Below are positions 1 to 64,000 of a stretch of DNA of 64,000 bases, in pieces. The translations under genes and the position numbers were made by a program. The notes below the pieces were generated by a model that saw only the letters and a program-made list of their open reading frames with translations, searched no databases and was not told where the DNA came from. Each line of letters opens with the position of its first letter. Position 1 is the first letter of the stretch. This DNA comes from an uncultured Candidatus Binatia bacterium (GTDB taxonomy: Bacteria > Desulfobacterota > Binatia > UBA9968 > CAXXLF01): contig OZ244621.1 in assembly GCA_965218425.1 (NCBI GenBank), forward strand, positions 2,816,001 to 2,880,000. Direction: 5' to 3'.

Positions 1-9
1 CTTTGCTTT

Positions 10-366
10 TTAAGGTCGGATAGTGTCGATCAGGTTTTGGAATGAGGAGAATTGGTTTCCTTTCCCGAATTCGGACTGATTTACTCGGATGTAGCGCCAG
101 CGATTGCCGGTTTGGTCGGAGACCTTTCGGCACCAGTCGGAAATAGCGGCGTCCTTGGCTAGAGTGTCCTCCCATCCCCGGCCCTTAGTCTCGATGATCC
201 AATTGACCTCCCCTCCGTCAACTTTCTTTTTGGATGGGGACGCAGGTAGGATAGTATGACCGATCGCGCCACTTGCCTTCAAGTAGTCTACTTTGAAACG
301 GGTGCCGCTCTTCCGCTCCGTCGCGCCGAGAGAGGCAAAGCGGGGGATGTCGCTCACTTCCTTCAA
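10..366 (-). pseudogene. C-terminal remnant of a type III restriction enzyme Res-like nuclease
   Basis: NWIIETKG...KDAAISDWCRKV...WRYIRV resembles Res C-terminal PD-(D/E)xK domains. The expected YYPD motif is scrambled (YYP lies in another frame) and no helicase region is present upstream. Confidence 0.6.
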
Positions 367-626
367 TTTCCTTTGAACATGTTGGACCTAAACCACGGGT
401 CGGATCCTAGTGCCTGCTATGGTGATTGTAAAGAAAAAAGCCGGGAGCCATGACAATAAGACTAGGGCAGCCGGGGGCGAGGGATCGTTTGTTTTTTAGC
501 TCGTTCACATTCCACCAGCGTTTTGCCTTTACAGGCCCGCTTCAAGAGCGTTAACTTATTACGTTCCTTCCCGGCTGCCCCCGAGTGCATGGGGTGCAAA
601 AGGACTGGGAAGACCGAATTCCACCT

Positions 627-1235
627 ATGGCGATCCAGCGAAACCAGGTAGACGAGAACAAGTTTAACCGCAAGGCGATTCTGCCGTTTCAACTTCGTCT
701 GAAGGATTTTGGGATGGCTATGCAGGACGTCTACGATTTTTTCCACGATGTTAACGTGGGTCTCGTTGAGCGGGGACTTGAGCGTCTGGACGACCAGCTT
801 CGTCCGGCAATCATGTCCGGCGTACTGTCGGACATGTTGACTGCTAGTCTGGCGAAGCATTCGAGAACGCTTACTGTGAATGCCTATTTCAATGGACATC
901 CCGACCTGGTTGTCCGCGGGGTGTACCCTCTGGATTCTGTCAAGGCGGGGTCAAAAGGCGTTGAGATCAAGACAACAAGGAAGGCCGGCGGGGCGGTAGA
1001 CACGCACGGGGCAAGGGATCAATGGATGTGTGTATTCGTCTACGTCGTGGATAATCAAACCGAGCCAGCACGTAAGCGAAAACCAATGACATTTGCGGAA
1101 GTTTATCTGGGCCGGGTTTCTACAGTTGACTTCCGCAAAAATCCCCGAGGGGAGCTCGGAACGAGAACAGCAACGCTCCACCGGGAGGGGATAGAGAAGT
1201 TGCGGCAAAATTGGATCTACATATTGAAGGAATAA
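627..1235 (+). CDS. putative type II restriction endonuclease (PD-(D/E)xK fold)
   Basis: GHPDL...GVEIKTT catalytic-type motif; about 200 aa; convergent with and overlapping a DNA MTase gene. ATG 627 preferred over the ORF-track start. Confidence 0.6.
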   Translation: MAIQRNQVDENKFNRKAILPFQLRLKDFGMAMQDVYDFFHDVNVGLVERGLERLDDQLRPAIMSGVLSDMLTASLAKHSRTLTVNAYFNGHPDLVVRGVYPLDSVKAGSKGVEIKTTRKAGGAVDTHGARDQWMCVFVYVVDNQTEPARKRKPMTFAEVYLGRVSTVDFRKNPRGELGTRTATLHREGIEKLRQNWIYILKE

Positions 1236-2389
1236 TTCCCGCCGTTCTTGAACGCAGTGAGCTTTGGAATCGCCGTTCTAGCCAAGTCAAAATACCGAGG
1301 GTCTTTCTCTAGTCCTAGGCTTTCGTATCCGACCGCCTCAGCGGCGGCCAAAGTCGAGCCCGATCCAGCAAACGGGTCGAGGACGGTACCCTCGCCAAGT
1401 GGAAGGACCCCTCGGATTAAGCTACGCAGAAAAGCCTGAGGTTTAAGACTTGGATGAGGTGCCAGGCCACGCTCGGATTTATGGGTTGGCGATGACGGAA
1501 TTACATCCCCAAAGGGACGATCGCCTGAGGGTCGTCTGAAGCCACCGGCTTTCCACTTTCGAAGATTGTCTTGGATGCGGCCCTCGATCGGTTTCCGAAA
1601 AAGAATCCAAGGCTCCCACATTGAGCGCGGCATCACGCTTACGCCGGAAAATTCCTCATGCGCATGTTTTGGCCTGTCACCCCCGCGCATCGTCATAACG
1701 AGTCGTACAATTTCTCCGCGCCGCTCCAAACCGGACCGCGCCAGAGCGCCTGAGACCACATAGGATAGCAGAGGATTGCTCGCGACGATGACATTGGCTC
1801 CAGGAACAAGGACTGGTAGCAGCGCTCGGCCCCACTGAAAGAAGAAGCGTGCGAGCTCTTCAACATTTTCTGGAGAGAGGACCGTGAAACGAGGAAGGGG
1901 CGAGCGTTTAGTCCCATCGAATGCGGGTGGAATTCGCCAGATTCCACCCTTTCCATTGCGAAGTTTACTCTGTTGCTCGGGGGCGTACTCCACCAGTCCG
2001 TATGGCGGGTCCGTCACCACAGCATGGATGGAATTCTCCCGTCGCTGTTCCAACCACTCAAAACAATCAACTTCAATCAAGGTTGCTCGCCCGAACCTGG
2101 TTGATCGGTGTGATATCGGCTTTCCTGGCTTTGATCCATATGCCGCGGAAGGAGCCTCGCGGATGGTATATACACCTCGGTCCCGCCGGCGAAAAAGTGA
2201 ATCGGAGTTTAAACGAAGGTACGAACGTATACTCGACGGGGCGGCGCCACCTATTAGATTACGAACAGCGTCTTGGATTTCGGCGACGGAGGCTCCGTAA
2301 GGCTTTGTCGATAGTGCAGCAACGATTGCGTCACGGACCTCGCCCGGCCGTCGGCGCTTCTGATTTTTTCGTCTTCCTAATGTTGGCAT
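1217..2389 (-). CDS. site-specific DNA methyltransferase (N4-C/N6-A, beta class) with N-terminal winged-HTH-like domain
   Basis: Motif IV TDPPY precedes HPSLKP and motif I LDPFAGSGST. The N-terminal ~75 aa (GASVAEIQDAV...SSIRSYL...F.R..RGVY) is wHTH-like. Confidence 0.9.
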   Translation of the reverse strand: MPTLGRRKNQKRRRPGEVRDAIVAALSTKPYGASVAEIQDAVRNLIGGAAPSSIRSYLRLNSDSLFRRRDRGVYTIREAPSAAYGSKPGKPISHRSTRFGRATLIEVDCFEWLEQRRENSIHAVVTDPPYGLVEYAPEQQSKLRNGKGGIWRIPPAFDGTKRSPLPRFTVLSPENVEELARFFFQWGRALLPVLVPGANVIVASNPLLSYVVSGALARSGLERRGEIVRLVMTMRGGDRPKHAHEEFSGVSVMPRSMWEPWILFRKPIEGRIQDNLRKWKAGGFRRPSGDRPFGDVIPSSPTHKSERGLAPHPSLKPQAFLRSLIRGVLPLGEGTVLDPFAGSGSTLAAAEAVGYESLGLEKDPRYFDLARTAIPKLTAFKNGGNYSFNM

Positions 2390-2395
2390 GAACGA

Positions 2396-2424
2396 AGATT
2401 ACGACGTCCAGACGTCTTTGTCAA
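2396..2424 (-). promoter_or_regulatory. sigma70-type promoter of the MTase with tandem GACGTC in the spacer; probably leaderless
   Basis: Minus strand TTGACA (2424-2419), 17 bp spacer, TAATCT (2401-2396). The ATG at 2389 lies 7 nt after the -10. GACGTC occurs at 2403-2408 and 2411-2416. Confidence 0.7.
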
Positions 2425-2497
2425 TGTTTTTCTAAAGGCGCTGGCACAAAGCCAACCATTGCTGGCTCTTGGTTTACGTTCAGAGGCTACGATTCAC

Positions 2498-4927
2498 TTA
2501 AGTTTTTGCCCGTTGGTTAATGGCGTTCCACAGTCTCAAGGGCGTGAAGGGGGCCTCGGTGACCCGGACTCCCAGGGGCTCGAGGGCATTGTTGACGGCA
2601 CACAGGATGGCGGCTGGTGTGGTATGGATCGCCGCCTCGCCGACGCCTTTGACCCCAAGTGCCGTGATGGGAGAGGGGGTACACATCTCGTACTGCTCTG
2701 TTGTCGGCACCTCCGTGATCCTGGGCATCAGGTAGTCCATGTAAGTGGAGGTGAGAATCTGTCCCTGTTCATCGTAAACGTATTCCTCGTGGAGTGCTAC
2801 GCCAACCCCATGGGCCATCCCTCCGATGAGCATTCCTTTTACGACGCTCGGATTCAATCGAACGCCGCAGTCGTCCACCATGATGTATCTGAGGATCTGC
2901 ACCATTCCAGTCTCCCGGTCCACTTCCACCATGCACAGGTGCTGGGCGCTGGTGGCGGTGACGCTGTAACGGCCCCAGCCGTGCTCATCTGGAATGGAAC
3001 GGTCGGGTGGGTTCCAAACATAGGTTGCCTCCGGATTGGCATCGATACCCTCAGGTAGCAGGTCCGGACGCATGGCCATGGCCATGACCACTTTCATGGT
3101 TGGCAAGGCCTTTTCGGGGACACCGCGCACACGAAACTGTCCGTCGAAGAATTCTACGTCCTGTGGCGCCGCCTCCATCATACCCGCCGCAACCCGTGCG
3201 AGCTTATCGGTGAGCCGCTTTGCCGCCCCGAGGACGGCGCCGCTGAGGGCAATGGCCAGGGAACTGGAGATAGGTCCTGTACCAGGCTGCATGGTTAGGC
3301 TGTCGACGGTGATGACCCGTATGTCGTCCGGCGTCATGGAAAAGTAGTCGGCGAGGATCTGGCGCACAAAGCTGTGCTGGCTCTGTCCCCCTTGGGGAAA
3401 GCCCACCTCTACGATCACCTTGCCGAACTGGTCGATGCGAATGAGCACACCTTCCGGCGACGAGGTTCGCGTGAAGATGCGGGGCGATGCCAGGGAAAGC
3501 ATGGGCGGGCCCGTCAACCCGGGTTCGATGCTGCTCACCACACTAAGGCCCACGAGCCGGCCCTCCGAGCGAGCCTGTTCCTGCTCGCGCTTGAGATCAC
3601 CGTAACCGGACTTCTCGAGCAGCATCCTGAGACCTTCCTCGTAGTTGCCGCTGTCGTAGACGTTGCCCGACGGCAACTCGTAGGGAAAGCTGTCCTTGCT
3701 GATGAGGTTGCGTCGGCGCAGCTCGATGGGGTCCATGGCGAGCTCTTTCGCCGCCATGTCCATCAGTTGCTCGAGGACCCAGAAATGTGGCGGCAGGCCG
3801 AAGGCCCGCATGGGTCCCTGGGGGACCTTGTTGGTTACCACGGCCTTGGTATCGTACTCGAAGTTCGGGAGATGGTAGCAACTGCCGAAGGCAAGGATCG
3901 GTTTGATAACCATGCCGACGGCGAGCCATTCGGAAAAGGCTCCCATGTCGTCGATCATGTTGACCCGCATTCCCGTAAGGGTGCCGTCGCGCTTCAGGGC
4001 CAATTCACACTCGTAAAAACGGTCCCAGGCGTGGCTGCTATTGCCGATCATGTGCTCGATGCGGTCTTCGGTCCACTTGACGGGACGACCACCAAGTTTT
4101 TTCGCTAGCAGTGAGAGCAGGGTCACGTATCGGGCGAAGGTCTTGACGCCGAAGCTTCCACCCAGGTTGGATTGAATAATCCGGATGTTGGAAGAGGGTA
4201 GGCCCAGGGAAAAGACCAAGGCGGGTAGAATGAGGTGTGGCGAACGATGGCTGCCGCGTAGGGTCAGCATGTTTGTCACTGGATCCCAGTCTGCAATACA
4301 GACGCAGGTCTCAATAGAATTGCCGCTGCTGCGGTGCCAACGAAACTTTTCTCTGACCACTGTGTCCGCTTCAGCAAAGGCCTGCTGTGTGTTCCCGTAA
4401 GAGAATTTACGGGCGTACGCGGTGTTGCTCTCTTTCCCCTCCAGTACAATGGGTCCCTCACCGGCGGCAGCGTTTACGGCGTCCACCACTGGCTCCAGAG
4501 GCTCGTAATCCACTGCAATCAGTTCCAGTGCGTCTTCGGCGGTATAGCGGTCCTTGGCAGCCACCACAGCCACGGGCTCCCCAACCCAGTGGGTGATTTC
4601 AACTGCCAGCGCATGGCCGGTCCAACCCTCAGGTATGCCGAATACGGGGCTTGACCACTGTTTGACCTCTTGACCGGTGAGCACAGCGGTGACGCCTGGA
4701 AGTTTTTCCGCCCTGGAGGTATCGATGCCCTTGATGCGGGCGCGAGGGTGGGGACTGCGCAGTATGGCTGCGTGCAGCATCCCGGGCAGTTGTATGTCGT
4801 TACCGAACTCGACCCTTCCCGTAAGCAGCAAGGGGTCTTCCGTACGAGGCACGTCGCGTGCCACATAGCGCGGTTGGCTGATGGGAAGGTTTTCGGGAAG
4901 TTTGGGATCGGCGGTGGCCATAAGCAT
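2498..4927 (-). CDS. xanthine dehydrogenase family molybdopterin-binding subunit (CoxL/CutL-like)
   Basis: ILRSPHPRARI, GGSFGVK, NVYDSGNY and KGVGE motifs; active-site loop PMRAFG. Confidence 0.9.
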   Translation of the reverse strand: MLMATADPKLPENLPISQPRYVARDVPRTEDPLLLTGRVEFGNDIQLPGMLHAAILRSPHPRARIKGIDTSRAEKLPGVTAVLTGQEVKQWSSPVFGIPEGWTGHALAVEITHWVGEPVAVVAAKDRYTAEDALELIAVDYEPLEPVVDAVNAAAGEGPIVLEGKESNTAYARKFSYGNTQQAFAEADTVVREKFRWHRSSGNSIETCVCIADWDPVTNMLTLRGSHRSPHLILPALVFSLGLPSSNIRIIQSNLGGSFGVKTFARYVTLLSLLAKKLGGRPVKWTEDRIEHMIGNSSHAWDRFYECELALKRDGTLTGMRVNMIDDMGAFSEWLAVGMVIKPILAFGSCYHLPNFEYDTKAVVTNKVPQGPMRAFGLPPHFWVLEQLMDMAAKELAMDPIELRRRNLISKDSFPYELPSGNVYDSGNYEEGLRMLLEKSGYGDLKREQEQARSEGRLVGLSVVSSIEPGLTGPPMLSLASPRIFTRTSSPEGVLIRIDQFGKVIVEVGFPQGGQSQHSFVRQILADYFSMTPDDIRVITVDSLTMQPGTGPISSSLAIALSGAVLGAAKRLTDKLARVAAGMMEAAPQDVEFFDGQFRVRGVPEKALPTMKVVMAMAMRPDLLPEGIDANPEATYVWNPPDRSIPDEHGWGRYSVTATSAQHLCMVEVDRETGMVQILRYIMVDDCGVRLNPSVVKGMLIGGMAHGVGVALHEEYVYDEQGQILTSTYMDYLMPRITEVPTTEQYEMCTPSPITALGVKGVGEAAIHTTPAAILCAVNNALEPLGVRVTEAPFTPLRLWNAINQRAKT

Positions 4928-5091
4928 CTTTTTAGGATTTAAATCAAGTAACAGTCCGGATCCACGGAAGTGGACTCAATCCCCACCGTGGTCTCTAGTG
5001 AGAAAAGGGGAATGTCCCATGAGCAATGCAACCTCTTCGCATGTATGTCCTCTCACATGCTTTCGCCGCTGTTGTCCCGAAAACTTTGGAG

Positions 5092-5601
5092 CTATTTTGG
5101 GTTGGTCTCCGGGGCCGCAGCTTCACCCCGAAGCCGGGATGCCGCCAGTTTCACCGATTCAAGAATATCTTCGTATCCGGTACAGCGACATAGATGACCC
5201 GACAGCCACTCCTTGATCTCATCCACGCTAGGATTGGGGTTGGATTGGAGGAGTTTGTGTGTCGTCATCAGGAAACCAGGAGTACAGAACCCACATTGGA
5301 GCCCATGCTTTTCCCGGAACGATTGCTGGATGGGATGGAGTTCCCCCGTTGGACTTGCGAGACCCTCTACGGTCATCAGTTCCATGCCATCCGCCTGTAC
5401 CGCGAGCAGGAGACAGGAACGAACGGTTTCACCGTTCATCAGGATCGTACAAGCGCCGCATACGCCGTGCTCGCATCCAATATTGGTGCCGCACAGTCCG
5501 AGATCCTCGCGTAGAAAGTCCGATAGGGTCTTGCGTACCTCCACCGTTCCTTCGTGATCCACGCCGTTGACCCTTAACCTAACGGTTCGATTGGTTGCCA
5601 T
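5092..5601 (-). CDS. Mo-hydroxylase (2Fe-2S) subunit (CoxS-like)
   Basis: GCEHGVCGAC, QCGFCTPG and CRCTGY motifs. Confidence 0.95.
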   Translation of the reverse strand: MATNRTVRLRVNGVDHEGTVEVRKTLSDFLREDLGLCGTNIGCEHGVCGACTILMNGETVRSCLLLAVQADGMELMTVEGLASPTGELHPIQQSFREKHGLQCGFCTPGFLMTTHKLLQSNPNPSVDEIKEWLSGHLCRCTGYEDILESVKLAASRLRGEAAAPETNPK

Positions 5602-6476
5602 CAGTTCCCTCCAAGTTTCCGCCAGGCCTGATCGAGGGAGCGCCTGGTTAGTGTCCCTGCCACGGACCGTCGGTAGTCTGCGGAGGCGTGCAGGTCATTG
5701 TCCGGATCCAATGCTTTGGTTACGGCATCGGCGGCGGCCTGAAACGCAGCCTCGCCCGGCGCTTGACCCACCAGGAGTTGTTCGGCCGCTTCGACCCGCA
5801 CTGGTGTGGGGCCAACGCCAAAATAGACCAGTCGCGCTTCGGTCACCGACTTGCGGGCTTGGTCAAGGCGTAAACCGGCCACGACACCCACCAGGGCGAA
5901 GTCCCCATGACGTCTGCTCACCTCGAGAAATGACCAGGCCATGTCCTTTGGAGGAGCAATAAATCGTACCTCCGTTAACATTTCATTGGGCAGGAGACTT
6001 GTGGTGAAGAAACTGACGAAGAATTCGTCGCTGGGGATAGTCCGTGATCCATTGGAACCGGAGGTCACCATCTCTGCTCCCAGTGCCAACGCCAGGGCGG
6101 GTAACTCCGCCGCAGGATCGGCATGAGCGATACTGCCACAGATGGTGCCGCGGCTCCGGATCTGTGGATGCGCGATATGCCGGGCCGCGTCGCATAGGAT
6201 TGGGACACGTTCTGAAAACAGTTGGGCTTTCTCGATGGTTTGCACGGGTACGGTTGCGCCCACGGCAACCCCTTTATCCCAGGGCCGGACATAGTACAGG
6301 CCTTGAATGCGGTTGATATCAACGATCACTTTGGGTCGAACGAGCCTCATATTAAGGAGGGGCATCAGGCTCTGACCCCCTGACAGCACCTTGCATTCGC
6401 CGGAGTTATCGTTGAGTAGCTTCAGTGCCTCTTCCACGGAATGCGGGTCGTGATAATCAAAAACCGGTGGTTTCAT
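5601..6476 (-). CDS. Mo-hydroxylase FAD-binding subunit (CoxM-like)
   Basis: SGGQSLMPLLNMR, HPQIRSRGTICGS.AHADPAAE and RRHGDFA motifs. Confidence 0.95.
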   Translation of the reverse strand: MKPPVFDYHDPHSVEEALKLLNDNSGECKVLSGGQSLMPLLNMRLVRPKVIVDINRIQGLYYVRPWDKGVAVGATVPVQTIEKAQLFSERVPILCDAARHIAHPQIRSRGTICGSIAHADPAAELPALALALGAEMVTSGSNGSRTIPSDEFFVSFFTTSLLPNEMLTEVRFIAPPKDMAWSFLEVSRRHGDFALVGVVAGLRLDQARKSVTEARLVYFGVGPTPVRVEAAEQLLVGQAPGEAAFQAAADAVTKALDPDNDLHASADYRRSVAGTLTRRSLDQAWRKLGGN

Positions 6477-7210
6477 TTATTTGCCTTTGCCTCAACGAGC
6501 TCTGCTCCCATAGCAATTTTCCTTAGAAATTGAGTGGCGCGGTGCCAGGAGTCTTCTGCGGCCTCTTGCTTGTATGCGGCTCCCTTGGGATTGGTCCACC
6601 CGTGGTCTGTCCCCGGGTAGGTTTGAATTTCAAAGACTTTACCGTGCTTCGTTAATTCGCTCCGGTAACGTTCCACTTCCGTCATGGGTACCAGCCGGTC
6701 AGCCTCGCCGAACAGACCGATCACGGGTACGCTTAGATGCTGGGCCCGGCCAGCAGGCTCCGTAGGTGTGTTGGGGTTGGCGGTATCATTGGTCGGAAAG
6801 CCGTGAAACGCGGCGGCGCCGGCAATTTCCTTTTGATAAGTTGGCCACAGTAAGGAAAATCGTCCTCCTACGCAGTACCCCCATGCAAAGATGGATTGGT
6901 TCTCAACAAGGGAGTGGTTCTTGAGAAGATTTAACCCGGCGTCCAGATCTCCCAGTACCCGTTCATCCGGTTGGGAACCGGGACGCTTGAAGGGATCTTC
7001 GGGGATTCCCGGATGATCAAAGATATTGACTCCCAGGGCTACCCAGTCTTCCTTGGCCAGCCGCTCCACGGCGTAGTGAGCGAAATCGTCAAAGCCCCTG
7101 ACTGTGGGTATGACGATGACCCCGGGGAAGGATCCGCTCCCTGAGGGAACCGCCAAAAGTCCACCGATGTCACCGCCTTGACGTTGTATGCGTATTTCCT
7201 GGACTGCCAT
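6473..7210 (-). CDS. dienelactone hydrolase family protein
   Basis: GYCVGG nucleophile motif; GEADRLVP and YPGTDHGW. Confidence 0.9.
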   Translation of the reverse strand: MAVQEIRIQRQGGDIGGLLAVPSGSGSFPGVIVIPTVRGFDDFAHYAVERLAKEDWVALGVNIFDHPGIPEDPFKRPGSQPDERVLGDLDAGLNLLKNHSLVENQSIFAWGYCVGGRFSLLWPTYQKEIAGAAAFHGFPTNDTANPNTPTEPAGRAQHLSVPVIGLFGEADRLVPMTEVERYRSELTKHGKVFEIQTYPGTDHGWTNPKGAAYKQEAAEDSWHRATQFLRKIAMGAELVEAKANK

Positions 7211-7246
7211 GAAACCCTCTCGAAATTGTCTTTCTTTCTTTAGAAG

Positions 7247-7717
7247 TTAGCTAGCAGGACCCGCGGGCGCGTTGGTACGTGAGGCGAGTTGGTTCTGCAT
7301 GCACTTGAAGAACTGGCCCATGAACTGCTTTGCCACTCCTTCCAACAACCTCTGACCGACCCCTGCAACGAGACCGCCCACCTGTGCGTCACCGCTCACA
7401 TGGACGGTGGTTTTATCTCCGCCGTCTTCCTGGAGCGTCAATACCCCTTCGCCTCGAACAAATCCTGCCGCGCCCGATCCCTCGACAAACAATTTGTAAT
7501 GCTGGGGCGCATCTTTTTCTACCATACGGATCTTGCCTTTAAAGTTACCCGTCACGGGCCCCACCCCAATTTGCATGCTGGCCTTGTATTCGTCAGTACC
7601 TACTTCTTCTAATTCCCGGCAACCGGGAGTACATTGTTGGAGGGCTTTTGGGTCCGTAAGCAGATCCCAAACCTGCCGCCTTGTTCCCTGAAAAGAGTAG
7701 CGATTCTCAAGCTTCAT
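7247..7717 (-). CDS. coxG: CoxG/SRPBCC family accessory protein
   Basis: VWDLLTDP..L..C.PGC and GGLVAGVGQRL motifs; next to coxMSL-like genes. Confidence 0.85.
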   Translation of the reverse strand: MKLENRYSFQGTRRQVWDLLTDPKALQQCTPGCRELEEVGTDEYKASMQIGVGPVTGNFKGKIRMVEKDAPQHYKLFVEGSGAAGFVRGEGVLTLQEDGGDKTTVHVSGDAQVGGLVAGVGQRLLEGVAKQFMGQFFKCMQNQLASRTNAPAGPAS

Positions 7718-7869
7718 TCATCCCCCTGCCAACCCATTGATGTCTTTCAATTTTGCGCGGTTCCTATCTGATAGCGTTGGGGTAGCTGCTTGTCAAGGGG
7801 GAGTGACTCTGCATAGTACGACACCGCCATGATTTACGAGAGCAGGTAAGCGTTGAGCGAACCGTTACG

Positions 7870-8835
7870 CTAACGTAGGTAGCCCCGCTCACGCCAGTAG
7901 CGCTCAGCTGCCGGATGCAATGGTACATCCATGGGCGTGTCGGGGCCGTCGATGCACATCCGCTCGATGGGTAACGGCCCTGTCCCCTGCCAGGGGACTT
8001 TGTCCTTGCGTGCCTCAATGCCATAGCAGATAAAAGTGACGATCTCGTCAGATACGTCGGCACGGGTGAACAACGCCCAACCGCTAAAGTCGAGACTCAT
8101 CATGTCCTTGGTGATCTTTGGAACCGCCGCCTTGGTGATAAGGGCCCGTCTGTAGCCCACGGCCTCTAGCTTCTTGAGGATCGGTTCCTCCAAAGGCAGA
8201 AAGCGCATGTTCAAATCCAACGCCATATCGCCCCACACGTTGACCGCCTCGTCAAAGATGGCATCCACCTCTCCCCGTTCCACCGCACCGATGCGGTTCG
8301 GCGCGTCAGGGAGGCCGGGATCGTATCTCACTTCCCCTCCCCAGGAGCGGATATCGCCCAGGGAGAAACCGTAAGCCTCGAGAGTGTGTTCCACCATGGG
8401 CTGGATAGAGTGGTCCCGCTGACCTCGAAGGGTCACCTTCAAGGGAAAGCGACGCTGGCGAATGTCGGCCAACGAACTCAACCCAGTTTTCTCAGTGACG
8501 GCGAATCCCAGCTGGTCAGCAGAAGGTATGGTTGTGATGGTTCTCAGAGGGGCGGGATTTTTGTACGGACCCGTTCCTCGGTAGGCGAGGGTGAGGGGTT
8601 CCACGGGATTGATGATCCCCAGGTCAGCGTCTCCACGGATAACCTCGTCGATACCGCTGGGCGCATCGCTGGCGAAAAAGGATAGGTTCCAACGCGGTGC
8701 TCCCTGTTCTCTAAGGTAAAGCTTGATTTGCTTGTCATTCCATTCCTCGATTCCAACCAGCTCGGAGGCCATCTCCAAAACCAGACGGGACCGAGTGGTC
8801 ACGGGTCGCGCACGGGTTCGTGAAGTCGCTTGCAT
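7870..8835 (-). CDS. TAXI-family solute-binding-protein fold, no evident signal peptide
   Basis: GDADLGI and GEVDAIFD; C-terminal VPLHPAAERYWRERG typical of TAXI. Confidence 0.75.
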   Translation of the reverse strand: MQATSRTRARPVTTRSRLVLEMASELVGIEEWNDKQIKLYLREQGAPRWNLSFFASDAPSGIDEVIRGDADLGIINPVEPLTLAYRGTGPYKNPAPLRTITTIPSADQLGFAVTEKTGLSSLADIRQRRFPLKVTLRGQRDHSIQPMVEHTLEAYGFSLGDIRSWGGEVRYDPGLPDAPNRIGAVERGEVDAIFDEAVNVWGDMALDLNMRFLPLEEPILKKLEAVGYRRALITKAAVPKITKDMMSLDFSGWALFTRADVSDEIVTFICYGIEARKDKVPWQGTGPLPIERMCIDGPDTPMDVPLHPAAERYWRERGYLR

Positions 8836-8955
8836 AGCTTGGATTCCTTTCTAGTGTAGTTTGTCAATTAACTTATTCAGTGCCCTCTCCCTTCCAGGCT
8901 CACCCCTCGATCGGCAGTCCGTCGGAGGATTTTCTGGGTTCATGAATAGTGTGCG

Positions 8956-10098
8956 TTAGAACCCGGGAGCGTACATGGGCCAGCGGGGATCGTGGCCTCC
9001 TCGGTTTTTTATATAATCCAGGGCCTCATTGGCCGCCTCCAAGGGAAAGAAACGGCTGGTTATGGGTTGTGTATCGATCACTCCACTTCGCGCCAGCGCC
9101 AGCAGTTCGGGCACGTCTGCGTAGTGACGGCCGGTGGTGCTGGTAAATTCAATGTTTCGAACCATGAGATATCGGATCGGGATATGGAGAGGCTCCGGGT
9201 TTGCCGCGATCAGAGTCACCCGCCCGCCTGCTTCAAGGTTTTTCATGCACTCCATCATGGTCTCGGCTCCGGCTGGTGCCACGTCCGCCAGGACGCTGGC
9301 TCCTTGTCCCCCGGTCAATTCCTGGACTCTATCAGTGATGGACTCCCCACGGCCAAGCGAAATGGTCGAGATTCGCCGGGGATCGATTTCCCGAACTTGA
9401 TCCAAGCGTACGGGGTTCCGAGCCACCGCAATGATTTTTGCCGCCCCCATGAGCAGGGCGCTAATGATAGTACCTATGCCTGTAATGCCGGAGGCTCCAT
9501 GAATGATCAGGGTTTCTCCACTGTGAAAGCGTGCTCGCTTCAGGGCCCGGTAGCCCACCGCGATCTGGGAGATCTTGGACATGACGTCGATGTCGTCGTC
9601 AGGTCGGAGCGGGCAAAGATTGGTTGCCGGAACCCGGCAATACTCCGCCCAAAGGCCGTCTTTGTAACGCAACAGCCGGTCCGGTAACTTCTTCGCGCCG
9701 AAGTTGGCTACGAATCCCATGGTCTTGTGGGACGGACAGAGGTTTTGCCGATCGGTGCGACAGTATTTGCAGAAACCACAAGTGATGGCGCACATGACCA
9801 CTGCGTGGTCGCCTGGGCGCAGATTGGTGACGTCTGCACCCACTTCCACCACCTCCCCCAACCCGTCATGGCCGATGGTCATGGGTAGATATGGAATTGC
9901 GTTCACATCGGGCGCGTAATTTATGCCGTCTTCCCTCATGTGTAAATCGCCGTGATTGAGGCCTGCCCGTAGGATACGAACGAGCACTTCGCCCCGGTCA
10001 ATTTCAGGAATGGGCACCTCTTCCACCCGGACCACCTCGTCCTTACCTTGTGGGCCCCTGGCGCCGTAAAATCGCGCGGCTTTCATTGTGCCCTGCAT
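8956..10098 (-). CDS. zinc-binding alcohol dehydrogenase (MDR) family protein
   Basis: Structural Zn motif CGFCKYC...NLC; GHD in place of GHE; GASGITG nucleotide-binding loop. Confidence 0.85.
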   Translation of the reverse strand: MQGTMKAARFYGARGPQGKDEVVRVEEVPIPEIDRGEVLVRILRAGLNHGDLHMREDGINYAPDVNAIPYLPMTIGHDGLGEVVEVGADVTNLRPGDHAVVMCAITCGFCKYCRTDRQNLCPSHKTMGFVANFGAKKLPDRLLRYKDGLWAEYCRVPATNLCPLRPDDDIDVMSKISQIAVGYRALKRARFHSGETLIIHGASGITGIGTIISALLMGAAKIIAVARNPVRLDQVREIDPRRISTISLGRGESITDRVQELTGGQGASVLADVAPAGAETMMECMKNLEAGGRVTLIAANPEPLHIPIRYLMVRNIEFTSTTGRHYADVPELLALARSGVIDTQPITSRFFPLEAANEALDYIKNRGGHDPRWPMYAPGF

Positions 10099-10335
10099 TT
10101 TTGTTCTCCCCTAGGATCTCGGTATTCTCAAACTGTCAAATGCTGTTTGTTCGGACAATGCCCAAGGTCCATGACCATAGTAGACCCTTGTTTGCGCTGT
10201 CAAGGGAGGTAAGGGATATACGAATGCAATCTTCAGCACCTCTGTGCTTCATCGAGTTGACAGAAAATTGTAAAGGTGATAGCAAATCGGCTACTTCATA
10301 GCGGTAAGAAAATTAATGGAATCGGAGCGGTAAAA

Positions 10336-11421
10336 ATGGTGAAACGATGGCGGTTATGGATGGTTTCGGTCCTTGTCCTTTCCGTATCTTCTGTTGGCGA
10401 GGCGGCTTGGCAAGAGGAATGGCAAAAGGTTTTGAAGGAAGCCAAGCAAGAGGGCAAGGTCTCGGTGTTTGGGCCTGCCGGAGTCCCGGCTCGAGATGCC
10501 CTGACCGAACCGTTTGAGGCGAAATACGGCATTGCCGTCAATTTTCTGGGCGGCTCTGGGCGTACGCTATCGCCCCGCGTGCTGTCTGAGCGCAGAGCAC
10601 GTCGATACGAATGGGATGTCTTTGTGCATGGCACCACCACTGGCCTCACGGCAATGATCCCGACAGGGGCATTCGCTCCAATTGAGTCGGCCTTGATACG
10701 TCCGGAGGTTAAGGACCCCAAGAACTGGCGCGGAGGTGGGCTGGAAGTCATGGGAGAAGGCGGATTGCTTGCTGTGATGACCCCTTTCCAGCGCGGTACA
10801 ATTTTTGTCAACACCAATATAGTGGATCCTAAGGTGTTCAAGTCCTATATAGATCTCTTGGCCCCAAAGTGGAAGGGGAAGATCGCCGTGGATGATCCCA
10901 CGAGAGCCGGCCCTGGGCAGGCGACTTTCACTTTCTTCTACCTGCATCCTCAACTTGGCCCAGAATTCATCCGGGCATTTGCCAAGCAGGACTTAATCCT
11001 CCAACGGGACTATACAACGGAAGCGGATAAACTCGGCCACGGCCGCTTCCCCGTTCTTGTTGGCGCAGCTGATTTTTTTGTCGAGATTCGGATCAAGCAG
11101 AAAGTTCCCATCGCAATCGTGAATCCCCGGCGACTTCGGGAGGGGTCGGATGTAAGCCCTGCCAACGGTGCCATTGCCATGTTCTCCAGGGCGCCGCACC
11201 CCAATGCGGCCAAGGTTTACATTAACTGGTTGCTTTCCCAGGAGGGACAGACCATTTTTTCTCGAAATATGGGCTACGTTAGCGCCCGGAGGGACGTACC
11301 GACTGACCATGCGTATCCGTGGCGGATACCCAAACCGGGGGCGATCAAAACCTACAATGAGCAGGCAATGAAGATCAAGCCTAGGGTAAGAGCTTTGGTG
11401 CGCGAGGTCTTCCGGCGCTGA
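10336..11421 (+). CDS. ABC transporter substrate-binding protein (Fe3+/AfuA-like family)
   Basis: Signal peptide; AKQEGKV, LLAPKWKGKI and APHPNAAKVYINWLLSQEGQ. Confidence 0.9.
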   Translation: MVKRWRLWMVSVLVLSVSSVGEAAWQEEWQKVLKEAKQEGKVSVFGPAGVPARDALTEPFEAKYGIAVNFLGGSGRTLSPRVLSERRARRYEWDVFVHGTTTGLTAMIPTGAFAPIESALIRPEVKDPKNWRGGGLEVMGEGGLLAVMTPFQRGTIFVNTNIVDPKVFKSYIDLLAPKWKGKIAVDDPTRAGPGQATFTFFYLHPQLGPEFIRAFAKQDLILQRDYTTEADKLGHGRFPVLVGAADFFVEIRIKQKVPIAIVNPRRLREGSDVSPANGAIAMFSRAPHPNAAKVYINWLLSQEGQTIFSRNMGYVSARRDVPTDHAYPWRIPKPGAIKTYNEQAMKIKPRVRALVREVFRR

Positions 11422-11473
11422 CCATCGCTCCTAGCGCCATATTCAAGCGAAAAATTATTTGAGGCATTGACCT

Positions 11474-13210
11474 ATGTCCCAGCCGGCAATAGCTGAATCA
11501 TCCCAGCCGCGTCCATTTTCTCGATCCTTGGAGCCGGCCACGCTCCTGATCGCTCTGTTGTTCGCTGTGGTGGCGTTTCTCGTTCTTACCCCGCTCTTTT
11601 TGATGCTGCTCAATAGTTTCCAGTTAGGCCGCCCTGGTGAGGTCCCGGTGTATGGGCTTGAAGGATGGAGACAGGCCTTCAACGATCCTTCCATGCTATC
11701 GGCTCTGTGGAACACTGTGTCTCTGGCAGTGACGCGCCAAGCCATTGCCCTGGTCATAGGTGTGATGCTGGCCTGGTTGATCGCTCGTACGGATCTGCCG
11801 TGGAAGAACGGATTGGAGTTTACCTTTTGGATCTCCTTTTTTCTCCCCTCTCTACCAGTGGCCTTGGGGTGGATCCTTCTCCTGGATGACAAATTCGGGT
11901 TGCTAAACCGCTGGCTTCAGGCTTTGCCTTTCATTGAGCAAGCTATCTTCAACGTCTACTCCTTCTGGGGAATCGTGTGGGTTCACATGACAACAACCCT
12001 GGGGGTCAAAGTGCTGCTATTGGCGCCAGCTTTCCGCAATCTGGATGCCACGCTGGAAGAGTCGTCACGCAGTTGTGGGGCCAGCACCCTAGGGACTGTG
12101 TTCCGCGTGGTCATACCATTGATGATGCCTGCCATCCTGGTGTCGAGCATCCTGGGGGTCATTCGCTCCATGGAGGCATTTGAGATCGAACTCTTGCTGG
12201 GAGTTCCCATTGGGTTGTTTGTTTATTCGACTAAAATTCGCGACCTGGTGTCTTACGAACCGCCGGAATATGCGCCTGCGACTGCTCTGGGTACCGTGTT
12301 TCTGGTGGTGCTGCTGGCCCTGGTGGCTTTTCAGCGCTGGTACGTAGGACGTAGAATGTTTCGCACAGTGACCGGTCGCGGGTTCAGTACCCGACCCGTG
12401 GCCCTGGGCCGTTGGCGTTGGCCCCTTTTCGGGCTGGTGCTGCTGATCGCTCTTTCCGTCACCCTCACTCCAATGGTCATGCTGGCCATGGGGACGTTCA
12501 TGCGGGCCTTTGGCTACTTTGATATTCCGAACCCCTGGACTTTTGAGAACTGGACGCGGGTCTTATCCGATCCGTTTCTTATCCAGTCCGTGCGAAATAC
12601 CATTATAGTGGGTCTGGGTACTGCATTTGCCGGTGTTGTTTTTTATGGGCTCATTGCGTACGTTGTTGTGAAGACCCGTTTCGCAGGGCGCGCGATTCTG
12701 GACTTTCTCTCCTGGCTTCCGTGGGCAATTCCCGGAATTCTCCTGGGGTTGGCTTTGCTCTGGACCGTTTTTCAAACTCGGTTTTTGCTGTTTCTTTATG
12801 GTAGCGTTTACCTCCTAATGCTAGCCCTATTTATCAAGAGCATGCCTTTTGGAGTTCAGATCACCAAGAGCGTTCTGCTTCAAATCGGTCCCGAGTTAGA
12901 AGAGGCTGCACGGATCAGTGGCGGATCCTGGCTCCAATGCTATCGCCGGATCCTGTTGCCTTTACTGACTCCCACTTTCATCGTCGTGGGTTTGGTTGGA
13001 TTCATGTCGGCTGCACGCGACATCAGTACGGTGGTACTGTTGGGTTCGGCCCAATCGCGGACCATGTCACTGTTGGCGTTGGATTATGCCTTTGGAGGAC
13101 AGTTCGAACGGGGTTCGGTGGTTGCCTTCATGACCTCCATTATCGTAATTGTGACTGCTATGTTGGCCCGGATGATCGGTGGAAAAGTGGGCATTGGCGG
13201 GGGCCAGTGA
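11474..13210 (+). CDS. ABC transporter permease (FbpB-like, two repeats)
   Basis: Multiple TM segments; two EAA loops (LEESSRSCGA, LEEAARISGG). Confidence 0.9.
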   Translation: MSQPAIAESSQPRPFSRSLEPATLLIALLFAVVAFLVLTPLFLMLLNSFQLGRPGEVPVYGLEGWRQAFNDPSMLSALWNTVSLAVTRQAIALVIGVMLAWLIARTDLPWKNGLEFTFWISFFLPSLPVALGWILLLDDKFGLLNRWLQALPFIEQAIFNVYSFWGIVWVHMTTTLGVKVLLLAPAFRNLDATLEESSRSCGASTLGTVFRVVIPLMMPAILVSSILGVIRSMEAFEIELLLGVPIGLFVYSTKIRDLVSYEPPEYAPATALGTVFLVVLLALVAFQRWYVGRRMFRTVTGRGFSTRPVALGRWRWPLFGLVLLIALSVTLTPMVMLAMGTFMRAFGYFDIPNPWTFENWTRVLSDPFLIQSVRNTIIVGLGTAFAGVVFYGLIAYVVVKTRFAGRAILDFLSWLPWAIPGILLGLALLWTVFQTRFLLFLYGSVYLLMLALFIKSMPFGVQITKSVLLQIGPELEEAARISGGSWLQCYRRILLPLLTPTFIVVGLVGFMSAARDISTVVLLGSAQSRTMSLLALDYAFGGQFERGSVVAFMTSIIVIVTAMLARMIGGKVGIGGGQ

Positions 13211-13312
13211 AGCAGCGACCATCGGAGTCGCCGAATTCTCAGGTGTTTAAATTTCTAGTCATAAAACGCACGGGGACTCATATATAATGACGGGTGATGA
13301 GGAGGCAACGTA

Positions 13313-14713
13313 ATGGCGCGCCCTGAGGTAAAAGACCTTCGTAGTTACCTGGAGGTCCTCGAACGGGAAGGCGAGTTGGCGCGAATCAAGGCGCCGGTGG
13401 ATCTCAACCAGGAGATTGGTGCCATCTGTTACCGGAATTTGCACAAAAAAGGTCCCGGGCTGCTCTTCGAACGGCCAGGCGGTTTCGATATGCCCATGGC
13501 CGTGGATTTGCTGGCTTCACGCCGCCGCTATGCGTTGGCCCTTGGCGTAGAGACTCACCAGCTTGCGGCAACGTGGAATGAGCGTGCTGGAAATCCCCTG
13601 GAGCCGGTCATCGTTAAAAAAGGCGCTTGCCAGGATCATGTGATGATGGGAGACGATGTAGACCTGACGAAGTTCCCTGTTCCTATCTGGAACGACCTCG
13701 ACGGCGGCCCTTATTTGACCCTTTGCAGCCACCTCACTAAAGACCCAGTCACTGGCATTCGAAACGTAGGTCTTTACCGCAACCAGGTTCACGACCGAGA
13801 TACCCTTGGAATCCTTTCGGGTCCCTACACCCACTTGACCTTGCAAAGGAGGAAAGCTCCGGGCAAGCCGTTTCCAGTGGCATTGATACTTGGTGCTGAT
13901 CCCACGGTGGTGATGACGGCCACTTCCCCTTTGCCCTTCGGCACCGATGAATTGGCAGTGGCGGGCGCCCTGCGCGGTGAGCCGATGGAGTTGGTCGCGT
14001 GCCGGACCATTCCGCTGGAGGTTCCCGTCACTGCGCAGATCGTCATCGAGGGTGAGATCGATCCTGAAATGAAGCGTGATGAGGGGCCCTTTGGGGAGTT
14101 TACCGGATACTACGGCGGCCCAATGATGAAGCGCGATATCATTCGCGTCAAAGCCATCACACACCAGGCTAATCCAATTCTTCAATTGACCTATGAAGGG
14201 ATGCCACCTCACGAATCATCCGTCCTCACGGGGGTGCCCCGGGATGCTGAAATCATGCGCACCGTCAAGCTCCCGGGCCTGAAGAGCGTTTATGTAACGG
14301 ATGCAGCCGGAGGCGCCTTCCATGCAGTGGTTTCGGTAGAGAAACCGTTTGAGGGATTCGGTAAATTCGTGGGCCTCGCGGTCCTGGGAACCCAGGCGGG
14401 ACGCTATATCAAGCAGGTGATCGTAGTGGACGATGATATCGATCCCTTCGACCCGGTGGCCGTGGAGTGGGCAATCGGGACCCGTGTCCAGGCTCATCGG
14501 GACGTGGAAATTTTGAATGAAGTGACAGGGATTTTCCTTGACCCTTCCATGGATCATGACGAACAGAAGGGTCCGTCCCGCGTTTCCAAGTGGATCATCG
14601 ATGCTACGCGATACAACGCCAAGGACTATCCCCTCGTGTGCGAGCCTGAAGTGGAGGTGATGAAGAAAGTGGAGCGGGAGTGGGATCGTTATAGGATCCC
14701 CAATGGTCGCTAG
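13313..14713 (+). CDS. UbiD family (de)carboxylase
   Basis: NVGLYRNQ, EGPFGEFTGYY, VIVVDDDIDPFD and IIDAT motifs. Confidence 0.95.
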   Translation: MARPEVKDLRSYLEVLEREGELARIKAPVDLNQEIGAICYRNLHKKGPGLLFERPGGFDMPMAVDLLASRRRYALALGVETHQLAATWNERAGNPLEPVIVKKGACQDHVMMGDDVDLTKFPVPIWNDLDGGPYLTLCSHLTKDPVTGIRNVGLYRNQVHDRDTLGILSGPYTHLTLQRRKAPGKPFPVALILGADPTVVMTATSPLPFGTDELAVAGALRGEPMELVACRTIPLEVPVTAQIVIEGEIDPEMKRDEGPFGEFTGYYGGPMMKRDIIRVKAITHQANPILQLTYEGMPPHESSVLTGVPRDAEIMRTVKLPGLKSVYVTDAAGGAFHAVVSVEKPFEGFGKFVGLAVLGTQAGRYIKQVIVVDDDIDPFDPVAVEWAIGTRVQAHRDVEILNEVTGIFLDPSMDHDEQKGPSRVSKWIIDATRYNAKDYPLVCEPEVEVMKKVEREWDRYRIPNGR

Positions 14714-14768
14714 TCCAGAAACAATGAGATGAGGAACAAACGGTGAAGGAACTGAAGAGGATGCTTTG

Positions 14769-16181
14769 ATGGCCAAGGATTATCCAGTAAAGGACCTGCG
14801 CACTTATATCGAGGTCCTTGAAGCGGTGGGGGAACTGGCACGGGTGAAGGTTGCCGTGGACCTGAATCAAGAGTTGGGTGCCATCAGCAAGAAAAATATA
14901 CATCACAATGGACCAGCATTGCTCTTCGAAAAACCTGGAGGTTATGACATCCCCATCTCCATGGGCTTGCTGGCAACGCGGCGTCGTTACGCTATAGCCA
15001 TTGGAGTCGGCGCGGACCAAATCGCAGAGGAGTGGAACCGTCGGGTTGCCAATCCCATACCGCCGGTCACCGTGGAGGCCGGTCCCTGCCAGCAGCATGT
15101 TATGGAAGGCGACGAGGTTGACTTAAGGCGACTCCCGGTACCGATATGGAACGCGCATGATGGGGGTGCCTTTTTCACTTTGCCCTGTCATGTGACCAAA
15201 GACCCTGTAACCGGACTGGGCAACGTCGGTATCTATCGCAATCAGATCCACGATCGAAACACCCTTGGCCTGCAGATACAACCCTACGGTCACCTCAAAC
15301 TGCAGATGCAAAAGAGGCCCGACGAACCCTTTCCGGTGGCCATTGTCCTTGGTGCCGATCCGGTGGTTACCATGGCCGCGTGTGCGCCGTTACCATTCGG
15401 AACGGATGAGCTTGCCGTGGCGGGAGCATTAAGGGGGAAACCGCTGGAGATGGTACCCTGCCGCACAATCCCCTTGGAAGTCCCGGCCTCGGCACAGATC
15501 GTGATCGAAGGGGAATTCCTCCCCGGGTTGGTGCACGACGAGGGACCCTTTGGAGAGTTTACCGGTTACTACAGCGAGTTCAGGAAGGCCCGTCCCGCGA
15601 TTCGTGTGAAGGCCATCACCCATCAGGACCATCCCATTCTCGATGCCACCTACGAGGGGAGACAGCCCAGCGGCTCCACCGTGATGATCGGCGTGCCTCG
15701 GGAGGCGGAACTCAGACGCCAGATTTCTCTTCCAGGCATAAAGAAAATACACATGACCCCGGCGACGGCTGGAGTTCTGCATGCCGTGGTCTCGGTGGAA
15801 AAGCCCTTCGAAGGGTTCGGCAAGTTCGTGGGAATGGCCGTGCTCGGTTGTATCGCCGGACGTGCCGTCAAACAGGTTATCGTGGTGGACGACGATGTGG
15901 ATCCTTTCGACCCTCTCTCAGTGGAATGGGCAGTGGCGATGCGGGTCCAACCGCACAGGGATGTGGACGTTATCAAAGAGGTGCAGGGAGTGGTGCTCGA
16001 TCCTTCCATGCCCACTACCAAGTCCGGGGAGCGCGGGGTGACCTCCTCCAAGATGATTATCGATGCAACGCGGTACGATGCGAAGAACTATTCCAAGGTT
16101 TGTGTCCCTTCGGCCGAGGCGTTGGAGAAGGTGGACCGGGACTGGGACCGTTACGGGATTAAAACCTCCCGGGGAAAATAA
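14769..16181 (+). CDS. UbiD family (de)carboxylase, paralog 2
   Basis: NVGIYRNQ, EGPFGEFTGYY and VIVVDDDVDPFD motifs. Confidence 0.95.
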   Translation: MAKDYPVKDLRTYIEVLEAVGELARVKVAVDLNQELGAISKKNIHHNGPALLFEKPGGYDIPISMGLLATRRRYAIAIGVGADQIAEEWNRRVANPIPPVTVEAGPCQQHVMEGDEVDLRRLPVPIWNAHDGGAFFTLPCHVTKDPVTGLGNVGIYRNQIHDRNTLGLQIQPYGHLKLQMQKRPDEPFPVAIVLGADPVVTMAACAPLPFGTDELAVAGALRGKPLEMVPCRTIPLEVPASAQIVIEGEFLPGLVHDEGPFGEFTGYYSEFRKARPAIRVKAITHQDHPILDATYEGRQPSGSTVMIGVPREAELRRQISLPGIKKIHMTPATAGVLHAVVSVEKPFEGFGKFVGMAVLGCIAGRAVKQVIVVDDDVDPFDPLSVEWAVAMRVQPHRDVDVIKEVQGVVLDPSMPTTKSGERGVTSSKMIIDATRYDAKNYSKVCVPSAEALEKVDRDWDRYGIKTSRGK

Positions 16182-16203
16182 AAACTTTTCGTGCTCGTTT
16201 AAC

Positions 16204-16244
16204 AAATCGGGCCGCTCCTTGTAATCAAGGGAACGGCCCGATTT
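16204..16244. terminator. probable bidirectional intrinsic terminator
   Basis: AAATCGGGCCG...CGGCCCGATTT hairpin between convergent genes. Confidence 0.7.
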
Positions 16245-16268
16245 CCATTGAATACCTGAAATTTCAGA

Positions 16269-17405
16269 CTACGCGGCCTTGATAGGGTCCGTCCGATAGA
16301 TGACAGGTGGCATTGCGTTCTTAACACCGGTTATCTTCAACGCAGCCTCGAAGTCCTTCCGAATCTGCGGATCCTCATCCTCATGCTCGATGAGGGTACC
16401 GCCCTCCCGAAGGCTAGTCACCACGCCTTCCCGGCCGCTGGTGGCGTCATGTAGTAGGGTCGGGTTCTTGCGGCTGCCGAGGCGAAGAGCCACGTGCCGG
16501 GCCGCGTCGATTCCCGTGTTGAGGTGCATGTGAAACCATCCGTCCGGGGGGCTGTATACGCTGCCAGGTTTCCAGTTAAATTTTACGACCCGGTCTCCGT
16601 ATCCCGATTCGAAGGGATGGATGCCAAGCTCCTTGGGCCACATGAGCATGTACCCTGAAGATTGAAGCACCAGCAGGACGGCCCCCGCTGCATGGTAGTG
16701 GGCCTTGTGATAGATCCCTGTGGGCCAGTCGGAAATATGACCGATGAGGCAGTTGTCGGACATCTCAAAGCAGGTGAGACCTCCCTTTGCCTGTTTATAT
16801 GGCGCCTCTTCAACCTTGGCGCTTCTCGCATCGGCGATGAAATTGGTTTCCCAAATCTGGGTTTTATGGGCTTTCCAATAATTATCCTGGGACTTGAAGT
16901 AGTTTTCTTCTCCGCGGTAACGGGTTTGGAACTTGAAATCGTTATTGAAAACGAATTCAGGATCGCGGAAGAGGTCAAGTATCAATGGTGCCGTGGTCAC
17001 CGCGAGGACAATAGCCGGCTCCGCGGCGCCATTGACCAACCGGTGCCACGTGTTGAGCGGTGGCGCAAAGATGCTACCTTCCGACCACTCGAAAGATTGT
17101 TTCTTTTGTCCATCGTGCCAAACCTCGGTAGCCCCACGGCCTTTGAGTACGTAGAGCAACTTGTCGTAGAGGTGACGTTCCGGATTAAGGGCTCCGCCGG
17201 AAGGGACCTCCGCCACGTACATGCCGGTGACTCCGCCCCCGCCTTCTAATTGGATGTAAGAACCGGTTCCTCCGAGGCGCTTCCAGGGCTTGCGGGGAAG
17301 TTCGGTTACATCCTCGATCCCGTACCCTTCAGCTACCGGAATTCCTTCCTCTTGCATCCATCTTTGATACCCGGTCTTGGCGGGTATATATGAAACAGTG
17401 TCCAT
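16269..17405 (-). CDS. bicupin protein (gentisate 1,2-dioxygenase-like superfamily)
   Basis: PERHLYD..PPLNTWH and HKAHYH..WFHMH cupin motifs; ATG 17405 follows GGAGGT. Confidence 0.8.
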   Translation of the reverse strand: MDTVSYIPAKTGYQRWMQEEGIPVAEGYGIEDVTELPRKPWKRLGGTGSYIQLEGGGGVTGMYVAEVPSGGALNPERHLYDKLLYVLKGRGATEVWHDGQKKQSFEWSEGSIFAPPLNTWHRLVNGAAEPAIVLAVTTAPLILDLFRDPEFVFNNDFKFQTRYRGEENYFKSQDNYWKAHKTQIWETNFIADARSAKVEEAPYKQAKGGLTCFEMSDNCLIGHISDWPTGIYHKAHYHAAGAVLLVLQSSGYMLMWPKELGIHPFESGYGDRVVKFNWKPGSVYSPPDGWFHMHLNTGIDAARHVALRLGSRKNPTLLHDATSGREGVVTSLREGGTLIEHEDEDPQIRKDFEAALKITGVKNAMPPVIYRTDPIKAA

Positions 17406-17555
17406 TACTAACCTCCTGTGGATTCTTTGATTCGTTGTCCTGTACATATATTCTTGCCGGTCTGTTTTGTCAAACAACAGCGCTATGAGACACCTCGTTC
17501 ATTATCATTTTAAAATAATGAACATTTTGTGGTTGCCCGCAATTTATCCGTTGCC

Positions 17556-18686
17556 TCAACCCTTAATTCCTAAAGAGTAGAAACTCATGGAGTTGGCGCC
17601 CAGGATTTTTGCCTTCGACTCTTGGGATAATCCCTTTACTTCGTTCATCAAATGTATCGTATCGGGCCATTTCGAGTCTCCGTGGGGATAGTCCGAACTG
17701 TACAGCAAGCAATCGTCTCCCAATTCCTCTATCACGTGCGGGATATGGTATTCTCCAGGCTCGCAGCCAAAGAAAAGACGCCCCTCCCGTACGTATCGTG
17801 AGGCTGGTATGCCGGACCCCTTATAGCGGGACTCGATGTGTTCATCTATTCGTTTCACCCAATAGGGCGCCCATCCACAACCTGACTCTAGAAAGGCAAA
17901 CCGTATATTAGGATAGCGCTCCATCATCTGTCCGTCGAAGAGGCTGCTCATAGCAACCATATACGCCACCGGCATGGCTACCAGATGGGTTCCAAAGTTA
18001 CTTGTAAAGAGGTTTTCCCAGGGCATGGAATAGACCCCGGTAACCGCGTGAAGTCCGACGGCAGTGGAAAGACGGTTGGCCTCTTCAAAAAAAGGTTCAA
18101 AGTCGCGGTGGTTGAGAAGCCTTTCACCTACCAAGGCTGGGATTACGACGCCAATACAACCAAGTTGAGTCACGCAACGGTTCATCTCTCGGGCCGCCTC
18201 ATTTGGGTCCTGCAACGCCACTACGGCGATCCGCTTAAGGCGATCATTCTGCGCTGTACACTTCGCTGCAATATAGTCGTTGTAAGACCGTGCCATGGCA
18301 CAGGCCAACTCTGAATCCTCAATTCCGGGATCGACCATAATCAAATCTGGATACAACACCTGAATTTGGATGCCTTCTTTATCCATATCTTCCAAACGGC
18401 CGTGAACGTTATCCATACAGTGGTCCTTCGGCGCGTCATTTAGCGTTGCCGCCCGACTAGCGTCGGGTTTCTGAGCGGAAGGATCTTCCATCCAGGACAT
18501 AAATCCCCTTGGAGTTCCTGGCCCACGACCTGCGGGCTTCGGTACCAGACGGCCCTCCACGACCCAGAAGTAATGGCCATCGACAGGGACCAGCTTGGGA
18601 CGTCGCTCCTGCAATCCGGCTGGCAGTCCCTCAGCAAACATCTCCTCAGGAATAGCAACATGGGCATCCGCATCGATTATAAGCAT
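17556..18686 (-). CDS. amidohydrolase_2 family protein (decarboxylase/hydratase-like)
   Basis: IDADAH, FLESGCGW and SSDYPHGD motifs. Confidence 0.9.
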   Translation of the reverse strand: MLIIDADAHVAIPEEMFAEGLPAGLQERRPKLVPVDGHYFWVVEGRLVPKPAGRGPGTPRGFMSWMEDPSAQKPDASRAATLNDAPKDHCMDNVHGRLEDMDKEGIQIQVLYPDLIMVDPGIEDSELACAMARSYNDYIAAKCTAQNDRLKRIAVVALQDPNEAAREMNRCVTQLGCIGVVIPALVGERLLNHRDFEPFFEEANRLSTAVGLHAVTGVYSMPWENLFTSNFGTHLVAMPVAYMVAMSSLFDGQMMERYPNIRFAFLESGCGWAPYWVKRIDEHIESRYKGSGIPASRYVREGRLFFGCEPGEYHIPHVIEELGDDCLLYSSDYPHGDSKWPDTIHLMNEVKGLSQESKAKILGANSMSFYSLGIKG

Positions 18687-19068
18687 CTGTCTTCCCTCCT
18701 TATTCACTTTGCTATGGGATTGTTGGAAAATTGAGGTGGTCCGATTTGAGGTCGCAATCGAATACAAGCAGCCGCTCCCCTGTTTTTCTTAGTAAGCGCA
18801 TGAGCGTAGCGAGAGAGTTGCATTTATATCCCGATGGGTTTTCTAAACTCCAGCAATGCTTCCTGTTTTGCTGCGTTCACTGCTCAGAATCTCTTGGATA
18901 TCTCTTTTCCCCCTGCATCGCAACTGAATTTCGGACTTCCGCCAATACCTGTGATTGACAGGTTCTCTAACTCATGCTATTCGACCGACAGTACAATCTT
19001 CGCCTTTGGTGCGTCGGCATAGACATTCCCTAAAGGAAGGCTTGCTATTATTCCGGGAGGGACAGGTC

Positions 19069-20352
19069 ATGTTTAGTGCTGAAGAAAATGAGATGTTAAC
19101 CAGGGTCGGGCCCGGCACCCCCATGGGCGAGCTTGTACGGCGCTTCTGGATTCCTTTCCTTTTGTCGGAAGAGCTCCCTGCTCCCGACTGCCCGCCGTTA
19201 CGAGTCCGGTTGATGGGAGAAGACCTCGTGGCTTTTCGGGCCACGGATGGGCGGGTTGGACTCATCGATGCCTACTGCGCCCACCGGCGAGCTCCCCTGT
19301 TTTTCGGGCGCAACGAGGAAGGTGGTTTGCGGTGCGTGTACCATGGGTGGAAGTATGACGTGGGTGGCCGCTGCATTGACATGCCCTCAGAGCCCCCAAC
19401 GAGCAACTTCAAGGATAAAGTCGGTCTAACGGCATACCCTGTTCGGGAGCGCGCAGGAGCACTTTGGGCGTATATGGGTCCTGTGCAGAATACGCCCGGG
19501 ATGCCCGCATTGGAGTGGATAGATCTTCCTCAAAGCCATCGATACGTTACCAAACGCCATCAACGGACAAATTTCGTGCAAGCCGTTGAGGGTGGTCTTG
19601 ACTCCATTCACCTCGCATTTCTTCACAGTCGGACCGCACCGTTAGGGACATCTGGAGATACCAATGGTCGTACGGGAGTCGACATGAAAGAGAGGTGGAA
19701 GGTCGGAAATGGACCGGTTTATCGCGTTTACGACACGGACTCCGGCGTAATGCTAGTGACTCGAAGGGAACCCGACGAGAAGACATACCACTGGCATGCC
19801 ATCTATTGGCTCATGCCGTTCTATAATACCTGGCCTGCCGGTGGTGGAGAGGGGGGCTCCAATGCCAGCGGTCGAGGCCTGATGTGGACGCCCATCGACG
19901 ACGAGCATACGTGGGTGTTTTCTGTCACTTGGGACCCCGATCGGGTCTTAGACGATGAAGACTACTCCGAGGCGGAGGCCTTCAGCGGGGAGACCATCCC
20001 TGGTACCTACATACCCCGGCTCAACAAAGACAACGATTACCTCATCGATAGGGGGTTGCAGCAGAGGGAATCCTTTACGGGGATCAATGGATTCCAAGCT
20101 CAGGACTTCGCTGTCCAGGAGGGGATGGGGCCGATCGTGGATCGAACGAAGGAGCACCTGGGGACGAGTGATGTTGCAATCATCCAAATACGGCGGCGGT
20201 TGCTCAGGGCGGCTAACGAACTTCGAGAGGGAATCGAGCCGTTTCCGGCTCGACATGGAGATGTTTATAGGGTGCGGGCCAAGGGGTTAACGCTGCCTCG
20301 AGGCGCTGAACTGGATGACCACGCTATAAGCGCTCTCTCGGGGCGCGTCTAG
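19069..20352 (+). CDS. Rieske non-heme iron oxygenase, phthalate 4,5-dioxygenase-like alpha subunit
   Basis: CAH...CVYH Rieske motif; EGGLDSIHLAFLH; QDFAVQEGMG..DRTKEHLG. Confidence 0.9.
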   Translation: MFSAEENEMLTRVGPGTPMGELVRRFWIPFLLSEELPAPDCPPLRVRLMGEDLVAFRATDGRVGLIDAYCAHRRAPLFFGRNEEGGLRCVYHGWKYDVGGRCIDMPSEPPTSNFKDKVGLTAYPVRERAGALWAYMGPVQNTPGMPALEWIDLPQSHRYVTKRHQRTNFVQAVEGGLDSIHLAFLHSRTAPLGTSGDTNGRTGVDMKERWKVGNGPVYRVYDTDSGVMLVTRREPDEKTYHWHAIYWLMPFYNTWPAGGGEGGSNASGRGLMWTPIDDEHTWVFSVTWDPDRVLDDEDYSEAEAFSGETIPGTYIPRLNKDNDYLIDRGLQQRESFTGINGFQAQDFAVQEGMGPIVDRTKEHLGTSDVAIIQIRRRLLRAANELREGIEPFPARHGDVYRVRAKGLTLPRGAELDDHAISALSGRV

Positions 20353-20391
20353 GCCGAAGGCTGGTTTGAGGGACAAAAGAAAAGGAGGTAC

Positions 20392-21612
20392 ATGAAAATG
20401 AGATTCTTATCACTGGGGAGAGAGCCGATAAAAATGGGGTTGATCGCGCTTAGCGGCTTTTTGTTGATGGCGACATGGGCATCCATGGGAGAAGATCCGA
20501 CATCCACTCCAGCTGTTCTTGCGGCGGCGTCTTCCCCGGGGGTCTCGCAAGGGTCGGAAGGCCAACGCCTATTAAAGGAGCTGGTCGAAGCGGCTAGAAA
20601 AGAAGGCAAACTTGACTGGTTCGGAGTATCGAGCTTGCGTAAGTCAGGGGCCCGCAAAATGGCAGAAGCCTTTAATCGCCGTTTTGGGCTTAATATTAAA
20701 GTCAACGCCAATGTGTCTGGGGGAACCGTGCCAGCATTTTCGAAGGCAGTGTTAGAGACAAGGGCGCGTGTTCGCCCGACGTACGACGTGATGCAGGGCG
20801 TGGACCACCACGCGTTGGAAATGGCGGATGTGGGAGGCTCGCGTTACATTGACAAATGGGAGATTATCCTCCGCGAGATTTCGCCCGAAGCGTATCGGGT
20901 TCGTCATAAGATTAGCCCCGCAGACGTGGCCGGGCAGTCATTTCAGTATGGCAATCGGTTAAAGGCGGTGTTGTACAATACGGAAAAGATCTCCAGGGAA
21001 GATTTGCCTAAGACCTGGGCAGAAATGGGCGATCCCAAATATCGAGGAAAGTATAGCGTGCCCCCGTGGGTTGCGGATTCCCTCTATGGTATCCTCAAGT
21101 ACCCGAAGGATGGTTGGTACGAGACCGTAAAGCGAAACAGCGCCTGGGGTGTGCCCGTTCTCAAATACCGGGGCGCGCTTAAGCGCATGTTGTTGGGCGA
21201 GTTCGCTTTCTTCCACGCCAATGCGTATATGTACTTTCAGACAAAGGCAAAGGACCCGAAAGCGCCGATTGGCCTCTCGTTTTTCAGGGACTTCGAACCC
21301 CTTTCGTACACGTTCATGGTGGTGCGAAAAGGGGCAAAGCATCCCAATGCGGCAGCCCTGTTTGCCCTGTGGTCCGCTACACCGGAAGCGAACCGTATAT
21401 ACTCCGATAGGATTTTCTTGCCGAACTACACTCTGGGAACGGATCCCATCGCTAAGCAGGTCATGAAAGTCGTAAGGAAGCAAGGTGTAGAGCTTGTATC
21501 TTGGTGGGAAAGTCCAGAGACTGTCAAGAAGTTTCGATGGTACAATACGGACGAGGGAAAGGCATACTCACAAAGGCTTGCCAAGGCTTTGACCGGCAGG
21601 GCCGGCAAATGA
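20392..21612 (+). CDS. ABC transporter substrate-binding protein
   Basis: N-terminal hydrophobic segment; AARKEGKL, DPKYRGK and AKHPNAA. Confidence 0.85.
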   Translation: MKMRFLSLGREPIKMGLIALSGFLLMATWASMGEDPTSTPAVLAAASSPGVSQGSEGQRLLKELVEAARKEGKLDWFGVSSLRKSGARKMAEAFNRRFGLNIKVNANVSGGTVPAFSKAVLETRARVRPTYDVMQGVDHHALEMADVGGSRYIDKWEIILREISPEAYRVRHKISPADVAGQSFQYGNRLKAVLYNTEKISREDLPKTWAEMGDPKYRGKYSVPPWVADSLYGILKYPKDGWYETVKRNSAWGVPVLKYRGALKRMLLGEFAFFHANAYMYFQTKAKDPKAPIGLSFFRDFEPLSYTFMVVRKGAKHPNAAALFALWSATPEANRIYSDRIFLPNYTLGTDPIAKQVMKVVRKQGVELVSWWESPETVKKFRWYNTDEGKAYSQRLAKALTGRAGK

Positions 21613-21738
21613 TCCAATAGCCTGCTCACTTCGCCTAAGCGTGTTCGAGCATGAGTTTGGGTAGTTTGTCAGTGTCGAATTCTAGCACCGCCTTGTGACC
21701 CGTACCGTTGAATACTTGGCGAGAAAGAATCCTGCGCG

Positions 21739-23520
21739 ATGGAATTGAGTGCGGCTAGGTCGTGGGTCACTTGGAGCCGCAGTGCCCGTACTGCGTGCGG
21801 CTCCTCGATTGCAGGCAACCTGCTACCTCTAATGGTGGCATGGTTTGCCTGCGGTGCCGTGGTACTGGTGACGTTGTTTGTTGTGTGGATGACGTTTCTT
21901 CCCGGTCTTCCAACCGAGCTCGGGTTTACTCTAAGGAACTATTCCGATGTCTTCACCCCCCTGTTGTTTAGGGTGATCCCGAATACGGCTATCGTCGGAT
22001 TCGGCACAGTCGCCGTTTCGTTGTTTTTCGGTGTATCACTAGCCCTGTTATTACACCGGACGAACGTACCTCTCCGTCAATTTTGGATCACGATTATCCC
22101 ACTCACGGTTATTGTGCCCGGGTTTCTGACGGCCATGGGCTGGCTCATGCTGTTGAGCCCTAAGATTGGGCTTATCAACAAATTCCTCATGCTTGTGTTC
22201 GACCTGCAAAATGCGCCTTTCGACATAGAAAACCCCTGGGGGGTCGCCTTCGTCCAGGGCCTAATGCTGACTCCCGTGATCCTGATCTTGCTCACCGGCC
22301 CCGTGCGTTCCCTCGATCCCGCGTTGGAGGAGGCCGCGCAAGTGGCGGGTGTCAACAGGCGCCATACAATCTGGGGTATCACTCTGCCCATGCTGTGGCC
22401 GGCCATTCTGGGTGGGGCGATCTACACGTTTATGACTGCCATAGCCATTTTTGAGGTCGCTTATCTAATAGGCGGCATCGGAAAGAGCCCTGTCCTTGCG
22501 ACGGAATTGTTTCTGAACACGCGGCCCCTAGGAGCAACCACGAGCGTTCCAAGGTTTGGAATCGCGGGGGTTTATGGCGTGCTTATCATCGTTCCTAGCC
22601 TGATAGCCCTCGCTTTCTATTTCCGTGTGATCGAGAAGGGTTATCGCTATGTCGTGGTTACGGGGAAGGGCTATGTACCGAAAACGATCAACCTCGGGAA
22701 GGCTCGTTATTTCGCCCTGCTCTTCGTGCTGCTGTACTTCTCCCTGGCTGTGGCCATGCCCCTACTGATGCTCCTGTGGGCCTCTTTGCTGCCCTATCTC
22801 GTGATGCCTTCGGTGAAGGCTTTGTCATTGGTGAGCCTAAGGTGGTACGGCGAGTTGATGGATATTATTGGAGGTTTCGAGGTCATCTGGAACACGTTTG
22901 TCTTGATGATATCCGTCCCTCTTATCGTTATGTTCTTTAGCTTTATGATTTCTTGGATCGTCGTTAGGACTCAAATGAGGGGTAGGCGTGTTTTGGACAT
23001 GGTGGCGATGCTTCCTCATGCTATTCCGGGCCTCGCGTTTGCTTTCGCCCTGTTTATGTTGGCGATTGTTGCCGCGCGGTGGGTAGAGTGGTTTCCCTTT
23101 TACCAGACTATAGGGATCGTTGTGTTGGCCAACGCCTTGAACCGGCTTTCCTATGCCACCCGTATTACGAATGCAGCATTGCTTCAAGTTGGCCGGGAAC
23201 TGGAGGAGGCGGCCGAGGTGAGCGGCGTGCGGAGACTAGGAATCATGTGGTGGGTGTTGGCGCCACTGATCAGGCCATCACTTTTATTTGGGGCAATGTG
23301 GACAGGACTCTTGGCCATTCGTGAGATTACGATGGCGCTCATGTTGAGCGGGCCCGAGAATCAAGTGATTTCCGTGCAGATTTGGTCTAGATGGGACGCG
23401 GGAGACCTTAGTGAGGCCGCAGCGCTCGGCGTGGTGATGGTCTTTGTACTAGGGGCGCTCGTTTTTATTATTCAAAAGCTTACGGGTCGCCATGTAGGCG
23501 GAGAAACTCGGCTGACGTAG
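21739..23520 (+). CDS. ABC transporter permease (FbpB-like)
   Basis: TM-rich; LEEAAQVAG and LEEAAEVSG loops. Confidence 0.9.
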   Translation: MELSAARSWVTWSRSARTACGSSIAGNLLPLMVAWFACGAVVLVTLFVVWMTFLPGLPTELGFTLRNYSDVFTPLLFRVIPNTAIVGFGTVAVSLFFGVSLALLLHRTNVPLRQFWITIIPLTVIVPGFLTAMGWLMLLSPKIGLINKFLMLVFDLQNAPFDIENPWGVAFVQGLMLTPVILILLTGPVRSLDPALEEAAQVAGVNRRHTIWGITLPMLWPAILGGAIYTFMTAIAIFEVAYLIGGIGKSPVLATELFLNTRPLGATTSVPRFGIAGVYGVLIIVPSLIALAFYFRVIEKGYRYVVVTGKGYVPKTINLGKARYFALLFVLLYFSLAVAMPLLMLLWASLLPYLVMPSVKALSLVSLRWYGELMDIIGGFEVIWNTFVLMISVPLIVMFFSFMISWIVVRTQMRGRRVLDMVAMLPHAIPGLAFAFALFMLAIVAARWVEWFPFYQTIGIVVLANALNRLSYATRITNAALLQVGRELEEAAEVSGVRRLGIMWWVLAPLIRPSLLFGAMWTGLLAIREITMALMLSGPENQVISVQIWSRWDAGDLSEAAALGVVMVFVLGALVFIIQKLTGRHVGGETRLT

Positions 23521-23542
23521 TTTGATAGGTCAGCGCGGCACT

Positions 23543-24667
23543 ATGCTAAAAGTAAAGCAGCTTACCAAGAGTTACATCACCGATCGGGGACGGGTGGAGG
23601 CAGTCCGTGGCGTAGATTTTGAGGTCGGAGAGGGAGAGCTGTTCACGCTGTTGGGACCTTCTGGATGCGGCAAGACGACCACGTTGCGTTGTGTTGCCGG
23701 GTTGGAAACTCCAGACTCAGGAGAGATCCGTATAGGAGAAAAGGCTATATTTGCTGACCAAGGGCGAACAGTGGTGCCTACCTACCTGCGCGGAATAGGC
23801 ATGGTTTTTCAGTCTTACGCTATTTGGCCCCACATGACGGTTTTCCAGAACGTTGCATTCCCGCTTATTCGAGGAAGCTTAAGGGTTACCAAGAGTGAGG
23901 TGAACAAACGAGTCTCAAAAGCCCTCAGTTTGGTTCAGATGGAAACGATGCTGGATCGGCCAGCGCCTTTGTTGAGTGGGGGTCAACAGCAAAGAGTGGC
24001 TTTGGCGCGGGCCTTGGTACACGAGCCGAAGGTTCTGCTGTTGGACGAGCCGTTGAGCAACTTGGACGCCAAGTTGCGTGCGGATATGAGGCTTGAACTA
24101 AAAGAGCTGATGAAGCGGATCAACATTACTACCCTGTATGTTACTCATGATCAGGTTGAAGCGCTCTCTTTGTCAGACAGGATAGCTATCATGGATCAGG
24201 GGCGCATTGTCCAGATAGGGTCACCGCGGGATATCTATCTCTCGCCTAAAAATACTTTCGCCGCCTCTTTCGTCGGCCAGAGCAACTTGTTCAAGGCCCG
24301 CGTGACCTCCCGGGACAACGGTGGAGACAGGGGGACGGTCGAGACCGGGATTGGTCCACTGATTTGCTACCTGCCACGGCAGCATCAGGAAGGCGATGTC
24401 CTCCTTGTCGCTATTCGGCCCGAAGCGATATTGGCTGACTTGCGTCGGCCCGAACGTAATGAAAACGTCTTCGAAGCCGAGGTCGAGAGCGTGACATTCA
24501 TCGGTGATGCCTTAGAGTGTGAGTTCAGGATCGGAGATGGATTGGTCCGGGTGAAGGCGGATCCGGTGCTGGAGCTGCGAGAAGGGATTCGCGCCTATTT
24601 ATACCTTCCCCCGAGTAGATGTTTGGTTCTGTCGGAGCCTGTTCCCCCCGACCAAGAACGAGACTAG
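23543..24667 (+). CDS. ABC transporter ATP-binding protein (PotA/FbpC-like, TOBE domain)
   Basis: GPSGCGKT, LSGGQQQR and LLLDEP motifs. Confidence 0.95.
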   Translation: MLKVKQLTKSYITDRGRVEAVRGVDFEVGEGELFTLLGPSGCGKTTTLRCVAGLETPDSGEIRIGEKAIFADQGRTVVPTYLRGIGMVFQSYAIWPHMTVFQNVAFPLIRGSLRVTKSEVNKRVSKALSLVQMETMLDRPAPLLSGGQQQRVALARALVHEPKVLLLDEPLSNLDAKLRADMRLELKELMKRINITTLYVTHDQVEALSLSDRIAIMDQGRIVQIGSPRDIYLSPKNTFAASFVGQSNLFKARVTSRDNGGDRGTVETGIGPLICYLPRQHQEGDVLLVAIRPEAILADLRRPERNENVFEAEVESVTFIGDALECEFRIGDGLVRVKADPVLELREGIRAYLYLPPSRCLVLSEPVPPDQERD

Positions 24668-24680
24668 AGGAGAATGAACG

Positions 24681-25982
24681 ATGCTGACATCTGAAGAGAA
24701 CGAGATGCTCACTCACGTGGGCAGGGGAACACCCATGGGTGAGCTTCTGCGCAGATTTTGGGTCCCCTTCCTCCTCTCGAACGAACTTCCCGGCCCGGAT
24801 TGTCCCCCCGTACGTGTCCGACTCCTCGGTGAGGACTTGGTCGCCTTCCGCGACACACAAGGTAAAGTAGGACTTGTCGATGCCTACTGCGCTCACCGGC
24901 GAGCTCCCCTGTTTTTCGGGCGCAACGAGGATGGGGGCTTGCGGTGCGTATATCATGGTTGGAAGTATGATAGGCAGGGCAACTGTGTAGACATGCCGTC
25001 GGAGCCGCCGGAAAGCGGTTTCAAGAGCAAGATCAAGATAACTTCGTACCTGGTTCATGAACAGAAAGGCGTAGTGTGGGCGTATCTCGGGCCGCCTGAG
25101 CGACTTCCCAAGATGCCTGCTTTAGAGTGGCTCGACCTTCAGGAGGGTCATCAGTTCGTTACCAAGCGTCATGAGCGGGCCAACTTTGTACAGGCCGTTG
25201 AAGGAGGCATCGACACCGTCCATGTTCCGTACTTGCATAGTCGAGTGAGCTCTCATCAGAGCCGGTCGACGGCGCCGAAGAGCTTGGGGTTTGACAAGAC
25301 ACCTATCGTCGCTTATCTGTCCACGCTCAAAGCTCCGAGGTACAAGGCAAAGCAAACGCCCTATGGCGTCATGCTGGCGACTCGCAGGCCCGGAGAAGGT
25401 GAGACGGACACTTACCGACTCACGCTCTGGCTTATGCCCTTCTATAATATGTTTGCGAGCGAGAGCGCGAGGGGGGACGGTGTCGCCAATGGGCGCGGTT
25501 TAATGTGGACCCCCATCGATGACAACAATTGCTGGGCGTTTTCGGTAACATGGGATCGGGAGCAACCCCTGAATGAGGTAGACCGCACTGACGCGGAGGC
25601 TTTCAGCACTGAGGTGATACCCGGGACGTTTATCCCTATACGCAACAAGGACAACGACTATCTTATTGATAGGGAGGCGCAGAGAACCGTGTCGTTTACT
25701 GGTATCCAGGGCTTCCAGCCACAAGATCTGGCCGTACAGGAAGGTATGGGCCCGATCGTAGATCGAACGAAAGAGCACCTGGGGACCAGCGACGCGGCGA
25801 TTATTCTAATACGCCGTCATCTCCTAAAAGCCGCTATGGATCTAAGGGAAGGGATCGAGCCGTTCCAGGCCCAACACGGCGAGTTGTATCGTGTCTGGGC
25901 GAGGGAGATCGCTGTAAAAAAAGAAGAAGAACTTAACGACAAGATTATGGAGGCTTTGACAGTAGATCCGCAATGCGCCTGA
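24681..25982 (+). CDS. Rieske oxygenase alpha subunit, paralog 2
   Basis: CAH...CVYH; EGGIDTVHVPYLH; QDLAVQEGMG. Confidence 0.9.
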   Translation: MLTSEENEMLTHVGRGTPMGELLRRFWVPFLLSNELPGPDCPPVRVRLLGEDLVAFRDTQGKVGLVDAYCAHRRAPLFFGRNEDGGLRCVYHGWKYDRQGNCVDMPSEPPESGFKSKIKITSYLVHEQKGVVWAYLGPPERLPKMPALEWLDLQEGHQFVTKRHERANFVQAVEGGIDTVHVPYLHSRVSSHQSRSTAPKSLGFDKTPIVAYLSTLKAPRYKAKQTPYGVMLATRRPGEGETDTYRLTLWLMPFYNMFASESARGDGVANGRGLMWTPIDDNNCWAFSVTWDREQPLNEVDRTDAEAFSTEVIPGTFIPIRNKDNDYLIDREAQRTVSFTGIQGFQPQDLAVQEGMGPIVDRTKEHLGTSDAAIILIRRHLLKAAMDLREGIEPFQAQHGELYRVWAREIAVKKEEELNDKIMEALTVDPQCA

Positions 25983-26075
25983 TCGATCACCATGCCCGCT
26001 TAGCCATTCGGCGCTGACGTGAGTATCCGGCTCCTGGATCTCCGGTCGGATAGGGCAAAACGAAGCTGGCGTCGG

Positions 26076-26807
26076 CTATGGGGCGGCCTGGAGTCGGCCA
26101 TCCGTCAGACGCACAAGCTGGCCGGACAACTCCATCCCTGCTTGGGCCGCGAACACATAAAGGTCGCCGACTGACTCGGGGCCGGGAAGACGCTGACGAA
26201 CTTCTTCGGGCGCCTCCTCGGTGGCCACCGCCCCGCTTGCCCCGGTTACGACGATGCAGATATTGAACTCTCTTTCCTCCTCAGCCACATAGCGGGTGAA
26301 GGCGCGTACCGCTTGCTTTGAAGCAACGTAAGCGCAGGAGCCGAAAGGCGTCAGTTGTCCTCCGCCATACGTGTTTATGATATGGCCGGAACGCTGCTCC
26401 TCCATATAAGGCAAGATATTCTTAGTGCACAGGAAAGTGCCGCTCAGGTTTGTCTCGATTACGCAGTCCCAGAAACTTTTGTCCATGTCGCGGATTCGAG
26501 GCCATAGCGGAGTCCACGCAGGATGGGTAACGACAGCTGCGTTGTTGAGGAGCACATCGATGCGGCCGAAGCGGCTCGCGACCTTTTCCGCCATCGCTTT
26601 TACCTGGTCTTCACGTTGGACATCGACCCTTATCCCGATTGCTTCGGCTCCATCAGATTGCAACTCGCTGAGAACCTTATCCGATGGCAGTATGTCGGCA
26701 ATAACGACTCTTGCGCCTTCTCTGGCAAAAGTGTGAGCCGCGTGTCGCCCGATTCCCTTGGCGCCGCCGGTAACAATTACGACTCGGTCTCGCATCATCG
26801 TTTTCAC
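26076..26807 (-). CDS. SDR family oxidoreductase
   Basis: TGGAKGIG, NNA and YVASK motifs. Confidence 0.9.
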   Translation of the reverse strand: MKTMMRDRVVIVTGGAKGIGRHAAHTFAREGARVVIADILPSDKVLSELQSDGAEAIGIRVDVQREDQVKAMAEKVASRFGRIDVLLNNAAVVTHPAWTPLWPRIRDMDKSFWDCVIETNLSGTFLCTKNILPYMEEQRSGHIINTYGGGQLTPFGSCAYVASKQAVRAFTRYVAEEEREFNICIVVTGASGAVATEEAPEEVRQRLPGPESVGDLYVFAAQAGMELSGQLVRLTDGRLQAAP

Positions 26808-26918
26808 CCTTGCTCTTGCGGCAGTTTAAAATCCCTTTTTCCGGGGGATTGTAATGTTCACTTCGGTTGCTGTCAACGGCAGGCGGCTTAGTAAAACCCC
26901 GGTGTTCGGCTCAGAGCC

Positions 26919-28385
26919 TTAAAGCTCCCCTGCATGTCTCGAGGCATCCTTCGCATAATTGGCCGCACTCTCTCCCGCCACTCGGCCGAACACGAGGCAT
27001 ACCTGAAGCGAAGCTGCCAGCATGTCGTGGTTGGACCGGTAGGTCCAGGTTCCCGTCGGAGTTTGCGCCCATATCCCGCTAAAGATCCCGCCGAAGATCG
27101 CCCCCGCCGCAAAGAGTCCGGGGATGGGGTTTGCGCTTCCGTCGAGCACCCGTGCCCGGGAATCTATTTCAAGGCCTCCCCAGATGGTGTTCATGGATGA
27201 CCAGACCGGGTAAACCGTGTGGAAGGGCGGACTGTCGATTAGCGCCGCTGTGGCGAGATGTTCGCCCTTGGGGATTTCCAGGGCCAGCGCTTTATTATTG
27301 GTTACGCACTGGTTGAATTCGCGTACCGTGGCCTCCATCTGCGCTGCCGGAGCTCCAATGAACTCCGCGATTTCCCCGAGGGTCTGTCCCTGGCGAATGG
27401 CTCCGGGAACCGCCTCCTCGTACTTTTGAGCTTCTTCCGGAAATCGCTCCAGAGTTTTCTGATCAAAGAGCAGAGCCGCCACACCCCCGGGCTGACGCAT
27501 GATGGCGGTGGAAATCGGGTCGCTTTCTTCCGACTCATCGATAAACCTCTTACCGTCTTTGTTGATCCACAGTCCCCACCGGCCGGTATTGAGCAGGGCG
27601 CGTGTGGGCCCGCCCTGATTCTTTGGCTTCACCCCCGGGGCTTCCCATGCTTTGTCCTCCGCGCCGCAGTGAATGAGAAACGGCTGCCTGGCGAAGCTCG
27701 CCCCCACCTCCATGGCCATGAGCTGCCCGTCGCCTGTGTGGCTCGAGGAGGACACGCGCTTCTTGAAAGCGGTCTCATGGACCTGCCTCCCAAGATAGCT
27801 TTGCACCATCTCCTCGTTGGATTCGAACCCTCCCGTGGCCAGGATAACCGCGTCAGCGGAGTATTGCTCGAGTCCCTCCCGGGTCAAGGCTTCCACGCCG
27901 ACGATTCCGCCTCTTCCATTGGTTAGCAGCCTCTTCGCGTCTGTGTCGAATTGAAAATCCACTCCCCTGGACCGAGCGATCTTTCCCATGAAAGGGGGGA
28001 TGGCCGCGCCTCTGCCGTCCACCAGAAAACCGCCTTTTCGGGCAGGATTGGGTATGAAGGGAAGCCCCAGGTCATCTTTCAGCCAGGCGAAGTCATGCGC
28101 CAGCCTGCGGGCAAAAACACTGACCAGATCGAGATCGCACTGAAAATTGCTTGTCTCCTGAAAGGCCAGGATCAATTCCGGCTGGGATAATTCTCCATAG
28201 GGTTGGACGTGGAGGCTAAACCCCCCGCCGGCCATAAAGGTGCTGCTATGGGTGAGATCCGGAGATTTCTCGATTAAAGTCACTGCGGCACCCAGTTCCG
28301 CGGCTTGGATTGCCGCGGTCAAGCCGCCCATGCCGCCGCCCACGACGAGTACCTTTCTAACCTGTGCTGTGGAATCTTCAGTCAT
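26919..28385 (-). CDS. FAD-dependent oxidoreductase (fumarate reductase/TcuA/flavocytochrome c flavin-subunit family)
   Basis: VGGGMGG, ILATGGF, TGDG, GKRFIDE and GLFAAG motifs. Confidence 0.85.
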   Translation of the reverse strand: MTEDSTAQVRKVLVVGGGMGGLTAAIQAAELGAAVTLIEKSPDLTHSSTFMAGGGFSLHVQPYGELSQPELILAFQETSNFQCDLDLVSVFARRLAHDFAWLKDDLGLPFIPNPARKGGFLVDGRGAAIPPFMGKIARSRGVDFQFDTDAKRLLTNGRGGIVGVEALTREGLEQYSADAVILATGGFESNEEMVQSYLGRQVHETAFKKRVSSSSHTGDGQLMAMEVGASFARQPFLIHCGAEDKAWEAPGVKPKNQGGPTRALLNTGRWGLWINKDGKRFIDESEESDPISTAIMRQPGGVAALLFDQKTLERFPEEAQKYEEAVPGAIRQGQTLGEIAEFIGAPAAQMEATVREFNQCVTNNKALALEIPKGEHLATAALIDSPPFHTVYPVWSSMNTIWGGLEIDSRARVLDGSANPIPGLFAAGAIFGGIFSGIWAQTPTGTWTYRSNHDMLAASLQVCLVFGRVAGESAANYAKDASRHAGEL

Positions 28386-28487
28386 CGGCAAGAAAATATG
28401 AAGAGTTTAGTTATCGGGACAATGCAGAGTATTTTAGCGGCTGCGCGCGGTCTCATGTGAGACGAAATACTCGACGCGCCCCAAAGG

Positions 28488-29618
28488 TTATCCTGCGATG
28501 GGGTCCGTCCGGTAGGTGACCGCAGGCATCTGTGAGGTAACGCCATTTCTCTTCAATTCCTCCTCGAAGTCCTTTCGCACCCGCGGGTCTTCGTCGTCGT
28601 ACTTGATGACCGTTCCTCCCTCGCGAATGCTCAGGGTGACCCCTTCACGGCCGCTGGTGGCGTCGTGAAATCCCGTGGGATTTGTTCGGCTGCCCAGCCG
28701 TATGGCCACGTGCCGCGCCGGCTCGTTGCCGGTGTTGAGATGCTGGTGGAACCAACCGTCCGGCGGACTATAGATGCTGCCCGGCTTCCAGTTGAACTTA
28801 ACTATTTTATCCTGCCTCCCGGATTGATAGGGATGGATCCCGAGCTCCTTGGGCCACATCAGTAAATAGCCCGTGGAGCGAAGAACGAGCAGGATGGCCC
28901 CGGCGGCATGATAGTGGGCGTTGTGATAGATGCCCGCCGGCCAGTCGGAGATGTGTCCCACGAGGCAGTTGTCCGACATCTCGAAGCAGGTGGTCTGCCC
29001 CCTGGTGGTTTTGTAGGTTGCATCGTCCAGGAGGGCCGATCTCGCATCCGCGATGAAGTTCGTGTCCCACATCTTTGCCTTGTTGGCCTCGTACCTTTTG
29101 TTGCCGGTTTGAAAGTAGTCCTGTTCGCCGCGGTAGCGAGACGTGAACCGGTAGTTGCTATTGAAGACAAATCCGGGGTCGCGGAACAGATCGAGAACCA
29201 TTGGAGCCGTGGTCACGGCCAGGACTACGGCGGGCTCCCTGGCCCCGTTGACCAGCCGGTGCCAGGTGTTGAGGGGCGGGGCGAAGATACTCCCTTCACC
29301 CCACTCGAAGGATCGTTTCTTTTCTCCCTCCTGCCAGACCTCGGTGCCGCCGTGTCCCTTTAGAACGTAAAGAACCTTGTCATAAAGGTGCCGCTCCGGA
29401 TTCAAGGCGCCGCCCCCGGGGACCTCCACCACATACATCCCCGTCACCCCTCCTCCTCCCAATAGCTGGATATAGCTTCCCTGACCGCCCAGGCGCTTCC
29501 AGGGTTCGAGAGGCAACTCCGCCACGTCTTCCACGGCAAGGCCGTTGAAAATGGGAATTCCTTCCTGTTCCATCCAGCGTTGGTAGCCCGTCTTTGCGGG
29601 AGTATAGGGCGTATCCAT
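28488..29618 (-). CDS. bicupin protein, paralog of 16269-17405
   Basis: Long near-identical blocks shared with the first cupin (e.g. CFEMSDNCL.GHISDWP.GIYH.AHYHAAGA). Confidence 0.8.
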   Translation of the reverse strand: MDTPYTPAKTGYQRWMEQEGIPIFNGLAVEDVAELPLEPWKRLGGQGSYIQLLGGGGVTGMYVVEVPGGGALNPERHLYDKVLYVLKGHGGTEVWQEGEKKRSFEWGEGSIFAPPLNTWHRLVNGAREPAVVLAVTTAPMVLDLFRDPGFVFNSNYRFTSRYRGEQDYFQTGNKRYEANKAKMWDTNFIADARSALLDDATYKTTRGQTTCFEMSDNCLVGHISDWPAGIYHNAHYHAAGAILLVLRSTGYLLMWPKELGIHPYQSGRQDKIVKFNWKPGSIYSPPDGWFHQHLNTGNEPARHVAIRLGSRTNPTGFHDATSGREGVTLSIREGGTVIKYDDEDPRVRKDFEEELKRNGVTSQMPAVTYRTDPIAG

Positions 29619-30017
29619 CAATGTTCCTCGGCTTTTGTAGAAGTTCGATTCGCTACCTATAGTCGCGGTTGCAATTCATGTCAAACCCGATTTCATCCGA
29701 GTCGAACACAGCCGACTTAGGGAGATAGCTCCCCCGTTCAGGGGGGTGAATAATGGGACGTGACGGCATCGATTGCGAGTAGAGGTCGGTTGCTTTTTTC
29801 GTGGCCCGTCCGCAGTTGGAAGCGTATCGGTGATGTCGTGCCTGCAACCCTCAAATGATAATCTATCCAAAGACACCGAGGCGTGTCAAACCGCCGAGTC
29901 AATGGGCGCCAATGGCTGAGTCTTGTATTTAACGGCGCCTGTTGTTAGGAAACGATCTGTGCCGGCTGCCGTTATAGGGACTAAAGACGTTCATCATTGT
30001 GGTAGGAAGGTTCAGCT

Positions 30018-31010
30018 ATGAGTAAAGGAGAAGAGGCGATTCGCATCGCCATGGGAGAGAGCCTTTGGACGAGGGCCATCTTGGATGGGACGGTTAAAGT
30101 CGAAAGCTTTCCAGTGGAGTTCCATTCCAAGGTGACTCTCCCGGATCGTTTGCACGGCGTGAGGGAGGGGAAATGGGACGGCGGCGACGGTACTCTGACG
30201 GACTACCTTTTGGAGAAAGATCGCCATGAGGGTATTCCCAAGGTGGCACTGCCTGTATTTATGTTGGGCGGGTTTCGCCAACGCACATTGCTCATGCGCC
30301 GCGACGGATTGTCTCCAGAGGACCTCAAGGGAAGAAAGGTCGCCTTGCCGCGGGTTTTGACTCCGGGCGGGGTCTATATGCGCGGTTTTCTGGACGAGGA
30401 GTTCGGCATCTCTCGGGACAAAGTGGAGTGGTACACCATCCATGGAGCGGCTGAAGACGCTGAAGTTGCCTGGCTAAAAGGCCGCTTCGATCAACCGGAG
30501 GGCCTGGAGGCGGTGCGTGACGCGGCGGACCGCTTGACGCGGGGGGAAATCGACGCGCTGATCCATCCGGGCGCCCATGGCTTCGCTGCACTCTACGGCG
30601 GGGACAGGATGATCCAGGGCACCCTGGAACGCTTTCCCAAGCTCCATCAGCCCCTGGGCGACGCTGACGCCATCGCCGGCTGGTTCAAAAAAGCGAAGAT
30701 TTATCCCATCGTCCATTGCCTGCAGCTTCGCACAGACTGTCTGGAAGAAAACCCCGGTCTTGCCGAGAGCCTCATGGATGCGTTCAAGAAGGCCTGGGCC
30801 GTGAGTGAAGATCGTCTGAATGAAAAGGAAAAGGAACTGATCGAGAAAGAACGTTCGGTCCTGGACTTCGACGCCTATCAGTACGAACTAGGCGCGGTGC
30901 AGTTCCAAACCATTGAAAAACTCATGGACTACCTCCAGGCCGACGGTTTACTTGGTCAACGGTTTACGGTGAGGGAGATCTTCCCCGGCACGACCGCTAA
31001 AGTCGGCTGA
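30018..31010 (+). CDS. 4,5-dihydroxyphthalate decarboxylase-like (Pht5-type PBP-fold) protein
   Basis: TRAILDGTVKVE, ALPVF...FRQ, DLKGRKV, RGFLDEEFG and IYPIVH motifs. Confidence 0.7.
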   Translation: MSKGEEAIRIAMGESLWTRAILDGTVKVESFPVEFHSKVTLPDRLHGVREGKWDGGDGTLTDYLLEKDRHEGIPKVALPVFMLGGFRQRTLLMRRDGLSPEDLKGRKVALPRVLTPGGVYMRGFLDEEFGISRDKVEWYTIHGAAEDAEVAWLKGRFDQPEGLEAVRDAADRLTRGEIDALIHPGAHGFAALYGGDRMIQGTLERFPKLHQPLGDADAIAGWFKKAKIYPIVHCLQLRTDCLEENPGLAESLMDAFKKAWAVSEDRLNEKEKELIEKERSVLDFDAYQYELGAVQFQTIEKLMDYLQADGLLGQRFTVREIFPGTTAKVG

Positions 31011-31029
31011 TAGAAAGAAGTGAGCGAGA

Positions 31030-31416
31030 TTGGAATCGGTAAATGAACCCCTTCTATTTACGGCCCGTCGAATTCTAATCTATGTGGAAGACCTGGAGCG
31101 GGCGATTTCCTACTATCGGGATATCCTCGGATGCAAGCCCCTGAACGGTGTAGACGGGGTGAATTTCGAATTTGCAACCTCGGGCCCGCCGATTGTCCTG
31201 CACAAGGGCGGCAAGGCATCGCGAGATCCTCGTGGCTTGAATGGTCCGGTGCCGAGCTTCCAGGTCCCCAACATTCAACAAGCGGTTGCTATCTACAAGC
31301 AACGCGGCGTCCGCATGGTCCAAGACGTCCTGGAAGTCTCCCACGGCTGGATCGCCTTCATCGCCGACCTTGAAGGCAACGTGATTCAAATCTATCAGGC
31401 GAAGACGGGACACTGA
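31030..31416 (+). CDS. VOC/glyoxalase family protein
   Basis: IYVEDLERAISYYRDILG...FIADLEGNVIQI. Confidence 0.85.
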   Translation: MESVNEPLLFTARRILIYVEDLERAISYYRDILGCKPLNGVDGVNFEFATSGPPIVLHKGGKASRDPRGLNGPVPSFQVPNIQQAVAIYKQRGVRMVQDVLEVSHGWIAFIADLEGNVIQIYQAKTGH

Positions 31417-31444
31417 CCTGGGAAGAGCAAAGATTTCGATTTGG

Positions 31445-31477
31445 GCAACAGCCCGACAAGACGTAACCCCTATTACT
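31445..31477 (+). repeat. 33-bp junction motif, copy 1 of 3
   Basis: GCAACAGCCCGACAAGACGTAACCCCTATTACT; other copies at 36364-36396 and 39552-39584. Confidence 0.8.
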
Positions 31478-31500
31478 ATCCCCGCGCATGCGGAGGAACC
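31476..31500 (-). CRISPR. solitary truncated type I-E-like CRISPR repeat
   Basis: Minus strand GGTTCCTCCGCATGCGCGGGGATAG resembles I-E repeats (GxTTCCCCGC....GCGGGGAT...); single copy. Confidence 0.5.
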
Positions 31501-31525
31501 CGACCGGCGTCGTCGAGGGCAGCTG

Positions 31526-32366
31526 ATGAAAGGGGGCGGGAAGCTGGAGGCATTAAACGAGGAGAGCAAGGCCCCCCATAGGCGTAGGAGTCGTAGTTGG
31601 CCTCAGTTGGTGCTTGGACAGATTGGCCGCATAAGGACGGAGCACCCCAATCTAAGCAAAGAGAAGATCTATCTATCGCTCAAGCCGTGGTGTGAGAGGC
31701 AGGATCTGAGGTGTCCAAAGCCCAGGAGCATTGGCCGGATCATAGCTGGGGCTGTGGACAAGATGAGAACGGTTTCCATGAAGATAAGGTCTAACGGTCG
31801 TAGAGTAACCAACAAGCCGAAGCGGGCAAGAGACCCCCAGGGTTTTAGAGCGAGCGGTCCTGGTGAGTGCGGGGCCTTCGATAGGGTGGAGTTGTTCCTT
31901 GATGGGCTAATGAAGTATGGGATCACCTTCACTGATGTCTACTCCCGGTTCTGTTTTGCCTGGGCGAGCCATAGCCATGGTTGTGAGCCAGCACGGGAAG
32001 TCTACAGGGTGCTCAGCGAGGTGTTTCCCTATCCGCTTCAATATGTGCTCACAGACAATGGCTCTGAGTTCATGAAGCACTTCGATGGGGAACTGAGGAG
32101 GCTGGACAAGGTCCACTGGCATACTTAATCCCAAGAGCCCAAAAATGAATGTCCATGTGGAGAGGTTTAACCGTACCCTTCAAGAAGAGTTTCTCGATTA
32201 TCATGAGGAGTTGCTCATGGAGCCGGCAGCCTTTAACCGAGAGTTGATCCCGTGGCTGTTGTGGTATAACGAGGAGCGGCCCCATTGGGGATTGGAGTTG
32301 AAGTCGCCTGTGCAATTTCTAATGGAGCAAAGACCCGAAGAGTGCAAAATGTGGTGGCCCAATACA
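31526..32366 (+). mobile_element. IS481-family-like transposase pseudogene (5' truncated, frameshifted near 32127)
   Basis: Integrase core TDNGSEF, then PKMN.HVERFNRTLQEEF and YNEERPH in the next frame; element ends ...AATACA. Confidence 0.8.
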
Positions 32367-32720
32367 GGAACTTGTTATTTCATGAAAGGAAGAGTATGTT
32401 CTCTCCACAAGCGGGTGCCTTACCCCTCTTGCCGCAACGGCTGGCGATGACCGAGTTGGCTGTCAGCGTGAATTGGCCAAGTGAGAGCTCCTTGGCGGGT
32501 ACCGGTCATCGAATGCATCGTCGGGGAAAATAGTTTCTGAACCGCGCGCCCAGCCCTCCCTTGTATTCGAAAATAGCCGTTGCATTTCGATAAAACTGCA
32601 TCCGAATCTCATGGGTAAAGTAAGCAAGGGCGTGTCGATGCGCACCCACATCGGCTCGGGCCTCTATACGTGAGCGAGTTACGGTACGGCCCGGCACAAC
32701 ATTATGAGGAGGTATTTCTA

Positions 32721-33857
32721 ATGAAAAGAATCAGAGTGGCCATCGCCGGTATTGGCAACTGCGCGAGTTCCCTTATCCAGGGTTTGGAATACTACAAGGG
32801 ACAGAACGAGAGTGCGTTTGCCGGCCTCATGCATACCCGGATCGGCGATTGGGGTCCGAGCGACATCGAGATCGTGGCGGCCTTTGATATTGATCGGCGC
32901 AAGGTGGGCAAGCGGGTGGAGGAGGCGATTTTCGCCGAACCCAACTGCGCCAAGATTTTTCAGCGCATCCTGCCGGTTTCCGACGTCGTGGTGCGGATGG
33001 GGCCGGTTCTCGACGGTGTGGCGTCTCACATGGCCGATTATCCCGATGACGAGGCATTCCGCCCCTCCGACGAGGATCCGGTCGATGTCGTCCAAACCCT
33101 CAAGGACGCCAAGGCTGAAATTCTAGTCTGCTACATGCCGGTAGGCTCTGAGGCGGCGGTTCGGAGCTATGCTCGGGCATGCCTGGATGCCGGGGTCGCC
33201 ATGATCAACTGCGTTCCGGTGTTCATCGCCTCCGATCCCGAATGGGCTGAGAAATTCCGTCGCGCGGCCCTGCCTATCATCGGCGACGACATCAAAAGCC
33301 AGGTCGGCGCCACTATCGTGCACCGAACCCTGACCCGGCTATTCGGAGACAGGGGCGTGTCGCTTGATCGCACCTATCAGTTGAACACGGGCGGCAACAC
33401 GGATTTCCTCAATATGAAGGCTTTAGACCGCCTGAAGTCCAAAAAGGTCTCCAAGACGGAGTCCGTGCAGTCGCAATTGGACGAACGCCTGGTTTCTCGG
33501 GACATTCATATTGGACCGTCCGACTACGTGCCGTGGCAGGACGACAACAAGGTTGCCTTCATCCGGATGGAAGGCCGCGGCTTCGGGGACGTGCCGTTGG
33601 AACTCGAGCTCAGGTTGTCGGTCGAGGATTCCCCTAACAGCGGTGGTGTGGTCATCAATGCCATCCGTTGCGCCAAACTGGGGTTGGAGCGTGGCATCGG
33701 CGGACCATTGGAGGCGCCCTCCGCCTACTATATGAAAAGCCCGCCCAATCAGATGCGCGATTCGGTGGCCTATGATTTGACCGAGAAATTTATTCAAGGC
33801 AGTGATGCCTGCGGTATTTCCAGTATGGAGGCTATTCGAACAACCGTCGGTGAATAG
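32721..33857 (+). CDS. ino1: myo-inositol-1-phosphate synthase
   Basis: GIGNCASSL, GDDIKSQVGAT, QLNTGGNTDF, SKKVSKT and EDSPNSGG; GAGGAGG RBS. Confidence 0.95.
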   Translation: MKRIRVAIAGIGNCASSLIQGLEYYKGQNESAFAGLMHTRIGDWGPSDIEIVAAFDIDRRKVGKRVEEAIFAEPNCAKIFQRILPVSDVVVRMGPVLDGVASHMADYPDDEAFRPSDEDPVDVVQTLKDAKAEILVCYMPVGSEAAVRSYARACLDAGVAMINCVPVFIASDPEWAEKFRRAALPIIGDDIKSQVGATIVHRTLTRLFGDRGVSLDRTYQLNTGGNTDFLNMKALDRLKSKKVSKTESVQSQLDERLVSRDIHIGPSDYVPWQDDNKVAFIRMEGRGFGDVPLELELRLSVEDSPNSGGVVINAIRCAKLGLERGIGGPLEAPSAYYMKSPPNQMRDSVAYDLTEKFIQGSDACGISSMEAIRTTVGE

Positions 33858-34725
33858 CTCCGACAATCAGGCTGCCAATAATAGTCCTGGCGGTGCAAAC
33901 GTTGCCCTGACCGTAGCCTCGCCCTGGGTGGAGCGGTTACTCATGCTCCACCGCCAAGTGCGCAGTGCGGTCGCGAATGCAGACCGCGCTGGAACCGGAT
34001 CAAGGAACGCAAAGGGCGACGATGTCAAACGCTTCGACCTGGTCGCCAATGACACGGCTTTAGCTGTCCTGCGGGGACTCCAGTTGCCGATCGTCGTCGA
34101 TTCCGAGGAGAGCGGACCTTTGGAAATCGGTTCCGGCACGCCGCGATACCGTATCGTCCTCGATCCGGTGGATGGGTCCGACAACTGGGCGCAGGGGTTG
34201 CCGTTGTCGGCCTTGTCCTGCGCCGTGCTGCCGGCTGACGCCCCCCTCCATCCCGATTGGGTCGAAGTAGCTCTGGTCGGGCCGCTCGAGCCGGACACGC
34301 CCCTGATCGCGCTCAAGGGCTCCGGTACTTGGCGCGGGAAGGAACGCCTCCGGACTTTCGGCGTCCGCAAGATTGCCGGGGCCACGATCTCAGTCGAACT
34401 CAATCATCATTCCCCGTCGCCGGGCCTTGCCCGTCTGATGGTCGCTGCCAGAGGCGCGCGGTGCTACGGTTGCGCGTCACGCGCCATCTCCCTGGTCGCC
34501 GAGGGCGCGATTGATGCCCATGTGGACGCGCGTGGCCGTCTGACCGCTGAAAGCTACCTCGCTGCCGCACGATTGGTGATCGAGGCGGGGGGCTGGGTTG
34601 TCAGCCCCGACGGTGCGCCCCTGGCGGCGCCGGAGAATTTGACCGACCGCGTCAGTCTGGTCGCGGCGTCGAGCCGGGACCTGTGCGATGAAATCGTGGA
34701 AGTTTTGGGCGATGAACAACACTGA
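33850..34725 (+). CDS. inositol monophosphatase/FBPase superfamily phosphatase
   Basis: SEE, LDPVDGSDN and R.YGCAS motifs. Confidence 0.85.
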   Translation: MNSSDNQAANNSPGGANVALTVASPWVERLLMLHRQVRSAVANADRAGTGSRNAKGDDVKRFDLVANDTALAVLRGLQLPIVVDSEESGPLEIGSGTPRYRIVLDPVDGSDNWAQGLPLSALSCAVLPADAPLHPDWVEVALVGPLEPDTPLIALKGSGTWRGKERLRTFGVRKIAGATISVELNHHSPSPGLARLMVAARGARCYGCASRAISLVAEGAIDAHVDARGRLTAESYLAAARLVIEAGGWVVSPDGAPLAAPENLTDRVSLVAASSRDLCDEIVEVLGDEQH

Positions 34726-36088
34726 CTTGACCACGGCGGCGCCGGAGATGGCGCTGATCCTGGCTGCCGGATTGGGGTCGCGGCTTCGACCGCAAACCCA
34801 TACTCCGAAACCCCTGACCAGGGTGCTCGGATTGACCCTCGCGGAACGGACCGTGTGCACCTTGCTGGGCGCCGGCATCCGCCGATTCCTTGTCACCCTC
34901 GGTCATGAGGCTGAAGCGGTCAGGACCCATTTTTCCGATATCGTCCAACGTCGCGGCGTCACGATTGACTTCATCGAAGCCGAGGACTGGGAGCGCGGCA
35001 ATGGCGCCAGTGCCCTGGCGGCCAAGGGTCGCACCGGCGAGGCGCCCTTCTTCCTGGTCATGATCGATCATCTTTTCGATCCCCGGATCGCCCGGGCACT
35101 GGCCGACTACCCTCTTGCACCGGGAGAAATGTGCCTCGCCGTGGACCGCGACAAGTACAGCATCTTCGATCTCGACGATGTTACTCGGGTCAAGATCGAC
35201 GACGGGCGCATTGCGAAGATCGAGAAGACGCTCAACGATTGGGATGCTTGCGACACCGGGGTCATGCTTTGTACGTCCGGCCTGTTCGAGGGTCTCGAGC
35301 GCGCGGCGGCACGCAACGAGCATGGACTCTCCGACGGGCTCAGGGAACTGGCGGGCGAAGGCCGCGCGAGTACCGTCGATGTGACGGGAATGCCGTGGCT
35401 CGATGTGGATACACCCGAGGCCTTGCGTGAGGCCGGACGAAGGCTCATGCGCGACCAGGCCGGTAAAACCCGGGACGGGCCGGTGGCGCGCCATTTCAAC
35501 CGACGAGTTTCCCGTTGGCTCAGCCGCTATCTGGCTGCCACAGCCGTGACGCCTAACCAAATCTCGCTGGCATCCTGGTTGCTGTCGTGTATTGCGGCGG
35601 GATTGATGGCATTGGGCGGCTATCCGACCCTGGCCGCCGGCGGCTTGCTGGCACAACTGACCTCGGTCGTCGATGGATGCGATGGCGAGATCGCCCGGCT
35701 AAAGCATTCGCAGAGCGAGTTCGGCGGCTGGTTCGACGCGGTCCTCGACCGGTATGCCGACGCCATCCTGTTATTCGGTCTGATGTGGCATGAATTCGCG
35801 TCAACCGGCACACACTTGTCTCTCGTGCTGGGATTCGCGGCGATCGTGGGGTCGTTTCTGAACAGCTACACGGCGGATAAGTATGACGGGTTGATGGCGC
35901 ACAGACTGCAAGGCGCCTCATACTTTCGGCTGGGCCGGGACATGCGGGTGTTCGTCATTTTTATCGGCGCCATCTTCAACCTTCCTCTCGTCACCCTGGG
36001 TGTTGTCGCGGTGGTGATGAATGTGGAGGTGGTTCGGCGAATTGTCGTTTGTGCCGGCGCGGACACCAACGTAAAGGAGCGACTTTGA
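34712..36088 (+). CDS. bifunctional CTP:inositol-1-phosphate cytidylyltransferase / CDP-alcohol phosphotransferase (IPCT/DIPPS-like)
   Basis: N-terminal ILAAGLGSRL...PKPL and WLDVDTPE; C-terminal DGCDGEIAR...GGWFDAVLDRYAD and RD.R motifs. Confidence 0.9.
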   Translation: MNNTDLTTAAPEMALILAAGLGSRLRPQTHTPKPLTRVLGLTLAERTVCTLLGAGIRRFLVTLGHEAEAVRTHFSDIVQRRGVTIDFIEAEDWERGNGASALAAKGRTGEAPFFLVMIDHLFDPRIARALADYPLAPGEMCLAVDRDKYSIFDLDDVTRVKIDDGRIAKIEKTLNDWDACDTGVMLCTSGLFEGLERAAARNEHGLSDGLRELAGEGRASTVDVTGMPWLDVDTPEALREAGRRLMRDQAGKTRDGPVARHFNRRVSRWLSRYLAATAVTPNQISLASWLLSCIAAGLMALGGYPTLAAGGLLAQLTSVVDGCDGEIARLKHSQSEFGGWFDAVLDRYADAILLFGLMWHEFASTGTHLSLVLGFAAIVGSFLNSYTADKYDGLMAHRLQGASYFRLGRDMRVFVIFIGAIFNLPLVTLGVVAVVMNVEVVRRIVVCAGADTNVKERL

Positions 36089-36363
36089 AACAGGCGGGTG
36101 AAGAGGGGCGTCATCCTCCTCTCGCCGGCGCGCCGGGAATGGCGGGGACGGCTGTGGTTCGAGTAACGGCCGCAAGGGTAGGGCGTTCGTTTCATTGCTG
36201 GGATCGCCGGGAGATATTGGATAGGGTGCGTAGCCGGGCGCAGATTGAAGATTACTTGATAGCGATAGTGCAGAATACCGAGCTGTCGATTGATCATGCA
36301 TGGCCAAAACTCAGAGCGGTTATGGCTCGGTTGGATCTATTGCGCTAATTAACCGACGTTTGG

Positions 36364-36543
36364 GCAACGGCCCGGCAAGACTTGATCCCTTCTACTCGGG
36401 ATGTCGCGTTCTAATGAGGGGGGCGTGAGGCGCTGCCGGCCCCGATTTAACGGCCCTTTCAGGCCCGTTTTTCGAGCCCGAAATTCCCCGGAAAATCCTG
36501 CCGGTTTCCGGCCCGTTTCCACTTAATTTTGTCAGAATTTCCA
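36364..36543 (+). repeat. repeat A copy 1 (33-bp motif plus ~150 bp with phased A/T tracts)
   Basis: Aligns with 39552-39735, e.g. AACGGCCCTTTCAGGCCCGTTTTTCGAGCCC is identical. Confidence 0.9.
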
Positions 36544-36563
36544 ATTATTGCCGACCGCCTACA

Positions 36564-36816
36564 GGGACTCTGCGGGAGCCGAGACCGGAAATCAGTGACT
36601 TAGAGAGGGTAGAGTGGACCGAGATCGGGACCAAGAAGCAGCTTGACTTGGCAATACTTCAAAGAGTTGTAACGGCATCTGAGCAGTTCGAGATGATCTT
36701 CCCGTCGCAACATGCGCCGAGCGTGACTGAGGGTCCGGCGATTCCGGTAGGCCGTTAACCCATGCCATTTGAGCAGGTGACAAGAGACCCAACAACAATT
36801 GATTGCGGAAGCGCCG
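36564..36816 (+). repeat. repeat B copy 1 (non-coding, contains IHF consensus)
   Basis: Aligns with 39286-39507; AATCAGTGACTTA at 36590-36602. Confidence 0.9.
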
Positions 36817-36829
36817 AGGTGAGATGGCA

Positions 36830-37096
36830 GAGTGTACTAGGGCCAAGGACTTTCGTAGAAGAGGTAGAGGATCGATTCTTACGTGATCGAGAAACTGGCT
36901 TGACCGGGGTCGGTGGCGAATTATCTAATAAGGCGGTATAGTTTAGTGAGGTGAGTGGAGATAGGCGGGCAAGTCGGGTTGTAATATAGTACGGTGGGCA
37001 ATATGGTTTGCCGGGTTGCCGGGAGTAGGGACCGAGGCCTGCGTGCGGTATTGAATGAAACTGAGGTAGCAATCAAGAATCCATGGGCCCGACCCC
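36830..37096 (+). pseudogene. degenerate 3' remnant of a Y1/REP-associated-type transposase with C-terminal HTH
   Basis: Broken frames give VLGPRTFVEEV and EIGGQVGL*YSTVGNMV; ends in GACCCC. Confidence 0.45.
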
Positions 37097-37205
37097 CACA
37101 GTCGTACCGGCGACCTCTGCCGACGCCGAGGTGAAAATCTCCACCACGAACTTCGGAGAGGACACAAATGATTTTCGTTCTCAATCAACCTAAAAAGAGG
37201 CCTGC

Positions 37206-38795
37206 ATGCGCGTATTTTTGATTCACGTTCGCGACCCGCAGTTCTATGCACTGCCGGCGAAAACCCGCGCCAAGAACGGCAACATCCGGGTCATGGGGTT
37301 CCCGCCCATCGGGATCATGTCGCTCTCTGCCGTGCTCAAGCGTGCCGGCCACGAGTGCGTTATGTTCGACCAGGCCAATCCGGCAACACCGACCGAGGTC
37401 ATTATCGAGGAGATCAAGCGGCGGCGGCCGGCGCTGATCGGCCTGAGTTTCCTGAGCACCACGAGCTACCCGTATGCGAAGATCCTGGCCCGGCAGATCC
37501 GGGCGGCCGATCCGACGGTGCGCCTGGCATTCGGCGGGGTATTCGCCACCTTGAACGCACAACTGGTGAAGCGGCAATGCCCGGAAGTGGACTTCGTTTG
37601 CCGCGGCGACGGTGAGCAACTGATTCTCGACCTGGTGGAGCGGCTGGAAGACCCTGCCGACGTGGCCGGGGTTACCTGGGCCAAGGACGGGAAACCGGTG
37701 CATAACCTGGACCGGCCCCTGGAACGCCACCTCGATCAGTGGCCGTTCCCGGACCGGGAGAGCCTTCCCTTGGACTTCATCGAGTCCATGCCCCTCGATG
37801 TGCCCGCGGTCCTGTCCATGGATCGATTTACGACCATGCAGACCTCCCGCGGCTGCCCGTGGCCGTGCGTGTTCTGCGACATTCCGATCTTCAACGAAGG
37901 GAAGTGGCGCTCCCGTTCTCCTCGGCATGTTTTGGAGGAATTCGACCACCTGCAGCGGATGGGCTACGGGGCGGTCTACTTCGTGGACGACCACTTTCTA
38001 CTTCAGCCCAAGCGGATCGAAGCGATCTGCAAGGGTATCAACGAGAGGGGGATCACCATTGAGTGGGGCTGCGAAGGGCGCGTCGACTCGGTCGTCCAGC
38101 ACCTGTTTCCAGCCATGGCCGAGGCTCACTGCCGCACCCTTATGTTGGGAATCGAGTCCGGGAGTCAAAGGGTGCTCGATCGATTAAAGAAGGAACAAAC
38201 CCTTGCAGAGGTTGAGACAACCGTGGCCAATGCCAAGAACGCGGGAATTGAAATCGTGCACGGGTTTTTCGTTATCGGGAGCCCGGACGAGAAGGCTGAG
38301 GATGTTCGCGCCACGTTCGACTTCGCCGCAAGGCTTCCCCTGGACACCTTCGGGTTCAACCGCCTTTGCGTCTACCGCGGGACCCCGCTCTGGCACGAAT
38401 ACGTAGAGCGCGGCTTGGTCAACGACACCGATGATTGGTACAAGTATTTCAAGTGCACGGAGATCGATCCTACCTGTCTTTCCGGCGAAGCCGTAAACGT
38501 CGAGCGGACCGCCGGTTTGCGGCGGCTGTATCGCTACAAGCTCAGGCACTTCCCGCTCCAGACGTTTCGACTGCTGAGGCGTTTCCTCCGTCACATGCCG
38601 CTGCGCGACTTGATCTATCTTATCGGTAAGCCGTTCTTGGGGGCGAAGCGAGGGCCGACCAAGGCCGAAGTGCTTTCCCGCGCGGTCGATCACGGCGAAG
38701 CAAAGTCGGCGGCGGCGGAGCTCACACAGGTATCCGACCCCGTCCTTGCAAAGGTTGTGGAGCAGTCACTGTTGGAACGCCGGCGGCTGCAGTGA
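37206..38795 (+). CDS. B12-binding domain radical SAM protein
   Basis: PPIGIMSLSA, GGVFAT, TSRGCPWPCVFC and GIESGSQRVL motifs. Confidence 0.92.
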   Translation: MRVFLIHVRDPQFYALPAKTRAKNGNIRVMGFPPIGIMSLSAVLKRAGHECVMFDQANPATPTEVIIEEIKRRRPALIGLSFLSTTSYPYAKILARQIRAADPTVRLAFGGVFATLNAQLVKRQCPEVDFVCRGDGEQLILDLVERLEDPADVAGVTWAKDGKPVHNLDRPLERHLDQWPFPDRESLPLDFIESMPLDVPAVLSMDRFTTMQTSRGCPWPCVFCDIPIFNEGKWRSRSPRHVLEEFDHLQRMGYGAVYFVDDHFLLQPKRIEAICKGINERGITIEWGCEGRVDSVVQHLFPAMAEAHCRTLMLGIESGSQRVLDRLKKEQTLAEVETTVANAKNAGIEIVHGFFVIGSPDEKAEDVRATFDFAARLPLDTFGFNRLCVYRGTPLWHEYVERGLVNDTDDWYKYFKCTEIDPTCLSGEAVNVERTAGLRRLYRYKLRHFPLQTFRLLRRFLRHMPLRDLIYLIGKPFLGAKRGPTKAEVLSRAVDHGEAKSAAAELTQVSDPVLAKVVEQSLLERRRLQ

Positions 38796-39285
38796 TAGGT
38801 TTTGCGATTTAGGGTGAGGGTTTGTAATCGCACATCAATCAGGCGGCCGGCCCAAGTAAACAAGGCTCCGGGATCAATTCTTGGTTAATGAGGCGACAAA
38901 CGGAGGCGGGTGTTTCTTGATGAGGCTGAATATCCTGCGAAGATTCATTTTTAGGATATCGGCCATTTCGCCGGCTGATGAATTCGATGTCGGAACAGCA
39001 AGAATAAAGACCTGACGCCGTTGCCCTCATCGTCCCGGATGCCCAACGGATTGCGGGCGCCGGACAACCGCGCGGTCGGCGCCGGGTCCGCCTGTGAGAC
39101 GGTCGTCCCCGGGGGAAGGCGGCCCGCGGTGACCCGGGGGTTGTCATCCACGCGGGGTAGGGCGGCTGGCACGGCCCGGGCTTGCGGCCCCAACGGCGGC
39201 CTCGTCCGCCGGTCTTGGCGTCCGGAGCTCAACGCAGTCATCCTTGGGTATCGTCGAATTAATGATAATCCATCCGTTTTGCGGC

Positions 39286-39507
39286 GGGACTCTGCGGGAG
39301 CGGAGACCGGAAATCAGTGACTTGGAGTGGGTAGAGCGGGGCGAGATCGGGACCAGACAGCTTGAGTTGACGATACTTCAAGGAGTTGTGACGGCATCTG
39401 AACGGTTCGAGTAGATCTTCCGGTTACAGCGATTCAGGCAGGGCGTCAACCCATACGACATGAGCAGGCGGCAAGAGACCCGACAACAATTGATTGGGGA
39501 AGTGCCG
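39286..39507 (+). repeat. repeat B copy 2
   Basis: Direct copy of 36564-36816 with a ~30 bp deletion; AATCAGTGACTTG at 39312-39324. Confidence 0.9.
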
Positions 39508-39551
39508 TATAGCCAGAGGGCTCTGTTAACACACTAAAAATATCGATTTCA

Positions 39552-39735
39552 GCAACAGCCCGGCACGACATGACCTTTTCTACTCGGGATGGTCGCCTTC
39601 CAATGAGGGGGGATTCGTGAGGCGCCGCCCGGCCCGATTCAACGGCCCTTTCAGGCCCGTTTTTCGAGCCCTAAACGCCCCGGAAAATCCGGCAGGTTTC
39701 CGGCCCATTTCCATCCGATTTTGTCGGAATTTCCA
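39552..39735 (+). repeat. repeat A copy 2
   Basis: Direct copy of 36364-36543. Confidence 0.9.
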
Positions 39736-39819
39736 TCTTTTTCCGTTCGCTTAACCGATATTCAAGCCGCGATACCGGAGTGATAAGCCGTGGGTTGAGC
39801 TGATTAGACCACTGCGTCC

Positions 39820-39905
39820 AAATAGACAGGACATTCCAAGAGAGAATTGGTACAATGCAAACTGGAATCCGAAAGGGAAGGAAACCCAAAATAGCAAGAA
39901 GGCGT
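39820..39905 (+). repeat. repeat C copy 1 (86 bp)
   Basis: 73/86 identical to 46715-46800 by manual alignment; followed by GACCCC at 39915-39920. Confidence 0.9.
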
Positions 39906-40040
39906 TCCTGAACCGACCCCGGTTTTACGCCATAGTCGATCGGTTGACCAGGTCACGCTCAAAGAGGGCAAGGCGGCCATCCTGTGGTTCGAACAGGTGC
40001 TCGCCCGCAAAATGAACATCATCGACAAAGAAGAGACCGC

Positions 40041-43000
40041 ATGAGCCAGAAATACGAGAAGCTGAAAACCCTGCTGAAGGAACTGTTCCAGCTCGACCAG
40101 CCCGACTTGGACTTCGGCCTCTACCGCATCATGCACGCTAAGGGGGCCGAAGTATCGCAGTTCTTGGACAAGGACCTGCTGCCGCAGGTGCTGACGGCGT
40201 TCGGCCAATACAAGAGCGCCGACAAGGCGGAGCTCGAAAAGGAGCTGTCGAAGGTGGTCGCGGGCATCGAGGCCGCAGGAATGAACCCCGACGACTCGCC
40301 CAAGGTCAAGGACCTGCGTTCCCAGATCAAGAGCGACACCGTGGACATCGGCGCGCTGGAGAGCGAGACCTACGATCATCTCTATAGCTTCTTCCGCCGC
40401 TACTACTCGGAAGGCGACTTCCTCGCCAAGCGCGTGTACAAACCTGGAGTCTATGCGATCCCCTACGAGGGTGAGGAGGTCGCGCTCCATTGGGCCAACA
40501 AGGATCAGTACTACATCAAGACCAGCGAGTACCTGCGCGACTACGTTTTCCGACTGAGGCCGAACGATGAGAAGAAGCCGATGCGTGTGCACTTCCGCTT
40601 GGCGGACGTCGTCGAGGGCGAGCACGACAATATAAAGGCTGCTGAGGGTAAGGACCGCATGTTCATCCTGGCCGCGCCGGGAGAATCAGGCCATGACTTC
40701 ATAGTCGTGGAAGACGGCGACCAGGGCGAGGAGATCATCATCCGATTCGAGTACCGGCCGGCCACACTCACCGATTGGCCGGAGGCCGGACGCGACGGAA
40801 AGAAGAAGCCCCCGGCCCAGAAGGACCTGAGCGCGCTTACCGCGAATCGCCTGCTGGCCGTGACCGACGCCGCATTGGCGCCATGGATCGTGGAACTGGG
40901 CAAGCTGCACGTCACAGCGGGCGGCGAGCAGGCCGACTATACGCGGCTGGAGGCGCACCTCAAGCGCTACACCGCTCGCAACACCTTCGACTATTTTATT
41001 CACAAGGACCTCGGGGCTTTCCTCCGCCAGGAGCTGGACTTCTACATCAAGAACGAAGTCATGCACCTGGACGACGTGGAGAATGAGTCCGTGCCGCGCG
41101 TCGAGCAGTACCTCTCCAAGATCAAAGTCATCCGCAAGATCGGGGGCAAGATCATCGACTTCCTTGCGCAGCTCGAAGACTTCCAAAAGAAGCTGTGGCT
41201 GAAGAAGAAGTTCGTGGTCGAGACACAGTACTGCATAGCGGTCGGGAGTATCCCCGAGGCGTTCTACGCCGAGATCGCTACGAACCAAGCCCAACGCGAA
41301 GAGTGGATGAAACTGTATGCGATTGACGAGATCCAGGGCGACCTGACCACGCCTGGCTACAGCAAGGAGCTCAAGCCCGAGTTTCTGAAAGCGTACCCAA
41401 CACTGGTCGTGGACACAAGACATTTCGATGTAGGCTTCACCGCACGGCTACTTGAAGCCTTTGGCGAAGTGGACGAGAAGACTGACAGCGTGTTGTTCCA
41501 CAGCGAGAACTTTCAGGCGCTAAGCCTAATGCAGGCACGCTATCGCGGCTACGTGGAGTGCATTCACATCGACCCTCAATACAATACACAAACCAGTGGT
41601 TTCTTGTATCGGAACACATATCAGCACTCTAGCTGGCTTGCAATGATGGCGGAACGGCTTGAAGCGGCAAAGAGCCTTATAACTGACGGTGGGACATTGC
41701 TTTGTCACATCGACGAGAACGAATACGAGCGCTTGTACGTCATGTGCGATGAACTGCTACTACCGAATGCGGGAACGGTCGTGTGGGACAAGCGAAATCC
41801 GATGCTCGGGCGAAGGGGGGTAGCGACCCAGCATGAGTATGTGCTGTGGCGCACTCAAGCTGCTGGTCCGCTTTATCTACGTAGTGCTAATCAACGTCTT
41901 ATCTTACAGAATGCTACGCGAATAGTCGCAGAATGCGGTGGTGTGACGGAGAGAGCAAGGAAAGCCTTCTCAAAGTGGGTGGCGGACTGTCCTGGTCTGT
42001 CTGGAGGAGAACGTGCAAATCGCTATCTTGTCGATGACGGTCGTGTCTTTCAAAGTGTTAGCATGTCCGCCCCAGAGAAGAGAACCGACGCGAAGTTCTT
42101 TGAGCCACTAATGCACCCTAAGACAGGAAAGCCGTGTCCTGTGCCGTTGTATGGTTGGTCTCGTGCCCCTGATACTCTCATAAAGCTGCTCGCAAAGAAC
42201 GAGATTCTCTTCGGTGAAGACGAGTCGGTGCAGCCTAGACTAAAGGTATTTCTAAGAGAGGATTCTCAACGACAAGTGCCGTCAGTTATCCAAGATTCTG
42301 GGCGTGGCAAAGCGGACATGGATAAGCTAGGTCTGAAGTTCCCTTATTGCCACCCACTATCGCTCTACATCAAATTGGTCGGTGCAGCCGCGCCGAGTAG
42401 CGCTGGGGTCGTTTTGGACTTCTTCGCTGGTTCTGGTACAAACGGTCACGCAGTAATCGAACTAAACCGCGATGAAGGCACTCGCAGAGGGGTGGTTCTT
42501 GTCGAGGTTGGTGAGCAGTTCGACAGCGTGTTAATCCCTCGTATCAAGAAAGCTACGTACAGCCCGGAGTGGAAAGACGGCAAGCCCAAGCGCCTTACGA
42601 CACCGGAGGAAGCCGAGCGCAGCCCACGCATCGTGAAGGTCGTCCGTCTCGAATCCTACGAGGACGCGCTCAACAACCTGGAGACCCGCCGAACCGACAA
42701 ACAGCAGCTTCTGCTCGACGACCCCGAGGCGTAAGGCGCGGACGGTCTCAGGGAGCAAGTACACCTCCGCTACATGCTCGATGTCGAGACGCGCGGCAGC
42801 CAGTCGCTGCTCAACGTTCAGGCCTTCGCCGACCCCACGGCCTATAAGCTCAAGGTCAAGCGGCCCGGTTCGGATGAGAGCCGCGAGGTCGACGTTGATC
42901 TGCTGGAGACCTTCAACTGGCTGATCGGCCTCACGGTCCAGCACATCGCTGCGCCCCAGACTTTCAGCGCCGCGTTCAAGCGTGACAGAGAGAAGCGCCT

Positions 43001-43312
43001 GCGGATGAAGGGCCGCCTTAAGCAGATAACAAACGGCCCATACTGGTTCCGTACCGTCACCGGTGCCACGCCCGACGGGCGCAGGACGCTCGTTATCTGG
43101 CGCAAGCTCATCGGCGAGCCGGAGCAGGACAACCTGGTGCTCGACGAGTGGTTCACCAGGCAGGGCTACGCGGCCAAGGATAGTGGGTTCGACCTCATCT
43201 ACGTCAACGGCGGCAACAACCTCGAGAACCTGAAGACCCCCGACGACCTGTGGAAGGTGCGGCTCATCGAGGAAGACTTCCATCGCCTGATGTTCGAGAT
43301 GGAGGGAGAGTG

Positions 43313-43313
<1 letters not shown>
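40041..43313 (+). pseudogene. type III R-M Mod-like DNA methyltransferase split by an in-frame TAA (42732-42734)
   Basis: [21 protein letters not shown] and LDFFAGSGT; motif IV reads DPQY; ORF 42774-43313 continues in the same frame. Confidence 0.8.
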
Positions 43314-46543
<3,230 letters not shown>

Positions 46544-46654
46544 TCGACCAACTTTGCATGGAGCACTGGCCGGGGGTAGGTAACATAAAAAAGGGGTCAA
46601 GCTCCAGTAGGATGGTGGTTGTAACGGCCATCGAACCTGAAAGGAGAAGACCCC

Positions 46655-46717
46655 ATGCTTTACGTCGGGATAGACTGTCACAAACGATACGCCCAGATAA
46701 ATGCCATCGACGAGAAA
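46655..46717 (+). mobile_element. 5' stub of an IS110-family transposase
   Basis: AAGGAG RBS then MLYVGIDCHKRYAQINAIDEK (GIDxHK start of the DEDD domain); truncated by repeat C. Confidence 0.65.
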
Positions 46718-46800
46718 TGGATAGGACGTTCCAAAAGTGAATTGGCACGATACAAGCTGGAATCCGAAAGGGAAGGGAACCTAAAATAGCAGGAAAGCGT
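46715..46800 (+). repeat. repeat C copy 2
   Basis: Direct copy of 39820-39905; followed by TGACCCC at 46804-46810. Confidence 0.9.
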
Positions 46801-46830
46801 GAATGACCCCGACTTCAGGAGGAAACAAAG

Positions 46831-47745
46831 ATGGCGACGATTTGGCGCTTGAACATCAAACCCGATGCAGAGGAGAACATCGACCCAAGAAAGTTTTGTA
46901 TCGATAAAAACATCCTTGGCATCGGCTGGCCAGTAGACTTGGATGAACCTCTGGACTGGAATGATTATTACGTCGCGGGTAAGAAGAAATACCGCGAGGA
47001 AAAGGGTGACAAGGGATGGTGGCCTGCCGTCAACGCGATTCGAAATAGGATGGAGATCAATGACCTTTGCTGGACCCGCGACTGGGACAGCAACTACTAC
47101 ATTGGCCAGATCACGGGCAATTGGAAATACCGTTCTACACGCAATTACCGTGATGCAGACATCGTGAACGTAAGGCCCTGTAGGTGGTTTCAAACCGGCG
47201 GCGTAGATTCGGTCCCAGGAAAGATACTGAATAGCTTCATCCGGAGTAGAACAGTTCAAAAAGTGCACGACGAAACATCGAGTTTCTACTCCAAACTCAA
47301 ATACAACCAACTGAGCAAGGAAGCCGCCTACGACTTGTCTAGTGATAAAAATCCAGACTTGTTTGCCCTGATTTCCTCAGAGGATTGTGAAGACATCGTT
47401 GGGATTTACTTGCAGGAGAAACAGGGCTATAGGCTCATTCCGAGTTCGTGCAGGCACGATACGGTCAAGACCGAATTCGTCCTGAAAACGACGGCAGGGA
47501 AGCAAGCATATGTGCAGGTAAAGCAAGGGGTAGCCATTAACACGGATAAATACAAATACGACTCTAGCAATCCGTGCGAGTGGTTCCTGTTTACGACCAA
47601 CGGGCAATATACCGGTAGAGGAGACAGCCATGTGCATTGTCTCGATCCCGATGATATGCGCGACTTCGCGTTGGCTAATCGAGAACTTATGCCGGACCGT
47701 GTTCGGACATTCATTGACTTCTGCTTTCCAGGTCGGCACTCATAA
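46831..47745 (+). CDS. hypothetical protein with Mrr-like restriction endonuclease C-terminal domain
   Basis: CEDIVGIYLQ..GY...EFVL...YVQVKQG; N-terminal GIGW region; AGGAGG RBS. Confidence 0.6.
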   Translation: MATIWRLNIKPDAEENIDPRKFCIDKNILGIGWPVDLDEPLDWNDYYVAGKKKYREEKGDKGWWPAVNAIRNRMEINDLCWTRDWDSNYYIGQITGNWKYRSTRNYRDADIVNVRPCRWFQTGGVDSVPGKILNSFIRSRTVQKVHDETSSFYSKLKYNQLSKEAAYDLSSDKNPDLFALISSEDCEDIVGIYLQEKQGYRLIPSSCRHDTVKTEFVLKTTAGKQAYVQVKQGVAINTDKYKYDSSNPCEWFLFTTNGQYTGRGDSHVHCLDPDDMRDFALANRELMPDRVRTFIDFCFPGRHS

Positions 47746-47827
47746 TTGTGACCGGTTTCCCCATCCCTTCCATCGCCTCGACGAGGTATTCGTCGGCGTA
47801 GCGGATCAGAAACAATTGAGAATGGCC

Positions 47828-47903
47828 TGGAAAATCCGAGAAATTCCGAGGCGAAACGACCCGGAAACCGCCCATGCAAAGCCCCTGAAAGGGGCGTGCA
47901 TCG
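47828..47903 (-). repeat. repeat A copy 3 (inverted, internally deleted)
   Basis: 47828-47869 matches the reverse complement of the A2 end at 33/42; also shares CCTGAAAGGG. Confidence 0.65.
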
Positions 47904-48044
47904 ACCACGCTCGATGCCGCCGGTGCCCGAGCGGCTTACCGACCAGGGGCAGGTTTTCGCTGGACATGAAGGCATGACTGGCTAGCGTGTGACGGAGGTC
48001 ATGGAGCCGGAGCTTATCCGCCCAGGCGTCCGCATCGTTCTTCC

Positions 48045-48362
48045 GTTCTGCTCAAATGCTCGCGTGCGGCACGCGACCTGGAGGAGATCTACGATTACGT
48101 TGATCGGCACGATTCGCCGGGTCGTACCGATTATGTGCCGGAGCGGATCGAAAAAGCGTTCAGCGGCCTTTCCGAACATCCCCAGCGCGGAAGTTACCCG
48201 AAGGAATTGCTGGATATTGGAATTCGGGAGTACCGTGAAGTTTTCTTCAAGCCCTACCGGATCATCTACCGGGTAACCGAGAACAATGTCTACGTGCTGG
48301 TGATTGCCGATGGGCGGCGTGACATGCGGGCTTTGCTGGAGCGACGCTTGCTGCAGGCGTAA
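48045..48362 (+). pseudogene. RelE/ParE family toxin lacking its start codon
   Basis: VLL...AARDLEEIYDY...LSEHPQRG...YRIIYRV...DGRRD; no in-frame ATG upstream of the conserved N-terminus. Confidence 0.75.
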
Positions 48363-48408
48363 GGCCCGCATTGTGCCGCGGCTCCTCCAGTATCCGGCAC
48401 TGGGCGGC

Positions 48409-48568
48409 ATAGCACCGGCCTTAACGGGCCGGTGAGGATTGAAACACTGTCTACGCGCCGCCTTTATCATCGCACGCTGGTTTTCCCCACACGCGTGGTG
48501 ATGGTCCGTTGTTTCAAGCTGTTTTATGGTGATTGCACGGTGTTCCCCACGCGCGTGGGAATGAACCG
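48409..48568 (+). CRISPR. orphan chimeric CRISPR mini-array (three repeats of two classes, two spacers)
   Basis: 37-bp ATAGCACCGGCCTTAACGGGCCGGTGAGGATTGAAAC; 34-bp spacer; 29-bp GTTTTCCCCACACGCGTGGTGATGGTCCG; 31-bp spacer; 29-bp GTGTTCCCCACGCGCGTGGGAATGAACCG. Confidence 0.75.
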
Positions 48569-48723
48569 CACATGGCATCCGTCGGAAATGAGATTTTGCC
48601 GGGCTGCGTTGGATCGATCGCCGGTACAGCGCCGGGGTTCGGCGGATCTGATCCGATGAGCACACCGGCCGGACGCAGCCTCACCGCGTTGCTGACCCAC
48701 GTCAGCGAAAACATCGACTTAGA

Positions 48724-48771
48724 GGCGGCAGGGCTCAGCTTTCTGATGATGTCGTTCACGTTCGCGGGCAT
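48724..48771 (-). pseudogene. 5' stub of an XRE/HigA-type antitoxin gene
   Basis: MPANVNDIIRKLSPA after an AAGGAAG RBS, then similarity is lost. Confidence 0.45.
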
Positions 48772-49010
48772 GATTACTTCCTTAAATCCACCCGAAGGCT
48801 CCTTTTTTATTTTTGAAACTACTCCCATTCAATGGTGGCGGGAGACTTGGAGGAAATATCATAATACGCTATCGCAACCTCCTTACCCTGAAAATTTTTG
48901 TCCTTCCCTTCCGCCTTGGGCTCAAGTTGACACTATCTCGCGTTACCATTACGCTCTGTTGCGAAGAACTCGATCCTTGATCTTGCATCTTTTTCCCCTG
49001 GAGCGCCCGG

Positions 49011-50435
49011 ATGGAAATCCGTACCGATACCGACGCGAAACAAGAGATGGCCGTACTGACCTTCGCCATACGGTTGATCCTTGCGGAGCTGGATCACCGC
49101 GTCTTGGTGGAGCGGGGTTTGGAAACCTTCTCCGACTTCGGCCGGTGCGAGAGGGTCGCAATCTTTCTGTTGGACCCCTCGGGCGAGACGTTACGGGTTG
49201 AAGGATGCACGGGCGCCAGCCTCGGAGCCGATCCGATTCAATTCCATGTGGCTGGAACTCCGTTTGAAGAGGTGATGAGCTCCAAGCAACCGGGAAAATT
49301 CCGGCTGAACCTGTTGGAGAAGGTCCCTTATCCCACTTACGATTCCGGCGAGGCGGAACGGCAGTGTCTCTGTGTGCCGTTGGTGGAGGCCAACAACAGG
49401 TCCCTGGGCGTGGTTACCTTCGACCAACCGGCCGGGGAATCTCTGGATTCCACCGCTATGCAGTGTGTCCTGATCCTTCAGTCGGTGTTAGCCGTAAGTC
49501 TTGAAAATGCCCGCGTGTTGGGGCGGCTGCGGGAGACTCACGCGGAGCTGGAAACCCTGTATCAGGCCAAGACGAAGATGATCGATCATCTTTCCCATGA
49601 GCTGAAAACACCCCTGGCCGTAATCTCGGCCTCTTCCAAGATATTGTCCAAGGATTCCGTGCGGCGCGATGAGAGACGGTTTTCGTCCGCTCTTCATCGC
49701 ATGGGCCGGAGCATTAAGCGGCTCCTGGAGCTGGAAGAAGAAGCGGGCGATATTGCGAAACAAGGAGGATTTGCAGCCAAAGGCTTATTGGAAGGAATGA
49801 TCCGGCAGTGCCGGGATCTTCTGGAGACCATGGTGGATCAAGGCGATCCGCCGGCTCCGCTGCTGGCCAAGCTCGCTTCGCGTATCGAAGAATGCTATTT
49901 GCCGCTGGTAGATGAACGGAGAGACAGTATCTCGTTGGTTGATTGGGTTCCCGACGTGCTTGCCGGTATTGAGCCTCTCCACCGGCATCGCGATGTGCGC
50001 TTGGAATTGGATTTGCGCCCAGGCCCGGCGGTACGGATGCCGGAGGGGCCGCTGCGCAAAGTGTTCAGCGGACTTATCCGCAACGCCGTTGAAAACACGC
50101 CGGATGGGGGTACCATCAGGGTGGAGGTCTCCCTGGAGGGTGATTCTGTTGCGCTTCGCGTGCGCGACTTTGGTTTAGGCATTAAAAAGGAGGATATGAG
50201 GCAGTTGTTTCACGGTTTTGTCCACACGGGCGACACCGAAGACTATTCATCCGGCAGGCCTTTTGATTTTAAGGCCGGGGGGAAAGGCCTGGACCTCCTG
50301 CGGAGCAAGCTTTTTGCTGAAAGATATGGATTTGATATCCAGGTTGAAAGCAAGTACAGTACCGGCAGCCTCTTCTCCCTGGTGTTCCCGCCCTCCATGC
50401 TCGCTCCGGAGGGGGAAGAACCGCGTGGACGGTAG
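49011..50435 (+). CDS. GAF-domain sensor histidine kinase
   Basis: GAF-like N-terminus; SHELKTPL, NAVENT and DFGLGI. TTGACA-17-TACGCT promoter at 48927-48955. Confidence 0.9.
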   Translation: MEIRTDTDAKQEMAVLTFAIRLILAELDHRVLVERGLETFSDFGRCERVAIFLLDPSGETLRVEGCTGASLGADPIQFHVAGTPFEEVMSSKQPGKFRLNLLEKVPYPTYDSGEAERQCLCVPLVEANNRSLGVVTFDQPAGESLDSTAMQCVLILQSVLAVSLENARVLGRLRETHAELETLYQAKTKMIDHLSHELKTPLAVISASSKILSKDSVRRDERRFSSALHRMGRSIKRLLELEEEAGDIAKQGGFAAKGLLEGMIRQCRDLLETMVDQGDPPAPLLAKLASRIEECYLPLVDERRDSISLVDWVPDVLAGIEPLHRHRDVRLELDLRPGPAVRMPEGPLRKVFSGLIRNAVENTPDGGTIRVEVSLEGDSVALRVRDFGLGIKKEDMRQLFHGFVHTGDTEDYSSGRPFDFKAGGKGLDLLRSKLFAERYGFDIQVESKYSTGSLFSLVFPPSMLAPEGEEPRGR

Positions 50436-50463
50436 GAAAGGGACGAAAGGACCATGTAAATCT

Positions 50464-51240
50464 ATGGATGGCGGTGGTGAAAGCAGGACACCGGGACATT
50501 TTTTCAGGGAACTTCAAGTCCAGTTCCTCGTCCATGAGCTCAAGGATCCTATTGCGGTCATCGAGGCGGGAGTCAGATCCCTCCTCGAAAAGGAGGACAA
50601 GTTGGGTCCTCTCTCACCGCGTCAGGAAAGGACCCTGAAGCGCGTACTCAGGGGCGCCTTGAAGGGACGCAGCATGTTGAACAATCTCCTTGAGATCGGG
50701 CGTTCGGAAGCCGGGCAAATAACCGGGAGATCGTTTCGCCCGGCGAAAACGATTTATGCCGATTTACTGGCCTCTATTGAAACCATGGAAGGGGAACTGT
50801 TCGAGCAATTAAATGAACTCACGACCGAGGATGCCGTCTTGAGATTCCTGAACCAGGCCGGAATTTCTCTTTGTATTGCCGCCGACATGGACGCCATGGA
50901 GATCGTTCAGGACGAATCGAAATTCAGTCAGATCGAGGGCAATTTGATCAAGAACGCCCTGCGTTTCCGGAAAGAAAGGCTTGAAATCAAGCTCTTTCAG
51001 GAGAAGGAAACGGTCGTTGTCGAAATAGAAGACGATGGCCCGGGCATCAAACCCGAAGACCACAAACGCATTTTCCAACCTTACGTTCAGGCACAATCCG
51101 AGTCTACCCCGGCGAGAAAGGGTCACGGTCTGGGTCTGGCCGGAGCCCTGATACTGGCCAAAGGACTCGGGGGGGACCTCTCCGTTCAAAGTGAAGCGGG
51201 TAAGGGGGCAACATTTCGGTTCAGCGTGCCCATGAGATAG
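50464..51240 (+). CDS. histidine kinase (HisKA + HATPase, no sensor domain)
   Basis: VHELKDPI, NLIKNA, DDGPGI and GHGLGL motifs. Confidence 0.9.
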   Translation: MDGGGESRTPGHFFRELQVQFLVHELKDPIAVIEAGVRSLLEKEDKLGPLSPRQERTLKRVLRGALKGRSMLNNLLEIGRSEAGQITGRSFRPAKTIYADLLASIETMEGELFEQLNELTTEDAVLRFLNQAGISLCIAADMDAMEIVQDESKFSQIEGNLIKNALRFRKERLEIKLFQEKETVVVEIEDDGPGIKPEDHKRIFQPYVQAQSESTPARKGHGLGLAGALILAKGLGGDLSVQSEAGKGATFRFSVPMR

Positions 51241-51338
51241 GAGTGGAGCGGTAAGTGGGTCGAGTTCAAGTTGAGCGGGATATAACATAATGAGTCTATC
51301 TTGAAATGAGTCGGAGTATGGAAAGGAGGGAGTAAAAA

Positions 51339-51851
51339 ATGGCGGAAACGGAATCAACAGCCAGTATCAAGGGTCTGAATGTCCTGGCAGTGGACGATGA
51401 AAAGGATATTCTCGACACCATCGAAGACGTTTTGGATGATGCAAAAGTGGACAGGGCGGAGGACTACGAGAGCGCCTCGCAAAAACTCAAAGATACGAAG
51501 TATGATCTAGCCGTCCTGGATATCATGGGAGTCAATGGACTGGATCTCCTGGTGGAAGCCGTCAACAAAGGGATTCCGACCGTTATGCTGACTGCCCATG
51601 CCGTGAACCCGGAAACCCTCAAGGCTTCCATCACCAAGGGCGCCCTTTCCTATCTTCCCAAGGAGGAGCTCTCGAGGCTGGACGAACTTGTGCCTGAGCT
51701 GCTGGAAGCCCACAGGAAGGGAAATTCCACTTGGCACATCCTGTTCGAGAGAATGGGTAACTATTTTGAAAGGGTTTTTTTACCCGGTTGGGATAAAGAT
51801 GATCCGGAATTCTGGAAATACTACGGATACCTGCATCCGCCGGACTATTAA
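51339..51851 (+). CDS. response regulator receiver protein
   Basis: LAVDDE, LDIMGVNG, MLTA and YLPK motifs. Confidence 0.9.
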   Translation: MAETESTASIKGLNVLAVDDEKDILDTIEDVLDDAKVDRAEDYESASQKLKDTKYDLAVLDIMGVNGLDLLVEAVNKGIPTVMLTAHAVNPETLKASITKGALSYLPKEELSRLDELVPELLEAHRKGNSTWHILFERMGNYFERVFLPGWDKDDPEFWKYYGYLHPPDY

Positions 51852-52239
51852 GGTCCCCCGTCTCCAAAAAATTAGCAACCCGACGGTACAATGGAACTTT
51901 CGTCTGAATGATTCGCCCCTTCAGACGGCGAAATGATCACTCATCCGGCTCATGCGGATTTGACGAGCGACCCGTCTCGCTACGATCAACGGCTGCTGAA
52001 CTCCGTTTTCTATATCCATCCGTCCAATATGGGCAAGCAGAGCATGATGCTCCACAACCACGGCGTAATTTTCAGCGAGCCACCCATGTCCTAGCAGGCC
52101 GCGTCCTTGGAAACTGCAATCGGAGAGGTAGTGGAGAATGGAGACATTTGCGATATACGCCATTTGCTGGACAAATCCACCCTTACACAGGCTCCGGCGG
52201 GGTCTTAAAGGTATGGAGAGCCCGCAACAGTAAGACCCC

Positions 52240-53478
52240 ATGAGTTTAACCTTTGCCGGATTGATCAGACCCTTTCTCTTTAGCCTGATCCTGCTTGCGC
52301 CCGCTTCGGCTCAGGCGGAAGAATTGGTGGTTGGCATGTCCGCCGCCTTCACGGGGACGTCCCGTGGCCTCGGCATTGAACTGTACAGGGGTTCGATGGC
52401 CTACCTGGAAACCGTCAACCAGGAGGGGGGGATTCACGGCAAGAAGATTGCCATCCGCGCCTATGACGATGGTTACAACCCCACTCCGGCCATTCGAAAT
52501 ACCATCAAACTCGTTGACGAGGACAATGTATTTCTGCTGGTGAATTACGTCGGAACGCCAACGGTGACCCGGGTGTTGCCGCTACTCAAGAATTACAGCA
52601 AGAATCACGTCTTTCTGTTTTTCCCCTTTACAGGGGCAGAGCCGCAGCGTCAACCTCCCTACTCGGAATTTGTCTTTAACCTTCGCGCTTCTTATCGAAA
52701 CGAGACCGAAGGACTGGTCAATCACTTCGTCAAGGTAGGGAGAAAAAAGATCGCAGTGTTTTACCAGGCCGATGCTTACGGGAGAAGCGGTTGGGAAGGT
52801 GTCAAAAACGCCCTTGCGCGCTATGGATTGAAAATCAATGGCGAGGCCACTTATCGTAGGGGCACACAATTCTCTGCGAGTCTGAAACGCCAGATGGAGA
52901 TTCTCAAGGCGGCAGGCCCCGACGCAATCGTTTCCATCGGCTCCTACGCCGCCTGTGCAGCACTGATAAGAGACGCCAGAGATTCCGGCTGGAAGGTTCC
53001 CATCGCCAACGTTTCATTCGTAGGTAGTGAGTCCTTGGCAGACCTCCTCTTACGAAGCGGCAAAGCCAAGGGTACCGATTACACGGGGAACCTCATCAAT
53101 TCCCAGGTGGTCCCTTCTTATGAGGACACGTCACTGCAAGCGGTCAAGGAATATCGGCAGCGGATGGATCGGTATGGCGCCAAGGTACCCGGTCCCTGGG
53201 CCGCCGGCGGGTATCAACCGTTAAGGTACAGCTTTGTGAGCCTCGAAGGCTATTTGAACGCGAAGCTGTTGGTTCATATATTGAGCGACATGGGTCCCAA
53301 TCCGACCAGGGACCGTATCAAGGAGACCGTGGAGAGCGTCCGCCGTTCGGACCTCGGGACGGGAAACCTCATATCGTTCGGACCGGACAAGCACCAGGGA
53401 TCGGACCGGGTTTACTATACCACCCTGAAGAAGAACGAATTCGTTCCCGTGGCGAGCTGGGAACAATGGAAAAAATGA
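52240..53478 (+). CDS. periplasmic Leu/Ile/Val-type ligand-binding protein
   Basis: Signal peptide; GGIHGKKI, DDGYNP and FNLRASY motifs. Confidence 0.9.
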   Translation: MSLTFAGLIRPFLFSLILLAPASAQAEELVVGMSAAFTGTSRGLGIELYRGSMAYLETVNQEGGIHGKKIAIRAYDDGYNPTPAIRNTIKLVDEDNVFLLVNYVGTPTVTRVLPLLKNYSKNHVFLFFPFTGAEPQRQPPYSEFVFNLRASYRNETEGLVNHFVKVGRKKIAVFYQADAYGRSGWEGVKNALARYGLKINGEATYRRGTQFSASLKRQMEILKAAGPDAIVSIGSYAACAALIRDARDSGWKVPIANVSFVGSESLADLLLRSGKAKGTDYTGNLINSQVVPSYEDTSLQAVKEYRQRMDRYGAKVPGPWAAGGYQPLRYSFVSLEGYLNAKLLVHILSDMGPNPTRDRIKETVESVRRSDLGTGNLISFGPDKHQGSDRVYYTTLKKNEFVPVASWEQWKK

Positions 53479-55430
53479 GGACCTCAAGGCTATTTACGAA
53501 AACGCTGATTTTGATCGTGATACTATTCGGCGTCATCGCAACCGCCACGTCGGTGCTGTCAGGTTGGACTCTCTACCAAAGCTTAACCACGGAATATCAG
53601 AGCAAGGGTATCGCCATTGCAAAGAGCGTCGCCGATTCGAGCGCAGAAATTCTTTTGAACCGGGACCTGTCCACAGTGCAGGCCATTATCGACCAGTTTA
53701 GCGAAATCGGCGGGGTTGCCTATGTATTCGTCTCCGACGGCCAGGGGGAAATCGTTTCCCACACCTTCGTGCCTGCCGTGCCCAATGAGGTGCTTCCTCT
53801 CATCGAGCAATCCAGGGCGAGTCCATCCACTGGAGAAATGGTAACCACCAAGCTTCAAGTTGAAGGCCTAGGGGACTTCATCCATATTTATGCGCCTATC
53901 ATGGCCGGGGTGGCAGGCTTCGTGCACGTGGGCATGGACCAGAGCTTTATTCGCGCGCAGATCTGGTCCACAGTCGTTAAGCAACAGGGGCTCATGTTTG
54001 CGATCTTTATCCTGAGCATCGTGGCGGCCTACATCCTCGTTAATCGCATTTCAAGACCATTGAACCAGCTGGCGGATTACACTCATTCCCTGGCCTCACA
54101 CGACTTTTCCGCCGGGGTGAATATCCCCGAAGAAATCGAAGCCCTACCGCAAAGGTCCAAAGATGAAATCGGTAAGCTGGCGGAGTCATTTATCGACATG
54201 GAGCGAACCCTGCAGCGCTACCTCAAGGACCTGGAGGAAACCACGGCCTCCAAAGAGAGGATCGAGAGCGAACTGAAGATCGCCCACGACATTCAGATGA
54301 GCATGGTGCCCAAGACATTTCCCCCTTTTCCCAACCGGCGGGAATTTGATATCTATGCAACCCTTGTGCCGGCTCGAGAGGTGGGAGGGGACTTGTATGA
54401 TTTTTTCTTTATCAATGACCACCAGCTCTGTTTCGCCATCGGGGATGTCTCCGGCAAGGGGGTGCCTGCGTCTCTTTTTATGGCGCTCACCAAAACCCTG
54501 TTCCGGGCCACGGGGGGGCGTCGGAATGCCACTGCGGAAACCATCCTAACCCGGCTTAACGCAGAAATTTGCCGTGATAATGAGTCCTGTATGTTCGTAA
54601 CGGCTTTTTGCGGGATCCTGGATGTACGAACGGGGCAGGTGGATTACAGTAACGCAGGCCACAATCTACCCTACGTTTTATCCAATGGGGTCGTCACGGC
54701 GCTGCCCAAGACGGGGGGCATAGCCCTGGGTGTGACCGATTTGGTAAGCTATCAGGCGGGGAAGCTCGTGCTCAAATCTGGAGATCGGCTCATTCTATAT
54801 ACGGATGGTGTAACGGAAGCGATGGATAAAGACGATCAACTTTTTTCCGAGAGTCGCCTGGAAACGACCCTGCGGGGCTTGAATAGGCAAAGCATCAGGG
54901 GAGTCATTGAAAGAGTGGTCGGTGAGGTCCAACTCTTTTCCACCGGCGCACCCCAATCGGATGACATCACGCTTTTGGCGCTTGGATACAATGGGCCTCA
55001 TGAGACTCAGAAGCCAACTCTATCGGTTCAGTTGGAAAACGACCTTGCGGAACTCCAGCGCTTGAACCGACTCCTGGAAGAGTTTGCGGAGCATCACGGA
55101 GTCCCTTCGGAGATGGTGTTTCGAATAACCCTGGTATTGGAGGAAATCATCACCAATGCGATCTCCTACGGTTTCGAAGACAAGTTGCAGCACGAGATCG
55201 CGGTGAGGCTCACATGGGCGGAGCCTGAAATGACCATCGAGGTGGAGGACGACGGCCGCCCTTTCAATCCCCTGGAGGCTCCCCCTCCGGACATGGAAAA
55301 ACCGTTGACAGAAAGAAAGATAGGCGGACTGGGTATCCACCTGGTGCGGGAAATGATGGATGAGCTCGAATATCGGCGTGAAAATGGCAAGAATGTTTTT
55401 ATCCTCAAGACGAAAATTCGGGCGACTTAA
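53475..55430 (+). CDS. membrane HAMP-SpoIIE (PP2C) phosphatase fused to an RsbW-type HATPase kinase
   Basis: Two TMs, HAMP (DEIGKL), VGGDLYD, GDVSGKG, YTDGVTE, DDIT, then EEIITN...DDGRPFNP...GGLGIHLV. Confidence 0.92.
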   Translation: MRTSRLFTKTLILIVILFGVIATATSVLSGWTLYQSLTTEYQSKGIAIAKSVADSSAEILLNRDLSTVQAIIDQFSEIGGVAYVFVSDGQGEIVSHTFVPAVPNEVLPLIEQSRASPSTGEMVTTKLQVEGLGDFIHIYAPIMAGVAGFVHVGMDQSFIRAQIWSTVVKQQGLMFAIFILSIVAAYILVNRISRPLNQLADYTHSLASHDFSAGVNIPEEIEALPQRSKDEIGKLAESFIDMERTLQRYLKDLEETTASKERIESELKIAHDIQMSMVPKTFPPFPNRREFDIYATLVPAREVGGDLYDFFFINDHQLCFAIGDVSGKGVPASLFMALTKTLFRATGGRRNATAETILTRLNAEICRDNESCMFVTAFCGILDVRTGQVDYSNAGHNLPYVLSNGVVTALPKTGGIALGVTDLVSYQAGKLVLKSGDRLILYTDGVTEAMDKDDQLFSESRLETTLRGLNRQSIRGVIERVVGEVQLFSTGAPQSDDITLLALGYNGPHETQKPTLSVQLENDLAELQRLNRLLEEFAEHHGVPSEMVFRITLVLEEIITNAISYGFEDKLQHEIAVRLTWAEPEMTIEVEDDGRPFNPLEAPPPDMEKPLTERKIGGLGIHLVREMMDELEYRRENGKNVFILKTKIRAT

Positions 55431-55433
55431 ACT

Positions 55434-55566
55434 ATGGAAATCGCGGAAGAGCGATGAGCCAATATTATAATTGTCCACGTAATTGGAAAACTCGATGCTT
55501 CCGCATCTAAGGATCTGGAGGCAAAGGTCATGTCCCTAATAGCCGCAAACCACGAAAAACTGGTCT
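55434..55566 (+). pseudogene. STAS anti-anti-sigma factor remnant
   Basis: MEIAEER*ANIIIVHVIGKLDASASKDLEAKV...: TGA at codon 8 and 3' truncation. Confidence 0.75.
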
Positions 55567-55754
55567 CAAAAGGGGCACTTAGCTGTCGGCGTGATTTACG
55601 ATGAAGATAGTAACGGTGAATTGAATAAGAGCTTCTCGGGAATTCCCACCGAGCCATTCGGTGCGTCGAACAATACAAAGGATAGGTTCGGGCCACCCAA
55701 ATTTAAAAAGGCCTATGGCCGAGGCGAAGGATTGACCTAAACGTAAGAGAGTGA

Positions 55755-56489
55755 TTGGCGAAAAGGGGCCGGAAGAGGACGGTGGATCCATTCAGCGATA
55801 AGGGAATCGACTGGAAAGCATTTCAATCCCAGCTCGACGAACGCGGGTTTGCGGTCATGCCCGGTGTTCTCACCGCAAAGACCTGCGAGGAAATAACCGC
55901 CTTATATTCTCATGACCAACTGTTCCGTGCTCGGATAGAAATGTCCCGCTATTCCTTTGGCCAGGGGGAGTATAAGTACTTCAAGTATCCACTGCCACTT
56001 TTAATACAACAGATTCGGGAGGCCCTTTATCCTCATCTCGCGCCGCTTGCGAATGAATGGCTCGGTCGGTTGGGAAATGATGGGCCTCGGTTTCCTGACA
56101 AGCTTTCGGACTTCATCCAATTTTGTCATGGTGCAGGCCAGGCGCGTCCCACCCCGTTGATCCTGAAGTATGGCTCCGGTGATTACAATCGTCTGCATCA
56201 AGACCTGTACGGGGAAATTGTCTTCCCCTTCCAGGCGACCATTTTCCTGAGTCAGCGGGGAAAGGACTTCGATGGCGGCGAATTCGTGCTTGCCGAACAG
56301 CGGCCGCGACAACAATCCCGCGTTGAAGTGCTCTGTGTGAATCAAGGTGACGGGGTGATCTTTGGCGTCCATCATCGACCGGTTAGAGGGACACGCGGTT
56401 ATTATCGCGCAACCCTCCGGCATGGCGTTAGCACGGTTCACTCGGGTGACCGCTACACGTTGGGAATCATATTCCACGATGCGAGGTAG
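55755..56489 (+). CDS. 2OG-Fe(II) oxygenase (DUF2086/prolyl hydroxylase-like)
   Basis: FGQGEYKYF, LHQDLYG and RHGVS...RYTLGIIFHD motifs. Confidence 0.88.
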   Translation: MAKRGRKRTVDPFSDKGIDWKAFQSQLDERGFAVMPGVLTAKTCEEITALYSHDQLFRARIEMSRYSFGQGEYKYFKYPLPLLIQQIREALYPHLAPLANEWLGRLGNDGPRFPDKLSDFIQFCHGAGQARPTPLILKYGSGDYNRLHQDLYGEIVFPFQATIFLSQRGKDFDGGEFVLAEQRPRQQSRVEVLCVNQGDGVIFGVHHRPVRGTRGYYRATLRHGVSTVHSGDRYTLGIIFHDAR

Positions 56490-56767
56490 GTGAGTTGTGT
56501 TACGAGCCGGAATCAAACAATGTGCCGGCGCCCGTCGGTGGAAACAACGGCGGAGCTCTCCAATCCAACAAAGACTGTCAATTGCCTAACCCCATCTGCC
56601 CTACCTGCCGGAGAGCCGCAATATTGGAAACCATTCTTATTGCGTCGTGGGGACCGTCTACGGGGTGATCATTGGATTTTTCTTGGCCATTATTGCCAGC
56701 AAATACTTGAGCCCGCACCTCCACGACTTCTGATGATTGCATCGCAGGACCGCGGCTAATTTTCACT

Positions 56768-58993
56768 TTACAATTCGAGGCGGCGCAGGCGCAGGGCGTT
56801 GCTGATAACCGATATGGAGCTCAAGGTCATGGTAGCGCTGGCAATGATGGGGCTGAGCACCAGACCGAAGACGGGGTAGAGAACTCCGGCGGCGATAGGG
56901 ATTCCCAGGGTGTTGTAGATGAACGCAAAGAAGAGATTTTGCCGGATGTTGCGCATGGTGCCGCGACTTAGCCGGCGGGCGCGCACCAACCCCCTAAGGT
57001 CACCTTTTAGTAGAGTCATGCCGGCGCTCTCTATGGCCACGTCAGTACCGGTTCCCATGGCAACTCCCACCTGGGCTTGCGCAAGGGCGGGTGCGTCGTT
57101 AACGCCGTCACCAGCCATGGCCACAATATGGCCTTCAGCCTGAGAGCGCTTTACGATTTCACTTTTTTGGTCCGGTAGTACCTCGGCCTCCACATGGTCA
57201 ATACCGATTTTACGCGCCACGGCCTGGGCGGTGGTACGGCTGTCCCCTGTGAGCATTACGATTCGTACCCCTTCGTCGTGAAGCGAACGGATAGCTTCGA
57301 GGGAAGTCGATTTAATGGGATCTGCGACCCCAAGGAGGCCCATGACCTTTCCATCCGCCGCAAGAAACATCACGGTCTGTCCATCCTCGCGTAAGGACTC
57401 GGCCTCGCCTGATAAGTCTCCGGCGGCGATCTTTAACTCGTCGAGTAATGCCTGGTTACCCAGCGCCACCGAGCGCCCCTCAACGGTGGCCACGATTCCT
57501 TTGCCCGTAACCGAGCGAAAATCCCGCACCTCGGCGAGATTCAAGTCTTTTTCCTTGCTCGCTTGCAGTATGGCAGCCGCCAACGGGTGTTCGCTCCCCC
57601 TCTCGAGGCTTGCGGCCAAGCGCAAAAGCTCCTGCTCCGTCTGCCCGGGTATCGTCTTCAGAGAAACGAGGGCGGGCTTTCCTTCGGTTATGGTGCCCGT
57701 CTTATCCACCACCAGAGTGTCAACCTTCTCAAAGGTCTCGAGGGCTTCGGCGTTTTTGATCAACACGCCGGCCGTGGCGCCGCGCCCGCTCCCCACCATA
57801 ATCGCCATGGGAGTAGCTAGGCCGAGTGCGCAGGGGCACGCGATGATGAGCACCGCAACGCTACTCAGCAATGCGTGGGCCATGCGGGGTTGCGGACCCA
57901 TCAGGCCCCAGACCACGAGAGTCACAAACGCCACGAGTATCACCGTAGGGACGAAATACGAGGCCACCACATCCGCAAGCCGCTGAATGGGAGCCCGGCT
58001 GCGTTGCGCTTCGCTCACCATGCGAACAATCTGGGCCAGCAAAGTGTCACTGCCTACGCGCTCGGCTTTCATGACGATGCCGCCGGTGCCGTTTACCGTG
58101 CCTCCCGTAACCTGGTTCCCTGGAGTCTTTTCGATCGGAATGGGCTCGCCGGTAACCATGGACTCGTCGATGGAAGTCGCCCCTGACAATACCACGCCGT
58201 CCACTGGAATCTTTTCTCCCGGGCGGACACGCAGCCGGTCTCCCGGGTGGACACGATCCAAAGGTAGGTCTTCTTCACCTCCGTCGTCGCACACCACCCT
58301 CGCCGTATTTGGCGCGAGTCCCAACAGGGCCTTGATGGCGCTATTGGTCCGGCTCCGTGCATGTAGCTCGAGCACTTGTCCAAGGAGTACGAGAGTCGTA
58401 ATGGTGGCGGCGGCTTCGTAGTAAATGGGTACCACGCCTTCATGGCTCCTAAAGGTTTGCGGGAACAGGTCCGGGAAAAGAGTGGCGAAAACGCTGTATA
58501 CGTATGCCGTGCCAACGCCCATGGCTATGAGCGTGAACATGTTGAAGCTACGATTCAGCAGGGAGGTCCATGCGCGCTGGAAGAAGGGCCACCCGCACCA
58601 GAGTACGACCGGGGTGCTCAGCAGAAACTGAACCCACGTTGAATGCGCGACCGAAATGAGCCCCTGCACAGGTTGCCCTGGAATCATCTCGGACATGGCA
58701 AGAAACAATACAGGTATGGTCAGGATAAGGCCGATCCAGAACCGCCGGGACATGTCCGCCAGTTCGGGATTGGTCTCTCCCTCCGCCGTCGCAACACGCG
58801 GCTCGAGAGCCATCCCGCAAGCCGGGCAGGGGCCGGGCTCGAATTCCAAGACCTCCGGATCCATGGGGCAGATGTAATTCGTCCTAGCCGCGGGGATGGC
58901 GTCGGGGGATTGCTCGAGGGCCATGCCGCACTTTGGACAGGGTCCTGGCTTTGACCGCTGTACCTCGGGATCCATGGGACAAGTGTAGTTCAT
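56768..58993 (-). CDS. copA: copper-translocating P1B-type ATPase
   Basis: Two CPMDPEV metal-binding repeats; [28 protein letters not shown] and YN motifs. Confidence 0.92.
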
Positions 58994-59381
58994 GCTTTTG
59001 TCTGTGCGAGTGACGTTCTAGAGGCGATTCATGGGGTTTGCCTACGAAACCCAAAACCGACAAAAATGTGAATGTATCAGCGCCGTCAACAATCGAGAGC
59101 CTGCGATCTTACATGCCGTGCTCATGGAACTTGTCATGACGGTTATCATGAATCACAAAACACGTCTACCTGTGCACGGCACCCGGAGCCGCCCATCTCT
59201 GATTTCCATCAGTGCCCACACAGCAGACTCAATTACCGCCCAATAGTCAATCTGTCGAGAATAAACTCTGTCCTCTCAAGGCGAGCCAATTGGTCGGGTA
59301 TGGAGACAAGACGTCAATGTGCCGGGGCCATTTCTTGAGACGGGGCTCCGCCGCATTTTAGTTGGACCGTACTCCGGGATA

Positions 59382-59415
59382 CTTGACAAGCACTTGGAAC
59401 GGCGGGAGAATCACC
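59382..59415 (+). promoter_or_regulatory. sigma70-type promoter, duplicated at 63277-63310
   Basis: TTGACA-17-GAGAAT; 32/34 identical to the second copy. Confidence 0.7.
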
Positions 59416-59527
59416 GCTGTTTCGTGAAAGTTTCAAACCGTGGAGTAAAAATAAACTGGCGAAAGACGAAGAACAGAGATGATTTCCACTTCCCCGGATG
59501 AAATGTTGTGAGTCTTTTGGGGCTACA

Positions 59528-60733
59528 ATGACTCAGGCTCTACCCACCGCACTTGAGGGTACGGTTGTAGTCGAAGTCAGCGGTCATGTGGCTGGCCCTT
59601 TTGCAGGTAGTCTCCTTGGCGACCTTGGGTGCGAGGTTATTAAGGTGGAGCTACCGGGAGGGGGTGACACCCACCGCGGCCGTAATCCGAAGTACGAAGG
59701 TTATGGACCAAGCTTCAGGGCGTTAAACAGGAACAAAAAAAGTATCACCCTCAACTTGCAGGATCCGGAAGGCAAGAAAGTACTGCTTCGGCTACTGGAA
59801 AAGTCCGATGTTTTGCTCGAAAACTTTCGCCCGCAGACGCGAAAGCGTCTCGGTCTCGAATACGAAGAGCTCAAGCAACTCAATCCGAAACTCATTCATT
59901 GCTCTATCTCCGGCTATGGTCAAAGCGGACCCTATCGGGACAAACCCGGCTTTGATACCATCGGCCAGGCGTTAAGTGGGATGCTTGGCCTGGTCACGGA
60001 TTTAAACAATCCAAAAGTTGTAGGAGTTTCCATCGCTGATCACACCTCCGGGGTTTTTGCCGCTTACGGAGTCATGGCGGCCCTTCTTGCTCGCCACAGC
60101 ACAGGCCGGGGACAGTTCGTGGACACATCTCTGCTACAGGTGAGCCTGGCATTTATCGAGTCCCATATTGTCGACTACCTAAATGGCGGGGAGGCTGTCT
60201 CCCGAGATAACTTCCCAAGGGGTCGCATTTACTGCTTCATCGCTAGCGATGAGCTGCCCTTAGTGATCCACCTTTCCGGGCACCAGGAGTCATGGGAGGG
60301 AATGGTTAAGGCAGTGGGACGCACCGATTTACTCAAGGAGCCGAAGTTTGCTACTCGTAGAGACCGATGGGAGCACCACCACGAGATCGTTGAATGTCTG
60401 GGAGATGAATTTCGTAAGAGACCTCGTTCCTACTGGCTGGAGGCACTGGAAAAGAATGGCGTAGCCATTGGCCCCGTTTACGCTCCTGATGAAGTCTTCC
60501 AGGACCCCCAGGTCCAACACATGGGGGTGCCTAAGATGATGGATCACCCCACCATGGGGTCCACTCGTCTCATCGGCAGCGCCGTGAACCTCTCCGACAC
60601 CCCACCGCAGTTTATTCGGCCTGCACCCCTATTGGGGGAACATACCGACGAGATACTATCCCGGTTTGGCTATGACGTGGAGGCCATTGAGGGGCTTCGC
60701 GCACGTGGAGTGATATCGAAAAACGAAAAATAG
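59528..60733 (+). CDS. CaiB/BaiF family (class III) CoA transferase
   Basis: AGPF...DLGCEVIKVE, NRNKKS, ENFRP, PGFD and APLLGEHT motifs. Confidence 0.95.
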   Translation: MTQALPTALEGTVVVEVSGHVAGPFAGSLLGDLGCEVIKVELPGGGDTHRGRNPKYEGYGPSFRALNRNKKSITLNLQDPEGKKVLLRLLEKSDVLLENFRPQTRKRLGLEYEELKQLNPKLIHCSISGYGQSGPYRDKPGFDTIGQALSGMLGLVTDLNNPKVVGVSIADHTSGVFAAYGVMAALLARHSTGRGQFVDTSLLQVSLAFIESHIVDYLNGGEAVSRDNFPRGRIYCFIASDELPLVIHLSGHQESWEGMVKAVGRTDLLKEPKFATRRDRWEHHHEIVECLGDEFRKRPRSYWLEALEKNGVAIGPVYAPDEVFQDPQVQHMGVPKMMDHPTMGSTRLIGSAVNLSDTPPQFIRPAPLLGEHTDEILSRFGYDVEAIEGLRARGVISKNEK

Positions 60734-60787
60734 CGCCAATTTGGTGAGCCAGAGGGGAAGACAAGGAAAACTTAAGGGGGATTACTT

Positions 60788-62002
60788 ATGGACTTTAGCG
60801 TTCAGGCAGATCCGCCTGAGGTCGGCGCGTTTCGGAAGGAAGTCCGCGATTGGCTTCAGGAGAATTTGAAAGGTTCCGAGCACCTGAGGTGGTCGGCGTC
60901 TTGGTCCACACGGGAAAACGTGGAAGAGTACCGGTTGCGGCGTACGCTGGCGGGCAAGCTGGGGAAAAAAGGGTGGCTGTTCCCGATGTTTCCGGTCGAA
61001 TACGGGGGCGCGGCGCTTACAATCAACCACCAGCTGGTGCTGGAGACGGAGTTAGCGAAGTATGGACTCAACCTCAACCATATCTTTTACACCCTAGCTC
61101 GCATTGTTGCGCCGGTCATCCTCAAGTGGGGCAGCGAAGGGCAAAAGCGAGAGTTCTTGCCTCCCATCGTTCAGGGGGAGGTCGCCGTGTGGCAGGTGCT
61201 AACCGAGCCCCAAGGGGGGAGCGACGTGGCGAACTGTCGGACCAAGGCCATTCGGGACGGGGACCACTACGTGGTCAACGGGCAAAAGGTCATGGTTGGC
61301 CATCACCTTCCACCGGATTATCTTTGGGCGCTGGTCTGTACGGACCCCTCTCGTCCTCGGCACGAGAATCTGGGCTGGCTTCATATCCCGGCAAACCTGC
61401 CAGGGATTACCATCCAGCGCATGCACTTGATGATGGGGATCAAGAATTCGGTCTTTTTCGACAACGTGCGCGTGCCGGCAAAATTTTTGGTAGGAGGCGA
61501 GAACAACGGCTGGAAGGTGGCCAACACTCACCTGGAGCTGGAACACGGCGGCGAGGGGAGGGTCGGAACGGACCCCTTGGTGGAGCGGGTGGTGGAGTAC
61601 TGCCGGAGGATGAAAGTCGGCGGGAAGCCTCTGATAGAAGACGAAAAGGTAAGGGACCTCATTGCCGACATGACCATTGAGCTTCACACGGCGAGCCTAT
61701 TCGCCCGGCGAAATTTCTGGCATCGCTTCGTCAGAAAGCCGCACGCTTACGGGGGAGCCCAGTTCCGGTACTACCAGCGCATGGCCCGGCTTAGAAACGG
61801 AGAGCGTTTGCAGCAGATCATGGGTTACGACGCCCTGGTTCCGGATCACGCCGTGCATGAGGTGGTGGACTTTGAGTACGTGGTGCGTAGCGGGCCTGGC
61901 CAACTCCACGGCGGGGGAACGTTGGACACTGATCGGCTGATCTTTGCACGCCGGGTCGGATTGGGCCGCCCTTCCCAGGAAAAGGCACCTGAGACCATTT
62001 AA
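60788..62002 (+). CDS. acyl-CoA dehydrogenase family protein
   Basis: TEPQGGSDVA, NGQK, VFFDNVRVP and GGGT motifs. Confidence 0.92.
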   Translation: MDFSVQADPPEVGAFRKEVRDWLQENLKGSEHLRWSASWSTRENVEEYRLRRTLAGKLGKKGWLFPMFPVEYGGAALTINHQLVLETELAKYGLNLNHIFYTLARIVAPVILKWGSEGQKREFLPPIVQGEVAVWQVLTEPQGGSDVANCRTKAIRDGDHYVVNGQKVMVGHHLPPDYLWALVCTDPSRPRHENLGWLHIPANLPGITIQRMHLMMGIKNSVFFDNVRVPAKFLVGGENNGWKVANTHLELEHGGEGRVGTDPLVERVVEYCRRMKVGGKPLIEDEKVRDLIADMTIELHTASLFARRNFWHRFVRKPHAYGGAQFRYYQRMARLRNGERLQQIMGYDALVPDHAVHEVVDFEYVVRSGPGQLHGGGTLDTDRLIFARRVGLGRPSQEKAPETI

Positions 62003-62017
62003 TGGAGAGAGTGGATT

Positions 62018-63142
62018 ATGGATTTAGGACTGACTGAAGAACAAAGCATGTTTAAGAAAGTGGCGGCCGACTTTGTGAAAAGCGAGGCGCCGCCTCATGT
62101 GAACACCACATGGTTTCGTAAAAAAGAGACATTCCAGTCTGCTCTCTATCGCAAGGCAGGCGAGCTAGGATGGTTAGGCATGATGATTCCGGAAGGGTTC
62201 GGCGGGGCAGGCGCATCCTTCACTGACTGCGGAATCGTGTTCGAAGAGCTGGGCCGGGCGCCCCTTCCGGGTCCGTTCTTTTCCTCCGGCGTTCTGAGTG
62301 CGCAGTTAGTTATGGAAGGCGGTTCCGAGGCGCAGAAGCGATCTTTGCTTCCAGACATCTGCAGCGCGAAATCCATCGTCATCCCAGCAATCACGGATAC
62401 GGGAGTCCATTGGGGTCCCGAGGCGGTTGAGGTTCGGCTGACCCAAAACGGTGGGGACTTCATATTGGAGGGTACCAAGAGATTTGTGTACGACGCGCAA
62501 GCGGCCACGAGCTTCATTTGCGCGGCGCGGACAGAAAATGGCGGAGTTGCTCTTGTGGTGGTGGATCAATCTGCCCCTGGAATCACCATCACGCCTCGCG
62601 TTGGATTTATGGTATCGGTTGCGGAGGTGCGTTTTGAAAAGGTAGAGACCCCGGCGTCGAATGTCCTGACGGCAGGTGAAGGTTGGCAAGTGCTTGATAA
62701 TGCTTTGGAGAAAGCGATTCCGATTCTATGCGCTTACCAGGTGGGGGCATGCCAAGAGGTTTTTGACCTCACCGTCGAATACACAAAGAACCGTATCGCG
62801 TTTGGTCAACCCATTGGCCGGTTCCAGCGTGTGCAGGACCACTGTGTGGATTTGGCTAATCACCTCGATGCCGCTCGCTGGGTAACCTACGAAACCCTTT
62901 GGAAGCAAGATACGGGTCAGTCGGCCAGGGCTAGCGTGCACGAGGCCAAAGCCGTAGCGAGTTTGGGTTACTATGAGGCGTGTAACTATGCGCACATGGT
63001 CTTCGCTGGACCCGGCACAGACTACCAGCATCCCCTCATGGCCCATAGCGTCATGGCTCACACTCTTTACCAGTACCTGGGGACCCCTCAACACCACAAG
63101 CGCCGAATGATGGATACTCTGTACCCAAGATCAAGCAGGTAA
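62018..63142 (+). CDS. acyl-CoA dehydrogenase family protein (likely heteromeric partner)
   Basis: EELGR, GTKRFV and RIAFGQPIGRFQ motifs. Confidence 0.9.
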   Translation: MDLGLTEEQSMFKKVAADFVKSEAPPHVNTTWFRKKETFQSALYRKAGELGWLGMMIPEGFGGAGASFTDCGIVFEELGRAPLPGPFFSSGVLSAQLVMEGGSEAQKRSLLPDICSAKSIVIPAITDTGVHWGPEAVEVRLTQNGGDFILEGTKRFVYDAQAATSFICAARTENGGVALVVVDQSAPGITITPRVGFMVSVAEVRFEKVETPASNVLTAGEGWQVLDNALEKAIPILCAYQVGACQEVFDLTVEYTKNRIAFGQPIGRFQRVQDHCVDLANHLDAARWVTYETLWKQDTGQSARASVHEAKAVASLGYYEACNYAHMVFAGPGTDYQHPLMAHSVMAHTLYQYLGTPQHHKRRMMDTLYPRSSR

Positions 63143-63276
63143 GACTATCTTCGCCGTGGGAGCGAGCATAGCCCTTTTCTCCTGGAGGGCAGACGCTCCG
63201 ATTGGCGCGTCCCAACGGCATGGGATTAGCACAATACATTAGTCCAATTTTGTTAGTTGAGTGGAGCTTTGAAAAG

Positions 63277-63310
63277 CTTGACATGCACTCGGAACGGCGG
63301 GAGAATCACC
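63277..63310 (+). promoter_or_regulatory. second copy of the duplicated promoter
   Basis: CTTGACATGCACTCGGAACGGCGGGAGAATCACC. Confidence 0.7.
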
Positions 63311-63411
63311 CCTAATTTGTGGGTTTGCCCGGTGTACAACGCCGAACCGAGTGCCAGCGAGTGATGTAGCCACAAGCTAAGAGAGCCAGCGCTCAAAAAG
63401 GAGGAAAGGAT

Positions 63412-63777
63412 ATGGCAATTGAACTCAACCACACGATCGTGCCGGCACACGATAAGGAGAAATCGGCCAAGTTTTTTGCTCGAATCTTTGGCCTTTCCTA
63501 TGACGGCGAGGTGGCCCACTTTGCACCGGTGCGTGTGAATGGCTCCTTAACCATGGATTTTGACAATCGGTCGGAATTCAAGTCGCACCACTACGCTTTT
63601 AAAGTAAGCGATGAGGATTTCGATCGGATCTTTGGACTAATCCGGGAGGAGGGGATTCCATACGGGAGCGGACCGCGTTCTCTGGAAGACATGCAAATAA
63701 ACCACCGGCGCGGGGGGCATGGTGTCTATTTTCGCGATCCCAACGGCCATGTCCTGGAGCTTCTTACGGTGGATTAA
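63412..63777 (+). CDS. VOC/glyoxalase family protein
   Basis: LNHTIV, HHYAF and YFRDPNGHVLE motifs. Confidence 0.9.
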   Translation: MAIELNHTIVPAHDKEKSAKFFARIFGLSYDGEVAHFAPVRVNGSLTMDFDNRSEFKSHHYAFKVSDEDFDRIFGLIREEGIPYGSGPRSLEDMQINHRRGGHGVYFRDPNGHVLELLTVD

Positions 63778-63921
63778 TGAGTCAAAAACCGGATCGGGTT
63801 TTGCAGCATACCCGGCCCATGGCAAAAGCCGAGCCTTGTAAAAATGAGATCTGAGAATAGGTGCAAGTGCTTTCGAACCCATGTGATGAATGAAGCCTTT
63901 TTGTCAATAGGAGGTTGAGCC

Positions 63922-64000
63922 GTGCTTACTCGAGAGATCAATGAAATGTTCACTCGGATTGGTCCTGGCACGCCTGCCGGCAAAATGTTGCGTCGCTATT
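63922..64000 (+). CDS. start of a third Rieske oxygenase (runs off the window)
   Basis: AGGAGG then MLTREINEMFTRIGPGTPAGKMLRRY, homologous to the N-termini at 19069 and 24681. Confidence 0.75.
   Translation, partial: MLTREINEMFTRIGPGTPAGKMLRRY

What the first reader, a model, noticed from the sequence alone, without database searches (positions are those of the whole stretch)
48409..48568. Cas-less chimeric CRISPR mini-array mixing two repeat classes
Seen: a 37-bp hairpin repeat ending GATTGAAAC (stem CACCGGCC/GGCCGGTG), a 34-bp spacer, a 29-bp I-E-type repeat, a 31-bp spacer, and a second, different 29-bp I-E-type repeat. All share orientation with canonical spacing, and no cas gene is in the 64 kb. 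Known: arrays normally carry one repeat family; ...ATTGAAAC repeats go with I-C/I-B/III-type systems and GTxTTCCCC...CCG with I-E; mini-arrays and solitary repeats serve as regulatory guides (CreA, scaRNA) or RNA anti-CRISPRs. Inference: one transcript could feed or decoy two different Cas systems, or repeat-spacer units from separate arrays were stitched together by the island's capture process.
Basis: partly seen in the sequence, partly recalled or inferred. Interest (0 to 1): 0.82.

Follow-up and report, generated by a model that had tools for sequence, protein, structure and literature searches.

The report
Fused leftovers of two CRISPR arrays
The tiny CRISPR array that mixes two repeat types is real, but it is most likely a worn-out splice of two broken arrays in a junk-rich island rather than a designed two-system guide, and similar splices turn up in many unrelated microbes.

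Summary
The sequence is as described: one type I-C repeat and two type I-E repeats in one orientation. Contigs from three studies carry it unchanged from inside R1 onwards. R1 belongs to the host's own broken I-C locus (intact cas5c/8c/7c; cas3 and cas4 cut). No I-E cas gene was found in the genome. Both I-E repeats have a stem-breaking change. R3 plus 38 bases recurs elsewhere, ending in a transposon-end motif. The unit lies among gene fragments at the edge of a 17.5-kb island. No promoter or target was found. The layout recurs: 29 distinct ATTGAAAC-repeat-to-I-E-repeat fusions in unrelated genomes and metagenomes. In the 18 from the wider scan the junction spacer runs 16-45 bases, only 5 spacer-sized, fitting random breaks inside spacers. 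The in-register look here is therefore probably chance. Best reading (0.72): inert remnant of an imprecise fusion of two arrays. A dual-system guide or decoy is unsupported. This scan noted mixed-repeat remnants on other DNA before. My literature searches found no description of cross-subtype fused arrays.

The parts
48409..48445 (+). R1: type I-C repeat (CRISPR-DR9-like), intact hairpin; 1 change from each repeat of the two-repeat array behind the host's broken I-C operon, and shares the unusual first base A with the first of them
48446..48479 (+). S1: 34-bp junction spacer, either a whole I-C spacer or a hybrid of an I-C and an I-E spacer; no target found
48480..48508 (+). R2: degenerate type I-E repeat, T at stem position 20 where array repeats have G; no fold better than shuffles (z 0.05)
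48509..48539 (+). S2: 31-bp spacer between the two I-E repeats; no target found
48540..48568 (+). R3: type I-E repeat, A at stem position 21 where array repeats have G; a better-kept copy lies at G000:1125350-1125378 (-)
48569..48589 (+). 21-bp stub (cut spacer or trailer) shared with the second copy; not a unique spacer
48590..48606 (+). Worn, cut-off copy of the genome's GGGGTC-tagged transposon-end-like module (TIRtron-like; label from earlier notes and PMC3733652)
48363..48408 (.). 46 bp between the parE stop and R1; origin unexplained, no leader or promoter match
48065..48362 (+). parE toxin gene with its 5' end replaced (Pfam positions 6-89; contigs of relatives carry the missing start as a loose end before 48065)
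47778..48064 (.). Dispersed repeat module (up to 12 genomic matches) holding a tyrosine-integrase C-terminal fragment on - (Pfam E 0.004)
46567..46817 (+). Dispersed repeat modules (up to 50 genomic matches); the first looks like an IS110 left end with 21 codons of transposase (label recalled; no Pfam hit)
48728..48783 (-). Short gene-start fragment, 74% identical over 57 bp to G000:2037107-2037163; resembles an XRE antitoxin start (label recalled; no Pfam hit)
48825..48881 (-). Fragment of a guaA 3' end, 75% identical to the host guaA at G000:927104-927161; att-like remnant at the island edge (att role inferred)
39984..46543 (+). Type III restriction-modification genes, cargo of the same island
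31400..48891 (.). Island between flanks that are colinear with same-genus genome G001, which has other genes and no I-E repeat match at this site

Best explanation
An inert remnant made by imprecise joining of two arrays. (1, shown) The host has a decaying I-C locus whose repeat is R1, and leftover I-E repeats without I-E cas genes. (2, inferred) An old I-E array lost its cas genes, shrank to its trailer end (R2-S2-R3), was cut 21 bp after R3 by a transposon-end module, was copied to a second place and drifted. (3, inferred) A deletion or illegitimate recombination with breaks in or next to spacers joined a younger I-C repeat-spacer piece to this I-E trailer; S1 is the junction and is spacer-sized by chance. 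(4, shown as pattern, cause inferred) Further breakage left the unit among gene fragments at the island edge. (5, inferred) It has no leader or promoter, cannot grow (no I-C or I-E cas1), and yields no functional guide. The same kind of splice recurs across prokaryotes, mostly as one or two I-E repeats at the old end of an I-C- or I-B-like array.
For: No I-E cas: Pfam cas6e and cas7e give 0 hits; tblastn with a full I-E protein set from G127 hits only a cas3 helicase; both cas1 genes are I-MYXAN type. I-E stems are damaged. The R3 block differs from its second copy at 2 of 29 repeat and 6 of 38 flank positions, so the repeat is not detectably better conserved (Fisher p 0.45). Four other joints beside repeats in this genome are out of register: 8-9 bp before the first I-C repeat inside cas4, mid-repeat on an integrase fragment at 2315.6 kb, 21 bp after R3, and about 10 bp before the next ORF at 208.3 kb. 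Neighbours are fragments. Analogues: 11 of 28 genome hits and 24 of 107 metagenome stretches (18 distinct) are real fusions; junction lengths 16-45, bins 10/1/5/2 against 6.3/2.0/6.3/3.4 expected for random spacer-spacer joints (chi-square p 0.32); 23 of 26 tabulated keep only 1-2 I-E repeats; cas7e was found in 2 of 10 carrier genomes.
Against: R1 is intact and the host's cas5c, cas8c and cas7c reading frames are whole, so R1-S1 could be loaded if transcribed. S1 (34 bp) lies in the I-C range (host spacers 35-36 bp). In the narrower genome scan 10 of 11 junctions were 31-39 bp, more than the roughly 60% a random model gives for that window. No parent sequence was found, so no breakpoint or microhomology was seen. 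All analogues are metagenome assemblies, where chimeras at arrays are a known risk (PMC6617893). The conservation test has little power. Expression could not be tested.
Confidence: 0.72

Rival explanations
1. Exapted one-guide unit: whatever its origin, R1-S1 is transcribed, cut by host Cas5c and loaded into a Cas3-less I-C Cascade as a CreR/CreA-like repressor guide or Racr-like decoy, with the I-E hairpin as 3' end.
For: Perfect R1 hairpin; whole cas5c, cas8c, cas7c with a broken cas3; I-C solitary repeats can act as Racrs (PMC10651486, passages).
Against: S1 has 0 PAM-plus-seed sites of 10 or more positions in the genome, against 0-22 for shuffled controls; 0 sigma-70-like promoters and no + strand terminator in 47600-49050; the upstream parE has lost its start; no match to the unit in 40 relatives.
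Confidence: 0.1
2. Precise event at a repeat boundary: an integrase-driven or boundary-guided swap put an I-C leader/repeat module in front of an I-E array, so S1 is a genuine I-C spacer and the array changed subtype in register.
For: S1 length fits I-C; 10 of 11 genome analogues have 31-39 bp junctions; L025 has a full I-C operon, 22 I-C repeats and two I-E repeats at the old end; L040 shows I-C, I-E, then a worn I-C repeat.
Against: In the scan that allowed 15-45 bp, 13 of 18 distinct junctions fall outside 31-39 bp.
Confidence: 0.09
3. Assembly artefact: a join at the 37-bp R1 repeat or through a shared spacer.
For: No contig spans all of R1; contig depths left and right of R1 differ in opposite directions between runs (about 4.4 vs 7.3, 6.6 vs 9.3, 9.9 vs 6.3; the tool warns that depth is no copy number); near-identical repeats with other spacers occur in the same runs.
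Against: The mixed part (last 29-30 nt of R1 through R3) is one exact contig in three studies; the island's two flanks are colinear with G001, which a swap with the 208-kb locus would break; fusions recur as diverged variants (L087/L103) and in several assemblies (L073, L083, L118, L134).
Confidence: 0.05
4. One reading: a purpose-built mini-array that feeds or decoys both an I-C and an I-E system (cross-subtype Cracr/Racr array).
For: Same orientation and near-canonical spacing; multi-spacer viral Cracr arrays exist and can carry altered repeats (10.1101/2024.10.29.618823, passages).
Against: No I-E system in the host; both I-E stems damaged; not on a phage, 0 hits for the mixed pattern in viral contigs; in that preprint the arrays always target variants of one type; analogues share no spacer or layout.
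Confidence: 0.04

Closest known systems
Orphan (isolated) CRISPR arrays and array remnants (8.3% of arrays lack cas in Ou & McInerney, 10.1101/2022.05.19.492656; parts 1-2 of 4 read)
   Same: Short repeat-spacer unit away from cas genes, with worn repeats.
   Different: Repeats come from two subtypes. In the parts read, that study tracks point variants of one repeat, not mixtures of subtypes.
Recombination between CRISPR arrays (Kupczok et al. 2015, PMC4524480, passages); conserved trailer ends (Lam & Ye 2019, PMC6617893, passages)
   Same: Array pieces joined by recombination; the oldest end survives.
   Different: Described events run between homologous repeats. Here the repeats are unrelated and the joint falls in or beside a spacer.
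CreA/CreR mini-arrays and viral Cracr arrays (10.1101/2024.10.29.618823, passages; supplements closed)
   Same: Two or three repeats, some degenerate, not serving immunity.
   Different: No promoter, no PAM-flanked partial match to a cas or toxin promoter, not beside a cas operon or on a virus, and two subtypes where Cracr arrays keep to one.
Racr solitary repeat units (PMC10651486, passages)
   Same: An intact host-cognate I-C repeat in accessory DNA.
   Different: Not solitary, no predicted promoter within 250 bp, no acr gene recognised nearby, not a prophage.
TIRtron/TIRYT terminal repeats (Di Nocera et al. 2013, PMC3733652, passages)
   Same: The module behind R3 starts at a GGGGTC-type motif like the GGGGWSAS consensus, and such ends are scattered through this genome's islands.
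   Different: Only a worn 17-bp stub is present here; I did not test a link to a Y1 transposase gene.

Membership tests
Type I-C repeat (CRISPR-DR9-like) | 37-nt hairpin repeat ending GATTGAAAC, matching the Rfam model | tested here: met
   37/37 positions, 37.2 bits, E 1e-5, below gathering score 45; hairpin z -4.8
Type I-C repeat (CRISPR-DR9-like) | Same repeat sits with an I-C cas operon | tested here: met
   1 change from both repeats behind cas5c-cas8c-cas7c-cas4' at 208 kb
Type I-E repeat | 29-nt repeat close to repeats of I-E arrays | tested here: met
   R3 1 change from L156, R2 2 changes from L073; subtype label from the I-E operon beside such repeats in G127
Type I-E repeat | Intact stem with GG at positions 20-21 (Cas6e cut site; position recalled) | tested here: not met
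   R2 has T20, R3 has A21; 922 of 923 array repeats in 60 arrays have GG, though those arrays were fetched with a pattern that demands it
Active CRISPR array | One repeat family, a leader and a cognate cas1-cas2 | tested here: not met
   Two families; 46 bp to a parE stop; only I-MYXAN cas1 in the genome
Active CRISPR array | Spacers match invaders | tested here: inconclusive
   No hit better than E 1 in phages; viral 17-18-mer hits extend to only 18-21 matching bases; habitat viruses are poorly sampled
CreA/CreR/Cracr crlRNA | Spacer with at least 9 PAM-proximal matches to a cas or toxin promoter | tested here: not met
   S1: 0 sites of 10 or more positions; S2: 1 site, within the control range. 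Runs of exactly 9 were not listed, and promoters of other hosts were not searched
CreA/CreR/Cracr crlRNA | Own promoter and Cas-dependent small RNA | not testable with these tools
   0 consensus promoters; no RNA run available
CreA/CreR/Cracr crlRNA | Located in a cas locus or on a virus or plasmid; one subtype per array | tested here: not met
   Chromosomal island without cas; two subtypes
Racr (solitary repeat unit) | Single repeat downstream of a promoter in a mobile element, often near acr genes | tested here: not met
   Three repeats, no promoter match; acr genes not searched for specifically
Racr (solitary repeat unit) | Inhibits the cognate system | not testable with these tools
   Needs an interference assay
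Orphan array remnant | Repeat-spacer unit far from cas genes, with decay | tested here: met
   Nearest cas locus about 90 kb away and of another type; worn repeats
TIRtron end | GGGGWSAS-type motif at the element end | tested here: inconclusive
   The second copy has GGGGTC with a 5-bp loss against the family; the window copy is more worn
TIRtron end | Flanks a Y1 tyrosine transposase gene | not tested
   Taken from earlier notes e1-7823438 and e1-7689409

The most novel reading that the evidence does not exclude
Cross-subtype arrays are a recurrent and polarised fossil of CRISPR subtype turnover: I-C/I-B-like modules replace I-E systems in place, the break falls inside the arrays more often than random deletion predicts, and the I-E trailer stays as the old end of the new array. 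This locus is a stripped-down case. Array finders that assume one repeat would miss the class, and the trailers would give the order in which subtypes succeeded each other. Polarity and enrichment were not tested, because my pattern looked for one order and one orientation only.
Probability: 0.25. Interest if true: 0.6.

Novelty: new variant of a known kind. Interest (0 to 1): 0.36.

Why it matters
For this locus, little: it is probably debris. The wider point is that arrays joining unrelated repeat subtypes exist in at least 29 other places across bacteria and one archaeon. They show that breaks fall inside arrays and that a trailer repeat can record an earlier CRISPR subtype at a locus. They also warn that a spacer-sized gap between two repeat types is no sign of design, and that junction spacers may be hybrids that mislead host-virus matching. 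If R1-S1 proved to guide the host's Cas3-less I-C Cascade, it would show how a regulatory guide can arise from debris.

Tried and rejected
Spacer targets: phages, plasmids, viral contigs, host arrays and all held loci, host PAM-seed scan: nothing above chance. No RNA holder listed; this says nothing on expression. Mixed pattern in viral contigs: 0. The unit in 40 relatives: only short matches to parE and unrelated genes. The I-E core in 123 genomes of the order: arrays and solitary repeats, none of the 13 inspected near an I-C repeat end or the transposon motif. A swap or inversion between R1 and the 208-kb array: rejected on flank synteny; GC skew shows no clear break at either place but cannot exclude it. 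Depth differences across R1: noted, not used as proof. 48569-48601 as a third spacer: rejected. The idea that a Y1 transposase reads R1 as a GTAG-tagged REP, or targets CRISPR hairpins: no support beyond two or three neighbours; loose I-E patterns gave 33 and 7 hits against 33 and 8 in a shuffle. The Pfam controls for cas6e and cas7e rang in only 1 of 14 control genomes, so I added tblastn. Rows dropped before counting: 17 of 28 genome hits (chance, or leaders of actinobacterial I-E arrays) and 83 of 107 metagenome stretches (mostly ATTGAAAC inside an I-E spacer; 3 with a composite repeat; 10 ambiguous: L058, L088, L092, L108, L111, L112, L120, L131, L147/L154, L152). Classification was by script plus eye. 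Junctions under 15 or over 45 bp, the reverse order and the opposite orientation were not scanned.

Full report
OBSERVATION. R1 matches Rfam CRISPR-DR9 end to end (37.2 bits, E 1e-5, gathering 45) and folds into a 9-pair hairpin (z -4.8). R2 and R3 are 2 and 1 changes from repeats of arrays fetched later. Public contigs from three studies carry 48416/48417-50400 without a difference, and a fourth run carries 48428-48649. One of these may be the source sample. The S1-R2-S2-R3 joints are bridged. The R1/S1 joint has 29-30 letters on the repeat side, and no record spans all of R1, as expected for a repeat of this length.

THE HOST'S CRISPR SYSTEMS. The genome (G000, 4.46 Mb, one contig, 97% complete) has two long arrays of a third repeat next to type I-MYXAN cas genes. 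At 208-213 kb lies a broken type I-C locus: cas5c, cas8c and cas7c are whole, cas3 is a 179-aa piece, cas4 stops after about 95 codons and runs within 9 bp into a two-repeat array, and cas1/cas2 are gone. R1 differs by one base from each of those two repeats and shares the first base A with the first. A fourth copy at 2315.6 kb follows a spacer and the last bases of another repeat, joined to an integrase-like fragment (label by eye). No I-E gene was found: Pfam cas6e and cas7e gave 0 hits with weak controls, and tblastn with the I-E proteins of G127 hit only a cas3 helicase. So the window is cas-less, R1 has a cognate Cascade elsewhere, and R2/R3 have none.

THE I-E SIDE IS OLD. R2 has T at stem position 20 and folds no better than shuffles; R3 has A at position 21. 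Array repeats have GG there (922 of 923, with the bias that my patterns asked for it). That position 21 is the Cas6e cut site is recalled. R3 and the next 38 bp recur at G000:1125312-1125378, with 2 of 29 and 6 of 38 differences (p 0.45). There the block goes on into a module found about 15 times in the genome, which starts at a GGGGTC motif preceded by unrelated DNA. Earlier notes on this genome call these TIRtron-like ends; the motif fits the consensus in PMC3733652 (passages), but I did not test the link to a transposase. The supposed third spacer is thus a 21-bp stub plus an element end.

CONTEXT. Against same-genus G001, homology stops at 31399 and resumes at 48892, in the same order and orientation, so the unit sits at the right edge of a 17.5-kb island. 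The island holds type III restriction-modification genes and short modules with up to 50 genomic matches. Within 1.2 kb of the array lie an integrase C-terminal fragment, a parE lacking its start, an antitoxin-like gene start and a guaA 3' fragment. The scan found 0 promoter-like sites and no + strand terminator. S1 has no PAM-plus-seed site of 10 or more positions in the genome (controls 0-22), and neither spacer has a credible match in phages, plasmids or viral contigs.

ANALOGUES. A pattern for ATTGAAAC, 28-42 bases, then an I-E core gave 28 hits in 185,579 species genomes; 11 are real fusions, in FCPU426, Gammaproteobacteria (2), Saprospiraceae, Deltaproteobacteria, Anaerolineae (2), ANME-2, Dissulfuribacterales, Spirochaetes and Nitrospira. 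All are metagenome-type assemblies. L025 lies on a 179-kb contig (long-read origin recalled from the record series) and has an I-C operon, 22 I-C repeats and two I-E repeats at the old end. With a gap of 15-45 bases, metagenomes gave 107 stretches; 24 are real fusions, 18 distinct. Their junction lengths are 16, 18, 18, 21, 21, 24, 25, 25, 26, 27, 29, 33, 36, 36, 37, 39, 44, 45. A model with one random break in each of two spacers predicts 6.3/2.0/6.3/3.4 in the bins 15-27/28-30/31-39/40-45; observed 10/1/5/2 (p 0.32). Under that model 24% of all spacer-spacer joints are 31-39 bp, so a 34-bp S1 needs no special cause. Against this, 10 of 11 junctions in the narrower genome scan were 31-39 bp. 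Of 26 fusions tabulated, 23 keep 1-2 I-E repeats (two end near a contig end), and cas7e was found in 2 of the 10 carrier genomes tested of 11 (completeness unknown). The pattern sees one order and one orientation, so polarity is untested.

MECHANISM. Shown: repeat classes, the cognate broken I-C locus, absence of I-E genes at the sensitivity used, decay and duplication of the I-E end, fragment-rich context, recurrence with variable junctions. Inferred: an I-E array lost its genes and shrank to its trailer; an element end cut it; an imprecise deletion or illegitimate recombination joined a younger I-C repeat-spacer piece to it; the unit is silent. I give this 0.72. Rivals: an exapted I-C guide or decoy (0.10), a precise boundary swap (0.09), misassembly (0.05), a purpose-built two-system RNA (0.04).

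COMPARISON. It works like an orphan array remnant shaped by recombination (Ou & McInerney, parts 1-2 of 4 read; Kupczok et al., passages; Lam & Ye, passages). It fails the tested features of CreA/CreR/Cracr and Racr; in the Cracr preprint, arrays target variants of one type (passages; its supplementary tables were closed and could hold exceptions). The 'mixed repeats' phrase in PMC12282179 (passages) points to Ou & McInerney. PMC8482600 (passages) covers arrays usable by two effectors, not arrays of two repeat classes. Searches (listings only) returned no paper describing I-C/I-E fused arrays; the library lacks most subscription journals. This scan has noted mixed-repeat remnants in other genomes, unchecked by me.

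VERDICT. Real, correctly seen, probably inert. A new variant of a known kind: cross-subtype array fusion, recurrent but imprecise. Interest 0.36.

Noticed in passing
L086, L094, L138 (whole loci): Arrays of a 29-bp composite repeat: I-E-type hairpin with a GATTGAAAC/G-type tail, 32-33 bp spacers, variable last base.
   Followed up: no
G000:C1:208290-212650 (L003:10290-14655): Type I-C locus with whole cas5c, cas8c, cas7c but cut cas3 and cas4, no cas1/cas2 and a one-spacer array: a possible Cas3-less Cascade.
   Followed up: partly
G000:C1:2315608-2315690 (L021): Partial repeat, 35-bp spacer and a full I-C repeat whose 3' end supplies a GAGGA motif and abuts the ATG of the next gene.
   Followed up: partly
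window 31475-31500 (-): A further I-E-like hairpin a few bases before the same GGGGT-tagged module that follows R3; not above chance on its own.
   Followed up: partly
G000:C1:223424-224392 and 2765369-2766488: Two I-MYXAN arrays with near-identical flanks and two variants of one repeat; the first array carries one repeat of the second's variant, a sign of exchange between loci. At the second locus the Cas8-like ORF differs from that of the first.
   Followed up: no
L040:1-200 (- strand): An I-E repeat between an I-C repeat and a worn I-C repeat, both at spacer distance (35 and about 30 bp).
   Followed up: partly
L192 (G127:C186:28000-32175): I-E array, a four-helix-bundle-like gene, a single I-C repeat, 31 bp, a single I-E repeat, then a paralog of the same gene (gene label recalled).
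   Followed up: partly
window 46831-47745 (+): Intact 304-aa ORF with no Pfam match between two repeat modules; a nuclease-like motif near the C-terminus by eye.
   Followed up: no
window 46000-48400 versus 48416-50400: Contig depths on the two sides of R1 differ in opposite directions among runs, which may mean the island's left part varies in the population.
   Followed up: partly
L044, L046, L048: In three actinobacterial genomes ATTGAAAC lies 36-38 bp before the first I-E repeat, apparently a leader motif.
   Followed up: no
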